Source of the DNA: a virus
IMG/VR virus record: IMGVR_UViG_3300046779_001735
Span: 1-64,000 of that record
Length of the DNA: 64,000 nucleotides
Reading direction: 5' to 3' (one strand)
The translations under genes and the position numbers were made by a program. A model generated the notes under the pieces. It did no database searches. It had not been told where the DNA came from and worked only from the letters and a program-made list of their open reading frames with translations. This document shows positions 1 to 64,000 of this stretch, piece by piece (position 1 is the stretch's first letter; every line of letters begins with the position of its first letter).

Positions 1-660
1 GAAGAAGAAGAAGAAAATCTTGAAGAAATGATGGGCGGAGACTCCGCAGATGACCTGATTGACGACGTAGATGTCGAAGAAGAAGGTATATCTATGGAAG
101 CTGACGATGAAGAAGGCATGGATGACATGGGCGGTGACGAAGCCGGTGGCGATGACATCGAAGGCAAACTCATGAACATTGAAGACAAGCTGGATGAACT
201 CATGGCAGAATTTGAAGCTCTTATGGGCGACGATGACATGGGTGATGACATGGGCGGTGAAGAAGAGCTTGACATTGACATCGGCGGCGACGAAGATGGC
301 ATGGATATGGACGGCGAAATGGATCTGGACATGGATGCAGGCGACGAAGAGCCAATGCCAATGGGCGAAGCTATCAGCCTGAAAGCAGCTCCAAAGCCAA
401 CTACCAGTGAAGAAGGCGGTATCAACAAGAAGTCAATCGTGGCTGCAAACAGCGGCGCACGTGGTATGGAAGGCAAGCCTGTTCACACTGGTACAAGCCA
501 AGGTGGCAAGCATGATGCAGCAGGTGCATACAGCAACAACGTAAAAGATCTGATCAGTGATGTTCAGAACACACCAGCCAAGGCCAAGGTCACTCAAAAG
601 CCTGCACCTAAGCCACATCTAGCACAGGCAACTGGTGTTAACACCAAGAGCCCACTATAA
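1..660 (+). CDS. Acidic prohead core protein (gp67/68-like position); 5' end probably outside the window
   Basis: Frame is open from base 1. D/E/M-rich N-terminal half, basic C-terminal half. Lies directly upstream of the prohead protease. Confidence 0.6.
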   Translation, partial: EEEEENLEEMMGGDSADDLIDDVDVEEEGISMEADDEEGMDDMGGDEAGGDDIEGKLMNIEDKLDELMAEFEALMGDDDMGDDMGGEEELDIDIGGDEDGMDMDGEMDLDMDAGDEEPMPMGEAISLKAAPKPTTSEEGGINKKSIVAANSGARGMEGKPVHTGTSQGGKHDAAGAYSNNVKDLISDVQNTPAKAKVTQKPAPKPHLAQATGVNTKSPL

Positions 661-669
661 GGATTGGCC

Positions 670-1308
670 GTGAATCGCTGTTTACGTGAAACCCTGACAT
701 TTAATCAAGCCCGTGTGGAGCTCTTGCAAGAAGAAGCTCCAGACGGCAGCGGTAAAAAACTCTATATGCAAGGGATTTTTATCCAGGGTGACAAACGCAA
801 TGCCAACGAGCGTGTGTATCCAATCCGTGAAATTAATCGCGCTGTAAACACGATTAATGAACAGATAAGCAGTGGTATGAGCGTGCTTGGCGAAGTTGAC
901 CATCCAGATGATCTCAAGATCAATCTTGATCGTGTGAGTCACATGATTGAGAAAATGTGGATGGACGACAGCGATGGCATTGGTAAATTAAAGATATTAC
1001 CCACTCCCATGGGACAACTGGTGAAAACCATGTTGGACTCTGGGGTAAAATTAGGCGTCAGCAGCCGCGGCAGCGGCAATGTTGACGATAGAACCGGACA
1101 TGTCAGTGACTTTGAAATAGTCACTGTTGATGTGGTTGCCCAACCCAGCGCACCTAATGCCTATCCAACCGCAGTTTACGAGGGGCTGATGAACATGAAA
1201 TATGGTCATCGTGCTCTTGAGATAGCCAAAGAAGTTGGTACGGACAACAAAGTACAGAGATACTTGAAAGAGGAAGTCAAACGCCTCATCAAGGATCTCA
1301 AGATCTAA
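670..1308 (+). CDS. gp21: Prohead protease (T4 gp21-like)
   Basis: GIFIQGDKRNANERVYP, LGEVDHP, VSH, ILPTPMG, LGVSSRGSG, DVVAQPSAP motifs. AAGGA at 659-663 precedes GTG 670 (the ORF track starts at TTG 664). Confidence 0.95.
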   Translation: MNRCLRETLTFNQARVELLQEEAPDGSGKKLYMQGIFIQGDKRNANERVYPIREINRAVNTINEQISSGMSVLGEVDHPDDLKINLDRVSHMIEKMWMDDSDGIGKLKILPTPMGQLVKTMLDSGVKLGVSSRGSGNVDDRTGHVSDFEIVTVDVVAQPSAPNAYPTAVYEGLMNMKYGHRALEIAKEVGTDNKVQRYLKEEVKRLIKDLKI

Positions 1309-1321
1309 GGAGAATCTAATA

Positions 1322-2410
1322 ATGTTAGATGCCATCAAACCATTACTAGATAGCGGCCTGATCAATGAAGATGTCAGCAAAGAACTCAACGAAGCTTGGG
1401 AATCAAAGCTGTCAGAAGCCAAAGAACAGGTACGTGCAGAACTTCGCGAGGAGTTTGCACAACGCTATGAACACGACAAGAGCGTGATGGTTGAAGCCCT
1501 GGATCGCATGGTAACCGAAGGTCTAAACGCAGAGATCGAAGGCGTTGCAGCTGAAAAGCGTCAACTAGCTGAAGATCGTGTGAAGTTCCAAACCAAGATG
1601 AAAGAAAATGCCACTAAGTTTAACGACTTCATGGTAACCAAATTGGCAGAAGAAATCGCAGAAGTGCGTAGAGATCGCAAGGCTCACAACACAGGACTAG
1701 AAAAATTAGAAACCTTTGTGGTGCGTGCTCTTGCAGAAGAAATCATGGAATTCGCGCAAGACAAACAAAAGGTTGTTGAAACCCAAGTACGTTTAGTACG
1801 CGATGCCCGTGTAAAACTTGAATCATTGAAAGCACGTTTTGTAAAAGAAAGTGCTGCTAAGATGGGTCAAGCGGTATCCAAGCATCTCAAGGCTGAACTC
1901 AACCAGCTACGTGAAGATATCCAAGTTGCACGAGAAAACAACTTTGGCCGTCGCATCTTTGAAGCCTATGCGGCTGAATTTGGTGCTACACATCTCAACG
2001 AAAATGCAGAAGTGCGCAAGCTCAATGTATTGATCGCTGATAAAAATGCCAAGCTGAGCAAGGCTGTACAAGTTGCAGAGCAAGCTCGTGTGGTTGTGGA
2101 AAGCAAAGAACGTGAAATTCGTATGATTCGTGAAAACAACGAACGTGCCAACACCATGGCAGACCTGTTGGCTCCTCTAAACAAAGAGAAGCAAGAGATC
2201 ATGCGTAATTTACTTGAAAGCGTACAAACAGCTCGTCTGAAGAACGCTTTTGAAAAGTATCTACCAGCGGTGCTCGAGAACCGATCTGTGAAAGCTCAGA
2301 AAGTGATCACAGAGTCGATTAGCGAAGTGACTGGGGATAAAACTACCTCGCCTCAACAAGATGAAGATCGCAGCAATGTGATTGACATCAAGAGATTGGC
2401 AGGATTATAA
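1322..2410 (+). CDS. gp22: Prohead scaffold protein (gp22-like)
   Basis: E/K/A-rich coiled-coil protein between protease and capsid genes; AAGGAG Shine-Dalgarno. Confidence 0.85.
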   Translation: MLDAIKPLLDSGLINEDVSKELNEAWESKLSEAKEQVRAELREEFAQRYEHDKSVMVEALDRMVTEGLNAEIEGVAAEKRQLAEDRVKFQTKMKENATKFNDFMVTKLAEEIAEVRRDRKAHNTGLEKLETFVVRALAEEIMEFAQDKQKVVETQVRLVRDARVKLESLKARFVKESAAKMGQAVSKHLKAELNQLREDIQVARENNFGRRIFEAYAAEFGATHLNENAEVRKLNVLIADKNAKLSKAVQVAEQARVVVESKEREIRMIRENNERANTMADLLAPLNKEKQEIMRNLLESVQTARLKNAFEKYLPAVLENRSVKAQKVITESISEVTGDKTTSPQQDEDRSNVIDIKRLAGL

Positions 2411-2426
2411 GCAAAAGGAGACTATT

Positions 2427-3638
2427 ATGTCAGAGCAATTACTCGAAAACCGCTGGGACGAGACCAAAGAAGCCCTAATGGAAGGCCTTAAAGGTTCACG
2501 TCGCAGCACCATGGGTGTTATCCTTGAGAACACTCGCAAGTATCTGAAAGAGAATGCAACTGCTGGCAGCACTGCTGCTGGTAATGTCGCTACTCTTAAC
2601 CGTGTCATTCTTCCAGTGATTCGTCGTGTGATGCCAACTGTGATCGCTAACGAACTGGTAGGCGTTCAGCCAATGACCGGTCCAGTGGGCCAAATCCACA
2701 CTCTGCGTGTACGCTATGCAAGCACAATGAATGACACTTCAGCTGCTGCTACTTCAACCATTGCTGGTGAAGAAGCACTGAGTCCATTCAAGATTGCAAC
2801 AGCTTACTCGTCAGCAAGCACAGTAAGTGCCGGCGTTCCTGGTGCAAGCCAGACTCGCTACACTGGTGCTGACACTTCAATTCTTGAAGGTTCTGGTGGT
2901 CGTAACATCAGCGTTCAGATCCTGAAACAAGCTGTTGAAGCCAAGACCCGCAAGTTACAAGCTCGCTGGACTTTTGAAGCAGCTCAAGACGCACAAGCAA
3001 TGCATGGCATTGACGTAGAAGCAGAAATCATGGCAGCTTTGGCTCAAGAAATCACAGCTGAAATTGATCAAGAAATCCTGTTGAGCCTGCGTACTTTGGC
3101 AGCAACTGAGTTCACATACAACCAAGCTACTGTATCTGGTACAGCTACATTTGTTGGTGACGAACACGCCGCTTTGGCAGTTCTGATCAATCGTGTTGCT
3201 AACCTGATCGCTCAGCGTACACGTCGTGGCGCTGGTAACTGGGCAGTTGTGTCACCTGCATCGTTGACTGTGCTGCAAAGCGCAACAACTTCAGCATTTG
3301 CACGTACAACTGAAGGCACATTTGAAGCACCTACAAACACTAAGTTTGTTGGTACATTAAACGGCGCAATGCGTGTGTTTGTTGACAGCTATGCCAGCGA
3401 CGCACAAGCAGTTCTAGTTGGTTACAAGGGTTCAAGCGAGGCTGATGCAGCCGCGTTCTACTGCCCTTATATTCCATTGATGAGCTCTGGCGTTGTTCTG
3501 GATCCAACTACTTTTGAACCAGTAGTTAGCTTCATGACTCGTTATGGTTACATCGAACTTACCAACACAGCAAGCAGCTTCGGTAACGCAGCTGACTATC
3601 TGGGTGAGATCGCTGTTTCGAACTTGTCGTTCAGCTAA
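2427..3638 (+). CDS. gp23: Major capsid protein (gp23-like)
   Basis: VIRRVMP, GVQPMTGPVGQI, EAKTRKLQARWTFEAAQD, AFYCPYIPL, FMTRYG motifs; AAGGAG before ATG 2427. Confidence 0.97.
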   Translation: MSEQLLENRWDETKEALMEGLKGSRRSTMGVILENTRKYLKENATAGSTAAGNVATLNRVILPVIRRVMPTVIANELVGVQPMTGPVGQIHTLRVRYASTMNDTSAAATSTIAGEEALSPFKIATAYSSASTVSAGVPGASQTRYTGADTSILEGSGGRNISVQILKQAVEAKTRKLQARWTFEAAQDAQAMHGIDVEAEIMAALAQEITAEIDQEILLSLRTLAATEFTYNQATVSGTATFVGDEHAALAVLINRVANLIAQRTRRGAGNWAVVSPASLTVLQSATTSAFARTTEGTFEAPTNTKFVGTLNGAMRVFVDSYASDAQAVLVGYKGSSEADAAAFYCPYIPLMSSGVVLDPTTFEPVVSFMTRYGYIELTNTASSFGNAADYLGEIAVSNLSFS

Positions 3639-3666
3639 TCAAAAACTCTCAGGGATGGGAAAAACT

Positions 3667-3690
3667 ACCCCGCTTCGGCGGGGTTTTTCT
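3667..3690 (+). terminator. Rho-independent terminator with UUCG tetraloop
   Basis: ACCCCGC-TTCG-GCGGGGT followed by a T run, directly after the capsid gene. Confidence 0.9.
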
Positions 3691-3696
3691 TTGGTG

Positions 3697-3702
3697 TAAA
3701 TA
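3697..3702 (+). promoter_or_regulatory. T4-type late promoter core TAAATA (representative copy of a recurring motif)
   Basis: The same motif precedes genes at 5805, 7258, 14321, 26372, 29657, 35217, 37644, 40970, 43617, 44095, 52757, 54331, 55756, 60848 (+) and 33979-33984, 37585-37590 (-). T4 late consensus is TATAAATA. Confidence 0.8.
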
Positions 3703-3706
3703 TGCA

Positions 3707-4843
3707 ATGTTTTTGACCTTGCGACACAGACCGGATCTTAGATTGGTGCCAAGTTCGGTGGGCGCGATATCTGAATTTTTTCCAGACACCAAACTGTTGA
3801 TTTTGACTCTGCAGGACCTTAATGGAGTGAGTCGCATCACTTGGTTTGATCTGTACAATCGCATCATTAAGTGTGTACACGAGCACAAGATAGAGTTAAT
3901 TGTGATAGATCGCACTGGCGAGCCCAAGATCTTGGACGAACCTGAACACTATGGACCCAATGACATCACCATAGCAGATTCACTTAGATCTGTGTGCGCC
4001 ACGGTAATTGTAACCGATGACTATACCTATTACAATCAGTGTCATGAGCACGTGGTCTGCTTTCCCTATAATATTTGGCTACTAGCATCACGCAGTGTGG
4101 ACCGGTACGAAAACTTTCACGGGAATGGGTACGACACAGGTCTGCCAAAAATTCGTTCCTTAATGTGTTTGAATAGAAAGTTGCATTGGCACAGGATTTT
4201 TCTATACCTGGAACTTCGCAAACGTGACTGGTTACATCGAGTGGATTTCAGTTTTATACTTGGCAATGATCGAATGGACACAGATTTCCTTCTGCGCGAT
4301 CTAACTCACCAAGAAATTGACCAAATGCATCTAGCCAGCAATGAACTGCCAATTGTGTTGTCCGAAGAACAGGTTAGTGACACCGGCAACTTTACATCCA
4401 ACGGCAGTACACAGCATTGGACTAGTGTGAATCTTCCGGTTTACAATCGCACAGCCATGAATCTAGTTACTGAAACCAGTTTGAATCACGGAATTTTGCT
4501 CACAGAAAAAGCAGTGAAGCCTATCATGGCCTATCAAATTCCTGTGATACTAGCAGCACCCGGAGCCAATGCATGGCTACAGAGTCTTGGTTTTGACCTA
4601 TTTGCAGACTTTGTGCCCTGGGCACATTGGGACAGCGCAAAAGATCAACGACAAAAAATTCTCAGTATGGTGAACTGGCTAGACACTGTGATGCAGGATC
4701 CAGAACAAATAGTTTCATATCACAGACAGAGTCATCACAGACTACGGGCAAACAAGCAACTATTTCACAGCGCAGAGTTTGTCAGACAACTTGAACAGCC
4801 TATTAGAGCCTATGCTCAGTCCATTTCGTCCACTTCTACATAG
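3707..4843 (+). CDS. Hypothetical protein, possibly glycosyltransferase-like
   Basis: CLNRK..WHR, NLVTET..LTEKAVKP and LGFDLF motifs resemble GT-B/GT10-like phage proteins. Ends in TAG. Confidence 0.55.
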   Translation: MFLTLRHRPDLRLVPSSVGAISEFFPDTKLLILTLQDLNGVSRITWFDLYNRIIKCVHEHKIELIVIDRTGEPKILDEPEHYGPNDITIADSLRSVCATVIVTDDYTYYNQCHEHVVCFPYNIWLLASRSVDRYENFHGNGYDTGLPKIRSLMCLNRKLHWHRIFLYLELRKRDWLHRVDFSFILGNDRMDTDFLLRDLTHQEIDQMHLASNELPIVLSEEQVSDTGNFTSNGSTQHWTSVNLPVYNRTAMNLVTETSLNHGILLTEKAVKPIMAYQIPVILAAPGANAWLQSLGFDLFADFVPWAHWDSAKDQRQKILSMVNWLDTVMQDPEQIVSYHRQSHHRLRANKQLFHSAEFVRQLEQPIRAYAQSISSTST

Positions 4844-5382
4844 TCATCCTCGTCAATATAGGTACCCGGGGCATCATAAGACTTGTAGTAGGCTTCGTTT
4901 GGTTTCATAATCCTAAAAGCATTTTCGTATTTCAAAGCAGCAAAGGTTGCTTCATCTTTTTTAAGCAGATCGCACACTACAAAGCTGGTGCCACAGTCGC
5001 CTCTTACGTTTTTAAAAGGTGAATGTTTGAACTCGTTTTTGCAAAGAGCGTCATGAAACTTGCTTCCATAATTGAAAATTATCCTGGTAATACCCAGCTT
5101 TTGATTACGCAGTCTAATCTTGTCCACAACAGATAAGTTTGAGATTTCAGCTTCGTTCACATCGTTGATGGTCAACAAACATTCTCGGAACTTGATGCTG
5201 CCTTTGGTATGGGAGTTGTCTGGAGTTTCTTTGGTACTCCATGGGATACTAGCAGTGACGTGGTCTACGTAAAAAGTTTCACCGTGTGTTTTTACGACCC
5301 ACATTGGGATGGTTTCGTCTTCTAGGTGTTTCTTGTTAAAATGAAACACTAGGTCTTTACATGCGTATTCAATCTATGACAT
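4816..5382 (-). CDS. Hypothetical protein with an in-frame TAG at codon 3 (MS*IEYACKDLVFHFNKK..., 188 codons); candidate amber read-through gene
   Basis: Minus strand reads AAGGA-AAATAAA-ATG TCA TAG ATT GAA TAC GCA TGT AAA GAC CTA GTG, in frame with the 177-aa ORF 4816-5349. Confidence 0.75.
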
Positions 5383-5383
5383 T

Positions 5384-5560
5384 TTATTTTCCTTTAAATT
5401 TACTACATATCAGTTCAAAATCTCTTTGACGCCCTTGAACTTGTCCGTAACTTGCAGTTGGATAACGTTCTCTATACTCTGTTTTTTGTTGTTCTAAACA
5501 GTCTTCATATGGGCGCGAACACCCTGCTACTAGAGTCAAACACATTAAGACGTACCGCAT
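5384..5560 (-). CDS. Small predicted lipoprotein, 58 aa (MRYVLMCLTLVAGCSRPYEDCLEQQKTEYRERYPTASYGQVQGRQRDFELICSKFKGK)
   Basis: AGGA before the ATG; basic residue, hydrophobic stretch and lipobox VAG-C. Stop is 1 nt before the next ATG. Too short for the ORF track. Confidence 0.7.
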   Translation of the reverse strand: MRYVLMCLTLVAGCSRPYEDCLEQQKTEYRERYPTASYGQVQGRQRDFELICSKFKGK

Positions 5561-5575
5561 TGCAGTTTCCTAAAG

Positions 5576-5672
5576 TGACGGTTTTTTTGTGTCAGGAAAC
5601 CGTCAAACCCCGTGAGCGCAGCCCATCCCGTTTTCGCGTCAGCGGAGCCGGAATATGGATACGGGTCCGGCT
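5576..5672 (-). ncRNA. Structured RNA: three helices plus two potential loop-loop pseudoknots, directly 3' of the tRNA
   Basis: P1 AGCCGGA/TCCGGCT; P2 CCG(C)TGACGC/GCG(C)TCACGG; P3 TGACGGTTT/AAACCGTCA. The P2 loop segment CGGGATGGG is complementary to the P3 loop (TCCTG) and the P1 loop (TCCAT). Confidence 0.65.
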
Positions 5673-5678
5673 TAAAAC

Positions 5679-5751
5679 TGGTGCACTAGATGGGAATCGA
5701 ACCCACTACTTAGAGTTTTAGAGGCTCCGGGCCGACCGTCGGCACTAGTGC
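5679..5751 (-). tRNA. Amber suppressor tRNA (anticodon CUA), 73 nt, encoded CCA, short D-arm
   Basis: GCACTAG-T-GCCG ACGGT CGGC-CC-GGAGC CTCTAAA ACTCT-AAGTA-GTGGG TTCGATT CCCAT-CTAGTGC-A-CCA. 7-bp acceptor stem, canonical T-loop, anticodon loop CU-CUA-AA. Confidence 0.88.
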
Positions 5752-5758
5752 ATACGTA

Positions 5759-5787
5759 ATTATGCCAGAAATCTAAACACAGTTCAA
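5759..5787 (-). promoter_or_regulatory. Sigma70-like promoter for the tRNA operon
   Basis: Minus strand TTGAAC-17 nt-CATAAT, ending 7 nt before tRNA G1. Confidence 0.6.
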
Positions 5788-5815
5788 ATAATTTGGAAAA
5801 CCACTAAATACTATT

Positions 5816-5866
5816 AACGCATCCTGCGTTTTATGCGGATACCACCGCGTAGTGGCTGAAACCCAC
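5816..5866 (+). promoter_or_regulatory. Structured 5' leader with three tandem hairpins after a late promoter
   Basis: AACGCA/TGCGTT, TATGCGG/CCGCGTA and GTGG/CCAC lie between TAAATA (5805) and the AAGGAG Shine-Dalgarno. Confidence 0.5.
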
Positions 5867-5892
5867 ATCGGACTTCTTTAAGGAGAAAACAA

Positions 5893-6639
5893 ATGGGACG
5901 TCCTCTCAAAATTCAAAAATATTCAACAAATTCTGGTGTTGGTTCACCAGGTGCAGCAGTAGGCATTGACATTGGTTTTCCTAACTTTGGATCGTTAACT
6001 GATCCAGTATACAACACTAATCCTGAAACTCTAAGTGCAGCAGATTACCTTGGCGTTGTGGGTGGTCTTCGCACCACAGCAACATCAGCTACGAATCCCG
6101 TGATCAAGTGTATCGTAAACATTGCAAACAGTTACACAGGGGTAGACGATGGTGTAATTCTGCGTCAAAAAGGGTCACACAAATTTCTAGTGGCTACAAA
6201 CACAGCTATTGATCCTGCCAATGCATTGACCGGTGTGAGTGTGCGTATTGCTACTCTAGGCGACACAAACTGGAATGCCATGGGCGCACCAGTGGGTGCA
6301 GCAGTGGGAACTATCTTTTTGGTAACAGCAGCCGCAGGTGCCGGAACCACAGGTACTTGTCAGGAAGTTGGAGTTTGTGTGCTAGATAATGATGCAACCC
6401 CAGCCGCTGGTCTTATGGCCATTGGATTCTCAGTAGGCGATTCAACTATCACTTACATCAGCAAATTAACCAACAAGTGGTTACTTGACTGGACTGGTGG
6501 CAACGGATACACACAATCTGACATTACCGGTGATGTTCGTTACGTGTCCAACTTCTTCACTGATGAAGGAACTGTTATCAAGTCTGGTACTGCTGATACT
6601 ACAGTTATCCCAGGTCAACTTGAAAAATGGACTAGTTAA
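5893..6639 (+). CDS. Hypothetical late (probably virion) protein
   Basis: Late promoter and strong Shine-Dalgarno; G/A/T-rich; MGRPLK start and RQKGSHKFLV motif. Confidence 0.7.
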   Translation: MGRPLKIQKYSTNSGVGSPGAAVGIDIGFPNFGSLTDPVYNTNPETLSAADYLGVVGGLRTTATSATNPVIKCIVNIANSYTGVDDGVILRQKGSHKFLVATNTAIDPANALTGVSVRIATLGDTNWNAMGAPVGAAVGTIFLVTAAAGAGTTGTCQEVGVCVLDNDATPAAGLMAIGFSVGDSTITYISKLTNKWLLDWTGGNGYTQSDITGDVRYVSNFFTDEGTVIKSGTADTTVIPGQLEKWTS

Positions 6640-6658
6640 TCTTTTTAAACTAACCCGC

Positions 6659-6692
6659 ATCCTCTCAGAGCTACATACTGGGAGGATTTTTT
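6659..6692 (+). terminator. Terminator-like hairpin whose 3' arm contains the Shine-Dalgarno of the next gene
   Basis: ATCCTCTCAG/CTGGGAGGAT followed by a T run; loop contains TACATA. Confidence 0.7.
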
Positions 6693-7280
6693 ATGACTAC
6701 AGCATTTGCATTAGCCAACGGAGTAAGCCGACAGGGACTGGATTTGCCCTGGATACATCATTATGGACCTATCTACGGTTGCAATGCTCTTTACAAAGAT
6801 TTTGAACCTGACGTTCTAGTGGCCACTGATGCGCCAATCAGCGGACGCATACAGGATTCTGGATATAGTCAACGTAGGATATTCTATACTCGCAGATGCT
6901 TGCCCAATTCTGGTGCTAGACAAATACCTAAAAAGTACTATGGAAATAGTTCAGGCCCAGTGGCTGCTGCCCTAGCTGCTATTGATGGGCATAGTCATGT
7001 GTATCTACTGGGTTATGATCTTGGGCCAGGGGCTGATGGTAAATTTAATAATGTGTATGCTGGTACAGAATTCTACAAAGCGCAGGGCACTCCGCCCACT
7101 TTCACAGGTAATTGGATCAAGCAGATTAGCACTGTAATACAGGATTTTCCTAAGGTGCGCTGGACTCGTGTTTACGGCGCAACTACTATGAAGCACGCGG
7201 AACTTGACAAACTAAGCAATCTAGAACATGTGGAAATGGCACTGTTTCTAGCACGTATAAATACACAAAAGGAAGCTTAG
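6693..7280 (+). CDS. MptE/DUF115-like nucleotide-binding protein
   Basis: ANGVSR, YGCNALY, PDVLVATD, SSGPVA, VYLLGYD motifs. Ends in TAG directly abutting the next ATG. Confidence 0.65.
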   Translation: MTTAFALANGVSRQGLDLPWIHHYGPIYGCNALYKDFEPDVLVATDAPISGRIQDSGYSQRRIFYTRRCLPNSGARQIPKKYYGNSSGPVAAALAAIDGHSHVYLLGYDLGPGADGKFNNVYAGTEFYKAQGTPPTFTGNWIKQISTVIQDFPKVRWTRVYGATTMKHAELDKLSNLEHVEMALFLARINTQKEA

Positions 7281-8705
7281 ATGTCAACTTACAAACGTGT
7301 CAGCGGTGACTACAACATTGTTTCTATTAACCCTACAGACAATGTCAGCATCACAACCAATCAAGTAACCGTTTCAGGCAACATCACATCGACTCAAAAT
7401 CTAACGATAGGTAACGTTGTTGCCAGTGGGAATATATCCACTGCTAACCTTACTGCGTCTGGTACTGTATCGTTCCCCACTGCTAATATTTCTGCTAACA
7501 ATATCACCAGTAACAACATCACTTCAGTGGGTAATTTTGTGACCACTGGTGTGTTTATTGGTGACGGGTCAGGCTTAACTAACATTCCTGCGGGCGCAAA
7601 CGCAGTAGGCAACAGAATACAATTTGGTCTTAGTCGAGTTGACATTCAAAATGTCAGTGGCAATATTAATGTCAATGTAGGTGGTACCAGCAATGTATTG
7701 TTGTTTACCACAGAGGGCGCAACACTGCCGGGCAACATCGTGACCGGCAATATTCTCACTGATGGATATTTCTTTGCAAATGGATTACCATTTGTTAGTG
7801 GCGGCACAGTTACCTGGGATGCTCAGACCACACCACCGCCTTCGCCTACAGCAGGTGATTTTTGGTTCAATACAACCAATGGTATTCTATATCAATATGT
7901 AAACGACGGTGACAGTGATCAATGGGTTGACATGAGTGGAATATCTACTCCACCTGCCTCGGCCAGTACCATAGCCAACACAGTGGTTCAGCGAGACACC
8001 AATGGATCGTTTACAGCCAATGCAGTGGCAACTACCACTGTGAGTGCCACTGGCAATATTTCCGCCACTTACTTCTTGGGCAACGGTAGTCTGTTGACAG
8101 GTATAGCTGGTGCTCCATCCGCTATTACCAACGGCACCAGTGCAGTGAACATACCCAGTGTAAATGGTGTAACATTCGCAAACGTTGCAGGCACCAATGT
8201 GGCACAGTTTGATAGTGCTGGCCTTAGAGTGGGTAACATCACAAATCTTGGTGCTAACAGCACAGGCAACATTGGCAACGCTTCAAATTACTTTAACAGA
8301 ATTTTTGCAACTTCAACTTCAGCTCTATATGCTGACCTTGCAGAAAACTACACAGCAGATGCTGATTACGAACCCGGAATCGTGGTAAGCTTTGGTGGTG
8401 ATAAAGAAATCACTATAAGTCAAGGCACACATGACACAGCAGTGGCCGGAGTGGTCAGTGCTAATCCAAGTTATCTTATGAATTCTGGAATTAATGGAAC
8501 ACCAGTGGCTCTCACTGGCAAAGTTCGCTGCCAGGTGCGTGGTCCTGTGGACAAAGGCTCATTGGTGGTGTCAAGCGAAATACCAGGTGTGGCTGAAAAG
8601 CTCAATCACAGCTTGTTCCGCCCTGGCTGCGTGATTGGAAAAAGTTTAATGCAAATTCAAGACAATTCAATACAAATGATTGACATAGTGGTAGGGAGGT
8701 TCTAA
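7281..8705 (+). CDS. Tail-fibre-like protein with C-terminal intramolecular-chaperone (peptidase G2-like) domain
   Basis: GN-rich repeats; SALYADLAENY..PG.VVSFGG..GVVSANP..VALTGKV..IGKSL..VVGR. Confidence 0.75.
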   Translation: MSTYKRVSGDYNIVSINPTDNVSITTNQVTVSGNITSTQNLTIGNVVASGNISTANLTASGTVSFPTANISANNITSNNITSVGNFVTTGVFIGDGSGLTNIPAGANAVGNRIQFGLSRVDIQNVSGNINVNVGGTSNVLLFTTEGATLPGNIVTGNILTDGYFFANGLPFVSGGTVTWDAQTTPPPSPTAGDFWFNTTNGILYQYVNDGDSDQWVDMSGISTPPASASTIANTVVQRDTNGSFTANAVATTTVSATGNISATYFLGNGSLLTGIAGAPSAITNGTSAVNIPSVNGVTFANVAGTNVAQFDSAGLRVGNITNLGANSTGNIGNASNYFNRIFATSTSALYADLAENYTADADYEPGIVVSFGGDKEITISQGTHDTAVAGVVSANPSYLMNSGINGTPVALTGKVRCQVRGPVDKGSLVVSSEIPGVAEKLNHSLFRPGCVIGKSLMQIQDNSIQMIDIVVGRF

Positions 8706-9787
8706 TGGCATTTTTTCCAACAAGCCCAGTAAATGGTCAGCAGGCCAATGTTGGCAACATTACCTATCAATGGAGCAACGCTACTAGTTCATGGAACAGA
8801 GTAGGCACAACTGTTACTCAGTTGGTTGACGGTATCACCGTAAATATCACTGGTAATCTAAATGCCACTGGCACTGGGCAACAGACCTTTGCTGGTCGCA
8901 TCAGCTCTGGTGGTAACATAACAGCCACAGGAAATATTCAAGGATCACACCTTACTATTAATCAAACCATATCAGCTGGCGGCAATATTGTAACCAATGG
9001 TGGTTTGACGGTGCTAGGCGCTACTTCAAATGTAGTAGCCTTGTATGCTACGAGTGTAGATGCTACGTCACAAATCTCAGTAGGCACAGCTACTCTTACG
9101 CCTACACAACTTAGTGTTGGTAATGTGTCTGCTTCAAACGCAGTGGTCTCGCCTTATGTTTCAACCACAACCTTGTTGGCATCAAATGCTGCGTTAACCA
9201 CCGCTACAGTAACAGGTAATATCAATGCTGGCAACGTTGTAGGCGGCAACATTTTTGGTAGTGGCGGCAACATCACAGGTAATATCACTTTAGGCAATAT
9301 CAGTACCACAGGCAATATTGATGCAGTGGGCAATGTCAGTGGTACTTTTATTTTAGGTAATGGCTTCTTTCTTACTGGGGTGCAAACAGGCGGCGGAGGT
9401 GGTGGAACAGGTTCTCGTGCCAACATTTCTACTACCATTGGGCCTATATCTAATGCAGTGAGTGTAAATGCAGATCTCGCAGGTTACAAGGGCTATGCTC
9501 TTTACAAAGTAACCACAAGTGCTGCAAGTTGGGTAAGATTATATACTAGCAACACAGCTAGAACCAACGATTCAACTAGAACCATAGATGTTGATCCTCA
9601 ACCTGGTGCAGGTGTAATAGCTGAAATTATTAGCTCAGGTGCAAACGTAGTAACAGTGAGTCCGGGCGCAGTTGGTTTTAATGACGATACCCCGGTATCA
9701 AACAATGTACCAATAACAATTACAAATATCAGCGGTTCACCAGCAACTATCACAGTAACGTTAACTATGTTACCACTGGAGTCATAA
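8705..9787 (+). CDS. Fibre/virion structural protein
   Basis: FPTSPVNGQ..YQW anchor motif, GN repeats, C-terminal KGYALYKV..WVRLY..DPQPGAGVIAE domain. Confidence 0.7.
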   Translation: MAFFPTSPVNGQQANVGNITYQWSNATSSWNRVGTTVTQLVDGITVNITGNLNATGTGQQTFAGRISSGGNITATGNIQGSHLTINQTISAGGNIVTNGGLTVLGATSNVVALYATSVDATSQISVGTATLTPTQLSVGNVSASNAVVSPYVSTTTLLASNAALTTATVTGNINAGNVVGGNIFGSGGNITGNITLGNISTTGNIDAVGNVSGTFILGNGFFLTGVQTGGGGGGTGSRANISTTIGPISNAVSVNADLAGYKGYALYKVTTSAASWVRLYTSNTARTNDSTRTIDVDPQPGAGVIAEIISSGANVVTVSPGAVGFNDDTPVSNNVPITITNISGSPATITVTLTMLPLES

Positions 9788-11811
9788 TGATTATTGATGG
9801 GATCAACGATCCAGAAGAAATTAGAAGAATTCTAGGCGACAATCCTCATCCACAGGCATTGCAAGAATTCACTCAACAGTACATTGGTATGAATCAGCCT
9901 TTGGTTATTGAACTAGGCCAAGAGTATCCTTATACAGTAACTTTGCATCGCGATATTAATCAGGAAAATTTTTACGACGAAATGGAAAGCGCAGGCAGTC
10001 GTGGCTATGTGCCTGAACGAGTAGTTGAGTGTTCTCAACGCATGCCCATGTGTCGTAGCACAGAGTACCTTTTGACTCCAGAAGAAGCAGCGGGTCTTGA
10101 ACTTGATCCTAGAGTCATGGCCGTGGAAATTGATCCACAACATCATGGTATCCAAGCTAGACCTCTAGTAAGTCAATACAGTGCAGGATGGGATAAAACT
10201 GGTAATCTTGATCCTATATTTAAAAATTGGGGGCTGTTCCGGCAGTGGTTCCGTCGCCAGATTCCAAATTGGGGCGGCGGTGGGCAACAAGATCCCACAC
10301 AGGCTGGCACAATTACTTTGACCAGCACCGGAAAAAATGTTGATGTGGTGGTGTTTGATGGCAACATTGATCCTGCACATCCAGAATATCAAAGAAATGC
10401 AGATGGCACAGGCGGCACTCGAGTGAACCAATTCAACTGGTGGAGTCTTAATCCCCAGGTCACAGGACAAGCAGCAGGAACCTACAACTACACCGCAGGT
10501 GTTGCTGGAAATAATGGTCACGGTTTTCATGTGGCTGGAATCTTTGCAGGTAACACTCAAGGTTGGGCCCGTGATTCTACTATCTATAATATTTCTCCCT
10601 ACGGCGAACAAACCAATGGTACATCTACACCAAGTCTCACGCAGTTAGTGAATTATATTAGATACTGGCACAACAATATCAAAACTGTGAATCCAGAAAC
10701 CGGGGTCAAAAACCCCACTGTGGTCAACATGAGTTTTGGTCTTTTTGGTAATCAATTTGCTAGAGAAAACGGCGGTCGAATTAACGTTAACCAACTATAT
10801 TACCGCGGTGTCACTCAAAACTATCCAGCATCAGCTCCTCCAGGTCAATCAAGTCTCCAAGTAGCCTACAATGGTAACTGGACTCCTCAACAGTGGTACA
10901 ATGCAGGTGTTCAGCTGTATAGTGGATATATTGATGCGTATGGTGTGATTTTGTATTTTTATACAGCTCAAGACACCGCGGCAGAACAGGCAATTATTGA
11001 CGGTGTTAACGAAGGTATTATTTGGTGTGCAGCAGCAGGTAATCAGTGGAACGAAGCTGGATTTTTCAGCGATCATCCTAATTACGTTAATTATGTAAAT
11101 CAGGCCTATGCACAGATTGGCAGTGTAGTTTTATATCGGGCTAGTTATCACAATAGAATGCCAGTACCTGCATCAGCAGAGTCAGGTCGCGGTACTGCTA
11201 ACTTTAAAACTATCTGTGTGGTTGGCAATATTAGTGTACAAGCTAACCAGTCCTTGAGTCAAACCAGTTCTGCAGGCAACAAAGTCACGGTGTGGGCACC
11301 TGGTGAAAATATCATGAGTGCTTATAACGCAGCTGGTATTCCTGATCCAAGAAATGCTGCATTCTATATTACCAAACTCACAGGCACGAGCATGGCCAGT
11401 CCGCAGATCGCAGGTATCATAGCTTGCATGGCAGAACTGTATCCGGACAAGCGCATGATGGATTACATTTCTTGGATCAATGCCTATGCCAACTTAAACA
11501 ATGTGCCTGATCTTGGCATACCTTTACCACCTGGGCCTGTTAGTAATTTTGGCCTACGCGAGGCTCCCAATGTATTTGGATTGTACTACAACGATCGCCC
11601 TATTAACGGTAACACATGGCCTCAAAAACGCTGGTGGATACGTCCTACTCAGGGTCTAGCTTATCCTCGACAAACCATAAGACGCAGAAGCACTGTGGTT
11701 TCAACTCCTGCAGCTCCGGCAGCTGACAGAGTGTTCACAGCCAGCGTGCGAACAGACAGCACGGCAGGGCCAATTATTGCTACTACCGGAAACATAACAA
11801 TAACAGGGTAA
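9787..11811 (+). CDS. Subtilisin-like (S8) serine peptidase, probably virion-associated
   Basis: Catalytic set VDVVVFDG, HGFHVAG, AAAGN, GTSMASP. Confidence 0.9.
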   Translation: MIIDGINDPEEIRRILGDNPHPQALQEFTQQYIGMNQPLVIELGQEYPYTVTLHRDINQENFYDEMESAGSRGYVPERVVECSQRMPMCRSTEYLLTPEEAAGLELDPRVMAVEIDPQHHGIQARPLVSQYSAGWDKTGNLDPIFKNWGLFRQWFRRQIPNWGGGGQQDPTQAGTITLTSTGKNVDVVVFDGNIDPAHPEYQRNADGTGGTRVNQFNWWSLNPQVTGQAAGTYNYTAGVAGNNGHGFHVAGIFAGNTQGWARDSTIYNISPYGEQTNGTSTPSLTQLVNYIRYWHNNIKTVNPETGVKNPTVVNMSFGLFGNQFARENGGRINVNQLYYRGVTQNYPASAPPGQSSLQVAYNGNWTPQQWYNAGVQLYSGYIDAYGVILYFYTAQDTAAEQAIIDGVNEGIIWCAAAGNQWNEAGFFSDHPNYVNYVNQAYAQIGSVVLYRASYHNRMPVPASAESGRGTANFKTICVVGNISVQANQSLSQTSSAGNKVTVWAPGENIMSAYNAAGIPDPRNAAFYITKLTGTSMASPQIAGIIACMAELYPDKRMMDYISWINAYANLNNVPDLGIPLPPGPVSNFGLREAPNVFGLYYNDRPINGNTWPQKRWWIRPTQGLAYPRQTIRRRSTVVSTPAAPAADRVFTASVRTDSTAGPIIATTGNITITG

Positions 11812-11814
11812 ACC

Positions 11815-14298
11815 GTGGAACAAAAAATTTTCCAACTTGGTACACACACAGAAGCTCAATGGGATGCTCTAAATCATGAGCTGATTTCACCTGGTAATCT
11901 AAGTGCTGCTGTGCCTAGTCGTGTGGTAACCTGTGTAGATCAACAGGTGCACAGTGCCACTCGCGGAACCTATATTTTAACTCAACAGGAAGCAGATGAG
12001 TTGATCAACGATCCAAGAGTTAAATGGATTAACATTGACTACAAAAGTTATCCTGAAATATACGCACCACCGCCTGATGAGCTACATGCTACCCCTGTGG
12101 CTGCACAAGCTCGCTGGGCTTCAAACGTAAAAAATTATCGCAGAATTGTTGGCAATACCACAGCAGAAAATGAAGCCAATAGAATGGGCTATGGGTTGTT
12201 AAGACACCAGCAGGCCGCAGAGCCCTGGCGAGCCAATGCTCTAGCTGATAGTGCTGTGTACACAGCCAACGTATCTCAACATGCAACTGGCAAACACGTT
12301 GATTTGATTGTGGCTGATGATGGCGGAGGCTGGCACGGTCACCCTGAGTTTTACAATGCGCCTAAGAGTTTATCTACGGGAAGTGCCTACGCTACACCAC
12401 GTGACTATGCAGGAGGTAATAGACTACCTGGCAACGGTAAGTGTGACATGCTGGATCTTGCTTTGGATGCTCCTTACTATCTTGATCCAGACTGGTTCAA
12501 CGCTAATCCAGCCACTAGACTGATTACTCGTTGGGATGGTACTGTGGTGCCGGTAGAGAGTGAAGCTAGATCCTGGTGGTCCAATGCCAGTAATCGCTCA
12601 GCAGCTTTTGCCGGTGCCGGTACGGTATCAGTGCCCGCTGCTTACACTAGAAACTACAACAACGGCAGCAACACTGTAAAAGCCACAAGTGGTCAACATG
12701 GCACACCATGTTGTGCTCTTTCTTTTGGTCGTACTCAAGGCTGGGCATACAATTCCAATAAGTGGGGTCTTAATCTTTACGGAACTAATGGTGTAGGGAT
12801 TGAGCCAGGATTTGACTTAATCAAGATTTTTCACCAGAACAAACGTATCAATCCCCTGTATGGCAACAAAGACCCTACAGTAATGAGCAACAGTTGGGGA
12901 TACAGAGCTAATAAAGATCCAAACGGCTCCACGTATTACTACACTCATAGGTCTTCTAGTAACATAAGCTACACCACAGAAACCGGAATTCCTTGGCTTA
13001 GCCACATGGGATTGACTGGTGATGCAGGAAGATGGAAGTCAGAAATGAAGGCGAATTCTATGTTGCAAGCTCTTGAAGAACTCATTCAATCCGGAGTGAT
13101 TTTCGTAGCAGCGGCTGGTAACAGTAATCAGAAAGTTGTAGAGTCGTCTCACCCTGACTACAATAACTTCATTACAACTTCTGCCGGTGGCAACCTAGCA
13201 GGGTCTAATTTTAGTGAGTTTGGGGTAAACGTGTATGGCACCACTAATCGTCGTGGCTTCCCGCAACAAGGTGGGTCTTATATTGACGGTGGGGGCAACA
13301 CAGTCTATCCTGTTATCAGCATTGGTGCCCTTGATGATGATTTTGTCACAAGCAAAGAAGCCAAAGTCAACTACAGTGATCGTGGCAACGGTATTGATTT
13401 TTATTTTGCCGCAGATGGAACTCTTGCCGCTAATCTAAGCTATGCTAGTGCTTACACTAGAGTAGATACCTATACTGGCTTTGGATTCACTGCCGATGAC
13501 ACGGCTTTTGGTGGTACCAGTGCTGCTTGCCCAGGGGCATCAGGATTTATTGCGTGTCTAATGGAATACAATCGTACCTGGACTTGGCAGGATATAAAAG
13601 CTTGGGTAGCAACATTGTCTGCACCTAGCGCGACTGATTTTTATTATGGTACTGAATCAACTACTGCCCTAACCGCAAACTGGGAAGATTACAACAGTTT
13701 GGAGGGAGGAACTCCGGTAATAGCGTATCAAACACCTGCTAGTTATAATGAAAATCTAGCAGGTGCCGCTGCAGGTTTCAACTTTACACCCTATCAGATG
13801 AACGAGGGTGCCACAGGCAATTTGAACATAATGACCGGTCTGGTAAACAGCGGTGATACCCTGTATTGGACCATACTACACGGATCTACTTCTGCGGCTG
13901 ATTTTGTGGCAGAGTCTGGATCTTTTGTTGTGACCAATGATCGCGGCGCATTTACAGTGCAAACAGTAGCAGATCTCACCACTGAAGGCACACAATCATT
14001 TCAAATTGAGCTTAGATCAGGTAGTGTATCAGGCACAGTACTAGCTACTAGTACTAGCATACCTGTTTTGGATACATCATACTTTGCTACAGCCTCATTA
14101 AGTGGTTTTTCAAATACCATACCAGAAGGATCAAGCACCACAGTCACTGTGAATACCACTGGTGTGCCCGACGGTGCCACGCTGTATTGGACGATAAACC
14201 ACGGAAATTCAACTCCAGCTGATTTCACAGCAACTTCAGGATCATTCACAGTTAACTCAAGCACGGGCAGCTTTGTGATTTTCACAAATGTAACCTAA
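11815..14298 (+). CDS. Subtilisin-like (S8) peptidase with C-terminal Ig/Calx-beta-like repeats
   Basis: VDLIVADD, HGTPCCA, AAAGNSN, GGTSAACP; one complete and one truncated xNEG..LYWTI..ADF..SGSF repeat. Confidence 0.88.
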   Translation: MEQKIFQLGTHTEAQWDALNHELISPGNLSAAVPSRVVTCVDQQVHSATRGTYILTQQEADELINDPRVKWINIDYKSYPEIYAPPPDELHATPVAAQARWASNVKNYRRIVGNTTAENEANRMGYGLLRHQQAAEPWRANALADSAVYTANVSQHATGKHVDLIVADDGGGWHGHPEFYNAPKSLSTGSAYATPRDYAGGNRLPGNGKCDMLDLALDAPYYLDPDWFNANPATRLITRWDGTVVPVESEARSWWSNASNRSAAFAGAGTVSVPAAYTRNYNNGSNTVKATSGQHGTPCCALSFGRTQGWAYNSNKWGLNLYGTNGVGIEPGFDLIKIFHQNKRINPLYGNKDPTVMSNSWGYRANKDPNGSTYYYTHRSSSNISYTTETGIPWLSHMGLTGDAGRWKSEMKANSMLQALEELIQSGVIFVAAAGNSNQKVVESSHPDYNNFITTSAGGNLAGSNFSEFGVNVYGTTNRRGFPQQGGSYIDGGGNTVYPVISIGALDDDFVTSKEAKVNYSDRGNGIDFYFAADGTLAANLSYASAYTRVDTYTGFGFTADDTAFGGTSAACPGASGFIACLMEYNRTWTWQDIKAWVATLSAPSATDFYYGTESTTALTANWEDYNSLEGGTPVIAYQTPASYNENLAGAAAGFNFTPYQMNEGATGNLNIMTGLVNSGDTLYWTILHGSTSAADFVAESGSFVVTNDRGAFTVQTVADLTTEGTQSFQIELRSGSVSGTVLATSTSIPVLDTSYFATASLSGFSNTIPEGSSTTVTVNTTGVPDGATLYWTINHGNSTPADFTATSGSFTVNSSTGSFVIFTNVT

Positions 14299-14349
14299 AA
14301 AGCCAAATCTCTATTTCCGATAAATATTAGATCGGGAACTAGGACAGAG

Positions 14350-16206
14350 ATGGCACAGCAAATAATCAACGTAGGATCACAACCAGATAACGGTGATGGT
14401 GATCCCTTACGCACCGCTTTCGTTAAAACCAACGAAAATTTCACTGAAATCTATCAAGCTGGGCCGGTTGGTAGCAATATTCAAATTGCTAACAATACCA
14501 TCTCTACGTCCCAACTAAATGGCAACATAATTCTAGCTCCGCGCGGCATTGGCGTAGTTCAAACCAATAGCACCATGATGCCGCGGTTGGACAACGTGTA
14601 TGATCTTGGCACGCCCAGTCTACGTTATAACACACTATATCTAGGCACTGGCGGGTTTGAAAGCGTGGGTAATATCGCAGGCAGTTACTTCATTGGAAAT
14701 GGTAGTTTGCTCACTGGTATTGTTGCTGAATCTCCACGTGCGATAATCTGGGGTAACACCAATCTAAGTATTGCTAGTGTTAATGGAAATATTGCGCTGA
14801 CTGTGACTGGTACAAGTAATGTTGTAGTGGTTGACCAAAACGGGTTAACTGTTGCTGGCAACATCAGTGCCACTAATATCACTGGTAACATTGTGGGTAA
14901 CCTCACAGTGCCAGGTGCAAATACTGGAGTGGTGTTTAATGATAGCGGCATTGCCAATAGCTCAGCTGCATTTACTTTCAATCGATCATCTAATACAGTA
15001 ACAGCCGCAGGTAACATTGTGACCTCTGGTAATTTTATTGGACAGATTCCGGCCAGTACCAATCAGATTTATGTGGCCAAGAATGGCAGCGATTCCAACA
15101 ATGGTGGATTGAATACCCCATTCCTGACCATTCGCGCTGCAATGGCCGCAGCCACTGCTGGTACTGCGGTGCATGTGGCTCCAGGTACCTATACTGAAAT
15201 CAATCCCATAACCATTCCAGCTAATGTGAGTCTCATAGGCGACAACCTAAGAAATGTCCAAGTCATTCCACAAACACCTGCAAGTGATGTATTTTACATG
15301 AGCAATGGCACTTATGTTTGGGGTCTTACGCTTAGAAATTATTTGGCTAATGGCTTCAGTTACAATCCTGCCACTCCTAGCCAAAATGTTTTTGTAAGTC
15401 CATACATTCAAAACATCACAAGTTCTACTACCACAGGCACTGTGGTGAAAATTGATGGTAACTTGGTAAGCGCAGCCAGCACCAAGGCCATGATTGTTGG
15501 CTTCTTGACTGCTATCAATCAAGGCGGTAAAGGTGTACATATTATCAACAGTGGCTATAGTCAATTGGTCAACATCTACACCATCGCGTGTGATGTGGGC
15601 ATTAAAGTGGAATCTGGTGGATTTTGTACTCTAAACGGATCTGACTGCTCAATTGGCAACTATGGACTTGTGGCTGATGGTATTGGAGTTTTACAAACCT
15701 CAGGCGTGACCAGTGGATATAGCATCAATGGTTTGTTTAGCTTGACCAATCTTGCTAATGGTACTCCACATGTGAACACTGTGTTAAAGATTGATGGAGA
15801 TCCAGAATATTATACCATTGACACTATTATTCCCACTGGTGCAAACACAGCTGATGTGATAATTCAGCAGACTTACTCTGGTAATCTTGCTCCTAATACC
15901 AACGTAGAATTTTATGTACGTAGTGCTATTATTGCCAGTGCACACACATTTGAATATGTGGGTGCAGGCACTAACCCCGCAACTGCGCTACCACAATATG
16001 GCGGCATACCAATTGAAGCTAACGAAGTTATACAAATCAATGGCGGTGTGGTGACGTTTACTAGCACTGATCAAAAGGGCAATTTTAAAGTTGGAACAGG
16101 CTTTACAATCAATCAAGCACAAGGCACGATTGAAGGAACTTATTTTTACAAGGCATTGTTTGCTCAGATGACACCCTACATCTTGGCCCTATCAGAAGGC
16201 ACATAA
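14350..16206 (+). CDS. Baseplate-attached fibre/spike with gp9/gp10-like N-terminus and beta-helix domain
   Basis: QIINVG..DNGDGDPLRTAF.K.NENF.EIY; YVAKNGSDSNNG..PFLTI..VAPGTY.E (pectin-lyase-like). Confidence 0.75.
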   Translation: MAQQIINVGSQPDNGDGDPLRTAFVKTNENFTEIYQAGPVGSNIQIANNTISTSQLNGNIILAPRGIGVVQTNSTMMPRLDNVYDLGTPSLRYNTLYLGTGGFESVGNIAGSYFIGNGSLLTGIVAESPRAIIWGNTNLSIASVNGNIALTVTGTSNVVVVDQNGLTVAGNISATNITGNIVGNLTVPGANTGVVFNDSGIANSSAAFTFNRSSNTVTAAGNIVTSGNFIGQIPASTNQIYVAKNGSDSNNGGLNTPFLTIRAAMAAATAGTAVHVAPGTYTEINPITIPANVSLIGDNLRNVQVIPQTPASDVFYMSNGTYVWGLTLRNYLANGFSYNPATPSQNVFVSPYIQNITSSTTTGTVVKIDGNLVSAASTKAMIVGFLTAINQGGKGVHIINSGYSQLVNIYTIACDVGIKVESGGFCTLNGSDCSIGNYGLVADGIGVLQTSGVTSGYSINGLFSLTNLANGTPHVNTVLKIDGDPEYYTIDTIIPTGANTADVIIQQTYSGNLAPNTNVEFYVRSAIIASAHTFEYVGAGTNPATALPQYGGIPIEANEVIQINGGVVTFTSTDQKGNFKVGTGFTINQAQGTIEGTYFYKALFAQMTPYILALSEGT

Positions 16207-16227
16207 GTAATTGGATAAGGAAAAATT

Positions 16228-16566
16228 ATGGCAGGCGCACTAAACGTTTTTAAAACTGTTACAGCAAATCTAACCACAGCAATGACCTCGGTTTATACTC
16301 CTCCAGTGGGATATGCAACGGTGGTACTCATGGCGCAGGTCAGTAATCTCACAGGAAATACTATCACAATATCAGCCAATGTGTCAAATGTTAGCACTTC
16401 AACCTCAACTGCTTTGATTAGAAATGCAGCATTACCGTCAGCTGATGCTATCACTGTGCTAACCGGGCGTTTAATTTTGAATGTACAGGAAAATTTTCAA
16501 ATTGCTGCCAGTGCTAACAACAGCGGGCAGTTAACTTTGAGTCTGCTGGAAACTTTGATAACATAA
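16228..16566 (+). CDS. Small beta-rich virion protein
   Basis: AAGGA Shine-Dalgarno; VYTPP motif similar to the small protein at 26913. Confidence 0.65.
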   Translation: MAGALNVFKTVTANLTTAMTSVYTPPVGYATVVLMAQVSNLTGNTITISANVSNVSTSTSTALIRNAALPSADAITVLTGRLILNVQENFQIAASANNSGQLTLSLLETLIT

Positions 16567-16567
16567 C

Positions 16568-19500
16568 ATGGCAAATGGACCAAAACTATTAAGCGGCCGC
16601 GTTCCAGTAGTTCCTCTTGATCAACTGTCAGCGGACCGGTATCAATATCTGTCTTTAGGACAAGCCGAACCAAATCTTGGCAATGGTGTTGCCAACAGTG
16701 TTCTAGTAATACAGAGCAACGGCAATAGAGTCTGGGCTAACTCACTGACTTTAACCACAGCCGCATTTTCTGGCAATGTAACCGCTGCAAATTTTGTTGG
16801 TAACATATCTGGCAATATCACAGCGCCAGGATCAAACACACAGATTCTATTCAATGATGCAGGTATTGTATCCGGCAACACTGCATTGACGTTTGACAAA
16901 GCAACGTCTACTCTCGCTGTCAGCGGGGATGCTTTAGTCACAGGCAACTTGTCAGTTAACGGCAATCTTGTTTATATCAATGTTGAAAATCTCACCATTG
17001 AAGATCCACTGATCAATCTTGGTCGAGGCGCTAACAATACTCCGTTGACCATGAACGATGGCAAGGATCGCGGTGAGCAATTGTATTATTATACCAGCAG
17101 TGAAAAGTCAGCATTCATAGGATATGACAACTCAGCTGCTAACCTGTTGTTAGCCACTGATGTTAGCATTGTAAATGAAATTGTAACTGTTAATAATTTT
17201 GGTAATGTTACTCTTGGCAATCTTTCTGCACAGTTTGTAACAGCATCGGCAAATATCAATGCAGCTAATATTATCGTATCAAGTAATGTTTTAGCCACAG
17301 GCAACATTTCTGGATCTTATCTATTAGGTAACGGTGCATTATTAACTGGTATTGACACAACCTTGATCTCCAATGGTACCAGCAATCTTAGAGTGACCAC
17401 TGCCGGCGGCAATCTTGCTGCCAATGTGGGCGGCACGGCCAATGTGCTAGTGATCAGCTCTAGCGGTATGGAGATCACAGGCACTTTTAGTGCGACTGGC
17501 AACATCAGCGGCGGCAATGTAACCACAACCGGTGTGGTAACCTCAACAGGCAATGTGAGTGGTGGCAATGTAACCACCGCAGGACAAGTGTCTGCCACAG
17601 GCAACGTATCCGGTAACAATCTATCCGCTGTGAACATCGTATCTGGTAACACAGGATCTTTCACAGGCAATGTTTCAGCTAATCGTTTCATTGGTAACAT
17701 TGACGCCGGCGGCAGCAATACCACAATTCAGTTTAATGACAATGATGAGCTAGCAGGCAGTGTGGCATTTAGTTTTGACAAGTCATCAAATCTTGTTACA
17801 GCTTTGGGTAATATAACAGCCGGTAACCTTAGTACCAGTGGGCATGTCACAGCTACTAGCAATGTTAATGCACCAAGGCTCCGAAGTACCAACACCAACT
17901 TAGCTGCCCCAAGTCCAGGCAACTATAATAGCGAACGTGTAACTCTATATGATTTCAATAACAATGTTAAAACCAATTATGCTATTGGTGTTGAATCTAG
18001 TGCTATTTGGATGGGCGTGGACAGCAATCTTGAAGCTCAAGGCTTCAAATGGTACGGCAACACCACAGAAGTAGCCAGACTCAGCGGAGTTGGTAATCTA
18101 ACGCTGGCAGGCAATCTCATAGCCACTGCTAATGTTGTAGGCGGAAACATCACCACCGCAGGACAAGCAGTTGTAACAGGCAATGTCACAGGCGGTAATT
18201 TAACCACGGTTGGTACTGCCAACATAGGAACTCTTGCAGTCACTGGCAGTGGCAATGTAGTAGGCAACGTTAATGCAGGCAATTTTATCTCTGCTGGTAG
18301 ATTTGGTTGGTCAGGTACCGGATCAAATTCTCGTATCACTAACGATGGATCAATTTCACTAGTTCCGGATACCAGTTACGATGCTACTGCTGGTATACTG
18401 ATTGGGGGCAATGGATATGTGCTAGGTCCTAATGGTTCCCGTAATTTAACTCTAAACTATAACAGTGAAAACGGTGTCGCAGGCGCATACAGACTGGGCG
18501 TGGTTGGCAATCAAGTCCAAGCCATTACCAATTTTGGATCAAACACTGTGGGTACCATTGGCAACAGCACCACTTATTTTGGTAATGCCTATGTAAGTAA
18601 CATTTGGACAGGTATTGTTCAGGCTGCAAACATCACTTCCAGTGGTAACATAGCCGGCAATTTTGTAGCACCTGGCGCCAACCGTGAAATGCTGTTCAAT
18701 GATAACGGATTGATAAGCAGTAATGCCTTGATCACGTTTGATCGTGCTGGTCCTACCTTATCATTAAACACTGCCACAGCCACAATCATCACAGGCTTTG
18801 TATCCAGTCTTGGTGGTAGCGATCTTGCACTGACACCTGCCACAAGTAATTTGGTTATTTGGGCCAGTGCCAATCCAAGATTCAGTAATACTTACACCTT
18901 GGGCACAAGCACCTTTCAATGGCGTAATGTCTGGGCCGGTAATGGAAACATTGCAACACTTGGTGTTACCACTCTTTCAGTTACTGGTAACATTTCCGCA
19001 GGCAATGTAGCTACCACAGGCATAGGCAATATTGGCACGCTAGCGGTCACAGGCACAGCCACTATTACAGGCAATGTCACAGGTGGTAATCTTGCAACCG
19101 CTGGCGGAGTAAATGCCACCGGAAATATCACTGGTGGTAATGTTGTGTCAAATGTAGCACTAACAGCAGTTGGCAACGTCACTGGTGGTAATCTAATCAC
19201 ATCTGGTTTAATAAATGCCACAGGTAATGTAAGTGGCGGTAACCTAACCACAGCAGGTCAAGTTGTTGCCACCGGAAATATCACTGGTGGTAATCTAATC
19301 ACATCTGGTTTGATAAACGCAACTGGTAATGTCAATGGTGGAAACATAAGCACCACTGGTGTGATTAACGCCACTGGCAATATCACTGGTGGTAATGTTG
19401 TGTCAAATGCAGCAGTAACAGCAGTTGGAAACATCTCTGGTGGTAACATTTCTACTGTTGGAATAATACAAGCCACTGGTAACATAAGTTCAAATGCAAA

Positions 19501-22500
19501 TGTAATTGGTGCGAATCTTGCCACGGCAGGCAATGTGTATGGAAACCATTTGATTGCCGCGGCTAACGTTGAAGTTTTAGGAAACAAAATCACGTCTGGT
19601 ACCACTACAGGTATTGAATTTGAAGCTGGCAACGTAAGCCTAATTTCTGGTAACCTAATTGTTGATGGCAACTATATCTATAGTCAGAACGGTGACACTG
19701 CTATTGCACTTGTGAACAATGGTGAAATTGGTAGTATTGGTATCTACAACAATTTACAAGTTGGTAAAGATGGCCAAGGCAATCTTGAGGTGGCAGGCTA
19801 TGCTAATGTAACCAATAATTTAACAGTTGGTGGTAATACCACAGTGATTGGCAATATCACCGGCGGCAATTTAAACACTGGTAATCAAGTTGTGGCCACA
19901 GGTAATATTACTGGCGGCAATATAATCACCAGCGGCAATGTTACATCAACTGGCAATATCAACTCCACGGGAAATGTGGTCGCAGGCAACGTGGTGTCTG
20001 CAAACATTGGCAGCGCAGGTGATATCACTGTGTCTACTTTGGCCAATGGCAACATCAATCTAAACCCTAATGGTGCGGGCAATGTTGTATTGGCATCAGA
20101 TACCTACATCAATAATGTAAGATATCCAGCACAAGACAAAGACGCTGCCTCAAAAATTTATGTTGATACTCTTGCAACGACCTCAATTTCATACCATGAG
20201 GCTGTGTTTGCTGCAACTGTAGCCAATCTAGCCACTGCCACAGGTGGTACTATTACCTATGCACAGCCCAACGGAGCAGGCAACGGTGTGGGAGCCACAA
20301 TTACCACTACTGGATCGTTCAATCTTATTGACACGGCCAATGTGCAAACTGCCAACACACGTATTTTGGTTAAAGACGAAGGTAATGCCGTGCTCAACGG
20401 CATTTATGTTTGGTCAAACGCTACAGCGATAACTCGAAGTGCAGATGCTGATACCTACGGTGTGGCTAGCTCCAACAGAATTGCTATCAATGATTATTTC
20501 TTTGTATCATCAGGCAATGTCAACAAAGGTTCAGCCTACATAGTTGATTCACCTGCAGGTGTAATTACGTTTGGTACCAGCAATATTCAATTTGCACAGT
20601 TTAGCAGTACTCAAGTCTACACTGCTGGAAATGGTATAGATGTATCAGGCACAGTGATTTCAGCCAGGGTGGACAACAATACCACTGCGTTCAACAACAC
20701 TGGTGAGATTATTGTCAAAGCCGGTGCCAATCTAACCACTCCAAATATTGGCGCAGCCACTGGTGTGAGTTTGACTACAACTGGCAATATCACAGCCAAC
20801 AATATCTCTGCCAACAGTTTTCTAGCAGCCACAACAATTAACGCAACAGGAAATATCACAGGTGGAAACATCAACAGCAATGGACTGGCCAACATTGCGG
20901 GCACTGTTGCAACTGGCAATCTCACTGTAACTGGATTTGCCAACATTTCAGGCAATCTAAGTGCAGTTGGTAATATACGTGTTGGTCAAGATTTGAGTTT
21001 TACTGCTGCCTATGCTAACCTCCAATATGCTGGCAGTGCCAACAGTTATGTCCAATTAGTAGCACAAAACAAAGACAACGGATCAGCAGCCAGCACTGAC
21101 TTTGTGGCCACTGCTGACAATGGCACAGACGCAGATACCTATATTGACATGGGTATCAACAGTTCTGGTTATAGTCAAGCAGAATTTGGTTTACAAAAAC
21201 CCAACGATGGTTATTTGTATGTAGCAGGTAACACCACGACCGGTGGTGGCAATCTAGTACTCAGCACACTAGAGAACAACGATATCATATTTTCAACTGG
21301 TGGAGCCAACACCGGTGATGAACAAGGCCGATTCCAGTATGGCAACGGATTCAAGGTCACAGGCAATGTTTATGCAACAGGTAACATACATGCGCCTTGG
21401 TTCATTGGTAACATTTTTGGTAACATTTCAGGTAATCTTACTGTGGTTGGCCCGAACCGTGGAGTTGTGTTCAATGACGACGGTTTTGCTAATTCTGGTG
21501 CAGCATTTACCTTTGACAAATCGTCAAACTTAGTTTCAATCACAGGCAACCTAAGCCTAAGTGGAAATGTCACAGCAAATGGTAATGTTTCTGGAAATTA
21601 TATTCTAGGTAACGGTGCGTTCTTGTCTGGTGTTATTACATCAGTGGCCAATATCAACAACGGCACATCTAATGTTCGCATAGAAACCTCAGGCGGCAAC
21701 ATCATGGCCAACGTTGGTGGAACAGCCAACGTTTTGACTCTAGCATCAACTGGCGCATACGTTGATGGACTAATCAATGCCACTGGCAACATCACTGGTG
21801 CGAACATATTCACCGCTGGTATAGTCAGTGCCACAGGCAACATCACTGGCGGCAACCTCATCACATCCGGTCAAATTCTCGCAACTGGCAACGTAACCGG
21901 AAATTATTTCTATGGTAATGGTTATTTCTTAAATGGTGTGGCACTTGATGTTGCTAGAATTTACAATGGCTCATCAAACGTGCGCATTGACACCTCCGGC
22001 GGTAACATTTTGGCCAATGTTGGCGGTGTTGCTAATGTGTTTGCGATTACCACTGTGGGCGCCAATGTAAGTGGCAACCTAGATGTTACTGGAAATGTCA
22101 GTGCAAACTATTACCTAGGCAATGGTGCATTCCTAACAGGAGTTATTACTTCTGTTGCTAATATCAACAATGGCACTTCAAACGTGCGTATTGACACAGC
22201 AGGTGGCAATATCTATGCCAATGTTGGTGGCTCGGCTAACGTTGTTGAAATTTCTAGTAATGCACTAACGGTCAATGGTAACATTGAATCTGTAAATGGT
22301 TACTTTGTTGGTAACGGTGTGTTCTTAACCGGTGTTGTGGCGTCAAGCTCAAACAGCACTGGTGTAACCAATATCAACTATGGTCTAAGCAATGTAAGAA
22401 TTGACACCCCTGGTGGTAATATTTCAGCTAACGTAGGCAGCAGTGCCAACGTGCTGGTACTGACCACAAATGGTGCAAACATCACTGGTAATCTTGCTGT

Positions 22501-25012
22501 AACTGGAAATGTCAGTGCCAGTTACTATATTGGTAATGGTAGTCAATTAACAGGCCTAGTACTGGGCAGTAGTTCAAACATTGCAAATGGTACCAGTAAT
22601 GTAAATATTCCCACAGCTAATGGCAATGTGAACACCACTGTTGGCGGCACAGCCAATGTGTTTGTTGTAACTGCAGGCGGTGCCAACGTTCTTGGCAATC
22701 TTGCAGTAACAGACACAGTTAGTGCGGCATTCTTAATTGGTAATGCAAATGCTAGCAGTCTGACATCTGGAACAGTACCCAGTGGTAGATTGACCGGCAC
22801 TTACGCTATTGACATCAGCGGTCATGCAAACACTGCAAACACAGTTACAGATGCAAGTCAGCCAAACATCACCAGTGTTGGTACTCTAAACAGCCTAACA
22901 GTCACTGGTAATATCACAACCACGACAGGCAATATCAGTGGCGGCAACTTATTAACCACAGGTATAGTACAGGCCACAGCCAACATCACAGGTGGTAATC
23001 TTGTTACTGCTGGGCAAGTAGTGGCCACTGGAAATGTCGTTGGCAACTATTTTATTGGCAATGGTGCATTTCTAACTGGTATTGATACCACACTGATCAG
23101 CAATGGCACCAGCAATGTAAAAATTGTTTCTGCCAACGGCAACGCCACAGTCAATATTGATGGCACCAGCAATGTTGCTGTGTTTGCCAATACTGGAATT
23201 TATGTCACTGGATTAGCCAGTGTATCAGGAAATGTTGTTGGTGGCAACCTAAGCACTGCTGGACAAATTAGCGCAACAGGCAACATCACTGGCGGTAATC
23301 TTGTATCCAATGCCGCAGTATCCGCAGTCACAGTTGCAGCAACTGGCAATGTGTCAGGCGGCAATATTACCACAGTTGGTTTAGTATCAGCTACGGGCAA
23401 CGTTTCTGGCGGTAATGTTACAACCACTGGCAACATAGACGCCACTGGCAATATTTCTACTGGTGGATCAATCAACGCCACTGCTAATGTAAATGCAACA
23501 AACTTCTTTGCCAATGGCGCAGTGAGTGCAACAACAACTATCACAGCCAATGGCAATATAACTGGTGCAAATGTGTTGTCAAATGCTGCTGTGATCGCTA
23601 CAGGCAATGTAAGTGGTGCAAATATCACTACCACAGGCGTAGTTGATGCCACTGGCAACATCACTGGCGGTAATGTTACAACCACTGGTATAGCCAACAT
23701 TGGAACACTTCAAGTTACTGGCACTGCGAATATTGTAGGCAATACCAATGTTACCAGCAATATTGCTGGTGGCAACATTTTGACCACAGGACTTATCACA
23801 GCTACTGGTAATATCACCGGCGGCAATCTCATTACCAGTGGCGATGCAGTGATTGCAGGCAATCTTACAGTTTCGGGCAATACCACTTATGTCAACGTAA
23901 CCGAACTTAATGTTGAAGATCCAATTATTGGACTCGGACGCAACGCCAATAACACTCCTTTAACAGTAGATGATGGCAAAGATCGTGGCACACAACTTTG
24001 GTATTACAGCAGCGCAGAAAAATCTGCATTTATTGGCTACGACAACAGTGCAACCAAACTTATTGCAGCTAGCAATGTAACCATTGCCAATGAATTGGTT
24101 ACTGTAAACGATTACGGTAACTTCCAAGTAGGCATGCTAGAAGCGGCTAATGCCAATGTAACAGGAAATATTAATACTCAAGGTATAGTGGCCAGCGGAA
24201 ACATTTCTGGCAACTACTACTTTGGCAATGCTGTGAACATGACTGGTATTGCCACAGCTACTTCGGTTTATAGCACAATTAATCTCACAGGCAATGTCAC
24301 TGGTAACAGTGCTGGCAATGTTACACTACGAGCTGCTAATAGTCAAGGTAATCTAAATCTACAAAGCGGCAATGGTATTACCATGTCAGGCAATGCCACT
24401 AATGGCAACTTAATCATTGCTATAATTGGTAGCACCAATGATGGCACCTTCTGGGGAGCAGGTGGAGATGCTGGTCTTGTCACTGACGCTGTAACCGAAA
24501 CCGTAGACAATGGTCTAATTACAGATGCAGTAACATCGTCTTACGACCTTGGGGTGTTTGAATACGGTGGTGGTACTGGTGGCGGCACTCTCACCGCAGC
24601 CACTATCGCACCAAGCAGTCCAGCTGTAGGTGATCAGTGGATTGATACGTCAGATGGCACATTGTATCTGTACTTTAATGATGGCAACAGCAATCAATGG
24701 GCACAGATGGCATCAGTATACAGCATTAACCAGACCCCTGATCTGACTGATGTTGGCAGCAATTTGATACCGTCCAGCAATGTTACCTATAACATTGGTA
24801 ACACAACCAATTCATGGAACACAATTTATGCAAGTGCCCTGGTAACTAGTGCAAATGCAAATATTTCCGGCAACATAGCAGCCGGAAATATCAGTGCCAC
24901 TGGTAACATTTTGGCTAGTTACGTACTAGGCAATGGTAGTCAGCTTTCAGGTATCTCAACGGGTATATCAACTGGCAAAGCTATCGCAATGAACATAGTA
25001 TTTGGAGGATAA
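16568..25012 (+). CDS. Giant repeat-rich tail fibre/adhesin (2814 aa)
   Basis: Dozens of (A/V)TGN(I/V)(T/S)GGN repeats, repeated GNG..LTG.-ISNGTSNV modules, duplicated EDP.I.LGR..DGKDRG domain. Confidence 0.85.
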   Translation: MANGPKLLSGRVPVVPLDQLSADRYQYLSLGQAEPNLGNGVANSVLVIQSNGNRVWANSLTLTTAAFSGNVTAANFVGNISGNITAPGSNTQILFNDAGIVSGNTALTFDKATSTLAVSGDALVTGNLSVNGNLVYINVENLTIEDPLINLGRGANNTPLTMNDGKDRGEQLYYYTSSEKSAFIGYDNSAANLLLATDVSIVNEIVTVNNFGNVTLGNLSAQFVTASANINAANIIVSSNVLATGNISGSYLLGNGALLTGIDTTLISNGTSNLRVTTAGGNLAANVGGTANVLVISSSGMEITGTFSATGNISGGNVTTTGVVTSTGNVSGGNVTTAGQVSATGNVSGNNLSAVNIVSGNTGSFTGNVSANRFIGNIDAGGSNTTIQFNDNDELAGSVAFSFDKSSNLVTALGNITAGNLSTSGHVTATSNVNAPRLRSTNTNLAAPSPGNYNSERVTLYDFNNNVKTNYAIGVESSAIWMGVDSNLEAQGFKWYGNTTEVARLSGVGNLTLAGNLIATANVVGGNITTAGQAVVTGNVTGGNLTTVGTANIGTLAVTGSGNVVGNVNAGNFISAGRFGWSGTGSNSRITNDGSISLVPDTSYDATAGILIGGNGYVLGPNGSRNLTLNYNSENGVAGAYRLGVVGNQVQAITNFGSNTVGTIGNSTTYFGNAYVSNIWTGIVQAANITSSGNIAGNFVAPGANREMLFNDNGLISSNALITFDRAGPTLSLNTATATIITGFVSSLGGSDLALTPATSNLVIWASANPRFSNTYTLGTSTFQWRNVWAGNGNIATLGVTTLSVTGNISAGNVATTGIGNIGTLAVTGTATITGNVTGGNLATAGGVNATGNITGGNVVSNVALTAVGNVTGGNLITSGLINATGNVSGGNLTTAGQVVATGNITGGNLITSGLINATGNVNGGNISTTGVINATGNITGGNVVSNAAVTAVGNISGGNISTVGIIQATGNISSNANVIGANLATAGNVYGNHLIAAANVEVLGNKITSGTTTGIEFEAGNVSLISGNLIVDGNYIYSQNGDTAIALVNNGEIGSIGIYNNLQVGKDGQGNLEVAGYANVTNNLTVGGNTTVIGNITGGNLNTGNQVVATGNITGGNIITSGNVTSTGNINSTGNVVAGNVVSANIGSAGDITVSTLANGNINLNPNGAGNVVLASDTYINNVRYPAQDKDAASKIYVDTLATTSISYHEAVFAATVANLATATGGTITYAQPNGAGNGVGATITTTGSFNLIDTANVQTANTRILVKDEGNAVLNGIYVWSNATAITRSADADTYGVASSNRIAINDYFFVSSGNVNKGSAYIVDSPAGVITFGTSNIQFAQFSSTQVYTAGNGIDVSGTVISARVDNNTTAFNNTGEIIVKAGANLTTPNIGAATGVSLTTTGNITANNISANSFLAATTINATGNITGGNINSNGLANIAGTVATGNLTVTGFANISGNLSAVGNIRVGQDLSFTAAYANLQYAGSANSYVQLVAQNKDNGSAASTDFVATADNGTDADTYIDMGINSSGYSQAEFGLQKPNDGYLYVAGNTTTGGGNLVLSTLENNDIIFSTGGANTGDEQGRFQYGNGFKVTGNVYATGNIHAPWFIGNIFGNISGNLTVVGPNRGVVFNDDGFANSGAAFTFDKSSNLVSITGNLSLSGNVTANGNVSGNYILGNGAFLSGVITSVANINNGTSNVRIETSGGNIMANVGGTANVLTLASTGAYVDGLINATGNITGANIFTAGIVSATGNITGGNLITSGQILATGNVTGNYFYGNGYFLNGVALDVARIYNGSSNVRIDTSGGNILANVGGVANVFAITTVGANVSGNLDVTGNVSANYYLGNGAFLTGVITSVANINNGTSNVRIDTAGGNIYANVGGSANVVEISSNALTVNGNIESVNGYFVGNGVFLTGVVASSSNSTGVTNINYGLSNVRIDTPGGNISANVGSSANVLVLTTNGANITGNLAVTGNVSASYYIGNGSQLTGLVLGSSSNIANGTSNVNIPTANGNVNTTVGGTANVFVVTAGGANVLGNLAVTDTVSAAFLIGNANASSLTSGTVPSGRLTGTYAIDISGHANTANTVTDASQPNITSVGTLNSLTVTGNITTTTGNISGGNLLTTGIVQATANITGGNLVTAGQVVATGNVVGNYFIGNGAFLTGIDTTLISNGTSNVKIVSANGNATVNIDGTSNVAVFANTGIYVTGLASVSGNVVGGNLSTAGQISATGNITGGNLVSNAAVSAVTVAATGNVSGGNITTVGLVSATGNVSGGNVTTTGNIDATGNISTGGSINATANVNATNFFANGAVSATTTITANGNITGANVLSNAAVIATGNVSGANITTTGVVDATGNITGGNVTTTGIANIGTLQVTGTANIVGNTNVTSNIAGGNILTTGLITATGNITGGNLITSGDAVIAGNLTVSGNTTYVNVTELNVEDPIIGLGRNANNTPLTVDDGKDRGTQLWYYSSAEKSAFIGYDNSATKLIAASNVTIANELVTVNDYGNFQVGMLEAANANVTGNINTQGIVASGNISGNYYFGNAVNMTGIATATSVYSTINLTGNVTGNSAGNVTLRAANSQGNLNLQSGNGITMSGNATNGNLIIAIIGSTNDGTFWGAGGDAGLVTDAVTETVDNGLITDAVTSSYDLGVFEYGGGTGGGTLTAATIAPSSPAVGDQWIDTSDGTLYLYFNDGNSNQWAQMASVYSINQTPDLTDVGSNLIPSSNVTYNIGNTTNSWNTIYASALVTSANANISGNIAAGNISATGNILASYVLGNGSQLSGISTGISTGKAIAMNIVFGG

Positions 25013-25013
25013 A

Positions 25014-25373
25014 ATGGCAAACCCTAACATTGTAAATGTTAATACAATTACTGGACAAACCGCATTAGCAAACGCAACTTCAGTTCTAGCTAACATAGTC
25101 ACAAACGGTGCAAGTTCTGGCGCGGTATTGAAACTAAACACAGTGACACTGGCAAACTTTTCAACAGGCAATGTATACTGTAATGTGATCATAAACCGTA
25201 CCGGAGTAGGCAGTTATTACCAACTTGGCAATGCTTTAATTCCAGCACAATCAACCATGGTTGTAGTAGGTAAAGATACCCCAATCTATCTGCTGGAAGG
25301 AGATGTGATACAAAGTAATGTCAGTGCTAATGGTGCTGTGACTATCACAGCATCCTATGAACAGATTAGCTAA
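25014..25373 (+). CDS. Small virion/fibre-associated protein
   Basis: GGAGG Shine-Dalgarno before ATG 25014; MANPNIVNV..IYLLEGD..SYEQIS. Confidence 0.7.
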   Translation: MANPNIVNVNTITGQTALANATSVLANIVTNGASSGAVLKLNTVTLANFSTGNVYCNVIINRTGVGSYYQLGNALIPAQSTMVVVGKDTPIYLLEGDVIQSNVSANGAVTITASYEQIS

Positions 25374-25375
25374 AC

Positions 25376-26353
25376 ATGCCAAGACAAAGACCTAATTATG
25401 GTGTAATAGGCTCAAGACGTGTTGCGGCAAACAGCGTGCCTCAAGGCATAGTTTCTAGAACCGACATGCAGCTTTTTAACATACCTGCAGATTTAGTGGC
25501 TTTAACAGTCTATGCATGGGGAGCAGGTGGCGGTGGTGGACAAGCAGGTGGCTGGAGTTATGGTGCACCCGGCGGTGGAGGCGGTGCAGTGCAAGGTGTC
25601 TATGCCTTGACAGCCACTACAACGTTCGCTATTATGGTAGGCGGACCAGGAGTGACTAACGGTACATCCAGTCCTGCTGGAGGTGGAGGACCTGTGATTG
25701 GTGGTGGGGACAATCGGTACGGTGCTTCAGGTGGCGGCCTAAGCGGGTTTTTTTTAGGCAGTTACACTCAGGCCAATGCACTGTTAATAGCTGGTGGAGG
25801 TGGAGGCGGTGGATCAAGTCGTGCTGGAACAGGTAATCAAGGCGGAGCAGGTGGCGGCACTAACGGTGAAAACGGATATAGTCCTTATGATGGCAAAACA
25901 GATTGGCGCGGGCAAGGTGGAACACAGTTTGCGGCTGGCGGAGTGATTAATAATTCATCATCAGGTCAAGGTGCTCTACAAGGTGGTACTTGTACAGCTG
26001 GTTCCGGATATGGCGGTGGTGGTGGCGGAGGTTATTGGGGCGGTTCCGGTGGCGGGTATTCCGAATCAAATACCATGAGTGGCGGTGGTGGTGGATCCGG
26101 ATATCTGGCTGCTAGTATCACGCAGGGTGTGTTGACCGCAGGAACAGCAACTACCCCAGGAGATAGTAGCAATCCGCTGCGTGGATCATATGGTAATGCA
26201 GGTGCAGTCGCAAGTACAGGTACTCAAGGTGTTGTAATCGTACAGTATCCTGGGGCACAACGGGGAACTGGTGGAACAATCACCACAGTGGATGGAAACA
26301 CCAGGCACACCTTTACTGATACAGGTGCTACTAGTTTCACTTTGACCTTTTGA
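25376..26353 (+). CDS. Glycine-rich domain protein (putative receptor-binding/adhesin)
   Basis: YAWGAGGGGG, LLIAGGGGGGG, GGGGGGGYWGG, GVVIVQY motifs. Confidence 0.75.
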   Translation: MPRQRPNYGVIGSRRVAANSVPQGIVSRTDMQLFNIPADLVALTVYAWGAGGGGGQAGGWSYGAPGGGGGAVQGVYALTATTTFAIMVGGPGVTNGTSSPAGGGGPVIGGGDNRYGASGGGLSGFFLGSYTQANALLIAGGGGGGGSSRAGTGNQGGAGGGTNGENGYSPYDGKTDWRGQGGTQFAAGGVINNSSSGQGALQGGTCTAGSGYGGGGGGGYWGGSGGGYSESNTMSGGGGGSGYLAASITQGVLTAGTATTPGDSSNPLRGSYGNAGAVASTGTQGVVIVQYPGAQRGTGGTITTVDGNTRHTFTDTGATSFTLTF

Positions 26354-26395
26354 TAGTGAAAACTATGCATATAAATATAAGAATACTCAAACACT

Positions 26396-26911
26396 ATGGC
26401 TATTTTAGACTTTCCAACTAATCCTACTACAGGTGACATTTACAACCTAGACACTAGATCTTGGCAATGGACCGGCACGGCATGGAAATTGTTAGCCACT
26501 AACTCAATCAATAACACGCCAGTGGGCAACGCTACAGCCAACACCGGTGCTTTTACCACGCTTGTGGTCACAGGCAACATCACCAGTAGTTCAGGTTATA
26601 TTCTAGGTAACGGTGCCTTGCTTACTGGTGTTATAACCAGCGTGGCCAATATCAACAGCGGAACATCTAACCTACGAGTTGAATCTTCAAGTGGAAATAT
26701 TTTTGCAAACGTTGGCGGTGTGGCTAATGTTTTTGGTATTACCACAGTTGGGGCCAATGTAACAGGAAACCTTGGGATCACTGGAAATGTGTCAGCAGGT
26801 AATGTAACCACCACAGGAAATGTCAGTGCAAACTATGTATTAGGTAATGGCGCAGAACTTACTGGAATCACTGTCACAACTCTTAGTCCATTTTTATTAG
26901 CAGGAATGTAA
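26396..26911 (+). CDS. Short fibre adaptor protein sharing modules with the giant fibre
   Basis: FPTNPTTGD..WQWTGTAW anchor; YILGNG..TGVITSVANIN.GTSN module; TATAAATA at 26370. Confidence 0.7.
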   Translation: MAILDFPTNPTTGDIYNLDTRSWQWTGTAWKLLATNSINNTPVGNATANTGAFTTLVVTGNITSSSGYILGNGALLTGVITSVANINSGTSNLRVESSSGNIFANVGGVANVFGITTVGANVTGNLGITGNVSAGNVTTTGNVSANYVLGNGAELTGITVTTLSPFLLAGM

Positions 26912-26912
26912 A

Positions 26913-27242
26913 ATGCCAACAACATACAAAATTTTAGGTCAACAGAATCCCAGCGCAAGCACATTGACCACTGTGTACACAGTACCTGCAGCGACACAAG
27001 CAGTGGTTAGCACAATCACCTGTGCTAATTTTGGAGCCACTTCAAGCAACGTATCTTTGTCTGTGCATGTTGCCAATGCAGCGTGGGCAGCAAATATGCA
27101 GATAGCCAACAATATTTCAGTGAGTACTCAAAACAGTCTAGCACTTACTCTTGGTGTGACACTTGGAGCTGGTGACACCATCAGAGCTAATTGTTCAACC
27201 GCAAATATTGCTGTGAATATTTTTGGGTCAGAGGTAAGTTAA
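26913..27242 (+). CDS. Small virion protein
   Basis: MPTTYKILGQ..VYTVPA..AVVSTI..GVTLGAGD..FGSE. Confidence 0.7.
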   Translation: MPTTYKILGQQNPSASTLTTVYTVPAATQAVVSTITCANFGATSSNVSLSVHVANAAWAANMQIANNISVSTQNSLALTLGVTLGAGDTIRANCSTANIAVNIFGSEVS

Positions 27243-28156
27243 TGTCAGTAAAGTTTCTTGGCAATGCAAACATTGCCATTGGAGCACCCAACGGTCCATA
27301 CTTTATGACTACTATACTGAAAGATGGCTCATCGCCTGATGCTGCGGCAGTTAGTGCAGCAGCTATAAAAACGCTCACAGGTACAAACACAGATGGTACC
27401 TATTGGATTAACTTGCCAACAGTGGGTCCAACATTGGTTTACTGTTTAATGAATTCTTCAGCAGATGGCGGTGGCTGGATGATGGCCATGAAAGCCACAC
27501 GTGGTACCACATTTAGCTACAGTGCAAACTATTGGAACACTATCAACACTTTAAATCCCACGGCTTATAATCGTAATGACGGCGACGCTAAGTTTGATAT
27601 CATGAATTATTTCGCATCAAAAGATATCATGGCACTTTGGCCAGACATCACAACCAATGGCGGCGGCCTTGGCACAAATCCTTATAACTGTTGGAGTTGG
27701 TTGCAAAATAATTTTTATTCAGGAACTACAACTACATTGGTTGATTTTTTCAACACTCAGGGTACTTACAATACCGGAACAGTAAACACTTCTGGCAACT
27801 ATGGTGGTTATTTTACAGGCCTTGCAAAAAGTTCTACAAGTTGGGCCAATGGCGTATTTTCCTCACAAAATGCAATTAATTTTTACGGATTCAATTTTAA
27901 AAATTACCCTAATCCTTCATATGGCAATGGTACTGCCAAGGTGCGCTGGGGATTTGGTTGGAATGAAAACAGCGAAGGCAACTACACAGGCCCAGCTACA
28001 CTGGCCAGTGGAGGCGCCCCGGGGTCTGACGACGTAAGTGGGGGCATAGGAATGGACTCAAGTTTTGGTAGTTACAGTGGAGGAGATTACATTGCGTGCT
28101 GTCAAGATTCATCAGGTATCAATCGTTCAGCTAGAGTTGAGGTTTATGTAAGATGA
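27242..28156 (+). CDS. Fibrinogen-like domain protein (putative receptor-binding)
   Basis: DGTYWI..VYCLM..DGGGWMM signature; ATG 27242 overlaps the upstream stop (TAATG). Confidence 0.7.
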   Translation: MSVKFLGNANIAIGAPNGPYFMTTILKDGSSPDAAAVSAAAIKTLTGTNTDGTYWINLPTVGPTLVYCLMNSSADGGGWMMAMKATRGTTFSYSANYWNTINTLNPTAYNRNDGDAKFDIMNYFASKDIMALWPDITTNGGGLGTNPYNCWSWLQNNFYSGTTTTLVDFFNTQGTYNTGTVNTSGNYGGYFTGLAKSSTSWANGVFSSQNAINFYGFNFKNYPNPSYGNGTAKVRWGFGWNENSEGNYTGPATLASGGAPGSDDVSGGIGMDSSFGSYSGGDYIACCQDSSGINRSARVEVYVR

Positions 28157-29085
28157 CTGTTGGAATTATTGGAACATCTCAAAGATACACAATGGCTAAT
28201 TCTACCATGGCAACTAATATTGCAGGAATTTCAGCCACAGGTGGGACCGAATCCACTGCAAATAGTGGTGGAATCAATTACAAAGTACACACGTTTACCT
28301 CAACCGGCAATACTGCTTTTACAGTAAGTCAAACTGGAACTTCTGGTTACAACACTTTAGAGGTGTTGTGTGTAGGAGGTGGTGGCGGTGCAGGCGGCAA
28401 CGATGGACCAAATGGTGCAGGTGGTGGCGGCGGTGCCATTATGGTAGCTAATGTGTCTGCAACAGCAACCACTTACTACGCCAGTGTTGGTGGAGCTGGC
28501 GGTGGTGGAACTGGCTGCTGCTGTGGTGGATGCAACGGTTCAGCAGGTGCTAATTTTGGAGCCGCAGGCGGAGCAGCAGGCTCAAGTTGCTGTTCAGGCG
28601 GTGGAGGTGGTAGTGGGGGATTAAGTGGTTTATTCAATGGTACTCCAGCACTGGGCACAGCTTTGATTGTTGCAGGTGGCGGAGCTGGTGGTGGAGGTTC
28701 GAACGAAGGACCAGCTAATGACAGTCCTGCCTGTGGCGGCAATGTACAGGGAATTGGTACAAATGGTACCAGCCTGGATGGTCAGGCTGGATTTGGATAT
28801 GGTGGCGGTGACGGCGGGGGGTATGGCGCTGGCGGCGGCGGATGGTTTGGTGGAGCTGGGCAAAACGGTGGTAACACATCAGGCGGTGGCAGTAATGTTG
28901 CTGCTAGTGCAACTTTAGTGTATTCAGCTAATGGGAACAATGGCGGGCAGAGTGGTACTGCTGCTGGCCCAGTGTATACATGGACAGGATGGGCTGGCAG
29001 TGGATATGGCGCTGGGGCATCAGGTGGCAGTCAAGGTGCAGGTACTGCAGGCATTGTTGTAATAAGGTATAGGGTACCAGGATGA
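28153..29085 (+). CDS. Glycine-rich domain protein with Cys clusters
   Basis: YKVHTFT, LCVGGGGG, GIVVIRY; GCCCGGC and SSCCS. Confidence 0.72.
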   Translation: MTVGIIGTSQRYTMANSTMATNIAGISATGGTESTANSGGINYKVHTFTSTGNTAFTVSQTGTSGYNTLEVLCVGGGGGAGGNDGPNGAGGGGGAIMVANVSATATTYYASVGGAGGGGTGCCCGGCNGSAGANFGAAGGAAGSSCCSGGGGGSGGLSGLFNGTPALGTALIVAGGGAGGGGSNEGPANDSPACGGNVQGIGTNGTSLDGQAGFGYGGGDGGGYGAGGGGWFGGAGQNGGNTSGGGSNVAASATLVYSANGNNGGQSGTAAGPVYTWTGWAGSGYGAGASGGSQGAGTAGIVVIRYRVPG

Positions 29086-29474
29086 TTTATAAATTTGCTA
29101 TCACAGGCTACAATGTCACGGTAATTGATCAAGGCACTAAATGGGTGATACGTGATATATCTTGGATATACAGCGGAAGAAATCCCAATAACGTCTATGC
29201 GTCAGTGGCAGGAACCACCGCAATTCCGTTTGATCCTAGTCAGTTAAATTTTGTTCAAATTGAAAACGTTACCAAGGAAATGTTAACCCAGTGGCTTTTT
29301 GAACAACTTACCGGAGAATTTTTACGTCATACTAAAGAAAGCATTGATGGAACCATTACCAGAAATGCTCGAATTGCAAACAATGAAGTTGACCGGTGTA
29401 CATGGTTACCAATGGCTGCACCCTGGGACAATGGAATTGATGAAGAGGTTTTAAATGCATATCTTAGTAGATAA
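29082..29474 (+). CDS. Hypothetical protein, possibly a fibre assembly factor
   Basis: ATGA overlap; F..IENVTKEMLTQW and APW motifs; follows the fibre genes. Confidence 0.55.
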   Translation: MIYKFAITGYNVTVIDQGTKWVIRDISWIYSGRNPNNVYASVAGTTAIPFDPSQLNFVQIENVTKEMLTQWLFEQLTGEFLRHTKESIDGTITRNARIANNEVDRCTWLPMAAPWDNGIDEEVLNAYLSR

Positions 29475-29694
29475 AGAAGTCAGCGCAGCTCGTATGGTAA
29501 TATGCGAATCATGCGAATTTTATGGCATGCTTGATGCAAAATTAAATTGGATGGGTGCACAACGTTGCCAAAAGTGCAATTGTTATATGCCCATGAAAAC
29601 TACGCTGGCAATAGCAAGTTGTCCAGAAGGCAAATGGGGCAAAGATACCCAGATGCTAAATAGTATAGATACACAAAAAACTGCCCAGGAATAA
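29455..29694 (+). CDS. Small Cys-rich protein (DUF6171-like)
   Basis: R..ICESC..CQKCNCYM..KT....SCP.GKW. Confidence 0.7.
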   Translation: MHILVDKEVSAARMVICESCEFYGMLDAKLNWMGAQRCQKCNCYMPMKTTLAIASCPEGKWGKDTQMLNSIDTQKTAQE

Positions 29695-29697
29695 AGA

Positions 29698-30729
29698 ATG
29701 GCTATACAGGTACAATTTAGACGCGGAACAACAGCTCAAAACAACGCATTTACTGGAGCTATAGGCGAAGTCACCGTTGACACAGATCTCATGACTATTA
29801 GAGTGCACGATGGCGTGACTGCGGGCGGAGTTTCCTCGGTGTCCACATCTGGTACACAGACTCTAACCAATAAAACCCTGACAGCTCCATCTATTGGTGG
29901 CGCAGCGGTTATCAATATCACAGGCAATGTTGCTGCAAATTTTGTTACTGGCACAGGCAACGTAACAGGTGGTAATTTGATCACTGCGGGTCTTGCATCT
30001 GTGACTGGTAATATCACAGGCGGTAATATCACAACCACTGGTATTGCAAATGTTGGCACAATAATCATAACCACAGCGGCCAACATCACAGCAAATACTA
30101 TATCTACTACCACTACCAGTGGGGCTCTAACAGTAGGTGGTGGCGCAGGCATCGTGGGCAATATCTATGCTGGAGGTATTGCGGCTGTCACAGGAAACGT
30201 CACAGGTGGGAACCTCACCACAGCTGGCATCCTTACTATCAACTCAGGTGATGCTGCCGTAGCCATAGTCAATGGTGGCAGTAATGCAGTAGGCAATATT
30301 GGATCAAGTTCAAAATATTTTAACACCGCTTTTGTAAAAGCAACATCAGCGCAGTACGCTGACTTAGCAGAAATGTACGAAGGCGATGCTGTATATGCAC
30401 CAGGCACAGTGGTCAGCTTTGGTGGCGACCATGATGTAACGCTGAGTCTGACTGATTGTGATCGTAAAGTAGCAGGTGTTGTGTCAACCAATCCTGCTTA
30501 CATAATGAATTCTGTGATGGACAAGGTCACTGCCACAGCAGTGGCTCTAGTAGGCAAAGTCCCCACTCGAGTTATTGGGCCAGTGGCCAAGGGCGATCTA
30601 ATGGTGTCAGCCGGTAATGGCGTTGCTAGAGCAGAAGCTAATCCTCCAGTAGGATCAGTTATTGGCAAGGCTCTTGAGGAATCCCATGGAGGGTCGGCTG
30701 TCATCAACATAGTAGTTGGTAGACTCTAA
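29698..30729 (+). CDS. Fibre protein with Mtd-like N-terminal domain and peptidase G2-like C-terminus
   Basis: QVQFRRGTTAQ..FTGAIGEVTVDTD..RVHDG.T.GG; SAQYADLAEMY..IGKALE. Confidence 0.75.
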   Translation: MAIQVQFRRGTTAQNNAFTGAIGEVTVDTDLMTIRVHDGVTAGGVSSVSTSGTQTLTNKTLTAPSIGGAAVINITGNVAANFVTGTGNVTGGNLITAGLASVTGNITGGNITTTGIANVGTIIITTAANITANTISTTTTSGALTVGGGAGIVGNIYAGGIAAVTGNVTGGNLTTAGILTINSGDAAVAIVNGGSNAVGNIGSSSKYFNTAFVKATSAQYADLAEMYEGDAVYAPGTVVSFGGDHDVTLSLTDCDRKVAGVVSTNPAYIMNSVMDKVTATAVALVGKVPTRVIGPVAKGDLMVSAGNGVARAEANPPVGSVIGKALEESHGGSAVINIVVGRL

Positions 30730-31152
30730 GTTTTTCTCCAGCGTAGATATTTTTTCAACAATGGCCTGCATGTGTACTGTGTTCCATAAACCAGGATGCA
30801 TTGGCTTTGGCCATGTTCCAGTATCAATCCATGCGTATCCTAGATGTTCATCATTTAGAACAGGCACAAACTCCTGATTGACTTGGCAAAAGAAGGTATG
30901 ATAGCTAAAGCTTTGATCACCAGACGTCCATTTTTCTAACGGCAAAAATTTGGTGTTCACAAAGTCTAAATCAAGTTCTTCTTTGCATTCGCGATGTATG
31001 GTATCCAACAGGCTTTCTCCTGCATCACACTTGCCTCCTGGTAATCCCCAGGTATTAGGGTGACGATCATCGTTGCGCATGACATATAGATAGCGCCTAG
31101 TAGTTACACTGAAAAACATCACGCCAACTGCGTTTAAAGAATTAGATTCCAT
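30655..31152 (-). CDS. NUDIX hydrolase
   Basis: Nudix box WGLPGGKCDAGESLLDTIHRECKEEL; LNDEH..YAW. Confidence 0.9.
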   Translation of the reverse strand: MESNSLNAVGVMFFSVTTRRYLYVMRNDDRHPNTWGLPGGKCDAGESLLDTIHRECKEELDLDFVNTKFLPLEKWTSGDQSFSYHTFFCQVNQEFVPVLNDEHLGYAWIDTGTWPKPMHPGLWNTVHMQAIVEKISTLEKNLESTNYYVDDSRPSMGFLKSLANN

Positions 31153-32582
31153 GATCCCCCCGGATACAACCCATCATAACTTTTTACCCACTCTGCTCCG
31201 GTCCATTTGTATTGTATGTTAGTGGTTATGTTAGTTACATATTGTACATCCGCAAGGCTCTGACTGTCAAATACAACACGCCAGCGTTGACCATCAAATT
31301 CCACAATGTCGTTGGCATTGGCAATTAAAGGTTGTCCGTTGACACCACGCCATGCCAAGGGATTGGCGTCAAATGAATAGGGATCATTAAACGGATCAGT
31401 TCTTGTGGTATAGTTATCGGCACTGCCTGTGGCTTCTGTAAACAGATATCGCTGGCCAGTAAGACTTGAGTCTAGACCATCTCCTGGTGCACTTAGCAAG
31501 GGATTAATCACAGCGTCAATTGGTTGCAATGTGTTTGGAGGTACTGTGTCTGGATCAATATTAAACAACAAAAATCTGTCATCAGCGGGATTCAAAGCCA
31601 CAGTACCTATGATCTGTAGGTCAGGTTCCCAAGGATTGTCAAGTGTAACATAACTGATTCCTGGCCTTAAAACGCCATATAGGTTAATAACGCTGGGCCA
31701 TACTATTTCGTCGGCCACCGGAGATTCTGGTGGTGTGAGACTGGTTATTGGTTGTGATATTACATCACTGGGCTGTAAAATCTGTAGCTGTCCGTTAAGC
31801 AACAACACCTGATAGCTATAGGGTGTAACTTTGACACGTGTGCCCAACAGCAGGTCACTGTCTATTACAGCGTTGGCGGCATCACCTTGTGAATCATAGA
31901 TACTGGCTATCACACGTTCAACCACACCCAGTTTCTTGATTTTAGCCGGACTTGAAATCCAAATTGGCAAACCAAATCTAAGACTACAGACGTCAATGGG
32001 ATCATCTGTGCCCTGCGGTATACTGCGCCCACTCCAGGTCACACTTTCAAGTTCTACTACACTCAGACTGGTCCAGTCAATATAGTTGTCCGTGCCTTGT
32101 ATTTCCAATGCGGGATTAAACAGTGTGAGTATCTGTTCAAGGATCTGCATTTTCTGGTTGGTATTGCTGGTCCAAATATCCAAGGTCAAGGTAAGTTTAT
32201 AGGGCACCGGCATCAAGCGTTCAATGGTAAACGCATTTCCCTGTGTTACTTCATAGCTATCATTATCAGTATCGTAGTAACGTTGACGTACATTGATTTT
32301 GTCAACAAAAGTTGGCTCTTGGATGCGTCCACGGTCATAATCAAGACTGGAAATATAAAAAGTCATGATTGGAGTGCTAGGCATGCTGTTGGTTGAATTT
32401 TGTTGAATGATAGTCTGAGCATTGCGACTTGCATCACCATAGCGCACAGGCACACGATATAGGGTATCTGGTGGGGACACCCCAGCTTGATTTTGTCCAA
32501 ACTCTACTTGAAAGTTGGAAAAGATTCTTGTAAATTGCAGCAAGAATCTACGAATTTGGCCGTCATAAAAAAACTGTTGCAT
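31134..32582 (-). CDS. Tail completion/sheath stabilizer (gp15-like) with C-terminal extension
   Basis: FFYDGQIRR..F..IFS, VPVRYG, PVPY.L...LDIW..QILEQI..F.P pattern. Confidence 0.7.
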   Translation of the reverse strand: MQQFFYDGQIRRFLLQFTRIFSNFQVEFGQNQAGVSPPDTLYRVPVRYGDASRNAQTIIQQNSTNSMPSTPIMTFYISSLDYDRGRIQEPTFVDKINVRQRYYDTDNDSYEVTQGNAFTIERLMPVPYKLTLTLDIWTSNTNQKMQILEQILTLFNPALEIQGTDNYIDWTSLSVVELESVTWSGRSIPQGTDDPIDVCSLRFGLPIWISSPAKIKKLGVVERVIASIYDSQGDAANAVIDSDLLLGTRVKVTPYSYQVLLLNGQLQILQPSDVISQPITSLTPPESPVADEIVWPSVINLYGVLRPGISYVTLDNPWEPDLQIIGTVALNPADDRFLLFNIDPDTVPPNTLQPIDAVINPLLSAPGDGLDSSLTGQRYLFTEATGSADNYTTRTDPFNDPYSFDANPLAWRGVNGQPLIANANDIVEFDGQRWRVVFDSQSLADVQYVTNITTNIQYKWTGAEWVKSYDGLYPGGSWNLIL

Positions 32583-32584
32583 AG

Positions 32585-33961
32585 TTAGCTTGATGGTTGT
32601 CCGGGCTGGGTAGGCGGATATGGTTTAGGAGTTTTATTACCACCTTGATCTCCATTATCGGCTCTAGGTTTTAGTGCCTGACTAAGGCTTTGTCTACTAG
32701 GTATTGGACCAAGGTCAGTGCTGTTTACAGTGTATGTATTGTTCACAAAACCTGAACGCAAGGTATTGTTGTCTGCACCAGGTGTAAGGTTGGTACGCAC
32801 CACTTCTTCAATCTTGACCCAACGACTACCGTTGAATCTAAATAGTCTGTTTGGAAAGTAATCCAGCCGCAAACAATACTGTCCAACTTCGGCTTGCAGA
32901 GGAAAACGTACTCCAGGCGTCACAGGCAAGCCATTAGGAGCAATGCCATCACCAGTAAGATAGCCAGATGTATAACCATCTGCTCTTGGCGTAAGATTCT
33001 CATTGCTTACAGTGCGGCTAGCGTCAGTTTGAGTGTAGTCAGCTGTATATGTACCAGGATCAGCAGGAGAACCGTCTGGGTTGGTGGGCAGGATATAGAA
33101 TTTAACAGTATCATAGCCACTCTTGGGTACTTCTTCCTCGGCCTGTACTAGGATAGCATCATTGATTTCAAGATCTTTGTTGCGTGTGCTTGCACTGTCT
33201 GCCAGAGTATTAATACGTGTTTTTTCAGCCCAATAGTCAGTGTTAGAAATGTCTATGTCTGCAGGTGTGTTTCGAAGAGCCACATAGTATACATCGTCAT
33301 AGTTCACAATGCTGCCAGCTGGATAGAAGTTGCCTGGATCCCAGATGTTTTCAGGCTCAAAAGGCTGTTGAAGAATGTCTTGATATTCCTGTGCATTGAC
33401 CATGGGCGTGGCCTTAACACGCCAGATGTGCGGTAACCAGGTTTGACTGAATCCTTCGCTAGCAAACGCAGCATCCTGCACTACATAAAACTTTGGCAAT
33501 GCTCGTGGTATGTTTGAATCCAGGGGATGAAAGTCACGTAGATTTGGAACTTCTAGTACGTCACCGTTCATGATCTTGCGTCCCAGTGTGTCAATCATGT
33601 CGTTGTAGTGAAATGTCACAAACAGAGTGTCATTGTTAAGGAACAGGCCAAACTGAGTTAGGTCAAAGTCAATATCTTGTGCACGGTACACTCCACGCAT
33701 CACATATACATCTGGATCATATGCACGATCGCGATTTTCTAGTAGCAGCAGATCTTGTATAAACAATGGACTTTCGCTGGCATAGTTTGGGATGGTAGCA
33801 TCATGCTGAGTATCGGTGGAACTGTCGCCTGTGACCTTGGGTCCAAGATACTTGTGTAGGTAGATATCAAGTCCGCCCACAGTGTATTGTTCCGAAATAG
33901 TTCGGTCAAAAAATTGGTAATCGCGAGTTCGATTAGGGCGGTATAGACTGAGTCTGGGCAT
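32585..33961 (-). CDS. Neck protein (gp14-like)
   Basis: GGLDIY, DLLLLENRDR.Y, LTQFGL, GDVLEVP pattern; next to the gp15-like gene; late promoter upstream. Confidence 0.6.
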   Translation of the reverse strand: MPRLSLYRPNRTRDYQFFDRTISEQYTVGGLDIYLHKYLGPKVTGDSSTDTQHDATIPNYASESPLFIQDLLLLENRDRAYDPDVYVMRGVYRAQDIDFDLTQFGLFLNNDTLFVTFHYNDMIDTLGRKIMNGDVLEVPNLRDFHPLDSNIPRALPKFYVVQDAAFASEGFSQTWLPHIWRVKATPMVNAQEYQDILQQPFEPENIWDPGNFYPAGSIVNYDDVYYVALRNTPADIDISNTDYWAEKTRINTLADSASTRNKDLEINDAILVQAEEEVPKSGYDTVKFYILPTNPDGSPADPGTYTADYTQTDASRTVSNENLTPRADGYTSGYLTGDGIAPNGLPVTPGVRFPLQAEVGQYCLRLDYFPNRLFRFNGSRWVKIEEVVRTNLTPGADNNTLRSGFVNNTYTVNSTDLGPIPSRQSLSQALKPRADNGDQGGNKTPKPYPPTQPGQPSS

Positions 33962-34009
33962 TTGAGCGTTCCTTGCTGTATTTACCGGTTGAGCCGATGG
34001 CGGCTGTGG

Positions 34010-34038
34010 TTGACCAAATATCCCTAGGGTGTTATAAT
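34010..34038 (+). promoter_or_regulatory. Sigma70 (early) promoter
   Basis: TTGACC-17 nt-TATAAT with extended -10 TG. Confidence 0.8.
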
Positions 34039-34064
34039 TACTGAATATTCAAAATGGAGCTGCT

Positions 34065-35219
34065 ATGAGCAATGCAAAAACAGTTAAACCCACACGGCCT
34101 CTCAAGGCAATGACTTCTAAAACTGATGTCAAATACACCGGCTCTGAGCCTGAATGGAGAATACAGCCGGACAGCGATACCCGGTTAAGCAGCCTAAGCA
34201 GGGCGTTTGGATGGTATCACTACAGTTTTGGTAAAAAAGAAGCCAAGGAGCTGATCATTGATTGGTTGTCTAGGAACGAGCGATCAGTAGATGCCAAGGC
34301 CTTTGCTCGTGTACCCGAGCAATCAGTTAGTTGTACGTTTGGTTGGCTCAGCAGGATGAACCTAAGAGGGCTAGAGTTGCTCACAGAGGAAAAGAGTCGT
34401 TTGGACCAACATGTTGCAGATTTAATTGGTGCAGCAAAAAATATCAAACATATTGTAGAACAAGATTCAGAAGTAGTTGCAAAACCCAATATTCAAGAGC
34501 GATTGAAAGAAAAAGCTCAGGAGGTAGCAGGTGAACTTGAAGGAATGTTGGATAATATTATACAAGACAACGTTAAAATCACTGTCGAACACAAGCCTAT
34601 AAATCTGCTTCGGGGCATGAATATCAGTCAGCAGCATATCAGCGTAGTGAGAGACACATGGATAAAACATCGCGATGAATTTGCAGACGCTGTGGCGGGC
34701 AAGGATGCACAGCTAGTAGAAGCCTATGGTCACTTTGGTAAAATTCAGCTGCGAAACTTATTAAAGTTTGCAGAACAGGTGTTAGCTGACTGCGACAGTT
34801 ATGTGCAGATCAAAAAGGTAGAGCGCAGGCCACGCAAGAAAAAGCCTGTAAGTCCAGAAAAACTCACAGCTCGGTTCAAATATCTAAAAGAATTTCCTGA
34901 ACTCAAGTTGGTTAGCGAGCCTGTGACCAAGCTTGTGGGTGCAGGTGAAGCCTGGTTATATGACACAAAAAAGCGCAAATTAATCCATGTGGTAGCGGAT
35001 CAGCATGTCAGTGAGTTCACTGTTAAGGGATCGGCAATCGTGGGATTTGACGGCGGCGCCAGTATACAAAAAACACTGAGAAAGCCTGCGGAACAGATCA
35101 AGGCCTTGATGAGTGGGGGATTGCCTGCTGCTCGCAAATACTTCAAAGATATCAAGAGCACTGAAACCAAGTTTAATGGACGTGGCAACGAGAACCTAGT
35201 GCTACTGCGAATCCGGTAA
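34065..35219 (+). CDS. Hypothetical early protein
   Basis: 384-aa ORF, GGAG Shine-Dalgarno; basic C-terminus with KTLRKP and NGR.N motifs; function not recognised. Confidence 0.75.
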   Translation: MSNAKTVKPTRPLKAMTSKTDVKYTGSEPEWRIQPDSDTRLSSLSRAFGWYHYSFGKKEAKELIIDWLSRNERSVDAKAFARVPEQSVSCTFGWLSRMNLRGLELLTEEKSRLDQHVADLIGAAKNIKHIVEQDSEVVAKPNIQERLKEKAQEVAGELEGMLDNIIQDNVKITVEHKPINLLRGMNISQQHISVVRDTWIKHRDEFADAVAGKDAQLVEAYGHFGKIQLRNLLKFAEQVLADCDSYVQIKKVERRPRKKKPVSPEKLTARFKYLKEFPELKLVSEPVTKLVGAGEAWLYDTKKRKLIHVVADQHVSEFTVKGSAIVGFDGGASIQKTLRKPAEQIKALMSGGLPAARKYFKDIKSTETKFNGRGNENLVLLRIR

Positions 35220-35239
35220 ATACTGGATCAGGAGCAATT

Positions 35240-36001
35240 ATGCACGCAGGCACTCTAGACCAAATGAAACAGGAACTCATCGAATACACACAGCTTCAGC
35301 TGGGTGCCAACATGATTGATGTAGAGCTTGATCCTGCGCACTACGAAGCAGCATATCAAAGAACCATAGGAACCTATAGACAGCGTGCACAAAATGCATA
35401 TGAAGAATGCTATATCTTTATGGAATTGATCACTGATCAGAACGAATATTTTTTGCCGCAAGAAGTGGTGCAGGTCAAACAGATATTCAGAAGAACATTT
35501 GGTATAGCAACCGGGCCATTTAGCTCTGCGTTTGATCCCTTTAGTCAAGCCCAGATGCAGGTGTATCTCATGAACTTCAATCAAAGTGGTGGACTTGCTA
35601 CCTATGATTTTTATACTCAGTATGTGGAACTAGCAGCTAGAATGTTTGGTGGTTTCATTAACTTTACATGGAATCCTGTTACCAAAAAGCTACAACTCAT
35701 ACGTGATCCTAAAGGCACTGGTGAACAAGTGCTACTATGGGTATATCAACTCAAACCTGAAGTTCAACTGCTGCAAGACTATCAAATCAGCCAATGGCTG
35801 CGTGATTACATGGTAGCAGCCAGCAAAATGATGGTAGGCGAAGCACGTGAAAAGTTTGGGACTATTGCTGGTCCGGGCGGTGGTAGTACGCTTAACGGTA
35901 CTGCCATGAAAGCAGAAGCTCAAACACAGATGGATGTCTTGGTGGAACAACTCAAAAACTACATTGATGGATCTCAACCCTTAACCTGGGTAATTGGCTG
36001 A
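35240..36001 (+). CDS. gp13: Neck protein (gp13-like)
   Basis: LGA.MIDVELD, WLRDY..A..K...G....KF...GPGG..LNG..MK.EA, PL..VIG. Confidence 0.8.
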   Translation: MHAGTLDQMKQELIEYTQLQLGANMIDVELDPAHYEAAYQRTIGTYRQRAQNAYEECYIFMELITDQNEYFLPQEVVQVKQIFRRTFGIATGPFSSAFDPFSQAQMQVYLMNFNQSGGLATYDFYTQYVELAARMFGGFINFTWNPVTKKLQLIRDPKGTGEQVLLWVYQLKPEVQLLQDYQISQWLRDYMVAASKMMVGEAREKFGTIAGPGGGSTLNGTAMKAEAQTQMDVLVEQLKNYIDGSQPLTWVIG

Positions 36002-36011
36002 TCACTCAGGC

Positions 36012-36040
36012 TTGACCTGCTGTGCATAGGCTGTTATAAT
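36012..36040 (+). promoter_or_regulatory. Sigma70 promoter, probably giving a leaderless mRNA
   Basis: TTGACC-17 nt-TATAAT with extended TG; ATG 6 nt after the -10 box and no Shine-Dalgarno. Confidence 0.8.
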
Positions 36041-36046
36041 AGCTCT

Positions 36047-36613
36047 ATGCACTTAATGATTGACATTGAAACTCTAGCCACAGCGCCGGACGCCACAATC
36101 CTCACTGTGGCAGCACAGTCTTTTGATCCTTTAGGACAGGGCTACTACGACTCCTGTTACTATGCAAGGGTGGATCTTGATAGTCAAAGCAATCGCAGCA
36201 TTGAACAAGGTACCATAGAATGGTGGTCCAAACAAAGCGATTTTGCTCGTGAAGAAGCCTTTGCGGAAGACAATCGTGTACCATTGGATCAAGTGCTTGA
36301 TGATCTAGGCAAACTTATATGGAAAAGCAGTGCCATCTGGGCCAACGGTCCTACGTTTGACATGACAATCCTAGAGAATGCCTATAAAAGTTATCAGAAG
36401 CCCTTGCCTTGGCAGTACTACAAAGTCAGAGATTGCCGTACGGTTTACATGCTATGGCCCAATGAAAAATTCAATGATACACCAGTGGCACCAATGTTGA
36501 TTAATAATCAAGCACATCGTCCCGCTAGTCATCATGCTTTGGATGACTGCAAACGACAGATTGATTTGCTACAAGAAACACTCAGGGCCATTGGCATAAA
36601 GGACTTGGTATGA
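36047..36613 (+). CDS. 3'-5' exonuclease (DEDDh, Rv2179c-like)
   Basis: MIDIET, WANGPTFD, RDCRT, HHALDD. Confidence 0.88.
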   Translation: MHLMIDIETLATAPDATILTVAAQSFDPLGQGYYDSCYYARVDLDSQSNRSIEQGTIEWWSKQSDFAREEAFAEDNRVPLDQVLDDLGKLIWKSSAIWANGPTFDMTILENAYKSYQKPLPWQYYKVRDCRTVYMLWPNEKFNDTPVAPMLINNQAHRPASHHALDDCKRQIDLLQETLRAIGIKDLV

Positions 36614-37284
36614 TCATAGGATTTGTGGGACTCATAGGGTCAGGCAAAGACACCGCAGCAGATTACCTTGTGAACTTTCATGGGTTTCGCCGGGACAGCT
36701 TTGCTGCCACGCTGAAAGATGCTGTGAGTGCTGTGTTTGGTTGGGACCGACTGATGCTTGAAGGCAGAACAGCTGAAAGTAGAGCCTGGCGTGAACAAGT
36801 TGACACCTGGTGGGCGCAAAGACTCAATATGCCCCATCTTACGCCTCGTTGGATATTGCAGCACTGGGGCACAGATGTGTTGCGCAATCATTTCAACGAT
36901 GATATCTGGATAGCTAGTCTTGAGCACAAGCTACAACGCAGCACCGATAACGTTGTAATATCAGATGTGCGTTTTCCTAATGAAATCAAAGCAATTCGCC
37001 GCGCTGGTGGGTATATTTACTGGATACAGCGTGGTGAACTACCACCATGGTACGAGTGTGCCTTGACAGAAAACACCACAGACGAGTATGACCAATGGTT
37101 ATTACAAGATGCGCACAAACTCATGGAGCAGTCTTGGCCTCAGGTTCATAATAGTGAGTGGGCCTGGGTTGGGCAAAGCTTTGATGCTGTTATTGACAAC
37201 AATAACAGTGTTGATGAACTTTATGATCAGCTTAAAAATCTGGTTCAAGATCACCGCGTCGCCATGGCCGATCTTGCCGCTTGA
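36610..37284 (+). CDS. Deoxynucleoside monophosphate kinase (T4 gp1-like)
   Basis: GLIGSGKDT, SFA..LK, TPR.ILQ..GTD, ISDVRFPNE, H.SE. Confidence 0.9.
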   Translation: MIIGFVGLIGSGKDTAADYLVNFHGFRRDSFAATLKDAVSAVFGWDRLMLEGRTAESRAWREQVDTWWAQRLNMPHLTPRWILQHWGTDVLRNHFNDDIWIASLEHKLQRSTDNVVISDVRFPNEIKAIRRAGGYIYWIQRGELPPWYECALTENTTDEYDQWLLQDAHKLMEQSWPQVHNSEWAWVGQSFDAVIDNNNSVDELYDQLKNLVQDHRVAMADLAA

Positions 37285-37579
37285 TATCCTCCACACAGTT
37301 TCTACACACACTACGTAGATTGCGCGGCTCTACATTGTTTAAATCTCCATCAATGTGGTACACCAGTATCTGACTGGTACTTCGGCTTTTGAAACCACAA
37401 AGATCGCAGTTAGATTTTTTCTTGTATCCTGATTTTTTCCATTTTGGTTCTCTAGGACGTAGTTTTCTGTGTTTTCTAGAACAGGTATCGCACTTAGAGC
37501 GATAATGCACTTTATCAGGGCTATGGTAGTTTACAGCACAAGGTCGCTGTTCACAAACAATGCAAATTGGCCTTTTCAT
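37232..37579 (-). CDS. HNH endonuclease-like protein with Zn fingers
   Basis: CxxC motifs; VYHIDGDLNN..NLRSVCRNC. Confidence 0.8.
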   Translation of the reverse strand: MKRPICIVCEQRPCAVNYHSPDKVHYRSKCDTCSRKHRKLRPREPKWKKSGYKKKSNCDLCGFKSRSTSQILVYHIDGDLNNVEPRNLRSVCRNCVEDIKRQDRPWRRGDLEPDF

Positions 37580-37677
37580 ATTGTTATTTACTAGCGTGCC
37601 TTTGCAAAGGGCAGCGTATCCTAGTAGTTTTTGGGGTTTCCGCTAAATATCAATAACTTGTAAAAGGAACCATCAAT

Positions 37678-40600
37678 ATGGCACTTACATCACCTGGCGT
37701 AGAAGTTACCGTAATCGACGAAAGTAACTACATCCCTGCAGCCACCAATACCGTACCGTTTATCATGATTGCCACTGCTCAGAACAAGATTTCTGGCACT
37801 GGTGCAGGCGTAGCCCCAGGAACACTGGCGGCGAATGCCAACAGAGTTTACACAATTACTAGTCAGCGTGATCTTGCCGCTACTTTTGGCGTACCGTTTT
37901 TCTATCAAACTTCAGCTGGCACTCCTATCAATGGCTATGAGCTTAATGAATATGGATTAATGGCAGCTTATTCATGCCTAGGTATTAGCAACCGTGCGTA
38001 TGTACAGCGTGCTGACATTGACCTAGCTGAACTAACTGCTACCCTGGTTCGTCCTACCGGTGACCCAGACAATGGCACTTTCTGGTTTGACACTGGCGTT
38101 AGTCGCTGGGGGATATTCCAGTGGAACGTGGCCACCGGTGCTTTCACTGAAATCACACCTTTGGTATTGACTAGCACTGATCAAATTGAACCAAGCCCAA
38201 GCACTCTGCCTCTTGAGTCAATTGGCAGCATTGGCAGCTACGCTATCAATGCTTTGAATGCTAACAATCCTGTGTATTACAAAAACTCTGTGAACGAATG
38301 GGTATTAGTTGGCAGCGATGCCTGGAAACTCAGCTGGCCAACTATCCAAGGAAGTTTGGCTCCGGTTACGCTGACTGAAAACACCACTTTCACAGTTAAC
38401 GACACACCTATTAACATTGCTGTGTCACCAAACAACACTGTGACCAGTGTGGTGTCTTCAATTAATGCTGCAAACATCCCTGGTGTAACAGCAGCCGTGG
38501 TTGATGGACGGTTGACTATCTATGCTGACAGTAACGCTACCAGTGATGGATCAACCGCTAATGGTGGTATTGTTACTGTATACAATGTAGTAGGCAACCC
38601 ACTTGGTGATCTTGGTATTACCCCAAGATCATATTATGCACCTGCACTGCAACAGAGTCCTAATTATCAAGTACCACGTTGGCGCGATACTGACGCGGAG
38701 CCCAAGGCTACTGGGTCTGTTTGGAACAAAACAACTTCTGCCAACCTAGGTGCAAATCTTGTAGTAAAGAAATACGATAGTATACTAGGTGCTTTTGTAC
38801 AGCAGAGCTGCCCAATCTATGCCAGCGATCAAGCTGCTAACAAAGCATTGGATCCAGCAGGCGGGGGGCAGAATATTCCTGCCAATACAACCTATGCAGT
38901 AACCAATGTTGAACAGGATGACACATTCACTCTTGAACTGCTTAAACGTCTGGCCACTGGGCCTACGAATGCCACTGGCAACGAAATTGATCCAGTGTTT
39001 ATTAATGGTACGAGTTTTACACTAAGAGCTAGCACTGCAAATAGTGATACGCTGACCAACGCTGTGACTGTGACCATTCTAGGATCAACACCTGCTGCAT
39101 TTGTAACCGCTGTAAGCGCAGCCAATGTGCCCAATGTTTCAGCTTCTGTGAATGCCAATGGCCAGATTGTGTTTACTCATTCACTAGGTGGCGTTATTCA
39201 AGTGGAAGATAATTCAGGTACGCCTTTGCTTACTGCTGGTATTGATCAGGCAATTAATGCAAGACAAAATCCTGATGGATCATATACTCTGAGCAACTGG
39301 GTTGAATTTGATTACACAGCCAGCAGCAATGCTCCTGATCAAGATCCGGCCAATGGACGTCTATGGTATTATTCAGCCGTGGATCAAGTTGACATCATGA
39401 TTAATGGTGATAATGGCTGGTCTGGATATCAGAATGTTACCAACGATGTGCGTGGATACAATTTGAGCCTGACCAATGCCACTGGCCCACAGTTTGCTAC
39501 ATCAGCGCCTACAACACAAAACGACGTAGCTCAAAGTCCCTTGGTTTATGGAGATCTTTGGATTGACACATCGGATTTAGAAAACTATCCACAACTTTAT
39601 CGTTGGGAAAACGCCGACGGCGAAGATCAATGGGTAAAAATCATCAACGCTGATCAAACCACTGAAAACGGTGTGTTGTTTGCTGATGCACGTTGGGCAA
39701 CCAACGGATCAGTAGATCCAATCACAGATACTATCCCAAGCATTGTGAGCCTGTTGACTTCAGATTATCTGGATCTTGACGCTCCAGATCCTGACCTGTA
39801 TCCCACAGGCATCCTGTTGTTCAACACACGTCGTTCAGGCTTCAATGTAAAGAGATTTGCTGTGGATTATTTTAATGCCACAGATTTCCCTGATCAAACA
39901 TTACCGGCCCAAAAGAATGCATGGGTCTCAGCTAGTGGACTCAAGAACGACGGCAGCGCATACATGGGCCGTCAGGCACAGCGTGCATTGGTCGTAGAAG
40001 CTCTTAAGTCTGGCATTGACTCAAACACTCAACTGCGTGAAGAGCAGTTGGTATACCAATTGATCGCAACTCCGCAGTATCCGGAGCTGGCTGTGAATAT
40101 GGTGGCCTTGAACAATGAACGCAACAACACAGGATTTGTGTTGCTTGATACTCCATTGCGTTTGAGTCCAGAAGGCACTGGTATTACTGATTGGGTAACA
40201 GACAACAACGGTGAAGGCCTACCAACTGGTGACGGACTGAACACTGCTAACCAGTATATGGCCACATTCTATCCAAGTTGCCAGACCACCGATCTAAGTG
40301 GCAATCCAATCGTACAGCCTGCAACACACATGATGCTGCGCACATTTATCCGCAATGACGAAGTGGCTTTCCCCTGGATGGCTCCAGCGGGCACACGTCG
40401 TGGTATAGTAGACAACGCTGCTCGCATTGGATATATTAATGCATTGACCGGCGAATTTGAACAACTAGGTGTGCGCCAAGGACTGCGTGATGTGCTGTAT
40501 GAAAACGCAATTAACCCAATTACCTTTATTCCTGGTGTGGGTATCACTAACTTTGGTAACAAGACCGCTACCAGCATTAGCTCAGCACTAAATCGTATTA

Positions 40601-40932
40601 ATGTAGCTCGTTTGGTTGCATTTATACGTGGACGTCTAGAGCAGATTGGCAAGCAGTTCTTGTTTGAACCAAATGATCAAATCACACGTGACGAAATCAA
40701 GAACAGTTGCGAGAGTCTAATGATTGATCTTGTGGCCAAGCGTGGTGTTTATGATTATCTAGTGGTGTGTGATCTAAGCAACAACACACCTGCCACTATT
40801 GATCGTAACGAACTCTATGTGGATATTGCAATTGAGCCTGTCAAGGCAGTTGAATTTATCTACATTCCGCTGCGAATCAAGAACACTGGTGAAATCAGTG
40901 CTGGACAGACAGCATCAGCACAGGCTATCTAA
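37678..40932 (+). CDS. gp18: Tail sheath protein (enlarged, 1084 aa)
   Basis: SPGVEV..IDES, PWMAPAG..RG, LYENAINPI, RINVARL, FEPND..TR, VVCD.SNN, P.KAVEFIYI. Confidence 0.95.
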   Translation: MALTSPGVEVTVIDESNYIPAATNTVPFIMIATAQNKISGTGAGVAPGTLAANANRVYTITSQRDLAATFGVPFFYQTSAGTPINGYELNEYGLMAAYSCLGISNRAYVQRADIDLAELTATLVRPTGDPDNGTFWFDTGVSRWGIFQWNVATGAFTEITPLVLTSTDQIEPSPSTLPLESIGSIGSYAINALNANNPVYYKNSVNEWVLVGSDAWKLSWPTIQGSLAPVTLTENTTFTVNDTPINIAVSPNNTVTSVVSSINAANIPGVTAAVVDGRLTIYADSNATSDGSTANGGIVTVYNVVGNPLGDLGITPRSYYAPALQQSPNYQVPRWRDTDAEPKATGSVWNKTTSANLGANLVVKKYDSILGAFVQQSCPIYASDQAANKALDPAGGGQNIPANTTYAVTNVEQDDTFTLELLKRLATGPTNATGNEIDPVFINGTSFTLRASTANSDTLTNAVTVTILGSTPAAFVTAVSAANVPNVSASVNANGQIVFTHSLGGVIQVEDNSGTPLLTAGIDQAINARQNPDGSYTLSNWVEFDYTASSNAPDQDPANGRLWYYSAVDQVDIMINGDNGWSGYQNVTNDVRGYNLSLTNATGPQFATSAPTTQNDVAQSPLVYGDLWIDTSDLENYPQLYRWENADGEDQWVKIINADQTTENGVLFADARWATNGSVDPITDTIPSIVSLLTSDYLDLDAPDPDLYPTGILLFNTRRSGFNVKRFAVDYFNATDFPDQTLPAQKNAWVSASGLKNDGSAYMGRQAQRALVVEALKSGIDSNTQLREEQLVYQLIATPQYPELAVNMVALNNERNNTGFVLLDTPLRLSPEGTGITDWVTDNNGEGLPTGDGLNTANQYMATFYPSCQTTDLSGNPIVQPATHMMLRTFIRNDEVAFPWMAPAGTRRGIVDNAARIGYINALTGEFEQLGVRQGLRDVLYENAINPITFIPGVGITNFGNKTATSISSALNRINVARLVAFIRGRLEQIGKQFLFEPNDQITRDEIKNSCESLMIDLVAKRGVYDYLVVCDLSNNTPATIDRNELYVDIAIEPVKAVEFIYIPLRIKNTGEISAGQTASAQAI

Positions 40933-40994
40933 TAGAATATGGACATGATTTTCCAGGATTGTTGTGCCATAAATACTGTATATAGGAGATAAAC

Positions 40995-41636
40995 ATGGCC
41001 GTATCATCACTAACAAGAATGACAGTGCCACTGGCCAGCGATCAAAGCTCATCGACCCAGGGCCTGTTGATGCCCAAACTCAAGTATCGCTTTAGAGTGA
41101 TATTTGAAGGTTTGGGTGTGAGCACACCGCGCACTGAACTAACCAAACAGGTTATAGATTTTGCTAGACCAGAAGTGACTTTTGAAGAAATTCTAGTTCC
41201 AATTTATAACAGCACACTGAAGTTGGCCGGCAAACACAGCTGGGGCGACATCACAGTCAACCTACGCGACGATGCTGGTGGCAACGTGCAGAAACGTGTG
41301 GGCGAGCAGTTACAGAAGCAACTAGATTTCATGGAACAGGCTTCTGCAGCAGCAGGTATTGACTACAAATTTACCACCCGTTGTGAAGTACTAGACGGCG
41401 GTAATGGTACGTCAACACCAGTGGTGCTTGAGACCTGGGAGATCTATGGTTGCTATCTAAAAGGTGTCAACTACAACGACCTGAACTATGGAACAAGTGA
41501 AGCAGTTACAATCACAATGACCATGGCATTTGACAACGCATTGCAAACTCCAATTGGTTCTGGTGTTGGTGCATCAATTGGTCGTACTGTGGGTGACGTA
41601 ATCACAGGTTCATTAACAGGCGCTCCAGCAGCGTAA
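40995..41636 (+). CDS. gp19: Tail tube protein
   Basis: Follows the sheath; YRFRV.F, KLAGK..WGDITV.LRDD, W.IYGC, L.Y..FDNA. Confidence 0.85.
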   Translation: MAVSSLTRMTVPLASDQSSSTQGLLMPKLKYRFRVIFEGLGVSTPRTELTKQVIDFARPEVTFEEILVPIYNSTLKLAGKHSWGDITVNLRDDAGGNVQKRVGEQLQKQLDFMEQASAAAGIDYKFTTRCEVLDGGNGTSTPVVLETWEIYGCYLKGVNYNDLNYGTSEAVTITMTMAFDNALQTPIGSGVGASIGRTVGDVITGSLTGAPAA

Positions 41637-41640
41637 TCTA

Positions 41641-42810
41641 ATGCCATCTTGGGGACAAGATTTCCTTCAAGGATTCTTTGGTGTTGATTCCTTAAGAGAC
41701 TATAAACACGCCAGCAAAGTATTCCGTACTAACGGATACGAGCTGGCTCCTCGTTTTAAATTCCTTTATCATGTGAGCTTCACTGTAAATGATGTAAACA
41801 TTCCACAGATGTTTGCCGACACCGGTGCCTTCACCAGCACTGATATTAATAATCTTGGTTTGACTGTGAAAAATGTGCAATTGCCACAGTATGAACTTGC
41901 TGTAAACACTCTGAATCAATACAATCGCAAGAGACTGGTTCAAACCAAGATCAACTACCAACCTGTGCAAATAGTTTTTCACGACGATGGCGGTGATCTT
42001 GTGCGCAACATGTGGTACAACTATTTTAGTTACTACTACAAAGATCCAAGCCAGGCCTATAATGGCGGCGCAGGTACATCTGGAACCAATGGCAACGCAA
42101 ATAATATCTCTGCTGGCTTTGACTACAATGGTCGCGACATCTATCAGAACACACGCAATGGCAACGACTGGGGATTCATTGGTGAAAGTTATCAAAATCC
42201 TGCAGCCTATAGTAATGGAACAGATGCCAGCGGCAAGCCTGCGTTTTTTAAAGACATTAGAATCTTTGGATTGAACCAGCACAAGTTTGTAAGCTATGTG
42301 TTAATTAATCCTGTGATCACAGCATGGAATCATGATACATTTGACTACAGTGACTCAGGGACAATGCAGCACACTATGACCATTCAATATGAAACAGTGA
42401 AGTATTACAGCGGTGCTGTTGGGTCAAGGGCTCCAAAAGGTAGCGACAATCCCACTGACAGTGATGTTAATGTCAAGGGCTTTGCTGATCCATCAAGATA
42501 TGACACACAACGTAGTCCCTTGGCACGGCCAGGAAGCACTGCATCAGTGCTTGGACAAGGCGGTTTACTAGACACAGGGTTAGGTATCATCAGTGATCTA
42601 CAGCGTGGAGATACTGCTGGCATCCTTGGTGCTGTGCAAAAAGCAGGCACTTCCTACAATACATTTAAGAAAGCAGACATTGGTGGAATCATCAGAGAAG
42701 AGGCCACTGGTGCAGCCAAGGATGTGATTAGAGCCAGCGCGCCAGGCGCCACTAGAGCAGTGATTAACAAAAGCGACAGTGTGTTCTTTCCTACACCTCC
42801 TAAACGATGA
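41641..42810 (+). CDS. Tail tube initiator/baseplate protein (gp48/gp54-like)
   Basis: Tube-fold pattern: VQLP, INYQPV.I.FHDD, LINP.IT....DY, MTIQYE. Confidence 0.6.
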   Translation: MPSWGQDFLQGFFGVDSLRDYKHASKVFRTNGYELAPRFKFLYHVSFTVNDVNIPQMFADTGAFTSTDINNLGLTVKNVQLPQYELAVNTLNQYNRKRLVQTKINYQPVQIVFHDDGGDLVRNMWYNYFSYYYKDPSQAYNGGAGTSGTNGNANNISAGFDYNGRDIYQNTRNGNDWGFIGESYQNPAAYSNGTDASGKPAFFKDIRIFGLNQHKFVSYVLINPVITAWNHDTFDYSDSGTMQHTMTIQYETVKYYSGAVGSRAPKGSDNPTDSDVNVKGFADPSRYDTQRSPLARPGSTASVLGQGGLLDTGLGIISDLQRGDTAGILGAVQKAGTSYNTFKKADIGGIIREEATGAAKDVIRASAPGATRAVINKSDSVFFPTPPKR

Positions 42811-43166
42811 CTAGTGTAAATGAAACCAATCTCAAGATTGATCAAACAGTAAGAGTGTTTGATGAATTTTACGGATTTGAACAAAATATTCCTGTGGCAC
42901 AGTATGATGCTGTGTTTTCTTATATGCGTTCGGTATTTGATACTGAGCAAGCTGCTGCAAACTTTACTACCACACTATTCAGAGCCAGCGGCGAATCTGG
43001 TATCAATGTCATGGACTTGCTGCAAGAGATACAACGCTATGGAAAGCCTGAACTGACTTCGGTACTGGCATATTACCTCAACGGTCTACGTAGTTCATCA
43101 ACACTACTAGGAGTACAGGCTAGAGTGTTGCCAAACTACTATGTGGCTAGAAATGTGATACCATGA
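42807..43166 (+). CDS. Hypothetical protein
   Basis: ATGA overlaps at both ends within the late operon. Confidence 0.7.
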   Translation: MTSVNETNLKIDQTVRVFDEFYGFEQNIPVAQYDAVFSYMRSVFDTEQAAANFTTTLFRASGESGINVMDLLQEIQRYGKPELTSVLAYYLNGLRSSSTLLGVQARVLPNYYVARNVIP

Positions 43167-43594
43167 GACGTTGGGCACAGGGCGTCTATACAGTAAAAAA
43201 TTCTAACAAGTATGTGGGCAAGAACAATCCAAGATATCGCTCAGGGTGGGAGTTTGCGTTCATGGCCTTTTGTGACAACAACGACAACATCCTGCAATGG
43301 GCCAGTGAAAGCATCAACATACCCTATCTTAATCCCTTGAGTGGTCGCCAAACAATCTACGTACCTGATTTTTTTATAACCTATCGTACTCGTGACAATC
43401 AGGTCAAAGCAGAAGTCATAGAGATAAAGCCCAAGAAACAAAGCGTGATTGAAAGCAAGCAGAGTGCTAGAGACCGTGCGGCTGTAGCGGTGAACTATGC
43501 CAAATGGGACGCTGCTACCAAATGGTGCAGACGTCAGGGACTTACCTTTAGAGTTATCACTGAAGACGACATGTTTCATAACGGTTCCAAATAG
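43163..43594 (+). CDS. gp4: Head completion nuclease (gp4-like, TnsA N-terminal fold)
   Basis: KYVG, YRSGWE..FM.FCD, WASE..IPY, YVPDF, EIKP, N.AKW.AA, F..ITE. Confidence 0.9.
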   Translation: MRRWAQGVYTVKNSNKYVGKNNPRYRSGWEFAFMAFCDNNDNILQWASESINIPYLNPLSGRQTIYVPDFFITYRTRDNQVKAEVIEIKPKKQSVIESKQSARDRAAVAVNYAKWDAATKWCRRQGLTFRVITEDDMFHNGSK

Positions 43595-43626
43595 CCCACA
43601 ACAAGATTTAGGCCGCTAAATATGGC

Positions 43627-44097
43627 ATGAATCGTAAACTTGAATCTTTGTTTGACTTACCTGATCACACTGAGTACGAACACGCTGATATTCCCCCACC
43701 TCCATTGCCCGTTACCACTGAAACACTCGCTGCTATTGACAAGATAGAAGCTGCACTGCCTGCTGTTCGAGGCCTTGAAGCCAGCGACGGTGAAATGGAT
43801 GAAATCGCCAGCAAGGCCATGGAAAGCTACAACAATCTCATGGACCTAGGTATGGCGGTTGAAGCACGATTCGCCAGTGAGATATTTGGTGTGGCCAGCA
43901 ATATGCTGGGACATGCTATCACAGCCAAAACAGCTAAGATGAACAAGAAGCTGAAAATGATTGACCTGCAGATGAAGAAGCTCAAACTAGACCGTGACAG
44001 CGGTGCAGACGTACCAGTAGCACAAGGAGAGCTCATTGATCGCAATGAATTGCTGCGCCAGATTATGGCCAATAATCAAAACCAGCAGAAAGAATAA
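43627..44097 (+). CDS. Putative terminase small subunit (gp16-like)
   Basis: LESLFD, helical core with LMDL..VE.R..EV, and DRNELL C-terminal motif; late promoter upstream. Confidence 0.55.
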   Translation: MNRKLESLFDLPDHTEYEHADIPPPPLPVTTETLAAIDKIEAALPAVRGLEASDGEMDEIASKAMESYNNLMDLGMAVEARFASEIFGVASNMLGHAITAKTAKMNKKLKMIDLQMKKLKLDRDSGADVPVAQGELIDRNELLRQIMANNQNQQKE

Positions 44098-44117
44098 ATA
44101 CTGTATAGGATCATGAC

Positions 44118-44714
44118 ATGAAACATTTTAAAGAATATCTAGTAGAAAGCGAAAAAACCTACAATTATCGCATCAAAGTGTGCGGTGAAACACCTCCGGG
44201 CTTTTTTAAAGATCTTAAAGATCGCCTTTCACAATTTGAAGTTGTAAAGATGAGCGATGCAAAAAACACACCTGTGTTACCATTGCCCACAGACTTTCCC
44301 AACTTCAAAAACGAGCGAGTGAGTTTTGTAGATGTGGAGTTTCGTTATCCTGCTGTTGAGCCGCAGATTAAACAGCTGGCACAATTGACAGGACTTGATC
44401 CAAATCGGATTGTGATGCATACTGAGGATTACACTGAAAGTATGGGCCAAGAGTACGAAGAGATTGAAAACAACGAAGATCTATTAACCAAAACTGATTA
44501 CCCAGCACCCAGTCGTGAACAAAAGGCTCTCAGCAAAGATTATGCCGCTGACCCACACGATCATGAGGTGCTGAAAAACTCTTACCGGAGCAAGTTTGCA
44601 GTGGCAGGTGGTAAAACACCTTCAGCTGAAACAACCAATGATTTGCCCATGGGCAACAAGAGTGCAATTACTGGCACCAACAGGCTACCCTCTGTAAAAT
44701 CCAATGCGAGATAA
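44118..44714 (+). CDS. Putative internal head protein
   Basis: N-terminus MKHFKEYLVE resembles the T4 capsid-targeting sequence. Confidence 0.6.
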   Translation: MKHFKEYLVESEKTYNYRIKVCGETPPGFFKDLKDRLSQFEVVKMSDAKNTPVLPLPTDFPNFKNERVSFVDVEFRYPAVEPQIKQLAQLTGLDPNRIVMHTEDYTESMGQEYEEIENNEDLLTKTDYPAPSREQKALSKDYAADPHDHEVLKNSYRSKFAVAGGKTPSAETTNDLPMGNKSAITGTNRLPSVKSNAR

Positions 44715-47040
44715 CACTATGAACGATAACGACAACGCCAACATGTATGAAATTTTTGAACGCCTGAATCGCGTTCAATCACAGACTTCAAAAATTGATG
44801 AAGCTGCTACAACAAAAGCTCGCCTTGATGAAAGTGCATTCCAAGCAGCAATTGGTAAAAAGAAATATGGCGACGAAGGCATGAAAGCCTTGCAAAAAGC
44901 TGGCCGTGATCATGCCAGCGACAAAACCATGAAGAACATTCGCGACAAGTACGACAAGTATGACGAAGCTCAAGTCAATGAACTAAGTCCTGATACTTTA
45001 TCAAGTTATGCTGACAAGGCAAGAGGCCAGCGTAACTGGGCTGCTGGCAGAGCAATGGCAGCGCAGCAAGGCAATCAGTCAGCTGATCCACAAGGTAAGT
45101 TTGACAAACTTTGGGATAAAAGAGCAGCTGGATATAACAAAGCAGTAGCTAAAGGTGCTAGAGATATTGATAAGACTCAAGGACTACAAAGTCGCGGTGG
45201 ACCTGCATCAGGCTGGAACTGGAGCAAAGATGCAGAGCCAGCAGCCTTGAATAGACCAATGGAAGAATCAAAACCTGACTTTCTTGACCTTGACAAAGAC
45301 GGCAATAAAAAAGAGCCTATGAAGTCAGCGGCCAAGGATGCCAAGAAACACAAAAAAGACGTTGAAGAAGGCATGTTTAAAGATGCACCAGCCAAGAGCA
45401 AGGTGCCTGCGTTTCAACGCAAGGCCAAAGGTAGCAACTGGAAAACCAGCATGCAGGATCTTGAACATGAACGCAGTCAAAGTCCTACTGGAAGAGCAGG
45501 ACTTGAAAAAGCCAAACGTCGCCTTGGACAAGTCAGCGAAGGGCTTGATCAAATCATGCGCACCATGGGCCGTGACATAGAACAATTTAAACGCAGCGGT
45601 GAACTCACAGATGAACTTTATTCTGCATTGTATGATTATTACATGGACGAAATGCCCTATGGTGTGGCCAAGGCCCGCACAGGCGATCCCTATGAGTGGA
45701 TCATGAACAAGCTAGAAAGTGAACTAGGTGTTGACGAAGGTAATCTGTTCACAGGCAATCTTGCCAAAGCTCGTGCAGCTGGTGTAAAGAAAGCCGACCT
45801 TGACGGCGACGGCGACATGGAAAAAGTCAACGAGCTTGACATTAACTTGATCAAAGCAGCTCAAAAAGACGCTGCTAAAACTGTAAAACACAGTGATCCA
45901 GAAAGCGATCGTAACATACACAAAAAGTATGGACATCGCAGCGATCGTGATGACACTGGCAATGACGACGATTATGATGAATTTGGCAATGAAAAGAAAA
46001 AGAAATCACAGCCAGCCGCAGGCGACAAGCGTGGCCGTGGACGTCCTAAGAAATATACCGCAGACAAACCACGTCAAGAACGTGTCACAGCCAAGAGTCG
46101 CAAAGCAGACCGCACTGCCTATACCAAAAAGAAAGTAGGCGAAGAAGAGCTAAGTGAAAAGTCTGTGAGCAAAGCACAGCAGCGGTTTATGGGCATGGCA
46201 CATGCTATGCAAAAAGGCGAGAAAGTTCCTGGCGCAAGCAAGGAATTGAAAAAAGTGGCCAAGACCATGGGCAAAGGCGATGTTAAAGATTTTGCTAAGA
46301 CCAAACACAAAGGTCTGCCAGAAAAGAAAAAGAAAACTGACGAAATGACTACAAGTGGTGGTGTAGCTCCTAGCATGGCACCAATGGGAGTGCGTCAGAC
46401 CAAAGAAGAAATGACTGATGTATTACGAGCAGAAAAAGGCGGAGTCAAAGGTGCCACACAGCCTCCAGCAGATAGCCAATTTGCTCCTGGTGATAAAAGA
46501 AACTCCACACCAGCGCCATCAAGCACTTCGGCTCCAAAAGCAGTAAAAGAAACTGACAAGGTACCAACAAACAAGCCTAAAGAAAAAACAGGATCAGGCA
46601 GTATGCAGTTTGGCAAAGGCATCTATGATTCGTTTAATCGCAAGCTTGAAGGCATGATAGCCGAAGGTATGCAAATCAATGCTTCTATGAATACAGATGC
46701 TCAGGGTGGTCCAAGCAAAACCTTAACTATCACAGCCACTGACGAATCAGCAGAACAACTCATGATGTTGCTAAAAATGGCCGGCCTTACGCAAGACTCA
46801 GAAGCGTGCCCGCATTGCGGCCAAAGCCCTTGTGGTTGTGATCATGTAGAAGAAGATTTAGCCAATAGTCCTGACGAAGTCACTGCCAGCAGTGAAGTGG
46901 TTACACAGGGCATGTCCGGCGGTTTAAACAAACCCAAAAGTACAGGACAAACTACAGTTCCTGTGATGAACGTTGATCCCAAGCGTCAAGGCATGCTTGA
47001 GACTATGCAACGACAATTATGGAAAAAGTACCAAGGCTGA
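44704..47040 (+). CDS. Large charged modular protein, putative protease-processed internal head protein
   Basis: Many [ILVM]-x-E sites separate basic modules; AT-hook-like RGRGRPKK; DxDxDG loops. Confidence 0.65.
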   Translation: MRDNTMNDNDNANMYEIFERLNRVQSQTSKIDEAATTKARLDESAFQAAIGKKKYGDEGMKALQKAGRDHASDKTMKNIRDKYDKYDEAQVNELSPDTLSSYADKARGQRNWAAGRAMAAQQGNQSADPQGKFDKLWDKRAAGYNKAVAKGARDIDKTQGLQSRGGPASGWNWSKDAEPAALNRPMEESKPDFLDLDKDGNKKEPMKSAAKDAKKHKKDVEEGMFKDAPAKSKVPAFQRKAKGSNWKTSMQDLEHERSQSPTGRAGLEKAKRRLGQVSEGLDQIMRTMGRDIEQFKRSGELTDELYSALYDYYMDEMPYGVAKARTGDPYEWIMNKLESELGVDEGNLFTGNLAKARAAGVKKADLDGDGDMEKVNELDINLIKAAQKDAAKTVKHSDPESDRNIHKKYGHRSDRDDTGNDDDYDEFGNEKKKKSQPAAGDKRGRGRPKKYTADKPRQERVTAKSRKADRTAYTKKKVGEEELSEKSVSKAQQRFMGMAHAMQKGEKVPGASKELKKVAKTMGKGDVKDFAKTKHKGLPEKKKKTDEMTTSGGVAPSMAPMGVRQTKEEMTDVLRAEKGGVKGATQPPADSQFAPGDKRNSTPAPSSTSAPKAVKETDKVPTNKPKEKTGSGSMQFGKGIYDSFNRKLEGMIAEGMQINASMNTDAQGGPSKTLTITATDESAEQLMMLLKMAGLTQDSEACPHCGQSPCGCDHVEEDLANSPDEVTASSEVVTQGMSGGLNKPKSTGQTTVPVMNVDPKRQGMLETMQRQLWKKYQG

Positions 47041-47042
47041 TC

Positions 47043-48347
47043 ATGAAAACACTGCGTGATTATTTTGAGCAACAAAAACACATACACGATCGTCCGGTAA
47101 CGGGCGATCTGTTCGCGCTGAACATGCGTGAAGAATGTTTGTTAGAAAGTGAAGTTATTGAGCACGACGACGAAAGCATTACGTTGTTGGCTGATAATCA
47201 ACTCATGCAAATGCTTGAAAGTTATGGTGCCTTTGAAGACAAAATGATTGATGTTGATGGAACTGATGTTGATCAGTATGATTATGACACTGAAGAAGAA
47301 GTAGCAGAAGGCAGCGAACAACAAATCAACGACTACGATACCTGGAGTGACAAAGTCTCCGCACAAGGTGGTGAGATACACCCACAAAAGGATAGAGTTC
47401 GTATGGTAGCACAAAGCTGGTCCGGTGACACCATTGGTGAATTTAATTTGCGAACTAATCAAGGTTATATAATTCCCGGCTCTCAAGGTGTAGCGGAAGA
47501 ATCAGATGACAAAGCCGATGCTAAAGAACGCCTGGCACAATTAGAAAAACAATTTGATTCTAGTTACGAATACAGTGACGATCACAGCGTGTGGAAAAAG
47601 CACAACGCTATCAGACAAGAAATGGATAGTTTGAAAAAGATCATTGGACAAGATGTATCTGAAGAAAAACAAAAAGGTGTTGATGGCAAGGCCTGTTGGA
47701 AAGGCTACAAGCGCATGGGCACCAAACAGAAAGGTGGCAAGACTGTAGACAACTGTGTGCCTATGGGCGAAGACATCGAGGTTCAAGAACAGGAAATGTC
47801 TCGTTTACGTGAACTTGCAGGCATGCGTCAGTCTATGTGTAACGAGTGCGGAATGAGCGAAAGTAACTGCGGTTGTGAAGAGCCAGATCCGGCTCAATCA
47901 GGTGAATACGATTTTGAAGGCGACATGGCCAAAGACGATCTCTACAACATTGTCAAGGCCGCACGCAGACTCAACGGCATGCTGGATGATAACGAAAACA
48001 TGCCAGAATGGGTACAAAGCAAAATCAATAAAGCCGAAGACTATCTTGATGTAGCAGCAGACTACATCGAAGCCAACAAGGCCAGAGATCAGGTAGACAT
48101 GGACGAGGCCAAGTACCAAGGACGTGAAGTACAACTCAACAAACCCACAGCTGGTGATGTTGGCAAGTTCAAGGTTTATGTAAAAGACCCCTCAACTGGC
48201 AACGTTAAAAAAGTCAACTTTGGCGACAAAACCATGCGTATTAAAAAATCTAATCCAGCACGTCGCAAAAGTTTTAGAGCTCGACATCGCTGCGAAAACC
48301 CAGGTCCAAAAACCAAGGCACGTTATTGGAGTTGCCGCAAGTGGTAA
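47043..48347 (+). CDS. Modular protein, putative internal head protein
   Basis: MKTLRDYFE start; ACWKGY..DNCVP, PEWVQSKI and KKVNFGD..RKSFRARH.C..RYWSC modules separated by VxE/MxE. Confidence 0.65.
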   Translation: MKTLRDYFEQQKHIHDRPVTGDLFALNMREECLLESEVIEHDDESITLLADNQLMQMLESYGAFEDKMIDVDGTDVDQYDYDTEEEVAEGSEQQINDYDTWSDKVSAQGGEIHPQKDRVRMVAQSWSGDTIGEFNLRTNQGYIIPGSQGVAEESDDKADAKERLAQLEKQFDSSYEYSDDHSVWKKHNAIRQEMDSLKKIIGQDVSEEKQKGVDGKACWKGYKRMGTKQKGGKTVDNCVPMGEDIEVQEQEMSRLRELAGMRQSMCNECGMSESNCGCEEPDPAQSGEYDFEGDMAKDDLYNIVKAARRLNGMLDDNENMPEWVQSKINKAEDYLDVAADYIEANKARDQVDMDEAKYQGREVQLNKPTAGDVGKFKVYVKDPSTGNVKKVNFGDKTMRIKKSNPARRKSFRARHRCENPGPKTKARYWSCRKW

Positions 48348-48361
48348 ACAAGGAATAAAAT

Positions 48362-48658
48362 ATGGCCAGTCAAGTAAATGTTTATACCGGAGCACAAACC
48401 AATGTCGCCTGGCGCACTGACAAAGTGCAGATCAACACAGGCACAAACGCAGTAACCTTTCAGGTAAATGTAGCCAATGTTGCTAATGCCGGAGTAACCA
48501 GTGACACAATTTATAGCAATGCAGTGGTAGTACCAGCCAACAGTATCATGGAGATGTTTGTGGGAGTAGGCAACTTTATTACTATTGCCGGGGGTAATGC
48601 TTCAATCAGTGAACTAGGAACCGAAAGTTCAGGTAATGCCGCTGTAATGGCCATTTAA
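48362..48658 (+). CDS. Small beta-rich virion protein
   Basis: AAGGA Shine-Dalgarno; A/N/V/T-rich composition. Confidence 0.65.
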   Translation: MASQVNVYTGAQTNVAWRTDKVQINTGTNAVTFQVNVANVANAGVTSDTIYSNAVVVPANSIMEMFVGVGNFITIAGGNASISELGTESSGNAAVMAI

Positions 48659-48666
48659 GAGGTTGT

Positions 48667-49038
48667 ATGCGAGCCCGTGAATTTATCCGTGAAGCACAAA
48701 ATGCCAAACTCAGCAAGCGTAAACAATTTCCCACACGCGGTTTGCATATCTTCAGTGATGGTGACAAATGGAACAGCGATTACACACTTAATCGTGTGAT
48801 GATGGCCTTGGCCTCTACAGATGGCACATTTGTTCCTGAACTCAATCCACTTAGCTGGGTAGGCAAACATAAAACTGCACACCCATACACTGAAGAAGAA
48901 CAGCAGATGTTGAAAATGGCTTACAAAGCCGCAGGCGCAGACTGGCATGATCTTAACAAAGGTGATATGGAAAGCCAAGAAATGCCTGACACCGACAAGC
49001 AAAGTCCAATCAAAGCTTTCAAGGGATATCCACGATGA
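48667..49038 (+). CDS. Hypothetical protein (paralog A; putative internal head protein)
   Basis: GAGG Shine-Dalgarno; starts MRAREFIRE, ends DKQSPIKAFKGYPR. Confidence 0.75.
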   Translation: MRAREFIREAQNAKLSKRKQFPTRGLHIFSDGDKWNSDYTLNRVMMALASTDGTFVPELNPLSWVGKHKTAHPYTEEEQQMLKMAYKAAGADWHDLNKGDMESQEMPDTDKQSPIKAFKGYPR

Positions 49039-49421
49039 GAGCACGTGAATTCATACGTGAGCAACGCGATCTGCCACCAGAAACCAAAGAACCTTTAAAG
49101 AATACATTTGTATTACCAGGACTGAAATCATCTGATCCATACAACAACTATAGATTTGGCGTGGCCATTGCCCGAGCAAGAAGCGATGCTTCACCAGACG
49201 CAGTGAATGAATTTAGACCAGAATGGAGTGCTGAAACTCCTTTTGGTGAAAATGCAGTGATAGTAGGCTTCAATAACAACGTTGATCCCATAATTGATGC
49301 TGCACTTAAAATGACCAAGACACCTGGCGGCAAACGTTTGGTGTCAACCCCCCAAAGCCAAGAACCAGATTTTGTAGACAAACAGAGTCCAGTAAAGGCA
49401 TTCAAAGGATACCCTAGATAA
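49035..49421 (+). CDS. Hypothetical protein (paralog B; putative internal head protein)
   Basis: Starts MRAREFIRE, ends DKQSPVKAFKGYPR. Confidence 0.75.
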   Translation: MRAREFIREQRDLPPETKEPLKNTFVLPGLKSSDPYNNYRFGVAIARARSDASPDAVNEFRPEWSAETPFGENAVIVGFNNNVDPIIDAALKMTKTPGGKRLVSTPQSQEPDFVDKQSPVKAFKGYPR

Positions 49422-50992
49422 TGGCCTTTCCAGAACCCACAGAAGTGTCCCCTTGGTACCTGCGTAATATCACCCAGGCTCTTGAGTTAAACGCAGCCAC
49501 CGGGCAGGTGTTTGTACGTACCAACGCTGCTATTGTTGGCAATGTAAGTGTGGGCAACGTGGCCATTGGCAGTCTAGGCAACGTTGACATATCTGGCAAC
49601 ACACTGCCTATATCTGGCAACATTGTTGTATCCGGCGGAAACATAAATGCAAATGTGTCAGGTAATGTAGGTATCTTAGGCAACGTGAATGTCACACAAG
49701 GAACTGATCCTTGGATAGTATCCGGCAATGTTGGCATAAGTGGTAATGCAAATGTAGTGTTGGCCGATGATGCCAACGTGGTGATTTCTGGGTTCTCTGG
49801 TGCTGTGTCAGATGCTTTTGGTCGTTTGAGAGTGAGCGATCCTTATAGTCTTTTTGAAACTCAGGCACGTTATTTTGATCACAAACAGTTTGCCAACTCC
49901 ATATCCGGCACGGCTAATGTGGTTTATGTTCAAGATCAAAGTTCTTATCAATTAAATGTAGGACAGGTGTCAGGCGACAGTGTGATTAGAGAAACACTTA
50001 AACCGTTTCCTTATCAGCCTGGCAAAAGTCAACTTACACTAAACACTTTTTGCTTTGCAACACCCAAAATTGGCTTGCGTCAACGAGTGGGATTGTTTGA
50101 TGCCAATGATGGCGTGTATTTTGAAACCAGCGGAACCACAAACTATTTTGTCATACGTTCGGGATCTACTGGTGTTGAAGAACGCATCGCTCAGAGTGCA
50201 TGGAATGTGGATAGACTGAATCCCAGTCTGGGTCTCAACCCCAGTGGGTACACATTGTCAGTTGATCGCACACAGATCATGTTTGCTGATGTAGAATGGC
50301 TGGGCGTGGGATCAGTGCGTGTGGGGTTTGTGATTAATGGCGCATACTTAATTTGTCACCAGTTCAATCATGCTAATCAACCAGGCAATACCAAGGTTTA
50401 CATGACCACAGCCACACTGCCCATTCGTTATGAAATAACCAATACAGCCAATACCACCAGTGTGAGTCAACTGACACAGATCTGTAGTACGGTGATATCC
50501 GAAGGTGGTTTTCAATTGGCAGGATCAGGAAACCCTCGTGCAGCATCACATGATATTGCAACGCCGGTAAGATTGCCTAACGATCTAAGTTTCAAGCCAG
50601 TGATTGCCATACGTTTGAAAAGCACTAATTTAAATGCTGTGGTCATACCTATAAATTATTCTCTAGTGCCTACCGCTGGTAGTATCTTCCAGTTCCGTGT
50701 GTATAAAAAAGCCATTACGTCTGGCGGCAGCTGGGTAGATTCGGCGGCTGATAGTTCGGTACAATACAATCTTGCACCTACTGCCTTGGTATCCGGAGAC
50801 ATTGCCGAACAATCATTCATAAACTCAACTAATCAAAGTACTGGAGCACCTACTCAAGAAAGATTCACCTTTGAATATCAGCTGGAGCGGGATCCATTTA
50901 CCGGAGTGCCGTATGAGTATGTGATAACCATGGCTACCACAGGTACCAATCAAGACGTATATGCCAGCGTGGAGTGGCAGGAGATCACCTAA
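49421..50992 (+). CDS. Virion structural protein with beta-sandwich/lectin-like domain
   Basis: GNV repeats followed by DAFGRLRVS, YQPGKS, EWLGVG.VR.GF motifs. Confidence 0.7.
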   Translation: MAFPEPTEVSPWYLRNITQALELNAATGQVFVRTNAAIVGNVSVGNVAIGSLGNVDISGNTLPISGNIVVSGGNINANVSGNVGILGNVNVTQGTDPWIVSGNVGISGNANVVLADDANVVISGFSGAVSDAFGRLRVSDPYSLFETQARYFDHKQFANSISGTANVVYVQDQSSYQLNVGQVSGDSVIRETLKPFPYQPGKSQLTLNTFCFATPKIGLRQRVGLFDANDGVYFETSGTTNYFVIRSGSTGVEERIAQSAWNVDRLNPSLGLNPSGYTLSVDRTQIMFADVEWLGVGSVRVGFVINGAYLICHQFNHANQPGNTKVYMTTATLPIRYEITNTANTTSVSQLTQICSTVISEGGFQLAGSGNPRAASHDIATPVRLPNDLSFKPVIAIRLKSTNLNAVVIPINYSLVPTAGSIFQFRVYKKAITSGGSWVDSAADSSVQYNLAPTALVSGDIAEQSFINSTNQSTGAPTQERFTFEYQLERDPFTGVPYEYVITMATTGTNQDVYASVEWQEIT

Positions 50993-51427
50993 ATGAAAAA
51001 ATTATTTTTAACCCTATTGTTATTGCCTACACTGGCATTTGCACAAAAATCGCCACAAGGTGTTACATATGATGCAACAGTTATTCGTGTGAACGATGGA
51101 GATACAGTGGTCATATCAGCGCCTTTTTTACCTGCACCATTAAAGCCTGAACTGGCAGTTCGTGTATATGGTGTTGATACCCCAGAAAAAGGTCATCGCG
51201 CTCAATGTCCAAGCGAAGATCAACGTGGACAAGCTGCTACTGCGTTTACTAAAAATGCTGTAGCAAAAAGTCTAAAGCGTCAAATAATACTTTACGGTTG
51301 GGATAAGTTTGGTGGTCGTGTGCTGGGTGACATGATCCTAGACGGTCAAAGTCTACGTATGATGCTTATCGCCAATGGTTTTGCACGTGAGTACTATGGC
51401 GAAGCCAAACAATCGTGGTGTCAATGA
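50993..51427 (+). CDS. Thermonuclease (SNase family) with signal peptide
   Basis: MKKLFLTLLLLPTLAFA signal; RVNDGDTV, VRVYGVDTPE, DKFGGRVLG, G.AR.Y. Confidence 0.9.
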   Translation: MKKLFLTLLLLPTLAFAQKSPQGVTYDATVIRVNDGDTVVISAPFLPAPLKPELAVRVYGVDTPEKGHRAQCPSEDQRGQAATAFTKNAVAKSLKRQIILYGWDKFGGRVLGDMILDGQSLRMMLIANGFAREYYGEAKQSWCQ

Positions 51428-51636
51428 CTCTAGAACGTCTACAACAGCTTAGTGGTGTAAAACCTTTTGGTAACGCAGCTCGAATGACTGCGTATGTGCC
51501 CGAAGGATCTAATATCAGTCTAACAGGTAATGAAAAAGCTGAATTACAACGCAAACACAATATTCAACCCGGTACTCCTGAATGGTTTCAACTCTGGTTC
51601 AGTTTGCCTTATCTAACTGGTGAACGCCCAATCTAA
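51424..51636 (+). CDS. Small hypothetical protein
   Basis: ATGA overlap; RLQQLSGV and NIQPGTPEWF.LWF motifs. Confidence 0.65.
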   Translation: MTLERLQQLSGVKPFGNAARMTAYVPEGSNISLTGNEKAELQRKHNIQPGTPEWFQLWFSLPYLTGERPI

Positions 51637-52759
51637 ACACTGTGCAGCACCATGGCGCGGCTTACACATCAATCCACGCGGTGATGTCAAGGTATGCTGT
51701 GCAGGTAATCCCAATATGCTGGGCAATCTTAACACGCAATCAATCACAGAAATTTTACAAAGCGACAGCCTTAAAGCAATCAGACAGAGTGTTCGTCAAG
51801 GCGTGTTGCCTGCTTATTGTGAAAACTGTATTAAGGTTGAAGAATATGGACCAAGTGAACGCAACTGGCACAACAGTCTAAGTCCTAACTTTGATCCCGC
51901 TACTGCTACAGACAATGATCATGTGCCTGTGCTTGCAGATCTTAGATGGAATATAACCTGTAACTTGAGCTGTAACTATTGCGATGAAAAGAGTTCTAGT
52001 CGTTGGGTTGCAATGAAAGCCATACCTTTCCGCAGTGGCGCACGTCCCTACTTTGAATCTGTGGTTGAGTACATACAACAACATCAAGAACATCTAAAAG
52101 AAGTGGCACTTGTAGGCGGTGAACCACTGTTGCTGCCAGAAAATGATAGGTTGTTGGATGTTGTTCCTGCTCATTGTGTGGTTACTTTGATCACCAATTT
52201 GTCTTGTAATCTAGATTCTAATTCTATTTTTCAAAAACTGTGTCAACGTGACAAAGTGGGCTGGAGTATTAGTTTTGATAATATCCAAGAAAGATTTGAA
52301 TATGTAAGATTTGGCGCCAAATGGACAGCGTTTGAAAACAATCTTGACAGGATTATAACCTTGATGCGCAGTCGTGAACAATGGGGCGGTATGCATGCTG
52401 TGTACAACATCTACAGCGCCACAAGATTAACAGAGCTTGTTCAGTATGCTCGAAACAAAGGTATTACCATGATGTGGCAACCATTACATCATCCAGACTA
52501 TCTTGATCCCAATAAACTTGGCAAAGAAATCAAACAGTTGGCACACAGCGAAATTCACGCAGTATTACAAAGCGGATTGTGTTTGCCAACGGAACAGGAT
52601 TTTTTGCAACAGGTATTGGCAAATCCTAGTCAAGATGATCTTAGACCTCAGTTTCGTCAACATATTGAAGCAATAGAAACAAAGTTTCATGTATCTACTC
52701 AAGGTCGTTTTGCACAGTTATGGCCGGAAATCGCACAACATCTTGGTCAAACGCAGTAA
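51620..52759 (+). CDS. Radical SAM protein with N-terminal SPASM/twitch-like domain
   Basis: CAAPW..GDVKVCC..CENC; CNLSCNYC; GGEPLL; ISFD..EYVR. Confidence 0.9.
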   Translation: MNAQSKHCAAPWRGLHINPRGDVKVCCAGNPNMLGNLNTQSITEILQSDSLKAIRQSVRQGVLPAYCENCIKVEEYGPSERNWHNSLSPNFDPATATDNDHVPVLADLRWNITCNLSCNYCDEKSSSRWVAMKAIPFRSGARPYFESVVEYIQQHQEHLKEVALVGGEPLLLPENDRLLDVVPAHCVVTLITNLSCNLDSNSIFQKLCQRDKVGWSISFDNIQERFEYVRFGAKWTAFENNLDRIITLMRSREQWGGMHAVYNIYSATRLTELVQYARNKGITMMWQPLHHPDYLDPNKLGKEIKQLAHSEIHAVLQSGLCLPTEQDFLQQVLANPSQDDLRPQFRQHIEAIETKFHVSTQGRFAQLWPEIAQHLGQTQ

Positions 52760-52767
52760 ATAGACCT

Positions 52768-54333
52768 ATGAGCACACTAGAAACCGTATTAATTAAGCCA
52801 GCACACAAGCCTATGATGTACAGCGAGCGAGAGCTCACTGATTTTGCAAAATGTGCTGATCCTAAAAGTGGTCCTCACTATTTCTTAGACAATTTTTTCT
52901 ATATTCAGCATCCTACGCAGGGTAGACTGCTACTACATCCATTTGAGTATCAACGACGCCTTGTTGACACTTATCATCATAATCGCTTTAGTATTTCCTT
53001 GATGCCTAGACAGACAGGTAAGAGTACCCTGGCTGCTGGATACCTACTCTGGTATGCTATGTTTATTCCAGACTCTACGATTCTAGTAGCTGCTCACAAA
53101 TATCTTGGTGCGCAGGAAATCATGCAGCGTGTGCGCTTTGGTTATGAATCTTGTCCAGATCACATTAGAGCAGGAGTTGTAAATTACAACAAAGGCTCAA
53201 TAGAATTTGAAAACGGTTCACGCATTGTGAGTCAAACCACAACCGAAAACACAGGTCGTGGTATGAGTATATCTTTGCTGTACTGTGATGAGTTTGCTTT
53301 TGTGCGCCCCACCATTGCCAAGGAATTCTGGACTTCTATTTCACCCACACTAGCAACTGGTGGTAAGGCAGTGATCACATCTACTCCAAACTCAGATGAA
53401 GATCAGTTTGCCTATATTTGGAAAGGGGCAAACAAGTGCGAAGATGAGTTTGGCAATCCCACTGAGCTTGGCATCAATGGGTTCAAAGCATTCAGAGCTA
53501 AATGGCAAGAACATCCAGATCGAGACCAATCCTGGGCCGATCAAATGCGAGCCCAGCTTGGCGAAGAGCGTTTTCGTCGCGAAATGGAATGTGAGTTCGT
53601 AATCGATGACGAAACCTTAATATCAGCAATCAAACTGCTGGACCTTGACGGCACCGAGCCCATACGCAAAACTGGACAAGTGCGCTGGTACAAACAGATT
53701 GACCCAAACAAAATTTATGTGGTAGGACTTGACCCAAGTCTGGGCACCGGCGGCGATCCTGCTGCGATACAGGTGTTTGAAGCAAATAGCACCATCCAGG
53801 TTGCTGAATGGCGACACAATCAAACTGACATCCCAGGGCAAGTGCGTATAATGGCAGGCATTATTGATGAAATCAATGAAGTGGTCAAAGATCCACAGTC
53901 AACCTACTACAGTGTGGAAAACAACACCATTGGTGAAGCTGCCTTGATATCAATTGCTGAATGGGGCGAAGAAAACATCCGGGGATATTTTCTAAGCGAT
54001 ACTAATAGTCCAGGCCAGCGTAGATTTCGTAAGGGCTTTAACACCACAAACAAAAGCAAGCTAGCTGCCTGCGCCAAGCTTAAAAACCTAGTAGAGTCTG
54101 GGCGCATGAAAATCATGAGCAGACCTTTAGTCAGCGAGCTAAAGACCTTTGTGGCTAACGGCAACAGCTACATGGCCAAGGCCGGTGAAACCGACGATCT
54201 TGTTATGAGTACAATTCTAGTGGTACGTATGCTGCAAACGCTACAGAGTTACCACAGCGAGCTTGATCAACAGATCCGGGATCATGGAGATGTGGTGATA
54301 GAACCCATGCCTTTCATAAGCCTAGCTCGCTAA
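52768..54333 (+). CDS. gp17: Terminase large subunit
   Basis: PRQTGKST (Walker A), LYCDEFAF (Walker B), ITSTPN, GLDPS, VENN, DDLVM. Confidence 0.96.
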   Translation: MSTLETVLIKPAHKPMMYSERELTDFAKCADPKSGPHYFLDNFFYIQHPTQGRLLLHPFEYQRRLVDTYHHNRFSISLMPRQTGKSTLAAGYLLWYAMFIPDSTILVAAHKYLGAQEIMQRVRFGYESCPDHIRAGVVNYNKGSIEFENGSRIVSQTTTENTGRGMSISLLYCDEFAFVRPTIAKEFWTSISPTLATGGKAVITSTPNSDEDQFAYIWKGANKCEDEFGNPTELGINGFKAFRAKWQEHPDRDQSWADQMRAQLGEERFRREMECEFVIDDETLISAIKLLDLDGTEPIRKTGQVRWYKQIDPNKIYVVGLDPSLGTGGDPAAIQVFEANSTIQVAEWRHNQTDIPGQVRIMAGIIDEINEVVKDPQSTYYSVENNTIGEAALISIAEWGEENIRGYFLSDTNSPGQRRFRKGFNTTNKSKLAACAKLKNLVESGRMKIMSRPLVSELKTFVANGNSYMAKAGETDDLVMSTILVVRMLQTLQSYHSELDQQIRDHGDVVIEPMPFISLAR

Positions 54334-54343
54334 ATATTACACT

Positions 54344-55753
54344 ATGAGCACATCCAATATTTCCACAGATCTGTATAACTTGTTGACTAGCCGAGGGCTA
54401 GATCCTGAAGTGCTTGATCCCAAAACAGGTAAAAATCCAGTAGATCCCAAGACTGGTGATGTTGATATCAACCAAGGTAAACTGTTTGTTTTTGATTGGG
54501 TAAGTTCGTCGGGCAAGGATTATGGCACAGCGGAAATCCTAATTGACAGCGACAACGTATTAAATCTTTACTTTGGTGACAATCTTGGGCGCAGCATGGA
54601 AGACCAGGACAAAGAAGAGTGGTTTCAATTTCTAAGGCACCTTAAAAAGTTTGCCAGCAAAAACTTCATGAACTTTACACCGCAAAATATCAATAGATTG
54701 AAGTTTGCTCTCAACAATCTTTCAACAATTCATGAAGGCTTATTTGAGAGCTACTATGGCACACGCAAGGTTAGTTACATGGGTGAATCTACACATGCTA
54801 GACTAGTGATCAAGCACAATCGCACACTGGGTGAGAATGATGCTAGATATCGCTATGTAGAAAGCTTATTCATTGAAACAGTTGACAGCGAGCGTTTCAA
54901 ATTACCATTTCGTAATCTTGCTGGTGGTAGAGCAATGCTAGAACATGTACGCCAAGGCGGCCGTCCTTATGATCCAAGAGGCACACACATTGCCCACATA
55001 GTTGAAAGTCTGTCAATTCTGTCAAGATTCCGCAAGGCCAGTCAAGGGCGGGTGCTTGAAGGACAGGCCGGGCAACTGGTGGAACATGGCAATCAACACT
55101 ATGACGCACTGCGTCAAAATCTAAAGAGTATACAGACCAGTCGTGGCTACAGTAGATATTTTGAAAGTTGGCAGCCTATGGAAATCAGCGCCGAAGACAC
55201 TTTAGTTGAAGAGGTGCGGCAACTGTTTATTGAACAAACACTTGATCAAAGAATTGAACAAGCACTTCCGCTGCTGGTTAGTTTACAACAACAAGAAACC
55301 ATGCCACGAGAAGCTGAAATTTTTGAAACTTGGGCTAGTCGCATGGTAGAAGGCACATGGCATACACCAGATACACCAGAAGCGCAACAACAGTTAATTG
55401 ATTTGCTGAGTAATGCCACATTGCCAGTTGGTGCAGATGCTGAAGTAGTTATATCACAGCTTGATGGCGTTCTTGGAGACGATGAATTATATGATCAACT
55501 GTTGACGTTAGCTGATAATGATCCAAATGCTGATGCCAAGCCCATGATAATGCAGCGCCTAGAACAAATGGCTGGTGATCCTGATATCAGTCAAGTATTG
55601 GTTAGTCTACAAAAGGCAAGCAAACAGCCTGAACCCGAAGTTGATGAGGCAGACAATCTTGCTACTTTTGAAGGTAATCCTGCTGAGACCGGCGTAAGCA
55701 TCATGAAAGAAACAGATCTGGCAACATTAAAAACGCTAATAGGCAAGATATAA
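54344..55753 (+). CDS. Hypothetical late protein
   Basis: 469-aa ORF with late promoter; acidic C-terminus. Confidence 0.75.
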   Translation: MSTSNISTDLYNLLTSRGLDPEVLDPKTGKNPVDPKTGDVDINQGKLFVFDWVSSSGKDYGTAEILIDSDNVLNLYFGDNLGRSMEDQDKEEWFQFLRHLKKFASKNFMNFTPQNINRLKFALNNLSTIHEGLFESYYGTRKVSYMGESTHARLVIKHNRTLGENDARYRYVESLFIETVDSERFKLPFRNLAGGRAMLEHVRQGGRPYDPRGTHIAHIVESLSILSRFRKASQGRVLEGQAGQLVEHGNQHYDALRQNLKSIQTSRGYSRYFESWQPMEISAEDTLVEEVRQLFIEQTLDQRIEQALPLLVSLQQQETMPREAEIFETWASRMVEGTWHTPDTPEAQQQLIDLLSNATLPVGADAEVVISQLDGVLGDDELYDQLLTLADNDPNADAKPMIMQRLEQMAGDPDISQVLVSLQKASKQPEPEVDEADNLATFEGNPAETGVSIMKETDLATLKTLIGKI

Positions 55754-55764
55754 GATAAATAAAT

Positions 55765-55793
55765 TTGACACAGAGGTAGAAAGCGCATATACT
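55765..55793 (+). promoter_or_regulatory. Sigma70 promoter for the gp32 operon
   Basis: TTGACA-17 nt-TATACT. Confidence 0.75.
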
Positions 55794-55813
55794 CCGTGTG
55801 TATGCGCTTTTTT
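55780..55813 (+). terminator. Rho-independent terminator overlapping the promoter -10 box
   Basis: AAAGCGCATATAC/GTGTATGCGCTTT followed by a T run. Confidence 0.75.
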
Positions 55814-55884
55814 ATTGACGTGTATAGGCATCATGCCGCAAGGCATATTAGGCAAATTTTAGGCATATCAAAGGAGAAACCATT

Positions 55885-56883
55885 ATGGCCTCATTAGCAG
55901 AAATCCGCGCACGACTCCAAGCCGCAGAGTCGAACAAAGGCGGTCAAACCGGCGGCGACAACGCAATTTTCCCACATTGGAACATAGCAGAAGGAACCAG
56001 CGCATTGGTGCGCTTTTTGCCAGACGGCAATTCCAAGAATACTTTTTTCTGGGTTGAGCGTGCTATGATTCGACTGCCATTTAATGGCGTCAAAGGCGAA
56101 GCAGACAGCAAACAAACCTATGTACAGGTACCCTGTGTTGAGATGTGGAACGAAGCCTGCCCAATCTTGGCAGAAGTGCGTCCTTGGTTCAAAGACAAGA
56201 GTCTTGAAGAACTAGGTCGTAAGTATTGGAAGAAGCGCAGCTATGTGTTTCAAGGATTTGTGCGTGAGAATCCACTAAGTGAAGACAAGACACCAGAGAA
56301 TCCAATTCGTAGATTCATTATTGGTCCTCAGATCTTTACAATCATCAAGGCAGCATTGATGGATACAGAACTAATTGAAATGCCAACTGACTACGCAGCT
56401 GGTCTAGACTTCCGCATTGCCAAGACACAAAAAGGCGGTTATGCTGACTACAACACTTCCAAGTGGAGCCGCAAAGAATCATCGCTCACCGCAGAAGAAG
56501 CAGAGGCAATAGAAAAGCATGGCCTATTTGATCTGGCCGGCTTTCTGCCCAAGAAGCCAGGTGAAGTTGAACTGCGTGTGATGAAAGAAATGTTCGAAGC
56601 AAGTGTAGATGGGCAGCCATTTGACATGGAACGTTGGGGTCAGTACTATCGTCCAGCGGGCATGGCAGCACCTAGCGGTGCCACTGACGCAGACGAAGAC
56701 ACTCCGGTGTCACGCGGAGGTGGAGGTGTGCAATCAAAAGTTGCTAGTCCTGCAGTCACAGCCGCTGTTGATGAAGAAGAAGACGTACCAGCAGCTACAG
56801 CACCAGTGGTAACACCTGCTGCGGGCGGCAACAAGGCCGAAGATATCTTGGCCATGATTCGGGCACGTCAAAAGTCTAGTTAA
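55885..56883 (+). CDS. gp32: Single-stranded DNA-binding protein (gp32-like)
   Basis: VRFLP, CPI, RKYWKKRSY, GLDFRI.K..GGYADY..SKW; acidic low-complexity tail; AAGGAG. Confidence 0.88.
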   Translation: MASLAEIRARLQAAESNKGGQTGGDNAIFPHWNIAEGTSALVRFLPDGNSKNTFFWVERAMIRLPFNGVKGEADSKQTYVQVPCVEMWNEACPILAEVRPWFKDKSLEELGRKYWKKRSYVFQGFVRENPLSEDKTPENPIRRFIIGPQIFTIIKAALMDTELIEMPTDYAAGLDFRIAKTQKGGYADYNTSKWSRKESSLTAEEAEAIEKHGLFDLAGFLPKKPGEVELRVMKEMFEASVDGQPFDMERWGQYYRPAGMAAPSGATDADEDTPVSRGGGGVQSKVASPAVTAAVDEEEDVPAATAPVVTPAAGGNKAEDILAMIRARQKSS

Positions 56884-56885
56884 CA

Positions 56886-57668
56886 ATGTACGCACGCTTG
56901 GTCTGGCAACCATCTGGAGATAGTATCAAATTCCGTGTGGTCTGGCCAGACCTTTTTCTTTACTGGCTTGGACGTCTAGACTCATACAACAGTTTTGAGT
57001 GTGGTGTGAGTTCGGATGCTATAACCATTCGTGATAGTTTGCAGGCCAATGTTCATGCTATTCAAGCAGCACCACTAGGCTTGCCACCTTTGATCACTGA
57101 ATGGCCCACTGATTTGTTTGATCAAACGCAGTTGAATAAGCTGCATAGAGATTGGGTCGCAGCAGGACAACGCTGGTCCAAGCTGCCTTTGTTGTTACAA
57201 CAATTAAATCTAGAGTCTGCATGGCGTGGTATAAATCATGACATACATCGTCTTGAAGGATGTTTTACCTGGCAGTTTCAAAACTATCGCGTGCATCCAT
57301 GGCAAATACCCAATAAATTTGGTACTAAATTTTTAGACCACGCCACTAGTAATATCATGTTGGCATATGATAATCTTGGGCGTAGTAGTTGGGAAAAGTT
57401 TTGTAATCATGACACTGATGGGTTTGATGTTGATACCAATAACTTTGAAATGTTGAGTGGCAAATTAGAAATCACGTTGTCAAAGCCTATGATGTGGACT
57501 CGCCCGGAAAATTACAGCAATTGGTGTGCGTTACACAACGTGCCAGAAGTAGGCAGTAACATGCGAATTGGTAATTTTGATGATGATGTTAGAACCTTGA
57601 CCACACTTAGACATCTGTTTGTGCGCAACCAAAATGAACCCTCTAATACAATCTGTTTTGCAATATAG
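56886..57668 (+). CDS. Hypothetical protein
   Basis: 260-aa ORF with LN.LH..W and IN..IH.LE motifs. Confidence 0.7.
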   Translation: MYARLVWQPSGDSIKFRVVWPDLFLYWLGRLDSYNSFECGVSSDAITIRDSLQANVHAIQAAPLGLPPLITEWPTDLFDQTQLNKLHRDWVAAGQRWSKLPLLLQQLNLESAWRGINHDIHRLEGCFTWQFQNYRVHPWQIPNKFGTKFLDHATSNIMLAYDNLGRSSWEKFCNHDTDGFDVDTNNFEMLSGKLEITLSKPMMWTRPENYSNWCALHNVPEVGSNMRIGNFDDDVRTLTTLRHLFVRNQNEPSNTICFAI

Positions 57669-58263
57669 ACCCACTGACACCTGGATTCAAGTTCACAGCG
57701 GGTTGTCGTGGTTGGCACTAGATATTGATGTACCTTGTAAACAGATAGCACAGGAAGCAGCACAGATTTTTGATCAACGAGTAGAACACCGTGATCAAGA
57801 CAATGTGCTAGGCTACCATAATCAAGGTTGGCATAGTCTATGTTTGCATGGCGAGTCGGCCACTGCCACTAGCAGTGATCAAGGCACAATGTCCTGGACA
57901 CCAATTGCAGATAAATGTCCTGTGACCACAGAATTTGTACAAACCTATTGGGACACCGGAGTATGTGGGCGAATAAGATTCATGTGGCTAGCACCTGGAG
58001 GCTATATCATGCCACATCAAGATCGAAAAGATCCACAGTTATTCGAATGTAATATAGCGATTGAGCATCCGGACAACTGTAAAGTACAGTTTTTAGACTA
58101 CGGTCAAATACCTTTTGAGTCTGGTAGAGCATTTATCATAGATACCAGCCACAGACATTTTGCAATTAATCAATCTGATTCTTGGCGTCTGCACATGATT
58201 GTGCATGCTGATCTGAAGCCAGGCATCCTGCGTAGAAGTTATGAAAAAAGTTTTTATAGTTGA
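57634..58263 (+). CDS. Aspartyl/asparaginyl beta-hydroxylase-like 2OG-Fe(II) oxygenase
   Basis: GWHSLCL, RIRFM.LAPGG.I.PHQD, H.A.N.S...RLHMI. Confidence 0.85.
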   Translation: MNPLIQSVLQYRPTDTWIQVHSGLSWLALDIDVPCKQIAQEAAQIFDQRVEHRDQDNVLGYHNQGWHSLCLHGESATATSSDQGTMSWTPIADKCPVTTEFVQTYWDTGVCGRIRFMWLAPGGYIMPHQDRKDPQLFECNIAIEHPDNCKVQFLDYGQIPFESGRAFIIDTSHRHFAINQSDSWRLHMIVHADLKPGILRRSYEKSFYS

Positions 58264-59071
58264 TCAGTATCAACATGCCCGACTGTTGCACTTCACACAG
58301 GCCAAGGTCATGTTTAATGCTAAAAATCAATATACTACCTGGGCTGATGATATAGTAACAGTGCCAGATATTGAAAGCGTTGGTCATCAGGCAGGTGTGG
58401 TGATTGCCAGCGGTGACATAGTTACTACAAATTTTAGATCAAGGCCCTGGGACTGGCAACAAACAAATATTCAACTTCATGATTCAGATCTAATTAAGTT
58501 TGACGCAGATTACAGCTATCAAATGCATCAACGTCCTCCATTTGAGAGTGGATCAAAACAACTGTATATCTTAGAAAATCTTTATCGTGTTGTTTTGCGT
58601 AGCAGTAAGTTGATTTATATAGACAATACCGAAACTTATGAACCAAGATCGCTCACAGGATCGGTATTATATGGTTTGGCGTCAGGATGGAAAACTGTAA
58701 GAATGTTTAGAGATGGCAACTTTGAAAGAGTGATAGTGTATGATAAAAATCAAACACAGTTGAATTATCAACAGCGTCTACACAGTCAACCATACATAGC
58801 TGACCAAATTGATATTCAAGGTGATGTTGTAGGATCAAGAACAGTGCCAAAGGATATTCAGGATTTTTGGCCTAGCTGGCATCGTATGAAAGTTGAGTTT
58901 AAGCTAATAGATTTGTTTCACACGCCTGTGCTAGAAGAGCACAGCGTGATCTGGGTGAGTAATGTGTTTTGTTACGAACCTACAATTTTTAAACAGGGAT
59001 GGGAAGCTTGTAAATTGGCACGAGTCAGCTTGCAAAATGCCAACCCATCGTGTACAATTTTAGAATACTAG
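58241..59071 (+). CDS. Hypothetical protein (possible Rossmann/methyltransferase-like fold)
   Basis: GLASG, VIVYD, IDLF, WVSNVF pattern. Confidence 0.55.
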   Translation: MKKVFIVDQYQHARLLHFTQAKVMFNAKNQYTTWADDIVTVPDIESVGHQAGVVIASGDIVTTNFRSRPWDWQQTNIQLHDSDLIKFDADYSYQMHQRPPFESGSKQLYILENLYRVVLRSSKLIYIDNTETYEPRSLTGSVLYGLASGWKTVRMFRDGNFERVIVYDKNQTQLNYQQRLHSQPYIADQIDIQGDVVGSRTVPKDIQDFWPSWHRMKVEFKLIDLFHTPVLEEHSVIWVSNVFCYEPTIFKQGWEACKLARVSLQNANPSCTILEY

Positions 59072-59079
59072 GAGAACCT

Positions 59080-60138
59080 ATGCCCAAGCCATTTGATGTA
59101 AGCAAGTTTCGCAAAGAAATAACCAAGAGCATTGACGGACTGTCTATTGGTTTTAATGATCCAACAGACTGGATCTCAACAGGTAACCATGCCTTGAACT
59201 ATTTGATATCAGGAGATTTCAACAAGGGTGTGCCTTTGGGCAAGGTCACTGTGTTTGCTGGTGAATCCGGCGCAGGTAAAAGTTATATTTGCTCTGGCAA
59301 CATTATCAAACACGCACAGCAACAAGGCATCTTTGTGGTGTTGATTGACAGTGAAAACGCTCTTGATGAAGCATGGTTACATGCACTAGGAGTGAGTACT
59401 GATGAAAGCAAACTGTTAAAGTTGAGCATGGCAATGATTGATGATGTAGCCAAAACAATCTCAACCTTTATGCAGGAATACAAAACTCTAGCCGATGGCG
59501 ATCGTCCCAAGGTTCTGTTTGTGATTGATAGTTTAGGTATGTTGTTAACACCAACAGATGTTAATCAGTTTGAAGCAGGCGAAATGAAAGGTGATCTAGG
59601 TCGTAAACCCAAAGCACTTACAGCACTTGTTCGGAACTGTGTCAACATGTTTGGCAGTTACAATGTAGGTCTAGTATGTACTAACCATACCTATGCTAGC
59701 CAAGACATGTTTGATCCCGATGACAAAATTTCCGGCGGCCAAGGTTTTATCTACGCAAGCAGTATTGTGGTCGCTATGAAAAAACTCAAGCTAAAAGAAG
59801 ATGAGGATGGTAACAAAGTCACTGATGTTATGGGTATTCGATCGGCATGCAAAGTCATGAAAACACGTTATGCCAAACCATTTGAAGGCGTGCAGGTTAA
59901 GATTCCATATGAAACAGGCATGAACCCCTACAGTGGCCTAGTGGACCTTGCTGAAAAGCGTGGCTTACTTAAGAAAGATGGCAACCGTTTGGCCTTTACT
60001 ACCACTGACGGAGAAATCATCAAACAGTTTCGCAAGGCCTGGGAATCAAACGAAGACGGATGCCTGGACAAGATAATGGCAGACTTTACAAATCAACCTG
60101 AAGAACTAAGTACCACTGAAGCAACAGTGGAGGAGTAA
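59080..60138 (+). CDS. uvsX: RecA-like recombinase UvsX
   Basis: AGESGAGKS, IDSENA, VIDSLG, TNHTY, SGG.GF.Y; AGGAG before ATG 59080. Confidence 0.93.
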   Translation: MPKPFDVSKFRKEITKSIDGLSIGFNDPTDWISTGNHALNYLISGDFNKGVPLGKVTVFAGESGAGKSYICSGNIIKHAQQQGIFVVLIDSENALDEAWLHALGVSTDESKLLKLSMAMIDDVAKTISTFMQEYKTLADGDRPKVLFVIDSLGMLLTPTDVNQFEAGEMKGDLGRKPKALTALVRNCVNMFGSYNVGLVCTNHTYASQDMFDPDDKISGGQGFIYASSIVVAMKKLKLKEDEDGNKVTDVMGIRSACKVMKTRYAKPFEGVQVKIPYETGMNPYSGLVDLAEKRGLLKKDGNRLAFTTTDGEIIKQFRKAWESNEDGCLDKIMADFTNQPEELSTTEATVEE

Positions 60139-60139
60139 C

Positions 60140-60394
60140 ATGCATTCAACATTGGTAAGCGAACTTTGGTATGAACTCAAGCGTCACATTCCCGCAAGTG
60201 ACAGAGCAGATGCAGCTGAGACTGTGGTAGCGGTGTTGGTCAATAATGATGAAGACATTGACGACATTAAAACAGCTTTCAAAAGCGATCGTGAAATTAA
60301 AACAGCTTTGATGGCCTATCTTGACACAGAAAAAAGCTACGACGAAGAAGACGAAGAAGAATACGAAGACGAAGAAGATAACGACGAATGGTAA
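60140..60394 (+). CDS. Small acidic hypothetical protein
   Basis: GGAGG Shine-Dalgarno; D/E tail. Confidence 0.75.
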   Translation: MHSTLVSELWYELKRHIPASDRADAAETVVAVLVNNDEDIDDIKTAFKSDREIKTALMAYLDTEKSYDEEDEEEYEDEEDNDEW

Positions 60395-60397
60395 TCT

Positions 60398-60850
60398 GTG
60401 TGGTATAATCGTATTGTAAGCGACCTCAGCGTAATTCCAGATTTCATAACACACTATGAGTCTGAGCTTGCCGCGGCCAAGAGCGACTGTCGTCTTGGAG
60501 GTGTGATTGAAAAAAACATCACAGCACTGCCAGGGATCACCGAACACAGGTTTAACCAATTACAGGAGATAGAAGCAGTGCTTAACTATCTTAACATACA
60601 GCTACGCAAGATCCGCAGACGCCATTTTCAAAAGTATCTTGAAGCCTACGCTAGGCAATTGACTAGTAGAGACGCAGAAAAGTACGTAGACGGCGAGGAT
60701 GAGGTTATTGATTTTGAAACTATTATCAACGAAGTGGCTCTCTTGCGTAACAAATGGCTTGGTATCATGAAGGGGCTTGACAGCAAGCAGTGGATGGCTG
60801 GACATGTTGTGAGGCTAAGAACTGCTGGCATGGAAGATGTGCGGGTGTAA
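60398..60850 (+). CDS. uvsY: Recombination mediator UvsY-like
   Basis: Helical protein near uvsX; EKYVDG..E, K.LD.K.W...V.LR.AG pattern. Confidence 0.7.
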   Translation: MWYNRIVSDLSVIPDFITHYESELAAAKSDCRLGGVIEKNITALPGITEHRFNQLQEIEAVLNYLNIQLRKIRRRHFQKYLEAYARQLTSRDAEKYVDGEDEVIDFETIINEVALLRNKWLGIMKGLDSKQWMAGHVVRLRTAGMEDVRV

Positions 60851-60858
60851 ATAATCAA

Positions 60859-61206
60859 ATGACTGAAAAAACCACAAGACCCTGGGGATACTATAGAGTA
60901 TTACACGAAATTAGCAGCGTAGTAAAAGTCAAAGAGCTCACAGTTGATCCATTTAGTAGCTTGTCTATGCAAAGGCACAAAGATCGTGCTGAGATATGGT
61001 TCATAGCCGAAGGAAGAGCCACCCTTTATCGGATAAACAAAAGCACAGACAGTGACTTGGTAGGACACTACGAGCAATTCCAAACTCTTTTTATCTCCAA
61101 AAATTCATGGCATCAGCTCGCAAATGAAACTGATCACCCATTAAAGATAATTGAAATACAATACGGTGATCAATGCGTAGAAGAAGACATAGAAAGACAA
61201 TCTTAA
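60859..61206 (+). CDS. Type II mannose-6-phosphate isomerase-like cupin
   Basis: RPWGYY, VKEL.V.P..LSMQRH..RAE.W, HQL.N, IIEIQYG..EEDIER. Confidence 0.85.
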   Translation: MTEKTTRPWGYYRVLHEISSVVKVKELTVDPFSSLSMQRHKDRAEIWFIAEGRATLYRINKSTDSDLVGHYEQFQTLFISKNSWHQLANETDHPLKIIEIQYGDQCVEEDIERQS

Positions 61207-61212
61207 AATAAA

Positions 61213-63363
61213 ATGCATCAGACTAGCGTGACTGAGCAAAAGTCAGTTGACATGCTTTTGCTCAGTGTGCCTTATTCCGAAATGAGTTATCCTCCGTGTG
61301 GACCTGCTGTGCTTAAAGGCATAGCGCAGTCTCATGGTTTTAATGTTGTCACATGGGATCTTGCAGTTGACTTTGATCAATTTATGGATCAATATCCGCA
61401 TATTGATCGCGTGGAAGTGATGTCAACTTGGGTTACAGCGTTTGATCATACACATCGTCATTTTCACACTATAGAAAAATTTTATCAGTATTGCATTGAA
61501 AAGGTTGTTAAGATTGACTGTAGATACCTTGGTGTGAGTGTATTCAGCGGACATCAGCACAGATTTACTTTTGACTTTTGTCAGCGTTTAAAAAACTTTA
61601 CTTCAAACTATCATGTAGTGTTAGGGGGCAAAGGATGCAGTGTACATCATAATGTTGCAATAAAGAATCTAATTAAGCCAACAGAAAAATATCTTGAGTT
61701 CTATCAAATAATGCAACGTCGTAAATTAGTACATCAGGTGGTAATAGGTGATGCTGAAGATGCCATTGTTGATCTACTTTCTGGCAAATTAGATGCTGAC
61801 GATACTTCTCGAAAGCAGCCATTGGTGCCTGATTTATCATATCCTTTTTCAAATTTTGACGACTACGACTTTGATTTTTATGGCAATGCTGAAATAGGAT
61901 TCAGGCAACTACCTGTAGTAAGCAGTAAAGGGTGTGTGCGTAGTTGTGATTTTTGCGACGTGGGTGCGCATTTTGTTAAGTTTCAAAGTAAAAACGGTGT
62001 ACGGCTAGCCGAAGAAATGATATATTTGCGCAACAGGTATAATGTTTTCAGTTTTGCTTTACAAGATAGTATTGCAAATGGCAACATGAAAAGTCTTAGA
62101 GAGATGTGCAATCATCTTGCTGAATACAATAAAAACAGACCTAAAGATCAACACATACGTTGGGCTGGTAATTGGATAGCTAGGCCAACTAACACTATCA
62201 AGCCTGTTTTTTTTGATTTGTTAGCAGCATCAGGGTGCGAGTCTCTTGTAATTGGTGCTGAGTCAGGCAGCAACCGTGTGCTAGAATTCATGCAAAAAAA
62301 GACCACTGTAGAAGGCTTGTTCTACGAACTTGAACAAATGGATCGCTGTGGCATACAGGTACAAGTCAACACAATTGTAGGCCACTGGAGTGAACTATAC
62401 GAAGATTTTGTTGATAGTGTAGACATGATCCTCAAATTAGCACAGTATCATGCCAAAGGCACCGTCACAGGATTGATTAGTAACTCAGGATTTATGGTAT
62501 TAGAAAACACTCCTGCTAGCCGTTACCCATACAGCGGTATACACAAAGAAACAGGAGACTGGGTAATGCTGTGGTACAGCGACAAAAATCCCAGCTTCAC
62601 AGCTAGAGCTCGTTTTGCTAGGCTATATACCACGTGGAAGATTTACAAATTGTTGCATATTTCTGCGTTTAATGCCAACGAGACTCTTACTCCTGTGATT
62701 GAAGGCATGATTGATTTACGCGACCAATGGGCAGACTTTTATGAACCCTTGTTGCCAGCTGATTACAAAGTGTGCGAACAGTCAGTGGCACTCCTGGATC
62801 AAGTGGATAACTTTTTGCATGATAGATTACAAAAACTTTTTCCAAGCACAGAAGTTACATTTACAGTTGAATCTAACTCGTGTAACGGAGATCCAAGATT
62901 TTTTGTACGGTACAATAACAAAGTGATCTATGAAAACCTGCTGACACACGGCAAACACATTGTGACTTTACATCTAGACTATGATTATGATCGTGAGAAT
63001 CATTTTATAGAATTTGGCATGAATAACAAACAACCAGGTCAAGACACCGAAGTTGATCAAGATGGTAACATCATAGCAGACAAACGCATACTGGTAGAGT
63101 CACTAGTGATTGACGGTATAGATATCTGCGAGAATATTGATCTTTATTATCACCATAGTGAATACAGAGATCAAGGACAACTACAATCAATAGCAGCACC
63201 CGGATTTTACTCTAATGCTAGCATTGGTTGGAAATTTCAAGCACCGTTTTGGCGAAAGGTATTACAACATCGAACAGATGTTTTTTCACACGAATATGGT
63301 GCTAATAGAACCGATAGACTTCTTGAGCAGATGCGGCAAGAAATACAATTGCTAAAGTATTGA
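61213..63363 (+). CDS. B12-binding-domain radical SAM protein
   Basis: PP.GPA.L, GVSVFS, VVLGG, GDAE, SKGCVRSCDFC, GAESGS.RVL..M.K, IVGH..E. Confidence 0.88.
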   Translation: MHQTSVTEQKSVDMLLLSVPYSEMSYPPCGPAVLKGIAQSHGFNVVTWDLAVDFDQFMDQYPHIDRVEVMSTWVTAFDHTHRHFHTIEKFYQYCIEKVVKIDCRYLGVSVFSGHQHRFTFDFCQRLKNFTSNYHVVLGGKGCSVHHNVAIKNLIKPTEKYLEFYQIMQRRKLVHQVVIGDAEDAIVDLLSGKLDADDTSRKQPLVPDLSYPFSNFDDYDFDFYGNAEIGFRQLPVVSSKGCVRSCDFCDVGAHFVKFQSKNGVRLAEEMIYLRNRYNVFSFALQDSIANGNMKSLREMCNHLAEYNKNRPKDQHIRWAGNWIARPTNTIKPVFFDLLAASGCESLVIGAESGSNRVLEFMQKKTTVEGLFYELEQMDRCGIQVQVNTIVGHWSELYEDFVDSVDMILKLAQYHAKGTVTGLISNSGFMVLENTPASRYPYSGIHKETGDWVMLWYSDKNPSFTARARFARLYTTWKIYKLLHISAFNANETLTPVIEGMIDLRDQWADFYEPLLPADYKVCEQSVALLDQVDNFLHDRLQKLFPSTEVTFTVESNSCNGDPRFFVRYNNKVIYENLLTHGKHIVTLHLDYDYDRENHFIEFGMNNKQPGQDTEVDQDGNIIADKRILVESLVIDGIDICENIDLYYHHSEYRDQGQLQSIAAPGFYSNASIGWKFQAPFWRKVLQHRTDVFSHEYGANRTDRLLEQMRQEIQLLKY

Positions 63364-63388
63364 CAAATTGTAGCATTGATGTTACAAT
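63360..63388 (+). promoter_or_regulatory. Sigma70 promoter
   Basis: TTGACA-17 nt-TACAAT with extended TG. Confidence 0.8.
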
Positions 63389-63409
63389 CATTATCACAGG
63401 AGAATATAC

Positions 63410-63754
63410 ATGATAGAAGGTAAAGTCTGGGGACAGACAGAACTATTAGAAGCCACCGGAGTCTTGGAGTTTCATAGGATTAAAATCAAAAAAGGCGGAG
63501 TGTGTTCTAAGCACAAACACAAGCACAAATGGAATGGATTCTTTGTAGAGCAAGGCGCCCTGCTGATACGTGTGTGGAAAAACAACTATGATCTAGTTGA
63601 TGAAACAGTGCTTATGGATGGAATGTACACCAAGGTATCACCAGGTGAGTATCATCAGTTTGAAGCACTAGAAGATACAATTGCGTTTGAACTTTACTGG
63701 GCAGAGTTTGATCATGATGATATTGAACGCGAAACTGTGGGATTTACCAAATGA
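63410..63754 (+). CDS. Cupin-fold protein (sugar isomerase-like)
   Basis: KVWG, SKHKH..KWN.F.V..G, PGEYHQFEA. Confidence 0.8.
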   Translation: MIEGKVWGQTELLEATGVLEFHRIKIKKGGVCSKHKHKHKWNGFFVEQGALLIRVWKNNYDLVDETVLMDGMYTKVSPGEYHQFEALEDTIAFELYWAEFDHDDIERETVGFTK

Positions 63755-64000
63755 AGAAAATTTTAGTTACTGGTTGTTCAGGTTATATTGGCGGACACCT
63801 GGTACAACTGCTGAAAAAAATCACTGACCATGAGATACATGGCATTGATCGCCGTGCACCAGAACATGTGGCTCCGCACCAGTTCCTCCCATTAGACATA
63901 CGACATCTGCGCAATGATTTAATGCCAGAATTTGATTGTGTAATACATCTGGCAGGATCAGTAAACGTAGGTGCTAGTGTGCATGATCCTTGGAAATATT
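63751..64000 (+). CDS. NAD-dependent epimerase/dehydratase (GalE-like), truncated by the window end
   Basis: MKKILVTGCSGYIGGHL..GIDR..DIR..FDCVIHLAG..S..DP..Y; ATGA overlap. Confidence 0.85.
   Translation, partial: MKKILVTGCSGYIGGHLVQLLKKITDHEIHGIDRRAPEHVAPHQFLPLDIRHLRNDLMPEFDCVIHLAGSVNVGASVHDPWKY

What the first reader, a model, noticed from the sequence alone, without database searches (positions are those of the whole stretch)
4816..5787. Self-contained amber-gated operon: suppressor tRNA(CUA) upstream of a gene with TAG at codon 3
Seen on the minus strand, in order: TTGAAC-17-CATAAT promoter; tRNA with a CUA anticodon (5751-5679); structured RNA; 58-aa lipoprotein; then AAGGA-7 nt-ATG TCA TAG ATT GAA TAC (ATG 5382-5380, TAG 5376-5374), in frame with 185 further sense codons. 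That ATG is 1 nt after the lipoprotein stop, suggesting translational coupling. The GTG at 5349 used by the ORF track has no convincing Shine-Dalgarno. The long genes elsewhere have no internal TAG, and TAG ends several genes (4843, 7280, 43594, 57668, 59071), so the window is not recoded. Inference: this one protein is made only when the phage's own suppressor tRNA is processed and charged, acting as a translational gate, timer or sensor (for example of anticodon-nuclease activity or release-factor competition). A single-codon origin or relic of TAG recoding is an alternative.
Basis: partly seen in the sequence, partly recalled or inferred. Interest (0 to 1): 0.93.

Follow-up and report, generated by a model that had tools for sequence, protein, structure and literature searches.

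The report
Phage gene gated by own amber-suppressor tRNA
A large freshwater phage that otherwise uses the normal genetic code keeps a UAG stop as the third codon of one conserved gene, next to its own UAG-reading tRNA, so the protein is very probably made only when that tRNA overrides the stop: a natural one-codon translational switch that I could not find described in the literature.

Summary
On the minus strand there is a sigma70-like promoter, a tRNA with anticodon CUA (5751-5679), a 58-aa lipoprotein gene, then AAGGA-7 nt-ATG TCA TAG ATT, in frame with 185 more codons. It is not chance. All 80 related phage loci fetched (207 were found) keep the TAG directly before conserved I-E-[YF]-A-C-K-D. 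The leader varies (1-10 codons) and the stop is never TAA or TGA. A same-strand tRNA(CUA) accompanies the gene almost wherever enough DNA is held.

The phage is a T4-like jumbo phage that uses the standard code. A 99%-complete 344-kb relative shows no recoding and no second gene of this design.

New here:
- More distant homologues start with ATG exactly where the TAG sits, so the inserted residue is dispensable and the TAG is a regulatory add-on.
- The 'GTG start' is GTT or GTC in most relatives.
- The protein's beta-domain family lies beside tRNA and translation genes. In Rhizobiales jumbo phages it follows a Pth2 gene with the same leader-stop design, TAG where the phage has tRNA(CUA) and TGA where it has tRNA(UCA).

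The protein's function is unknown, and nothing here is experimental. This scan had already reported the same module on other genomes. I found no publication.

The parts
5759..5787 (-). Sigma70-like promoter TTGAAC-17 nt-(TG)CATAAT. The -10 box ends about 7 nt before the tRNA 5' end.
   Evidence: Consensus scan. An equivalent TTGACN-17-TATAAT lies at the same distance before the tRNA in most relatives.
5679..5751 (-). tRNA with anticodon CUA (amber suppressor type). It has a 7-bp acceptor stem, discriminator A73, an encoded CCA, a canonical GGTTCGATTCC T arm, a short D arm and a C31-A39 mismatch.
   Evidence: Rfam tRNA model, 32.5 bits against a gathering score of 29. ARAGORN misses it. There are 47 distinct homologous tRNA(CUA) sequences in relatives, with compensatory stem changes.
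5561..5678 (-). Spacer between the tRNA and the lipoprotein gene. It is not significantly structured.
   Evidence: MFE -36 kcal/mol against -32.3 +/- 3.3 for shuffles, z = -1.1. Many relatives have no such spacer, with only 18-31 nt between tRNA and ATG.
5384..5560 (-). 58-aa predicted lipoprotein (lipobox L-V-A-G-C). It is an optional small gene inserted between the tRNA and the gated gene.
   Evidence: ORF list. It is conserved as a protein only in the closest relatives (L003, L004, L006); other relatives have unrelated small ORFs or none.
5390..5394 (-). Shine-Dalgarno AAGGA, 7 nt before ATG 5382.
   Evidence: Sequence. In all relatives the SD keeps its 7-8 nt spacing to the ATG and not to the TAG, whatever the leader length.
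5377..5382 (-). Leader ATG TCA (Met-Ser). Its length (1-10 codons after the ATG) and sequence vary among relatives.
5374..5376 (-). In-frame TAG, codon 3: the gate. It occupies the position of the ATG start codon of more distant, TAG-less homologues.
   Evidence: Invariant in 80 of 80 loci and never TAA or TGA. The 'Q' at this position in database proteins is a gene-caller artefact, flagged with_TAG=Q. Homologues P0124 and P0133 start SD-7 nt-ATG-[GTT/ATC]-GAA at this position.
5131..5373 (-). N-terminal beta-rich domain (residues 4-84; motif FHFNKxHL..PMW..TKETPDN..TKGS). Function unknown, with weak OB-like resemblance only.
   Evidence: AlphaFold2 model with pLDDT 93.6. Best PDB matches reach only Z <= 3.8, and Foldseek finds nothing significant. 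The family is also found alone or fused differently in other jumbo phages.
4819..5130 (-). C-terminal alpha/beta (ferredoxin-like) domain, residues 85-177, plus an acidic tail. The stop TGA is at 4818-4816.
   Evidence: Whole-protein model with pLDDT 84. RRM/ACT-like matches reach only Z <= 4.9. No Pfam family matches and it is not Pth2.

Best explanation
This is a two-part translational gate. The tRNA(CUA) has its own sigma70-type promoter, so host RNA polymerase transcribes it. In many relatives the gated gene is on the same transcript.

Ribosomes start at the SD-ATG of the 188-codon gene and meet UAG at codon 3. There are then two outcomes:
- If RF1 wins, a dipeptide is released and nothing else is made.
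- If the matured, charged phage tRNA(CUA) decodes the UAG, the full two-domain protein is made.

The protein has a beta domain plus a ferredoxin-like domain, and its function is unknown.

The inserted residue is irrelevant to the protein, because more distant homologues simply begin with Met at that position. The stop is therefore there to make output depend on UAG read-through capacity (suppressor tRNA against RF1).

What is shown by comparison:
- the coding frame across the TAG;
- the invariance of the TAG;
- the linkage of the gene to the tRNA;
- the standard code elsewhere in the genome.

What is inferred:
- that the tRNA is expressed, charged and reads the codon;
- which amino acid it inserts;
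- what the gate is for.

My preferred purpose is a sensor or feedback element for the phage's own suppressor and termination balance. The reason is that the protein family sits in tRNA and translation neighbourhoods, and in other phages it lies just downstream of a Pth2 gene gated in the same way.
For: 1. The TAG is invariant in 80 of 80 related loci (44 distinct DNA contexts) and never TAA or TGA. Adjacent four-fold sites (Ala GCN, Val GTN) are saturated.
2. Codons after the TAG show a coding signature: positions 1-2 are fixed and position 3 varies. The SD keeps its spacing to the upstream ATG whatever the leader length.
3. The annotated GTG start is GTT or GTC in 26 of 44 distinct relatives.
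4. A same-strand tRNA(CUA) was found in 62 loci by ARAGORN, in 3 more by pattern, and 4.7 kb and 8 kb away in two complete genomes. Seven further loci hold almost no upstream DNA, so they could not be tested. The 47 distinct tRNA sequences carry compensatory stem changes, a conserved G1-C72, A73 and CCA, and a YU-CUA-AA loop.
5. The tRNA-to-ATG distance is 18-31 nt in 12 loci, which implies co-transcription. A conserved sigma70-like promoter abuts the tRNA.
6. The own 156-kb contig and a 99%-complete 344-kb relative use the standard code throughout. In both, this is the only SD-ATG-short leader-TAG-long ORF in which no usual start codon (ATG, GTG, TTG) conserved among relatives follows the TAG.
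7. TAG-less homologues (44-54% identical) start SD-7 nt-ATG exactly at the TAG position, and no tRNA(CUA) is seen in the DNA held.
8. The same design occurs on the short single-domain form in cultured Rhizobium phage RHph_I1_18 and in a metagenomic contig, each with a tRNA(CUA) beside it.
9. There is independent covariation in a neighbouring gene of the same operon. Pth2 has a leader-type TAG in Sinorhizobium phage Phosso and in a 480-kb relative, both of which carry tRNA(CUA). The orthologous Pth2 of Agrobacterium phage Atu_ph07 has a leader-type TGA, and that phage carries tRNA(UCA) and no tRNA(CUA).
Against: - There is no experimental evidence. Expression, processing, charging and decoding by the tRNA are all inferred.
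- The window's own tRNA copy scores only just above Rfam's threshold. It has a truncated D arm and a C-A mismatch at 31-39, and ARAGORN rejects it.
- TAG ends 29 of 167 genes in this contig, and their read-through tails are no shorter than after TAA or TGA. A strong suppressor should therefore be costly, so suppression is either weak or tolerated.
- The codon after the TAG is always AUU, AUC or AUA. That also fits reinitiation on a near-cognate start.
- One relative (L131) has two tRNA(CUA) genes beside a TAG-less short homologue. There the gate sits on the upstream Pth2-like gene instead.
- In five loci no tRNA(CUA) lies within 3 kb, and I did not look further out.
Confidence: 0.75

Rival explanations
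1. Termination-reinitiation. The two-codon mini-ORF (ATG TCA TAG) only recruits ribosomes. After RF1-mediated termination the ribosome restarts on the adjacent AUU, AUC or AUA, giving a protein that begins (f)Met-Glu-Tyr-Ala-Cys. The neighbouring tRNA(CUA) is unrelated or only modulates this.
For: The codon after the TAG is always an AUH near-cognate start, never AUG or another amino acid. TAG-less homologues begin one residue upstream of that codon. Strong-SD two-codon mini-ORFs are known in phage lambda (the bar minigenes; my own knowledge).
Against: Reinitiation does not care which stop is used, yet TAG is invariant in 80 of 80 loci. Tight, conserved linkage to a tRNA(CUA) would be a coincidence. 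In the Pth2 genes of Phosso and Atu_ph07 the early stop type changes together with the phage's suppressor anticodon, and the codon after the stop is GTT in Phosso. In RHph_I1_18 and L128 the codon after the TAG is AAC.
Confidence: 0.1
2. Entrenchment rather than regulation. The phage keeps the suppressor tRNA for another reason, such as reading host or phage TAG stops, host takeover, or acting as a decoy for tRNA-targeting defences. The TAG in this gene is then a tolerated or 'locked-in' substitution with no gating role.
For: The suppressor could act on 29 TAG-terminated genes of this contig and on host genes. Attai et al. 2018 (PMC6102473) likewise supposed many targets for the UCA tRNA of Atu_ph07. 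Phosso carries two tRNA(CUA) genes.
Against: A neutral TAG would revert to one of eight sense codons, or appear in other genes. Instead it is fixed at one position of one gene across sequences whose synonymous sites are saturated, and no other gene shows it. In 12 loci the tRNA sits 18-31 nt before this gene. The same early-stop design arose on different genes and domain architectures.
Confidence: 0.1
3. The UAG encodes a special or non-canonical residue needed by the protein (a pyrrolysine-like dedicated tRNA and codon pair).
For: A dedicated tRNA(CUA) with an atypical D arm sits next to a single gene that has a positionally conserved UAG. ARAGORN labels such tRNAs 'tRNA-Pyl', and GenBank does the same for RHph_I1_18.
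Against: TAG-less homologues have their initiator Met at that position, or 1-4 ordinary extra residues, so no special side chain is required. The tRNA has a canonical T loop, a 5-bp anticodon stem and a 7-nt loop, unlike tRNAPyl. The leader before the UAG is not conserved.
Confidence: 0.03
4. Ordinary gene that starts at GTG 5349 (or at Met27). The upstream TAG is just the preceding in-frame stop.
For: This is how table-11 gene callers annotate it.
Against: The GTG is GTT or GTC in 26 of 44 distinct relatives. The nine codons between the TAG and the GTG are conserved at the protein level with synonymous variation. There is no SD before the GTG, while a strong SD precedes the upstream ATG.
Confidence: 0.02

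Closest known systems
Stop-codon-recoded phages with their own suppressor tRNAs (TAG read as Gln, 'code 15': crAss-like, Lak and other gut phages; bioRxiv 10.1101/2021.08.26.457843, PMC9523058, PMC10879173)
   Same: A phage-encoded tRNA(CUA) reads UAG in a host that uses the standard code. Read-through is proposed to control when phage genes are translated.
   Different: In those phages, tens to hundreds of mostly late genes carry in-frame TAGs, and TAG is no longer a usable stop. Here the whole genome uses the standard code, TAG still ends about 7-17% of genes, and only one gene carries a single TAG, at its extreme 5' end and next to the tRNA.
prfB (RF2) autoregulation through an early in-frame UGA (established knowledge)
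   Same: An in-frame stop a few codons into the ORF makes synthesis depend on how efficiently that stop is recognised. It is a built-in sensor of termination activity.
   Different: prfB escapes by a +1 frameshift and its product is the release factor itself. Here the frame is unchanged, escape needs a dedicated suppressor tRNA, and the product has no recognisable release-factor or tRNA-enzyme domain.
Programmed stop-codon read-through in viruses (Q-beta A1 protein, MuLV gag-pol; reviewed in PMC13517186)
   Same: One conserved stop codon is decoded as sense to make a longer protein.
   Different: Those cases use host near-cognate tRNAs at low efficiency to add a C-terminal extension to an abundant protein. 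Here the stop precedes the whole protein, so the output is all or nothing, and the virus supplies a cognate tRNA.
Leader-stop-gated Pth2 genes with matching suppressor tRNAs in jumbo phages
   Same: The design is identical: SD-ATG, 3-6 variable codons, one stop, then the conserved protein, with a cognate suppressor tRNA in the genome. The beta-domain protein of this finding is encoded downstream of that Pth2: two genes after it in Phosso and Atu_ph07, and directly after a Pth2-like gene in L131.
   Different: The gated protein there is a peptidyl-tRNA hydrolase. The freshwater clade has no Pth2, and the gate sits on the beta-domain protein itself, here fused to an extra C-terminal domain.
Phage lambda bar minigenes (two-codon ORFs with a strong SD; my own knowledge)
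   Same: Without suppression, ATG-TCA-TAG behind a strong SD is formally a two-codon minigene.
   Different: The bar minigenes are not followed in frame by a conserved protein and have no link to a suppressor tRNA. Whether this leader causes peptidyl-tRNA drop-off is untested.

Membership tests
tRNA (Rfam RF00005), amber-suppressor type | Scores over the family threshold with a cloverleaf and a 7-nt anticodon loop reading CUA | tested here: met
   32.5 bits against a gathering score of 29; the loop is C-U-CUA-A-A. It is marginal in this copy (short D arm, missed by ARAGORN), but clear in relatives.
tRNA (Rfam RF00005), amber-suppressor type | Stems maintained by compensatory changes among homologues | tested here: met
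   In the alignment of 47 distinct sequences, the acceptor, anticodon and T stems co-vary, while the CUA anticodon, A73 and CCA are fixed. This was judged by eye from the alignment, not by a covariation statistic.
tRNA (Rfam RF00005), amber-suppressor type | Is expressed, aminoacylated and decodes UAG | not testable with these tools
The tRNA's identity is undetermined, as it resembles no isoacceptor of the relative's 31 other tRNAs.
Code-15 (TAG-recoded) phage | Many genes interrupted by in-frame TAG, and coding density restored only when TAG is read as sense | tested here: not met
   ORFs of 150 aa or more cover 84% (own contig) and 85% (complete relative) under table 11. Reading TAG as sense gains no more than reading TAA or TGA as sense. 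Leader-type and joint-type TAG counts equal the controls.
Code-15 (TAG-recoded) phage | Phage-encoded tRNA(CUA) | tested here: met
Pyrrolysine system | tRNAPyl hallmarks (6-bp anticodon stem, 3-nt variable loop, no G18G19 or T-psi-C) | tested here: not met
   The tRNA has a canonical GGTTCGA T loop, a 5-bp anticodon stem, a 4-5 nt variable loop and GG in the D loop.
Pyrrolysine system | pylS and pylBCD genes, and a functionally required UAG-encoded residue | tested here: inconclusive
   I did not search for the pyl genes. The residue is dispensable, since homologues start with Met at that position.
prfB-type autoregulatory in-frame stop | A conserved early in-frame stop in the regulated gene | tested here: met
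   The TAG is at codon 3-12 in all relatives.
prfB-type autoregulatory in-frame stop | The gene product itself acts on the decoding of that stop, closing a feedback loop | not testable with these tools
   There is no Pfam, PHROG or PDB assignment. The only hint is the genomic association with tRNA, Pth2 and tmRNA genes.
prfB-type autoregulatory in-frame stop | Bypass by a +1 frameshift | tested here: not met
   The conserved protein continues in the same frame as the ATG.
Pth2 (PF01981), for the C-terminal domain | Sequence or profile similarity to PTH2 | tested here: not met
   No member of the C-domain alignment hits PF01981 even at E <= 10. hhalign against phage Pth2 gives probability 0.1.

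The most novel reading that the evidence does not exclude
The tRNA(CUA) and the TAG-gated gene form a self-contained feedback sensor of UAG-decoding capacity (suppressor tRNA against RF1), analogous in logic to prfB. The beta-domain protein would itself act on the translation, termination or tRNA machinery. In other jumbo phages the same circuit is wired through a gated Pth2 with the matching stop and anticodon. This would be a natural orthogonal tRNA and codon switch, widespread in environmental jumbo phages.
Probability: 0.25. Interest if true: 0.9.

Novelty: new variant of a known kind. Interest (0 to 1): 0.78.

Why it matters
Suppressor tRNAs in phages have so far been explained as tools for genome-wide recoding, or left without a target (for example Atu_ph07, PMC6102473). 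This module gives such a tRNA a single, specific and conserved target in a standard-code genome.

It would be a natural counterpart of the engineered amber-suppression switches used in synthetic biology. It would also be a new way for a virus to make one protein depend on the state of the translation apparatus.

It has practical consequences too:
- Table-11 gene callers truncate this gene, while callers that allow a switch of code assign code 15 to short contigs that carry it.
- 'tRNA-Pyl' labels in phage records are misleading.

Cultured relatives that carry the same design make it directly testable: Rhizobium phage RHph_I1_18, Sinorhizobium phage Phosso and Agrobacterium phage Atu_ph07.

Tried and rejected
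- **Function of the protein.** Pfam and PHROGs gave nothing. A profile search against PDB sequences gave nothing. Foldseek against PDB gave nothing significant for the whole model or the N domain. VIA-align gave only generic ferredoxin-like (Z <= 4.9) and OB-like (Z <= 3.8) resemblances. BFVD returned only uncharacterised phage proteins.
- **C-terminal domain as a diverged Pth2, or a relative of the 107-aa neighbour in Phosso.** Rejected.
- **tRNA identity.** Comparison with the 31 other tRNAs of the complete relative gave no clear parent isoacceptor. An initiator-type tRNA is rejected from the sequence: G1-C72 is paired and the anticodon stem has no GGG/CCC run.
- **Structured RNA after the tRNA.** The fold is not significant, and no Rfam ribozyme family matched at E <= 10.
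- **Avoidance of TAG stops, or short read-through tails.** No signal.
- **Release-factor genes.** ArfB-like RF-1 domain genes occur in only two of the five phage records searched. There is no Pth2 in this clade.
- **Wider search with a TAG-less homologue.** The search for related loci with P0124 brought only four loci, so the negative side of the co-occurrence table rests on a few short contigs.
- **Literature.** Six searches and three papers read gave no description of a single-gene amber gate.
Full report
**1. The observation**

- a promoter-like TTGAAC-17-CATAAT (5787-5759), with TG before the -10 box;
- a 73-nt tRNA-like gene (5751-5679);
- a 58-codon ORF with a lipoprotein signal (5560-5384, stop TAA);
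- one base later, ATG (5382) TCA TAG (5376-5374) ATT GAA TAC, preceded by AAGGA at a spacing of 7 nt and open for 185 further codons to TGA 4818-4816.

ARAGORN finds no tRNA in the window. Rfam's tRNA model scores the region at 32.5 bits against a gathering score of 29, with anticodon loop C-U-CUA-A-A. This copy has a shortened D arm and a C31-A39 mismatch.

The 'structured RNA' spacer is not significantly structured (z = -1.1).

**2. The genome**

The window is the first 64 kb of a 156,620-bp IMG/VR virus record, estimated 45% complete. It encodes T4-type tail proteins, namely a gp15-like protein and a sheath protein.

Relatives that carry the same gene include near-complete genomes of 331-364 kb with up to 40 tRNA genes.

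Under table 11, ORFs of 150 aa or more cover 84% of the own contig and 85% of a 99%-complete 343,632-bp relative. Reading TAG as sense adds no more than reading TAA or TGA as sense. The phage is therefore not recoded, including in the part of the genome that this contig lacks.

I scanned both genomes for SD-ATG, a short leader, a stop, then at least 100 sense codons. The scan finds this gene. Its other hits are no more frequent for TAG than for TAA or TGA, and nearly all have an ordinary start codon soon after the stop. Two further TAG hits in the relative, with no start for 13 and 20 codons, were not examined further. In-frame junctions of two long ORFs across TAG are likewise no more frequent than across TAA or TGA.

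TAG ends 29 of 167 genes in the own contig and 23 of 350 in the relative, with no special downstream context.

**3. Conservation of the gate**

The search for related loci found 207 relatives in IMG/VR, and 80 were fetched (59-86% identical).

Every one of them keeps the same layout: a TAG directly before I-E-[YF]-A-C-[KR]-D-x-V-F-H-F-N-K, preceded by an SD, an ATG and 1-10 non-conserved codons.

Among the 44 distinct DNA contexts:
- the TAG never varies;
- the codons after it show fixed first and second positions and free third positions (Ile ATT/ATC/ATA, Ala GCA/GCT/GCG, Val GTG/GTT/GTC);
- the SD keeps its spacing to the ATG, not to the TAG.

The 'GTG start' used by ORF callers is GTT or GTC in 26 of the 44 contexts, so it cannot be the start.

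Many database homologues show 'M-x-Q-IEYACKD'. The look-up of encoding contigs shows that this Q is a TAG read under code 15 by the gene caller, not a sense codon.

**4. The tRNA**

- ARAGORN finds a same-strand tRNA(CUA) within the fetched flanks of 62 loci.
- A pattern search adds three more loci, which have the same short D arm as the window.
- In two complete genomes where it was not within 3 kb, it lies 4.7 kb upstream and 8 kb downstream.
- Seven further loci hold almost no upstream DNA. In five loci none lies within 3 kb, and I did not look further out.

The 47 distinct tRNA sequences keep G1-C72, discriminator A73, an encoded CCA and the CUA anticodon, while their stems change in a compensatory way.

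Most have a TTGACN-17-TATAAT promoter that ends about 7 nt before the tRNA 5' end. In 12 loci the tRNA ends only 18-31 nt before the ATG of the gated gene, so the two must be co-transcribed.

The tRNA resembles none of the phage's other isoacceptors, so the amino acid it carries is unknown. It lacks initiator features and tRNAPyl features.

**5. New evidence on what the TAG is for**

The exhaustive profile search found more distant homologues. Several begin M-[IV]-E-[IL]-A-C-K.

Their DNA reads SD-7 nt-ATG-GTT/ATC-GAA, so their start codon sits exactly where the TAG sits here. No tRNA(CUA) is seen in the DNA held for them. Others have one to four ordinary extra residues.

The residue inserted at the UAG is therefore not needed by the protein. 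The leader plus TAG is an add-on placed in front of a complete protein. This argues against a special amino acid and for a regulatory role.

The stop comes at the very start of the ORF, which means failure costs only a di- to decapeptide.

Eight of the nine single-base changes of TAG would give a sense codon, and neighbouring neutral sites are saturated. Its invariance therefore implies selection for the stop itself.

**6. The wider family and independent support**

The N-terminal beta domain (model pLDDT 93.6) also occurs alone (about 85 aa), and as the C-terminal half of proteins of about 175 aa.

In cultured Rhizobium phage RHph_I1_18, the unannotated short form reads M-S-E-F-M-TAG-N-E-S-C-R-E-V-I-F-H-F-N-K. 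An annotated 'tRNA-Pyl(cta)' lies 33 nt downstream of it.

A metagenomic short form has the same design, with a tRNA(CUA) 770 nt upstream.

In Sinorhizobium phage Phosso and Agrobacterium phage Atu_ph07, the TAG-less long form lies two genes after a Pth2 peptidyl-tRNA hydrolase. The annotated start of that Pth2 truncates the Pfam domain.
- The real Phosso gene reads AGGAG-7 nt-ATG AAG TAT TAG GTT..., with PTH2 E = 3e-20 over residues 41-157 after the TAG.
- A 480-kb IMG/VR relative has M-T-Y-N-TAG-V-E.
- Atu_ph07 has M-I-G-E-H-F-TGA-I-N-Y.

Phosso and its relative carry tRNA(CUA), and no tRNA(UCA) in their tRNA clusters. Atu_ph07 carries a 75-nt tRNA(UCA) and no tRNA(CUA).

The early stop thus changes together with the phage's suppressor anticodon. 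Suppressor read-through predicts this; reinitiation does not.

In locus L131 a TAG-gated Pth2-like gene overlaps by 8 nt the start of a TAG-less short beta-domain gene, with two tRNA(CUA) genes nearby.

The freshwater clade has no Pth2. There the gate sits on the beta-domain protein itself.

Several relatives carry a betaproteobacterial-type tmRNA beside the gene.

The family is thus consistently embedded in tRNA and translation neighbourhoods. This is the only functional hint.

**7. The protein**

The whole-protein model (pLDDT 84) shows two domains:
- a beta-rich N domain, with only weak OB-like matches (Z <= 3.8);
- a ferredoxin-like C domain, with RRM/ACT-like matches (Z <= 4.9).

Neither match is strong enough to assign a function, and sequence libraries give nothing.

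**8. Mechanism and rivals**

Best-supported mechanism (0.75): translation starts at ATG 5382, and the UAG at codon 3 is decoded by the phage tRNA(CUA) in competition with RF1. Full-length protein therefore appears only when the suppressor is made, processed and charged. The purpose is inferred. I favour a sensor or feedback element for UAG-decoding capacity, with logic like that of prfB.

Rivals:
- termination-reinitiation on the adjacent AUH codon (0.10), disfavoured by the TAG specificity, the tRNA linkage and the stop-anticodon covariation;
- a neutral, entrenched TAG (0.10), disfavoured by its positional invariance and its uniqueness;
- a special amino acid (0.03);
- the annotated GTG start (0.02).

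Nothing here is experimental.

**9. Known or new**

Literature searches found genome-wide recoding with suppressor tRNAs, and a note of the UCA tRNA of Atu_ph07 without a target. None described a single-gene, cis-linked amber gate.

Earlier notes of this scan report the same module on other genomes, and the Pth2 variant as well. I reached the Pth2 covariation independently before reading those notes.

I class it as a new variant of a known kind: suppressor-tRNA-dependent decoding, used as a one-gene switch in a standard-code genome.

Noticed in passing
window 5815-5895 (+): freshwater-2 RNA motif (Rfam RF02980, 69.9 bits against a gathering score of 49.9) in the 5' UTR of the divergently transcribed gene 5893-6639, running into its SD and ATG. 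The same motif is in relative L003 (2457-2537).
   Followed up: partly
L046 1688-2077; L055 and L056 4402-4846; L061 4425-4820: Phage-encoded tmRNA of the betaproteobacterial (permuted, two-piece) type lies within 1-1.5 kb of the TAG-gated gene in several relatives. This hints at the host and adds another translation-rescue gene to the neighbourhood.
   Followed up: no
L125 5991-6486 (Sinorhizobium phage Phosso, PV764938, record 176490-176985); L104 1432-1881 (Agrobacterium phage Atu_ph07, MF403008): The Pth2 gene (annotated 'peptidyl tRNA hydrolase' in Phosso, 'hypothetical protein' in Atu_ph07) is annotated too short in both. The full ORF starts at an SD-ATG followed by 3 codons (Phosso) or 6 codons (Atu_ph07) and an in-frame TAG (Phosso) or TGA (Atu_ph07), matching the tRNA(CUA) or tRNA(UCA) of each phage.
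   Followed up: yes
L131 8823-9623 and 9628-9984: Two ORFs begin with the same M-T-H-TAG-[IV]-S..EKLR[IV]VTRRD leader. The second is Pth2-like. The first continues into an unrelated Cys-rich sequence, as if the gene start had been duplicated around an inserted gene. Two tRNA(CUA) genes flank the region.
   Followed up: no
L126 1808-3103 (Phosso record 446807-448102): A 1.3-kb stretch with no ORF and no annotation lies directly after the second tRNA(CUA) of Phosso. It may be a non-coding RNA.
   Followed up: no
window 4816-4843: The gated gene (minus strand) and the convergent 378-aa gene 3707-4843 (plus strand, ending in TAG) overlap by 28 nt at their 3' ends. The tRNA, lipoprotein gene and gated gene form a small minus-strand island among plus-strand genes.
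   Followed up: no
database proteins P0004-P0122: Public gene calls for this family are split. Table-11 calls start at VFHF or MWVV and are truncated. Code-15 calls on short contigs read the TAG as Q. This is a systematic annotation artefact caused by the single TAG.
   Followed up: yes

What the first reader, a model, noticed from the sequence alone, without database searches (positions are those of the whole stretch)
5576..5672. Predicted double-pseudoknot RNA between the suppressor tRNA and the protein genes
A GC-rich 97-nt element starts 6 nt after the tRNA CCA and forms three helices. The central loop carries CGGGA-TGGG. It can pair with TCCTG in the P3 loop and with TCCAT in the P1 loop; alternatively ACGGG can pair with CCCGT in the P1 loop, giving mutually exclusive folds. 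It ends about 15 nt before the lipoprotein ATG. From memory it resembles tRNA-adjacent phage motifs such as manA, but this was not tested. Inference: a riboswitch-like switch, ribozyme/processing element or stand-alone ncRNA, adding a second control layer to the amber operon.
Basis: partly seen in the sequence, partly recalled or inferred. Interest (0 to 1): 0.72.

Follow-up and report, generated by a model that had tools for sequence, protein, structure and literature searches.

The report
New pseudoknotted phage RNA near tRNAs
The flagged stretch is a real, strongly conserved, knotted small RNA gene that many uncultivated lake phages carry among their tRNA genes or right behind a Ro60-like RNA-binding protein gene. 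It matches no catalogued RNA family, and it is a portable RNA module, not a switch built for the neighbouring amber-stop operon.

Summary
Window 5672-5576 (minus strand) is a real structured RNA. It has three helices (A, B, C) and one loop-loop pseudoknot. All are backed by compensatory base changes across 74 distinct relatives from well over 100 IMG/VR phage contigs. The pairings CGGGA:UCCUG and AUGG:CCAU do not, so there is no evidence for a switch.

There is no match in Rfam 15, in 50,697 cultured phages, or in 185,579 prokaryote species genomes.

The element is not tied to the amber operon:
- Half of the variants lie within 30 nt of a tRNA, always on the tRNA strand.
- Some have their own promoter and terminator.
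- Near-complete genomes carry it without the amber gene, and the reverse.

It recurs 3-12 nt behind the stop codon of a DUF2828/DUF7788 gene whose predicted fold matches Ro60. It also lies near canonical TROVE genes.

Best reading: a stand-alone small RNA acting in trans. It is released here from the tRNA(CUA) transcript and may be a Y-RNA-like partner of Ro60-type proteins. That partnership is inferred from gene linkage only. A ribozyme or a cis-regulator is less likely.

This scan noted the same family before on other DNA (e1-5687949, e1-5687961) without follow-up.

The parts
5759..5787 (-). Sigma70-type promoter TTGAAC-17-CATAAT (TG-extended -10). It ends 7 nt before the tRNA 5' end and drives tRNA, RNA element and both ORFs.
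   Evidence: 9 of 12 matches; no terminator-like site between the tRNA and the ORFs. The -10 region is conserved in relatives.
5679..5751 (-). tRNA with anticodon CUA and encoded CCA (5681-5679).
   Evidence: Rfam tRNA, 32.5 bits. ARAGORN misses it.
5673..5678 (-). AU-rich spacer GUUUUA between CCA and the RNA element. This is the likely endonucleolytic processing site (inferred).
   Evidence: In relatives the spacer is 3-10 nt and AU-rich.
5576..5672 (-). The structured RNA element (97 nt; the covariance-model hit spans 5574-5673).
   Evidence: R1 hit of 120.5 bits. Single copy in the 156.6 kb held of this genome.
5666..5671 (-). Helix A, 5' strand GCCGGA. Pairs with 5647-5652.
   Evidence: 5 of 6 pairs have compensatory changes.
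5647..5652 (-). Helix A, 3' strand UCCGGC.
5661..5665 (-). Pseudoknot PK1, 5' strand CCCGU (in loop A, directly continuing helix A). Pairs with 5627-5631.
   Evidence: All four core pairs covary.
5627..5631 (-). Pseudoknot PK1, 3' strand ACGGG (in loop B).
5653..5660 (-). Rest of loop A (AUCCAUAU). This is a variable site, replaced by an extra hairpin in many relatives.
5635..5645 (-). Helix B, 5' strand CCGCUGACGCG (C at 5642 bulged). It ends in the invariant CGAAA (5636-5632).
   Evidence: Pairs 35-56 (C-G/A-U) and 36-55 (four pair types) covary. G-U substitutions fit this strand only. Fully compensated variants.
5610..5620 (-). Helix B, 3' strand UGCGCUCACGG (C at 5616 bulged).
5619..5626 (-). 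Near-invariant loop-B segment AUGGGCUG. Its role is unknown; a tertiary or protein contact is inferred.
   Evidence: Invariant in 72 of 74 distinct sequences.
5605..5609 (-). Linker GGUUU. G63-G65 (5610-5608) may pair with CCU of loop C (5596-5594), giving a candidate second pseudoknot, PK2.
   Evidence: 100% pairable (G-U 63, G-C 10, A-U 1), but variation is on one side only. Two G63A variants keep U79 and break C28-G63. This is a hypothesis.
5577..5604 (-). Helix C (GACGGUUU/AAACCGUC) with the conserved loop CCUGACACAAAA.
   Evidence: 7 of 7 pairs are compensatory. Loop consensus is CCYGACACAA.
5384..5560 (-). 58-aa lipoprotein ORF downstream. It is a neighbour in this sub-clade only and not part of the family.
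4816..5382 (-). ORF with an in-frame TAG at codon 3 (the client of the tRNA). It is a neighbour in this sub-clade only.

Best explanation
The element is a gene for a compact small RNA of about 100 nt.

Structure. Helix A stacks on a 5-bp pseudoknot formed with the loop of helix B. A third hairpin, C, carries a conserved loop. The core is almost invariant: CGAAA, AUGGGCUG, CUCACGGGGUU and CCYGACACA.

Expression in this window (inferred). It is transcribed from the TTGAAC/CATAAT promoter together with tRNA(CUA). It would be cut free in the AU-rich spacer by the host nucleases that mature tRNA operons. In other phages it is made from its own promoter and ends at its own terminator (shown by sequence context).

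Function (inferred). It most likely acts in trans as the RNA part of a ribonucleoprotein. The best candidate partner is a Ro60-type (TROVE plus vWA) protein, phage-encoded where present and otherwise possibly from the host. That would make it work like a Y RNA, gating or tethering Ro60 to RNA decay or repair enzymes during infection.

Status of each step. Shown: the structure, the family, its contexts, and the gene linkage to Ro60-like genes. Inferred: the processing, the action in trans, and the binding to Ro60.
For: Structure:
- Covariation supports A, PK1, B and C.
- G-U pairs fix the strand.

Stand-alone gene:
- A T4-late-type TATAAATA lies 8-11 nt before the 5' end in L208, L163, L178 and L230.
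- At least 15 variants have an intrinsic terminator right after the 3' end.
- The element sits in tRNA-array slots with tRNA-like spacing. 615 tRNAs in these loci are on the same strand and none on the opposite strand.
- It occurs in unrelated genome types of about 100, 190 and 340-370 kb.

Ro60 link:
- A 466-aa DUF2828+DUF7788 neighbour (L271) was modelled. All 13 top PDB hits are Ro60/TROVE, including Thermus phage phiLo Ro60 (9kop, 9l5y), human Ro60 and Deinococcus Rsr (E 8e-8 to 3e-3).
- Among the 80 best loci of that protein in IMG/VR, 16 carry the RNA. In 14 of them it starts 3-12 nt after the stop codon on the same strand.
- All 8 records holding both have them within 8.5 kb on the same strand.
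- Canonical TROVE (PF05731) was found in only 2 of 42 records. In both it lies 0.4-0.7 kb from the RNA, and a third such phage is L272.
- Of 10 records at least 90% complete, 4 have the RNA plus an adjacent Ro60-type gene, 3 have the RNA only, none has Ro60 only, and 3 have neither.
- The invariant CGAAA overlaps the CGAA core of the Ro60-contact motif GNCGAAN0-1G of bacterial Y RNAs (PMC4201824) and of the phiLo Yrl RNAs (PMC12135203).
- RNA-end-healing-type genes (AAA_33 kinase, calcineurin-type phosphoesterase) recur beside it.
Against: - Most carriers have no Ro60-type gene nearby: only 11 of 74 variants have one within 3 kb.
- Three near-complete genomes lack one entirely. The 156 kb held of this window's own genome also lacks one, though that record is only 45% complete.
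- Next to the canonical TROVE genes there is already a tRNA-like YrlA-type candidate (L302 1171-1276, 35 bits, below threshold). The element would then be at best a second Y-like RNA.
- It lacks the terminal 5'/3' stem and the tRNA-like domain of YrlA. It matches only four letters of the Ro60 motif.
- Ro60-like genes sit in the same tRNA/RNA-gene hub, so some proximity could be shared neighbourhood.
- No expression or end-mapping data could be obtained.
Confidence: 0.5

Rival explanations
1. A trans-acting phage RNA that works without Ro60. It could be a decoy, sponge or inhibitor for a host factor such as an exoribonuclease (for example PNPase), a tRNA-targeting defence nuclease, or the ribosome. 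The Ro60-like gene would then be only an occasional neighbour in the RNA-gene hub.
For: The majority of carriers, including three near-complete genomes, lack any Ro60-type gene. The RNA has spread across unrelated phage types, as expected for a self-sufficient module aimed at a host component. Helix B is invariant in sequence even at paired positions, which suggests base-specific recognition by a conserved partner. The phiLo Yrl RNAs bind host PNPase on their own (PMC12135203).
Against: This reading does not explain why the RNA sits 3-12 nt behind the stop codon of Ro60-like genes in many diverged phages, and also next to the rare canonical TROVE genes. No candidate host target was identified.
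Confidence: 0.25
2. A self-cleaving ribozyme or dedicated processing signal that severs tRNAs from flanking RNA, comparable in role to the HDV-like theta ribozymes found 3' of phage suppressor tRNAs.
For: 26 of 74 variants start 3-10 nt after a tRNA 3' end, eight of them after a CUA suppressor tRNA. The core is compact, pseudoknotted and near-invariant, as in ribozymes. [quoted passage not shown] Theta ribozymes occupy the same context (PMC10879173).
Against: Many copies have no upstream tRNA, begin at their own promoter and end at a terminator, so there is nothing to process. The topology is not HDV-like: the 3' strand of the pseudoknot lies inside loop B, there is no P1.1, and no J4/2 cytosine follows a P4. 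No ribozyme family in Rfam matches at E <= 10. The tRNAs here encode CCA and are followed by variable spacers, whereas only 4.5% of theta-associated tRNAs encode CCA and 77% of theta ribozymes sit within 1 nt of the tRNA end (PMC10879173).
Confidence: 0.1
3. One reading: a cis-acting riboswitch-like leader that controls translation of the downstream lipoprotein and amber-gated gene, for instance through the UUUCCU of hairpin C pairing with the AGGAAA Shine-Dalgarno sequence.
For: In about 12 of the 39 variants found by the loop-B pattern, the RNA lies directly upstream of the amber gene or of the lipoprotein plus amber gene. UUUCCU in hairpin C is complementary to the AGGAAA ribosome-binding sites there. 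In the window the tRNA trailer CAGUUU is complementary to AAACUG at the RBS, and L027 has AUAACA/UGUUAU instead.
Against: Most copies have no downstream ORF in range: a tRNA or a terminator follows. The element and the amber gene occur independently in complete genomes. No alternative pairing covaries. Downstream genes are heterogeneous.
Confidence: 0.08

Closest known systems
Bacterial and phage Y RNAs: YrlA/YrlB (Rfam RF02553; Chen et al. 2014, PMC4201824) and Yrl1/Yrl2 of Thermus phage phiLo (PMC12135203)
   Same: Small non-coding RNA encoded on the same strand next to a Ro60-family gene. It lies among or beside tRNA-like genes and carries an invariant CGAA-containing segment on the 5' strand of a bulged helix. 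RNA-repair-type genes are in the neighbourhood.
   Different: No terminal stem formed by the 5' and 3' ends. No tRNA-like T/D-arm module. Only CGAA of GNCGAAN0-1G is present. There is no Rfam hit. The architecture is three hairpins plus a pseudoknot. Most copies occur without any phage Ro60 gene.
Bacteriophage T4 stable RNAs, species 1 and 2 (rnaC 139 nt, rnaD 119 nt; NC_000866 70908-71171)
   Same: Small stable RNAs of unknown function in the slots of a phage tRNA gene array, on the same strand, with tRNA-like spacing of 1-6 nt.
   Different: No sequence or structure similarity: the best covariance-model score on the T4 region is 5 bits, E about 0.7.
HDV-like theta ribozymes of gut phages (Kienbeck et al. 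2024, PMC10879173)
   Same: A pseudoknotted element directly 3' of phage tRNAs, often suppressor tRNAs. Helix A enclosing the 5' strand of a pseudoknot resembles the P1/P2 nesting.
   Different: Roughly twice the size. The 3' strand of the pseudoknot lies inside another hairpin loop. There is no P1.1, P3/L3 or catalytic-C arrangement. The tRNAs carry CCA and a spacer. Many copies have no tRNA upstream. The habitat is freshwater, not gut.
   Same: A phage-associated structured RNA often found near tRNAs.
   Different: No match in cmscan, even at E <= 10 on a 116-nt query.

Membership tests
Y RNA / YrlA-YrlB (Ro60-associated RNAs) | Encoded within about 4 kb of a Ro60 (TROVE) gene on the same strand | tested here: inconclusive
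   Met in a subset. 14 of the 80 best DUF2828-type Ro60-like loci have the RNA 3-12 nt after the stop codon. Three canonical TROVE loci have it 0.4-0.7 kb away. But only 11 of 74 variants have such a gene within 3 kb, and 3 near-complete carrier genomes have none. The 156 kb held of this window's genome has none either.
Y RNA / YrlA-YrlB (Ro60-associated RNAs) | Ro60-contact motif GNCGAAN0-1G (GGUCCGA in animals) near the 5' end | tested here: inconclusive
   Only the CGAA core is present, as the invariant (C/A)NCGAAA at the top of the helix B 5' strand. The flanking G residues are absent (motif from PMC4201824).
Y RNA / YrlA-YrlB (Ro60-associated RNAs) | Stem formed by the 5' and 3' ends, plus (for YrlA) a tRNA-like T/D-arm domain | tested here: not met
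   The covariation-supported fold has three consecutive hairpins and no closing stem. There is no T-arm or D-arm sequence. The YrlA model does not hit the element, yet it does hit a separate RNA beside the TROVE gene.
Y RNA / YrlA-YrlB (Ro60-associated RNAs) | Physically bound by Ro60 | not testable with these tools
   Needs EMSA or co-immunoprecipitation. The complex predictor takes no RNA.
HDV-like / theta ribozymes | Nested double pseudoknot P1-P1.1-P2-P3-P4 with a catalytic C at the start of J4/2 | tested here: not met
   Helix A/PK1 nest like P1/P2. But the 3' strand of the pseudoknot lies inside loop B, the P3 position is a variable loop or an optional hairpin, no GG for P1.1 follows helix A, and helix B (covarying) is incompatible with a P4-J4/2 reading. 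No HDV-type Rfam hit.
HDV-like / theta ribozymes | Cleavage site within about 1-5 nt of a tRNA 3' end that usually lacks encoded CCA | tested here: not met
   The tRNAs encode CCA and are followed by 3-10 nt spacers. 48 of 74 variants have no tRNA within 30 nt upstream.
HDV-like / theta ribozymes | Self-scission | not testable with these tools
   Needs an in-vitro cleavage assay.
T4 species 1/2 RNAs (rnaC, rnaD) | Sequence or structure homology to rnaC or rnaD | tested here: not met
   cmsearch with filters off on NC_000866 69800-72300 gave a best hit of 5.2 bits, E 0.66, and that hit is not on rnaC or rnaD.
Riboswitch / cis-regulatory leader | Consistent position in the 5' UTR of functionally related genes, with an expression platform that alternates with the aptamer | tested here: not met
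   The downstream feature is a tRNA, a terminator or unrelated ORFs in most variants. The proposed alternative pairing does not covary.
Any Rfam 15 family (including manA, twister, pistol, hatchet, hammerhead) | Covariance-model match | tested here: not met
   No hit on the RNA strand at E <= 10 in the window. No hit on the element at E <= 1 in four variant loci.

The most novel reading that the evidence does not exclude
This is a previously unrecognised class of Ro60-associated (Y-like) RNA. It is a three-hairpin RNA with one or two pseudoknots and no tRNA-like module. Large freshwater phages would encode it, with or without their own Ro60-type protein (including the unstudied DUF2828/DUF7788 form of Ro60), to redirect host RNA decay or repair during infection.
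Probability: 0.35. Interest if true: 0.8.

Novelty: new variant of a known kind. Interest (0 to 1): 0.66.

Why it matters
Phage tRNA arrays are usually read as codon supplements or as insurance against defences that cut tRNAs. This RNA shows that the same arrays carry conserved, intricately folded RNAs of unknown function.

It comes with a concrete, testable partner. DUF2828/DUF7788 is very abundant in jumbo-phage contigs: 7,941 of the 8,000 candidates scored matched at E <= 1e-5. Its predicted fold matches Ro60.

If the RNA binds that protein, three things would follow. Y-RNA biology would gain a new structural class. A large domain of unknown function would be assigned to RNA quality control. 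And there would be a tractable system for asking why lytic phages bring their own Ro60 ribonucleoprotein.

For the amber-gated operon in this window, the result removes a presumed regulatory layer.

Tried and rejected
- Rfam 15 at gathering and at E <= 10, on the window, on a 116-nt slice and on four variant loci. Nothing on the RNA strand.
- blastn against 50,697 cultured phages: no match.
- Pattern scan of 185,579 prokaryote species genomes: none.
- HDV/theta topology, hammerhead core, short-peptide ORF (AUG GGC UGC ... with a non-conserved stop) and kink-turn or box C/D readings were checked by inspection of the alignment and dropped.
- T4 rnaC/rnaD homology is rejected.
- Divergent copies near amber-gene homologues that lack the element: none found.
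- Obligatory co-occurrence with the calcineurin-type phosphoesterase, the AAA_33 kinase or the amber gene was rejected at genome level.
- The supplementary tables of the 10,006-candidate viral RNA catalogue (PMC10690425) are not held. I could not check whether this motif is one of its anonymous entries.
- PDB sequence search with the Ro60-like protein: no hit. Only the fold search was informative.

Full report
WHAT IS THERE

The window is the first 64 kb of a 156.6-kb IMG/VR phage record estimated at 45% complete. On the minus strand, the order is:
- a sigma70-type promoter, TTGAAC-17-CATAAT, at 5787-5759;
- a tRNA with anticodon CUA and encoded CCA, at 5751-5679 (Rfam 32.5 bits; ARAGORN misses it);
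- a 6-nt spacer;
- the flagged 97 nt, at 5672-5576;
- 15 nt containing AGGAAA;
- a 58-aa lipoprotein ORF;
- an ORF with TAG as codon 3.

IS IT MORE THAN CHANCE?

Folding energy alone says no: z = -1.13. Comparison says yes.

Protein-anchored searches and two DNA-pattern scans of IMG/VR retrieved well over 100 contigs that carry the element. A covariance model (R1) aligned 98 copies, 74 of them distinct. On that alignment:
- 98% of cells pair, against 36-46% when partners are slid;
- 19 of 30 pairs show changes on both sides;
- no shuffle out of 500 reaches the observed score.

The helices are supported as follows.
- Helix A covaries at 5 of 6 pairs, and helix C at 7 of 7.
- The pairing between the 5' part of loop A and loop B (PK1) covaries at all four core pairs, with at least eight different complementary sequence pairs.
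- Helix B is almost invariant in the common form. Even so, pairs 35-56 and 36-55 covary. Distant copies behind Ro60-like genes replace UGA(C)NC/GN(C)UCA by GAUACAC/GUGUAUC or GGA/UCC. This sets the register, with C31 and C57 bulged.
- G-U pairs occur throughout, including an invariant one closing helix B. They fit only the strand shared with the tRNAs.

CGGGA with UCCUG of loop C never compensates and breaks whenever PK1 changes. CCAU of loop A is simply absent in variants that carry an extra hairpin there.

A different second pseudoknot, G63-G65 with CCY of loop C, is 100% pairable and fits two G63A variants. It rests on one-sided variation only, so I treat it as a hypothesis.

WHAT IT IS NOT

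- No Rfam 15 family matches at E <= 10. That includes manA, the HDV-type, twister, pistol, hatchet and hammerhead ribozymes, and YrlA.
- No cultured phage and none of 185,579 prokaryote species genomes carries it.
- The T4 species 1/2 RNAs share the context but not the model.
- It does not belong to the amber operon. Among records at least 90% complete, six carry the RNA without the amber gene, three carry the amber gene without the RNA, and one has both, 77 kb apart.

CONTEXT

- Of 74 distinct variants, 26 have a tRNA within 30 nt upstream and 17 within 30 nt downstream. 37 have one on at least one side.
- These loci hold 615 tRNAs on the element's strand and none on the other.
- Upstream tRNAs are mostly Gly, or CUA-anticodon suppressors that ARAGORN labels Pyl. 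Downstream tRNAs include Met, Ser and Arg.
- Other copies follow an ORF stop codon.
- Several copies are preceded at -8 to -11 by the T4-late-type TATAAATA, or by a sigma70 -10 box.
- At least 15 are followed within 10-20 nt by an intrinsic terminator.

A unit of promoter, RNA and terminator has nothing to regulate in cis and nothing to process. The common function of the family must therefore lie in the RNA itself. The genome holds one copy.

THE RO60 LEAD

I clustered ORFs within 3 kb of the 74 variants. This gave four recurrent neighbours:
- a calcineurin-type phosphoesterase (20 loci);
- an AAA_33 P-loop kinase (15 loci);
- an RpoZ-like protein (14 loci);
- a protein of about 470 aa with DUF2828 and DUF7788 (8 loci).

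For the last one, I modelled the 466-aa L271 protein. The AlphaFold model (pLDDT 71.7) matches Ro60/TROVE structures over its full length. The matches include phiLo phage Ro60, human and Xenopus Ro60, and Deinococcus Rsr (E 8e-8 to 3e-3, probability 1.0, TM about 0.4-0.56).

Linkage was then tested from several sides.
- From the protein's side, 16 of the 80 best IMG/VR loci of this protein carry the RNA. In 14 of them it begins 3-12 nt after the stop codon, with quite diverged RNA variants of 44-60 bits. Most of the others have a terminator there.
- In all eight records that hold both, they lie within 8.5 kb on the same strand.
- Canonical TROVE (PF05731) occurs in only 2 of 42 records examined. 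In both it lies 0.4-0.7 kb downstream of the RNA, and a third such phage is L272.
- Among near-complete genomes, four have the RNA with an adjacent Ro60-type gene, three have the RNA alone, none has a Ro60-type gene alone, and three have neither.

The invariant CGAAA at the top of the helix B 5' strand overlaps the CGAA core of the Ro60-contact motif of bacterial Y RNAs (PMC4201824). The same core was used to find the phiLo Yrl RNAs (PMC12135203). Iyer et al. noted TROVE proteins in a small subset of jumbo phages, together with a tRNA-like partner (PMC7824862).

LIMITS OF THAT LEAD

- Most carriers, including the 156 kb held of this genome, show no Ro60-type gene.
- Beside the canonical TROVE genes there is already a YrlA-like candidate (weaker ones near the DUF2828-type genes).
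- The RNA has neither the terminal stem nor the tRNA-like module of YrlA.
- The phosphoesterase, the kinase and the amber gene do not track the RNA at genome level.
- I could not obtain expression data.

VERDICT

This is a real family of pseudoknotted small RNAs of uncultivated phages, uncatalogued as far as I could check. The habitat is probably freshwater, given the freshwater-2 motif next door.

It is most likely a stand-alone RNA acting in trans. The link to Ro60-type proteins is specific but unproven.

In this window it rides on the suppressor-tRNA transcript. The local complementarities to the lipoprotein ribosome-binding site may add a side effect in this sub-clade. They are not what the family is conserved for.

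The same family was noted twice before by first readers of this scan on another genome (e1-5687949, e1-5687961) without follow-up.

Noticed in passing
window 5815-5895 (+): A full-length freshwater-2 RNA motif (RF02980, 69.9 bits; gathering threshold 49.9) ends at the ATG of ORF 5893-6639. That ORF encodes a 248-aa protein with more than 440 relatives in IMG/VR.
   Followed up: partly
window 4816-5382 (-) and loci L097-L161: The 'M-x-TAG-I-E-Y/F-A-C-K-D' start, with an in-frame TAG at or near codon 3, is conserved in about 30 diverged homologues. It often has a CUA tRNA directly upstream, with or without the RNA element. This is the subject of other findings of this scan.
   Followed up: partly
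window 5672-5677 with 5563-5568 (-): The tRNA trailer CAGUUU is complementary to AAACUG between the Shine-Dalgarno sequence and the ATG of the lipoprotein gene. L027 has AUAACA/UGUUAU at the same places. This may be a covarying long-range helix that encloses the element in this sub-clade.
   Followed up: no
L271:1572-2969, L268:5729-7135 and about 570 IMG/VR loci: DUF2828+DUF7788 proteins of jumbo-phage contigs have a predicted Ro60 (TROVE + vWA) fold. 7,941 of the 8,000 candidates scored in the protein database matched at E <= 1e-5.
   Followed up: partly
L302 1171-1276 (+); L271 675-786 (+); L268 12285-12381 (-): Sub-threshold YrlA (RF02553) matches of 34-40 bits, on the same strand as and upstream of Ro60-type genes. 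The L302 match has clear T- and D-arm sequences 30 nt before the TROVE ORF.
   Followed up: no
L302 626-770 (+) and the same place in L284, L285, L292, L245, L255, L286, L238, L272: A conserved stretch of about 140 nt without an ORF lies between the element and tRNA-Met (…CUGUUUACUUAAGGCUACAGACUAUGCCCC…AAACAGCGUCAAUGUC…). It may be another small RNA.
   Followed up: no
L275:4244-4477 and 13 other loci: Phage-encoded 78-aa homologues of the RNA polymerase omega subunit (PF01192, E 6e-13) lie close to the element.
   Followed up: no
L168 96-466; L196 1-294; L304 3719-4075: Phage-encoded tmRNAs (permuted and beta-type models, 86-120 bits) lie in the same RNA-gene regions.
   Followed up: no
L271 3169-4198; L235; L248; L233; L268: A conserved gene pair, AAA_33 P-loop kinase followed by a calcineurin-type phosphoesterase, lies directly downstream of the element. 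It resembles the healing half of Pnkp-type RNA repair. It is present in many genomes irrespective of the RNA.
   Followed up: partly

What the first reader, a model, noticed from the sequence alone, without database searches (positions are those of the whole stretch)
5679..5752. Amber tRNA with a hybrid, partly tRNA-Pyl-like architecture
Pyl-like features seen: a single nucleotide between acceptor and D stems, a 4-bp D stem with a 5-nt loop (GCCG ACGGT CGGC), and the loop CUCUAAA; these are established tRNA-Pyl hallmarks. Non-Pyl features seen: canonical TTCGATT T-loop, A73 and a 4-5 nt variable loop. The anticodon stem closes with a C-A mismatch, and the upstream T (5752) could pair with A73. 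Typical Gln identity elements (U1-A72, G73) are absent, so the charged amino acid is not obvious. No synthetase or pyl gene lies in this window. Inference: a non-canonical suppressor class, charged by a host LysRS/GlnRS or by a phage enzyme encoded elsewhere.
Basis: partly seen in the sequence, partly recalled or inferred. Interest (0 to 1): 0.75.

Follow-up and report, generated by a model that had tools for sequence, protein, structure and literature searches.

The report
Phage amber suppressor tRNA with client gene
This is a real, compact amber-suppressor tRNA of a standard-code jumbo phage whose evident job is to read one conserved stop codon placed at codon 3 of the gene next to it, which suggests what such phage suppressor tRNAs are for.

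Summary
Window 5751..5679 (- strand) is a 73-nt tRNA with anticodon CUA, an encoded CCA, a single linker nucleotide, a 4-bp D stem, a 5-nt D loop and a C31.A39 mismatch. ARAGORN misses it and Rfam scores it just above threshold.

It is not decaying and not Pyl-like. It belongs to a family of 68 distinct phage tRNA(CUA) sequences found in standard-code phages. The compact D arm recurs in three sequence lineages, and all four of its pairs covary.

A near-identical sister phage (L034) carries the same body with anticodon CUG (Gln). That phage has also precisely deleted the neighbouring gene.

That neighbour (5382..4816) starts SD-ATG-TCA-TAG and continues for 185 sense codons. The TAG is kept in 78 of 78 homologous loci, with dN/dS 0.07. 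64 of 79 loci carry the tRNA on the same strand within 2.5 kb.

A second, unrelated family (PTH2-like peptidyl-tRNA hydrolases) has the same amber leader in 22 of 35 loci, and one database protein fuses the two families.

My best reading is a host-charged suppressor, probably inserting Gln, dedicated to amber-gated genes. The gated proteins' function and the purpose of the gate are unknown.

The parts
5759..5787 (-). Sigma-70-like promoter TTGAAC-17 nt-(TG)CATAAT. Its -10 box ends 7 nt before tRNA position 1.
   Evidence: The -10 box and the spacing to the tRNA are conserved in L034 and L037. This is a consensus match only; function was not shown.
5679..5751 (-). Amber-suppressor tRNA(CUA), 73 nt including the encoded CCA. 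Anticodon at 5721-5719, A73 at 5682.
   Evidence: (family model R1: 74.8 bits).
5729..5744 (-). Compact D region of 16 nt: U / GCCG / ACGGU / CGGC / CC (1+4+5+4+2). The GG of the D loop is retained.
   Evidence: The same architecture has different stem sequences in L038 (CCGC/GCGG) and in L009/L235 (CUCA/UGAG). All 4 pairs change on both sides and are 100% paired.
5576..5672 (-). Conserved structured leader RNA with three hairpins and a pseudoknot, lying between the tRNA and the protein genes.
   Evidence: It is 90-99% identical in more than 20 loci. In some of them it lies directly before the SD of the amber gene, not next to the tRNA. Covariation includes CCCGU:ACGGG to CCUGU:ACAGG. There is no Rfam match.
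5384..5560 (-). Small ORF of 58 aa with a lipoprotein signal (lipobox LVAGC).
   Evidence: No Pfam or PHROG hit. It is present but diverged in L034 and L037.
4816..5382 (-). Amber-gated gene: SD AAAGGAAAA, ATG 5382-5380, TCA, in-frame TAG 5376-5374, then 185 sense codons and TGA. The product has an N-terminal beta domain, a ferredoxin-like domain and an acidic tail.
   Evidence: TAG in 78/78 loci; dN/dS 0.07; structure models; 1457 homologues, no Pfam family.

Best explanation
Window 5751..5679 (- strand) is a functional phage amber-suppressor tRNA. It is a compact-D-arm variant of a widespread family of tRNA(CUA) genes carried by phages that otherwise use the standard genetic code.

It is probably transcribed from its own promoter. 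It already carries CCA. It is most likely charged by a host synthetase, with glutamine the best guess (GlnRS).

Its identifiable task is to decode the single, strictly conserved UAG at codon 3 of the gene about 300 nt downstream on the same strand (5382..4816). Without the tRNA, ribosomes starting at the well-placed SD-ATG would make only Met-Ser. With it, they make a 188-residue protein.

The tRNA and the 'amber-leader' gene therefore form a cassette in which the protein is made only when the phage's own suppressor is present and charged.

Shown here: the tRNA architecture and its conservation; the conserved TAG; the linkage of tRNA and gene; and their joint loss or conversion in L034.

Inferred, not shown: aminoacylation, Gln identity, actual readthrough, and the purpose of the gate (dosage or timing control, or a feedback loop with tRNA-directed hydrolases).
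For: 1. The tRNA is real and under selection. Family alignment A2 holds 68 distinct sequences: 67 CUA suppressors plus the CUG copy of L034. They are 92.1% paired, with both-sided changes in 19/21 pairs, and no shuffle or slid register comes near. The compact 1+4+5+4+2 D arm occurs in six distinct sequences of three stem types, and all 4 pairs covary.

2. The genome uses the standard code. Code 11 gives 90% coding, and reading TAG through brings no special gain. The same holds for the relatives' loci.

3. A client gene exists. SD-ATG-(1-8 codons)-TAG precedes the conserved IEY(A/G)CKD..FHFNKK in 17/17 and then 78/78 homologous loci. Yet dS between the window and L037 is 1.26 and dN/dS is 0.07. 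The codons right after the TAG show synonymous variation, so they are translated.

4. No conserved alternative start follows the TAG. The first ATG/GTG/TTG is at least 7 codons downstream. In Rhizobium phage RHph_I1_18 the next codon is AAC.

5. Gene and tRNA are linked. The family tRNA (66 bits or more) lies on the same strand within 2.5 kb in 64 of 79 loci, either upstream or just downstream.

6. A natural experiment exists. L034 is 97.6% and 91.4% identical in the flanks. It has precisely deleted the amber gene while keeping the promoter, tRNA body, leader RNA and lipoprotein gene. Its tRNA differs only in the anticodon arm: CUA to CUG, C31.A39 to C-G, G.U to G-C.

7. The pattern is specific to TAG. 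Leader-stop-ORF arrangements in loci L001-L033 number TAG 16, TGA 4, TAA 1, although TAG is the rarest stop of + strand ORFs here.

8. A second family behaves the same way. PTH2-like hydrolases have the same amber leader in 22/35 loci. One is fused to the client's N-domain in P0180.

9. Support for Gln. The CUG sister copy points to Gln. Several family members have the D arm GCCA-AG(C/U)GG..-GGC, like the canonical phage tRNA-Gln in L028. Gln codons often directly precede the TAG. Published work reports only TAG-to-Gln among amber reassignments in phages whose code differs from their host's, and glutaminylation of amber suppressors in E. coli (bioRxiv 10.1101/2021.08.26.457843).
Against: ARAGORN does not call the tRNA, and Rfam scores it marginally.

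The unmodified sequence does not fold into a cloverleaf as its minimum-energy structure.

The tRNA lacks the classical E. coli GlnRS acceptor-end identity elements. It has G1-C72 and A73, not U1-A72 and G73. So Gln rests mainly on one sister sequence (L034), which is a single metagenomic contig.

The TAG sits exactly where distant homologues have their ATG start. A short upstream ORF with re-initiation therefore cannot be fully excluded. In the HD-like genes (L013, Xoo-sp13) a conserved in-frame ATG a few codons after the TAG makes that reading plausible.

Only 45% of the phage genome is held, so other clients or a phage synthetase could lie elsewhere.
Confidence: 0.78

Rival explanations
1. 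The ATG-X-TAG is an independent mini-ORF (start-stop leader). Translation of the 185-codon body re-initiates after it, for example at AUU. The tRNA(CUA) would then serve another purpose, such as global readthrough of host or phage TAG stops, host takeover, or being a relic or precursor of TAG recoding.
For: The TAG occupies the position of the ATG start in distant homologues. In HD-like genes a conserved ATG follows the TAG by 4-6 codons, and GenBank annotates that ATG in Xoo-sp13. Borges et al. propose that standard-code phages acquire suppressors before recoding.
Against: The stop is TAG in 78/78 and 22/22 amber-led loci and never TAA or TGA, although TAA dominates stop usage. The leader length varies from 1 to 8 codons while the SD-ATG spacing stays fixed, so the SD cannot serve the codon after the TAG. 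The codon after the TAG is ATT, ATC or AAC, not a regular start. The tRNA is tightly linked on the same strand. L034 lost the gene and the CUA anticodon together. There is no excess of in-frame TAG elsewhere in the 156 kb.
Confidence: 0.1
2. The tRNA is a functional suppressor for the adjacent gene but inserts an amino acid other than Gln. Lysine via LysRS is the main candidate, because A73 and U35 are LysRS elements. Another residue from a phage-encoded synthetase in the unsequenced 55% of the genome is also possible.
For: G1-C72 and A73 differ from the bacterial tRNA-Gln acceptor end (U1-A72, G73), as seen in L028 and RHph_I1_18. From my own knowledge of E. coli suppressor studies, many engineered amber suppressors with A73 are charged with Lys or Gln. 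The genome is only 45% complete.
Against: The L034 sister copy reads CAG (Gln) with the same body; a Lys-accepting body with anticodon CUG would miscode. Several family members have Gln-like D arms. Gln codons are frequent next to the TAG. No synthetase was found in the 156 kb.
Confidence: 0.2
3. It is a decaying pseudo-tRNA. A 2-nt deletion at positions 8-9 would have crippled a formerly canonical suppressor.
For: It is 2 nt shorter than its closest 18-nt-D-region relatives (the L004 group: AGU-ACCG-ACGGU-CGGU-UA). ARAGORN misses it.
Against: The same 16-nt architecture is kept in L034 and L037, which are 83-98% identical phages. It recurs with different, fully compensated stems in L038 and in L009/L235. 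The client gene with its TAG is under strong purifying selection in the same genomes. All other helices are intact.
Confidence: 0.04
4. It is a tRNA-Pyl relative, or an orthogonal tRNA that carries a non-canonical amino acid.
For: It has a CUA anticodon, a 1-nt linker and a 5-nt D loop. ARAGORN and GenBank label relatives 'tRNA-Pyl', but only because of the anticodon.
Against: It has a 5-bp anticodon stem with a mismatch, a 5-nt variable loop, GG in the D loop, a canonical UUCGAUU T loop and A73. There is no PylS in the 156 kb. Most family members have ordinary D arms.
Confidence: 0.02

Closest known systems
Suppressor tRNA(CUA) of TAG-recoded phages (genetic code 15: crAss-like, Lak and other gut phages; Borges et al., bioRxiv 10.1101/2021.08.26.457843; theta-ribozyme paper PMC10879173)
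   Same: It is a phage-encoded tRNA with a CUA anticodon. It is presumed to be charged with Gln by the host enzyme and is used to make expression of phage genes depend on a phage-supplied decoder.
   Different: Here the genome uses the standard code. Only one gene in the 156 kb carries the amber, always within the first 2-9 codons, and it is physically linked to the tRNA. CCA is encoded. The hosts and habitat differ (freshwater and soil phages, including jumbo phages).
Unexplained CUA suppressor tRNAs of standard-code jumbo phages (Xanthomonas phage XacN1, PMC5852040; Xoo-sp13, MN047793)
   Same: The Xoo-sp13 tRNA(CUA) has the identical anticodon arm, including C31.A39, and a similar T arm. 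It also sits in a standard-code jumbo phage.
   Different: Xoo-sp13 has a canonical D arm and scores 68 bits in Rfam. The XacN1 authors read through TAGs at gene ends and found no targets. The targets proposed here have the TAG at the gene start.
tRNA-Pyl
   Same: CUA anticodon, CUCUAAA loop, one nucleotide between the acceptor and D stems, and a 5-nt D loop.
   Different: See the membership test: the anticodon stem length, variable loop, G18G19, T loop and discriminator all differ, and no PylRS is found. This is a convergent compaction of the D region, not membership.
Engineered or classical E. coli amber suppressors (su7 tRNA-Trp(CUA), supE; the 'extended anticodon' loop CUCUAAA)
   Same: It has the same optimal loop CUCUAAA, and the UAG is followed by A, a context known from classical work to favour suppression (my own knowledge). 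Such suppressors tend to be charged by GlnRS.
   Different: This is a natural, phage-borne family with a nearly universal non-Watson-Crick 31.39 pair (66 of 67 suppressors). That feature is not part of the engineered optimum.
Lambda bar-type minigenes and peptidyl-tRNA hydrolase
   Same: A strong SD followed by a 2-9-codon ORF ending in a stop is formally a minigene. The second amber-led family is PTH2-like.
   Different: Here the stop is always UAG, a long conserved ORF continues in frame, and a cognate suppressor is encoded alongside. Any link to peptidyl-tRNA drop-off is my speculation.

Membership tests
tRNA (Rfam RF00005), elongator cloverleaf | Four-helix cloverleaf with a 7-bp acceptor stem, a 5-bp T stem with a GTTCGANN loop, and a 7-nt anticodon loop with U33 | tested here: met
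   32.5 bits against a gathering score of 29. The helices are read. The family alignment is 92.1% paired and 19/21 pairs covary.
tRNA (Rfam RF00005), elongator cloverleaf | Canonical D region: two linker nucleotides (8, 9), a 4-bp stem, a 7-11-nt loop and one nucleotide at position 26 | tested here: not met
   The layout is 1+4+5+4+2, 16 nt in all. The Rfam alignment skips the D arm. ARAGORN makes no call.
Phage amber-suppressor tRNA(CUA) family defined here (model R1) | Anticodon CUA in a YUCUAAA loop; acceptor G1-C72 (mostly GCG..CGC); A73; encoded CCA | tested here: met
   R1 scores 74.8 bits, but the model includes this sequence.
Phage amber-suppressor tRNA(CUA) family defined here (model R1) | Non-Watson-Crick 31.39 pair next to the anticodon loop | tested here: met
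   It is C31.A39 here. Among the 67 suppressors the pair is C.A in 54, A.C in 7, U.G in 3, C.C in 2 and A-U in 1. The two CUG tRNAs are counted apart: the L034 copy has C-G and the canonical tRNA-Gln of L028 has U.G. In alignment A2, which adds the L034 CUG copy to the suppressors, 62 of 68 rows are unpaired at this position.
Phage amber-suppressor tRNA(CUA) family defined here (model R1) | Linked on the same strand to a gene with an amber codon in its first 2-9 codons | tested here: met
   TAG at 5376-5374, 303 nt downstream of the tRNA 3' end. The tRNA is present in 64 of 79 homologous loci.
tRNA-Pyl | Anticodon CUA | tested here: met
   5721-5719.
tRNA-Pyl | One nucleotide between the acceptor and D stems, and a 5-nt D loop | tested here: met
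   U5744; loop ACGGU.
tRNA-Pyl | 6-bp anticodon stem and 3-nt variable loop | tested here: not met
   The stem has 5 positions, one of which is a C.A mismatch. A sixth pair would be C5729.A5711. The variable loop AAGUA is 5 nt.
tRNA-Pyl | Lacks G18G19 in the D loop and the T54-psi55-C56 T-loop sequence | tested here: not met
   The D loop ACGGU keeps GG. The T loop UUCGAUU is canonical.
tRNA-Pyl | Partner PylRS (pylS), pyl genes and the G73 discriminator | tested here: not met
   The discriminator is A73. TIGR02367 gives no match in the 156 kb held, but the genome is only 45% complete.
Bacterial tRNA-Gln (GlnRS or GatCAB substrate) | U1-A72 and G73 at the acceptor end | tested here: not met
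   G1-C72 and A73. Canonical examples for comparison are in L028 and RHph_I1_18.
Bacterial tRNA-Gln (GlnRS or GatCAB substrate) | Anticodon-loop recognition (C34 U35, purine 37) and G10 | tested here: inconclusive
   C34, U35, A37 and a G at the first D-stem position are present. Position 36 is A rather than G. The sister L034 has G36. Whether GlnRS accepts the tRNA needs an experiment.
Bacterial initiator tRNA (considered because the TAG sits where homologues have ATG) | C1xA72 mismatch and three G-C pairs at the bottom of the anticodon stem | tested here: not met
   G1-C72 is paired. The stem is GGAGC/ACUCU with C.A at 31.39.

The most novel reading that the evidence does not exclude
Standard-code phages, including cultured Rhizobium and Xanthomonas phages and many jumbo phages, may carry an undescribed small regulon. 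It would consist of a dedicated amber-suppressor tRNA plus a handful of 'amber-leader' genes, with UAG within the first 2-9 codons. These genes encode tRNA-directed enzymes (PTH2-like peptidyl-tRNA hydrolases) and an unknown beta-domain partner that can be fused to them. The suppressor would then be more than a decoder. It would act as a sentinel or feedback element: the output of enzymes that act on acylated tRNA would be coupled to the charged state of one reporter tRNA and to its competition with RF1. The conserved non-Watson-Crick 31.39 pair and the pseudoknotted leader RNA would tune this circuit.
Probability: 0.3. Interest if true: 0.9.

Novelty: new variant of a known kind. Interest (0 to 1): 0.78.

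Why it matters
Suppressor tRNAs turn up repeatedly in phages that do not use an alternative code, and their targets have been an open question. The XacN1 authors looked for targets and found none (PMC5852040).

This locus gives a concrete answer that can be tested: the targets are genes whose amber codon lies at the very start, where gene callers truncate or miss them. JGI calls start at downstream GTG or ATG codons. The RHph_I1_18 copy is unannotated.

It also shows that tRNA finders miss functional, compact phage tRNAs. This bears on the 60% of TAG-recoded phages in which no suppressor was detected (Borges et al.).

The tRNA and leader pair is a naturally evolved and seemingly portable 'amber gate', of interest for genetic-code engineering. 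Cultured phages that carry the cassette (Rhizobium phage RHph_I1_18, possibly Xoo-sp13) make experiments possible.

Tried and rejected
TAG recoding of the genome: rejected. Code 11 gives 90% coding. Reading TAG through gives no specific gain in the window, the 156-kb record or the relatives' loci.

Readthrough fusion of ORF 6693-7280 (ends TAG) with the in-frame ORF 7281-8705: probably ordinary stop-start coupling. An SD lies just before the ATG, and the junction is unchanged in L034, which has no suppressor.

A family of sense tRNA-Gln(CUG) with this body: the scan for the L034 anticodon arm found only L034 itself as a tRNA.

The loose D-arm pattern scan returned mostly chance coding matches.

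Phage synthetase, release factor, PTH2 or PylS in the 156 kb: none.

Function of the client protein: no Pfam family and only a weak PHROG hit. Foldseek against the PDB found nothing at E <= 0.001. VIA-align gave a best Z of 5.7 for the ferredoxin-like C-domain and 3.6 for the N-domain, despite a pLDDT of 94.5. These are common arrangements only.

HDV-like or theta ribozyme for the RNA after the tRNA: there is no Rfam match. The element travels with the amber gene's 5' side rather than with the tRNA's 3' end in several loci. I did not test this further.

Bacterial carriers: one genome-collection hit, a tRNA-array contig in a Flavobacteriaceae MAG without the client gene. It gives no clear host.

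The first tblastn used a wrong frame and was redone.

Full report
THE OBJECT. On the - strand, window 5751..5679 reads as a 73-nt tRNA. Its parts are: acceptor GCACUAG/CUAGUGC; one linker U; D stem GCCG/CGGC around the loop ACGGU; two nucleotides CC; anticodon stem GGAGC/ACUCU with C31.A39 unpaired; loop CUCUAAA (anticodon CUA, 5721-5719); variable loop AAGUA; T arm GUGGG-UUCGAUU-CCCAU; A73; and an encoded CCA. Standard detection is marginal. ARAGORN finds nothing in the window. Rfam's tRNA model gives 32.5 bits against a gathering score of 29 and skips the D arm. The unmodified sequence does not fold into a cloverleaf as its minimum-energy structure.

GENOMIC SETTING. The window is the first 64 kb of a 156,620-bp IMG/VR virus record that CheckV rates 45% complete, so the phage is probably a jumbo phage. 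The only other tRNA in the record is a tRNA-Met. Nearby genes are structural: a major head protein at 2382-3638 and tail-fibre-like proteins. The genome uses the standard code. Code 11 ORFs cover 90% of the window, and reading TAG through gives no specific gain in the window or the whole record. No GlnRS/GluRS, class-I release factor, PTH2 or PylS is encoded in the 156 kb.

A LARGE FAMILY OF tRNAs. A distant BLAST hit led to Xanthomonas jumbo phage Xoo-sp13. It has a canonical tRNA(CUA) scoring 68.2 bits, with exactly the same anticodon arm, including the C.A mismatch. Pattern scans of IMG/VR and of metagenomes recovered many more. Together with the loci fetched later, I extracted 70 distinct tRNAs. 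Of these, 67 are CUA suppressors of one family. The other three are the CUG copy in L034, an ordinary tRNA-Gln(CUG) in L028, and one divergent CUA tRNA in L018 that I left out of the family alignment. Family members typically have acceptor GCG..CGC, A73, an encoded CCA and the loop YUCUAAA.

The family cloverleaf is strongly supported. 92.1% of cells are paired, against 78% in shuffles and 34-43% in slid registers. 19 of 21 pairs change on both sides. None of the loci shows TAG recoding.

Two features stand out. First, the 31.39 pair is non-Watson-Crick in 66 of the 67 suppressors: C.A in 54, A.C in 7, U.G in 3, C.C in 2, and A-U in 1. I cannot explain this.

Second, D regions range from 16 to 20 nt. 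The window's 16-nt layout (1+4+5+4+2) occurs in six distinct sequences with three unrelated stem sequences: GCCG/CGGC, CCGC/GCGG and CUCA/UGAG. All four pairs change on both sides and are always paired. A 17-nt layout (1+5+5+5+1) occurs in four more sequences. The compact arm is therefore a selected variant, not decay. It keeps the GG of the D loop and a canonical T loop, so the elbow contacts are presumably retained (inference).

NOT tRNA-Pyl. The resemblance is confined to the linker and the D-loop size. The 6-bp anticodon stem, the 3-nt variable loop, the loss of G18G19 and TpsiC, G73 and a PylRS partner are all absent. The 'Pyl' label that ARAGORN and GenBank give to relatives only reflects the anticodon. 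The CUCUAAA loop is shared by the whole family. From my own knowledge, it is also the loop used in efficient engineered amber suppressors.

THE CLIENT GENE. Downstream on the same strand lie, in order: a conserved structured RNA (5672-5576); a 58-aa lipoprotein-like ORF (5560-5384); and then AAAGGAAAA-TAAA-ATG TCA TAG ATT GAA TAC.... The ATG at 5382 has a well-placed SD. The third codon is TAG (5376-5374). The frame then stays open for 185 codons, to 4816. The mechanical ORF list had shown only a GTG-started 177-aa ORF.

In every homologous locus I could assess, the arrangement is the same: first 17 of 17, then 78 of 78 from a dedicated IMG/VR search that found 302 contigs. Each has an SD, an ATG, 1-8 codons, TAG, and then the conserved I-E-Y/F-(A/G)-C-K-D..FHFNKK. 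The big protein database holds 1457 relatives. Those that show 'Q' at this position were called with code 15 from a TAG. JGI calls are truncated at downstream starts.

The gene is under strong purifying selection: dN/dS is 0.07 at dS 1.26 between the window and L037. The codons immediately after the TAG vary synonymously, so they are translated. No conserved alternative start follows the TAG.

LINKAGE AND A NATURAL EXPERIMENT. A covariance model of the family finds the tRNA on the same strand within 2.5 kb of the amber gene in 64 of 79 loci. Four of the remaining loci are contig edges. The tRNA lies upstream in most loci and directly downstream in some.

Contig L034 is a very close relative, 97.6% and 91.4% identical in the flanks. 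It keeps the promoter, the tRNA body, the leader RNA, the lipoprotein gene and even the SD. But it has cleanly deleted the amber gene from its ATG to just before its stop. Its tRNA has exactly four changes, all in the anticodon arm. A36G gives anticodon CUG (Gln). A39G turns C.A into C-G. U43C turns G.U into G-C. The fourth is A38G. No other tRNA with that arm exists in IMG/VR, so the sense form is derived.

Loss of the client together with conversion of the suppressor into a Gln decoder is what one expects if the tRNA's job was that one codon and if its body is accepted as tRNA-Gln. This is one contig, so I treat it as strong but not conclusive.

BEYOND THIS PHAGE. In loci L001-L033, the arrangement 'SD-ATG, at most 10 codons, stop, ORF of at least 70 codons' occurs 16 times with TAG, 4 times with TGA and once with TAA.

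Besides the client family, amber leaders precede PTH2-like peptidyl-tRNA hydrolase genes. L013 and L031 score 33-35 bits against a cut-off of 23. L024 and L028 are homologous by BLASTP. A search of that family shows the leader in 22 of 35 loci, many on 200-480-kb contigs. The 13 more distant members start with a plain ATG. The same is true of the distant relatives of the client family.

The two families are connected. Database protein P0180 fuses the PTH2-like domain to the client's N-terminal domain. In Agrobacterium phage Atu_ph07 and Sinorhizobium phage Phosso, a gene carrying that domain lies two genes from a gene of the same size and position. That gene is annotated as a peptidyl-tRNA hydrolase in Phosso and as a hypothetical protein in Atu_ph07.

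Cultured Rhizobium phage RHph_I1_18 has an unannotated 83-codon version, ATG AGT GAG TTC ATG TAG AAC.... It lies 7 nt upstream of a tRNA that GenBank annotates as 'tRNA-Pyl(cta)'.

Xoo-sp13 has an HD-like/PTH2 fusion gene with ATG AAG AAG TAG in frame, four codons before its annotated ATG. This case is ambiguous, because that ATG is conserved in a homologue.

The authors of the related phage XacN1 reported that they could not find targets for its two CUA suppressors when they read through TAGs at gene ends (PMC5852040).

WHAT THE CLIENT PROTEIN IS. This is unknown. It has no Pfam family. The N-terminal 92 residues model with pLDDT 94.5 as a beta-rich domain whose best PDB match is Z 3.6. Residues 97-173 form a ferredoxin-like (ACT/RRM-like) domain with best Z 5.7. 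An acidic tail follows. The recurring association with PTH2-like enzymes suggests a role connected to acylated tRNA or translation. That is inference only.

MECHANISM AND CONFIDENCE. Sequence and comparison show four things: a selected, compact tRNA(CUA); a strictly conserved early UAG in a selected gene; their linkage; and their joint change in L034.

The rest is inferred. The tRNA is transcribed from the TTGAAC-17-CATAAT promoter, which ends 7 nt before its 5' end. It is charged by a host enzyme, probably GlnRS. It competes with RF1 at the UAG-A codon, so the protein is made only in its presence. I put 0.78 on this cassette reading and about 0.55-0.6 on Gln.

Why a phage would gate a gene with a tRNA encoded beside it is open. 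It could be dosage or timing control, a feedback loop between tRNA-directed hydrolases and a reporter tRNA, or anti-defence. The main rival is a start-stop mini-ORF with re-initiation, with the tRNA serving another purpose. Against it stand the absolute TAG specificity, the variable leader length, the non-start codons after the TAG, the linkage and L034.

RELATION TO EARLIER NOTES. I reached the operon independently and tested it by comparison. I tested the RNA only partly: its conservation and pseudoknot covariation.

Noticed in passing
window 5815-5895 (+): Rfam freshwater-2 RNA (RF02980) scores 69.9 bits against a gathering score of 49.9. Its 3' end contains the SD and ATG of ORF 5893-6639 (248 aa, no family). 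It lies divergent from the tRNA promoter. This places a motif of unknown function in a phage structural-gene region.
   Followed up: no
window 5576-5672 (-): A roughly 97-nt structured RNA is 90-99% identical in more than 20 loci whose proteins are only about 70% identical. Covariation supports three hairpins and a pseudoknot (CCCGU:ACGGG to CCUGU:ACAGG). Its last hairpin loop holds UUUCCU, complementary to the downstream SD AGGAAA. In several loci it sits directly before the amber gene's SD. It has no Rfam family.
   Followed up: partly
family alignment A2; window 5724 and 5716: The 31.39 pair of the anticodon stem is non-Watson-Crick in 66 of 67 suppressor tRNAs (C.A, A.C, C.C or U.G). It becomes C-G in the one copy that reverted to a sense anticodon (L034). 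I have no explanation.
   Followed up: partly
L034 (IMGVR_UViG_3300042402_002481), about 3520-3890: This sister phage has a precise deletion of the amber gene, and its tRNA anticodon is CUG instead of CUA. It is a single 5.6-kb contig.
   Followed up: yes
L237 1478-1814 (Rhizobium phage RHph_I1_18, MN988519.1, about 10911-11247): An unannotated 83-codon ORF with TAG at codon 6 is homologous to the client's N-domain. It ends 7 nt before a tRNA that GenBank annotates as tRNA-Pyl(cta). A canonical tRNA-Gln(ctg) lies 1.1 kb upstream. This is a cultured system for testing.
   Followed up: partly
L013, L024, L028, L031 and L245-L277: A clade of PTH2-like peptidyl-tRNA hydrolase genes, many on 200-480-kb phage contigs, starts SD-ATG-(1-2 codons, sometimes more)-TAG-[IV]K.GDKLYVITR. 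Distant members start with a plain ATG.
   Followed up: partly
L242 904-1800 (Xoo-sp13, MN047793.1 243120-244019, Xoosp13_327): An HD-like (phrog_14850) plus PTH2-like fusion gene has an SD-ATG AAG AAG TAG in frame, four codons before the annotated ATG. It is ambiguous between an amber leader and an upstream mini-ORF.
   Followed up: partly
window 7278-7283 (+): ORF 6693-7280 ends in TAG and is followed at once, in frame, by the ATG of ORF 7281-8705 (tail-fibre-like). Readthrough would fuse them. The junction is identical in L034, which lacks a suppressor, so it is probably ordinary stop-start coupling.
   Followed up: yes
window 5384-5560 (-): A 58-aa ORF with a lipoprotein signal peptide (LVAGC) lies between the leader RNA and the amber gene. 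It is fast-evolving in L034 and L037, and its stop lies 1 nt before the amber gene's ATG.
   Followed up: no
L243 (Flavobacteriaceae bacterium UBA6231 MAG contig DJWL01000096.1): This is the only bacterial-genome-collection hit for the family anticodon arm plus T arm. The contig carries an array of 7 tRNAs including the CUA suppressor. It is probably phage DNA binned into a MAG.
   Followed up: partly
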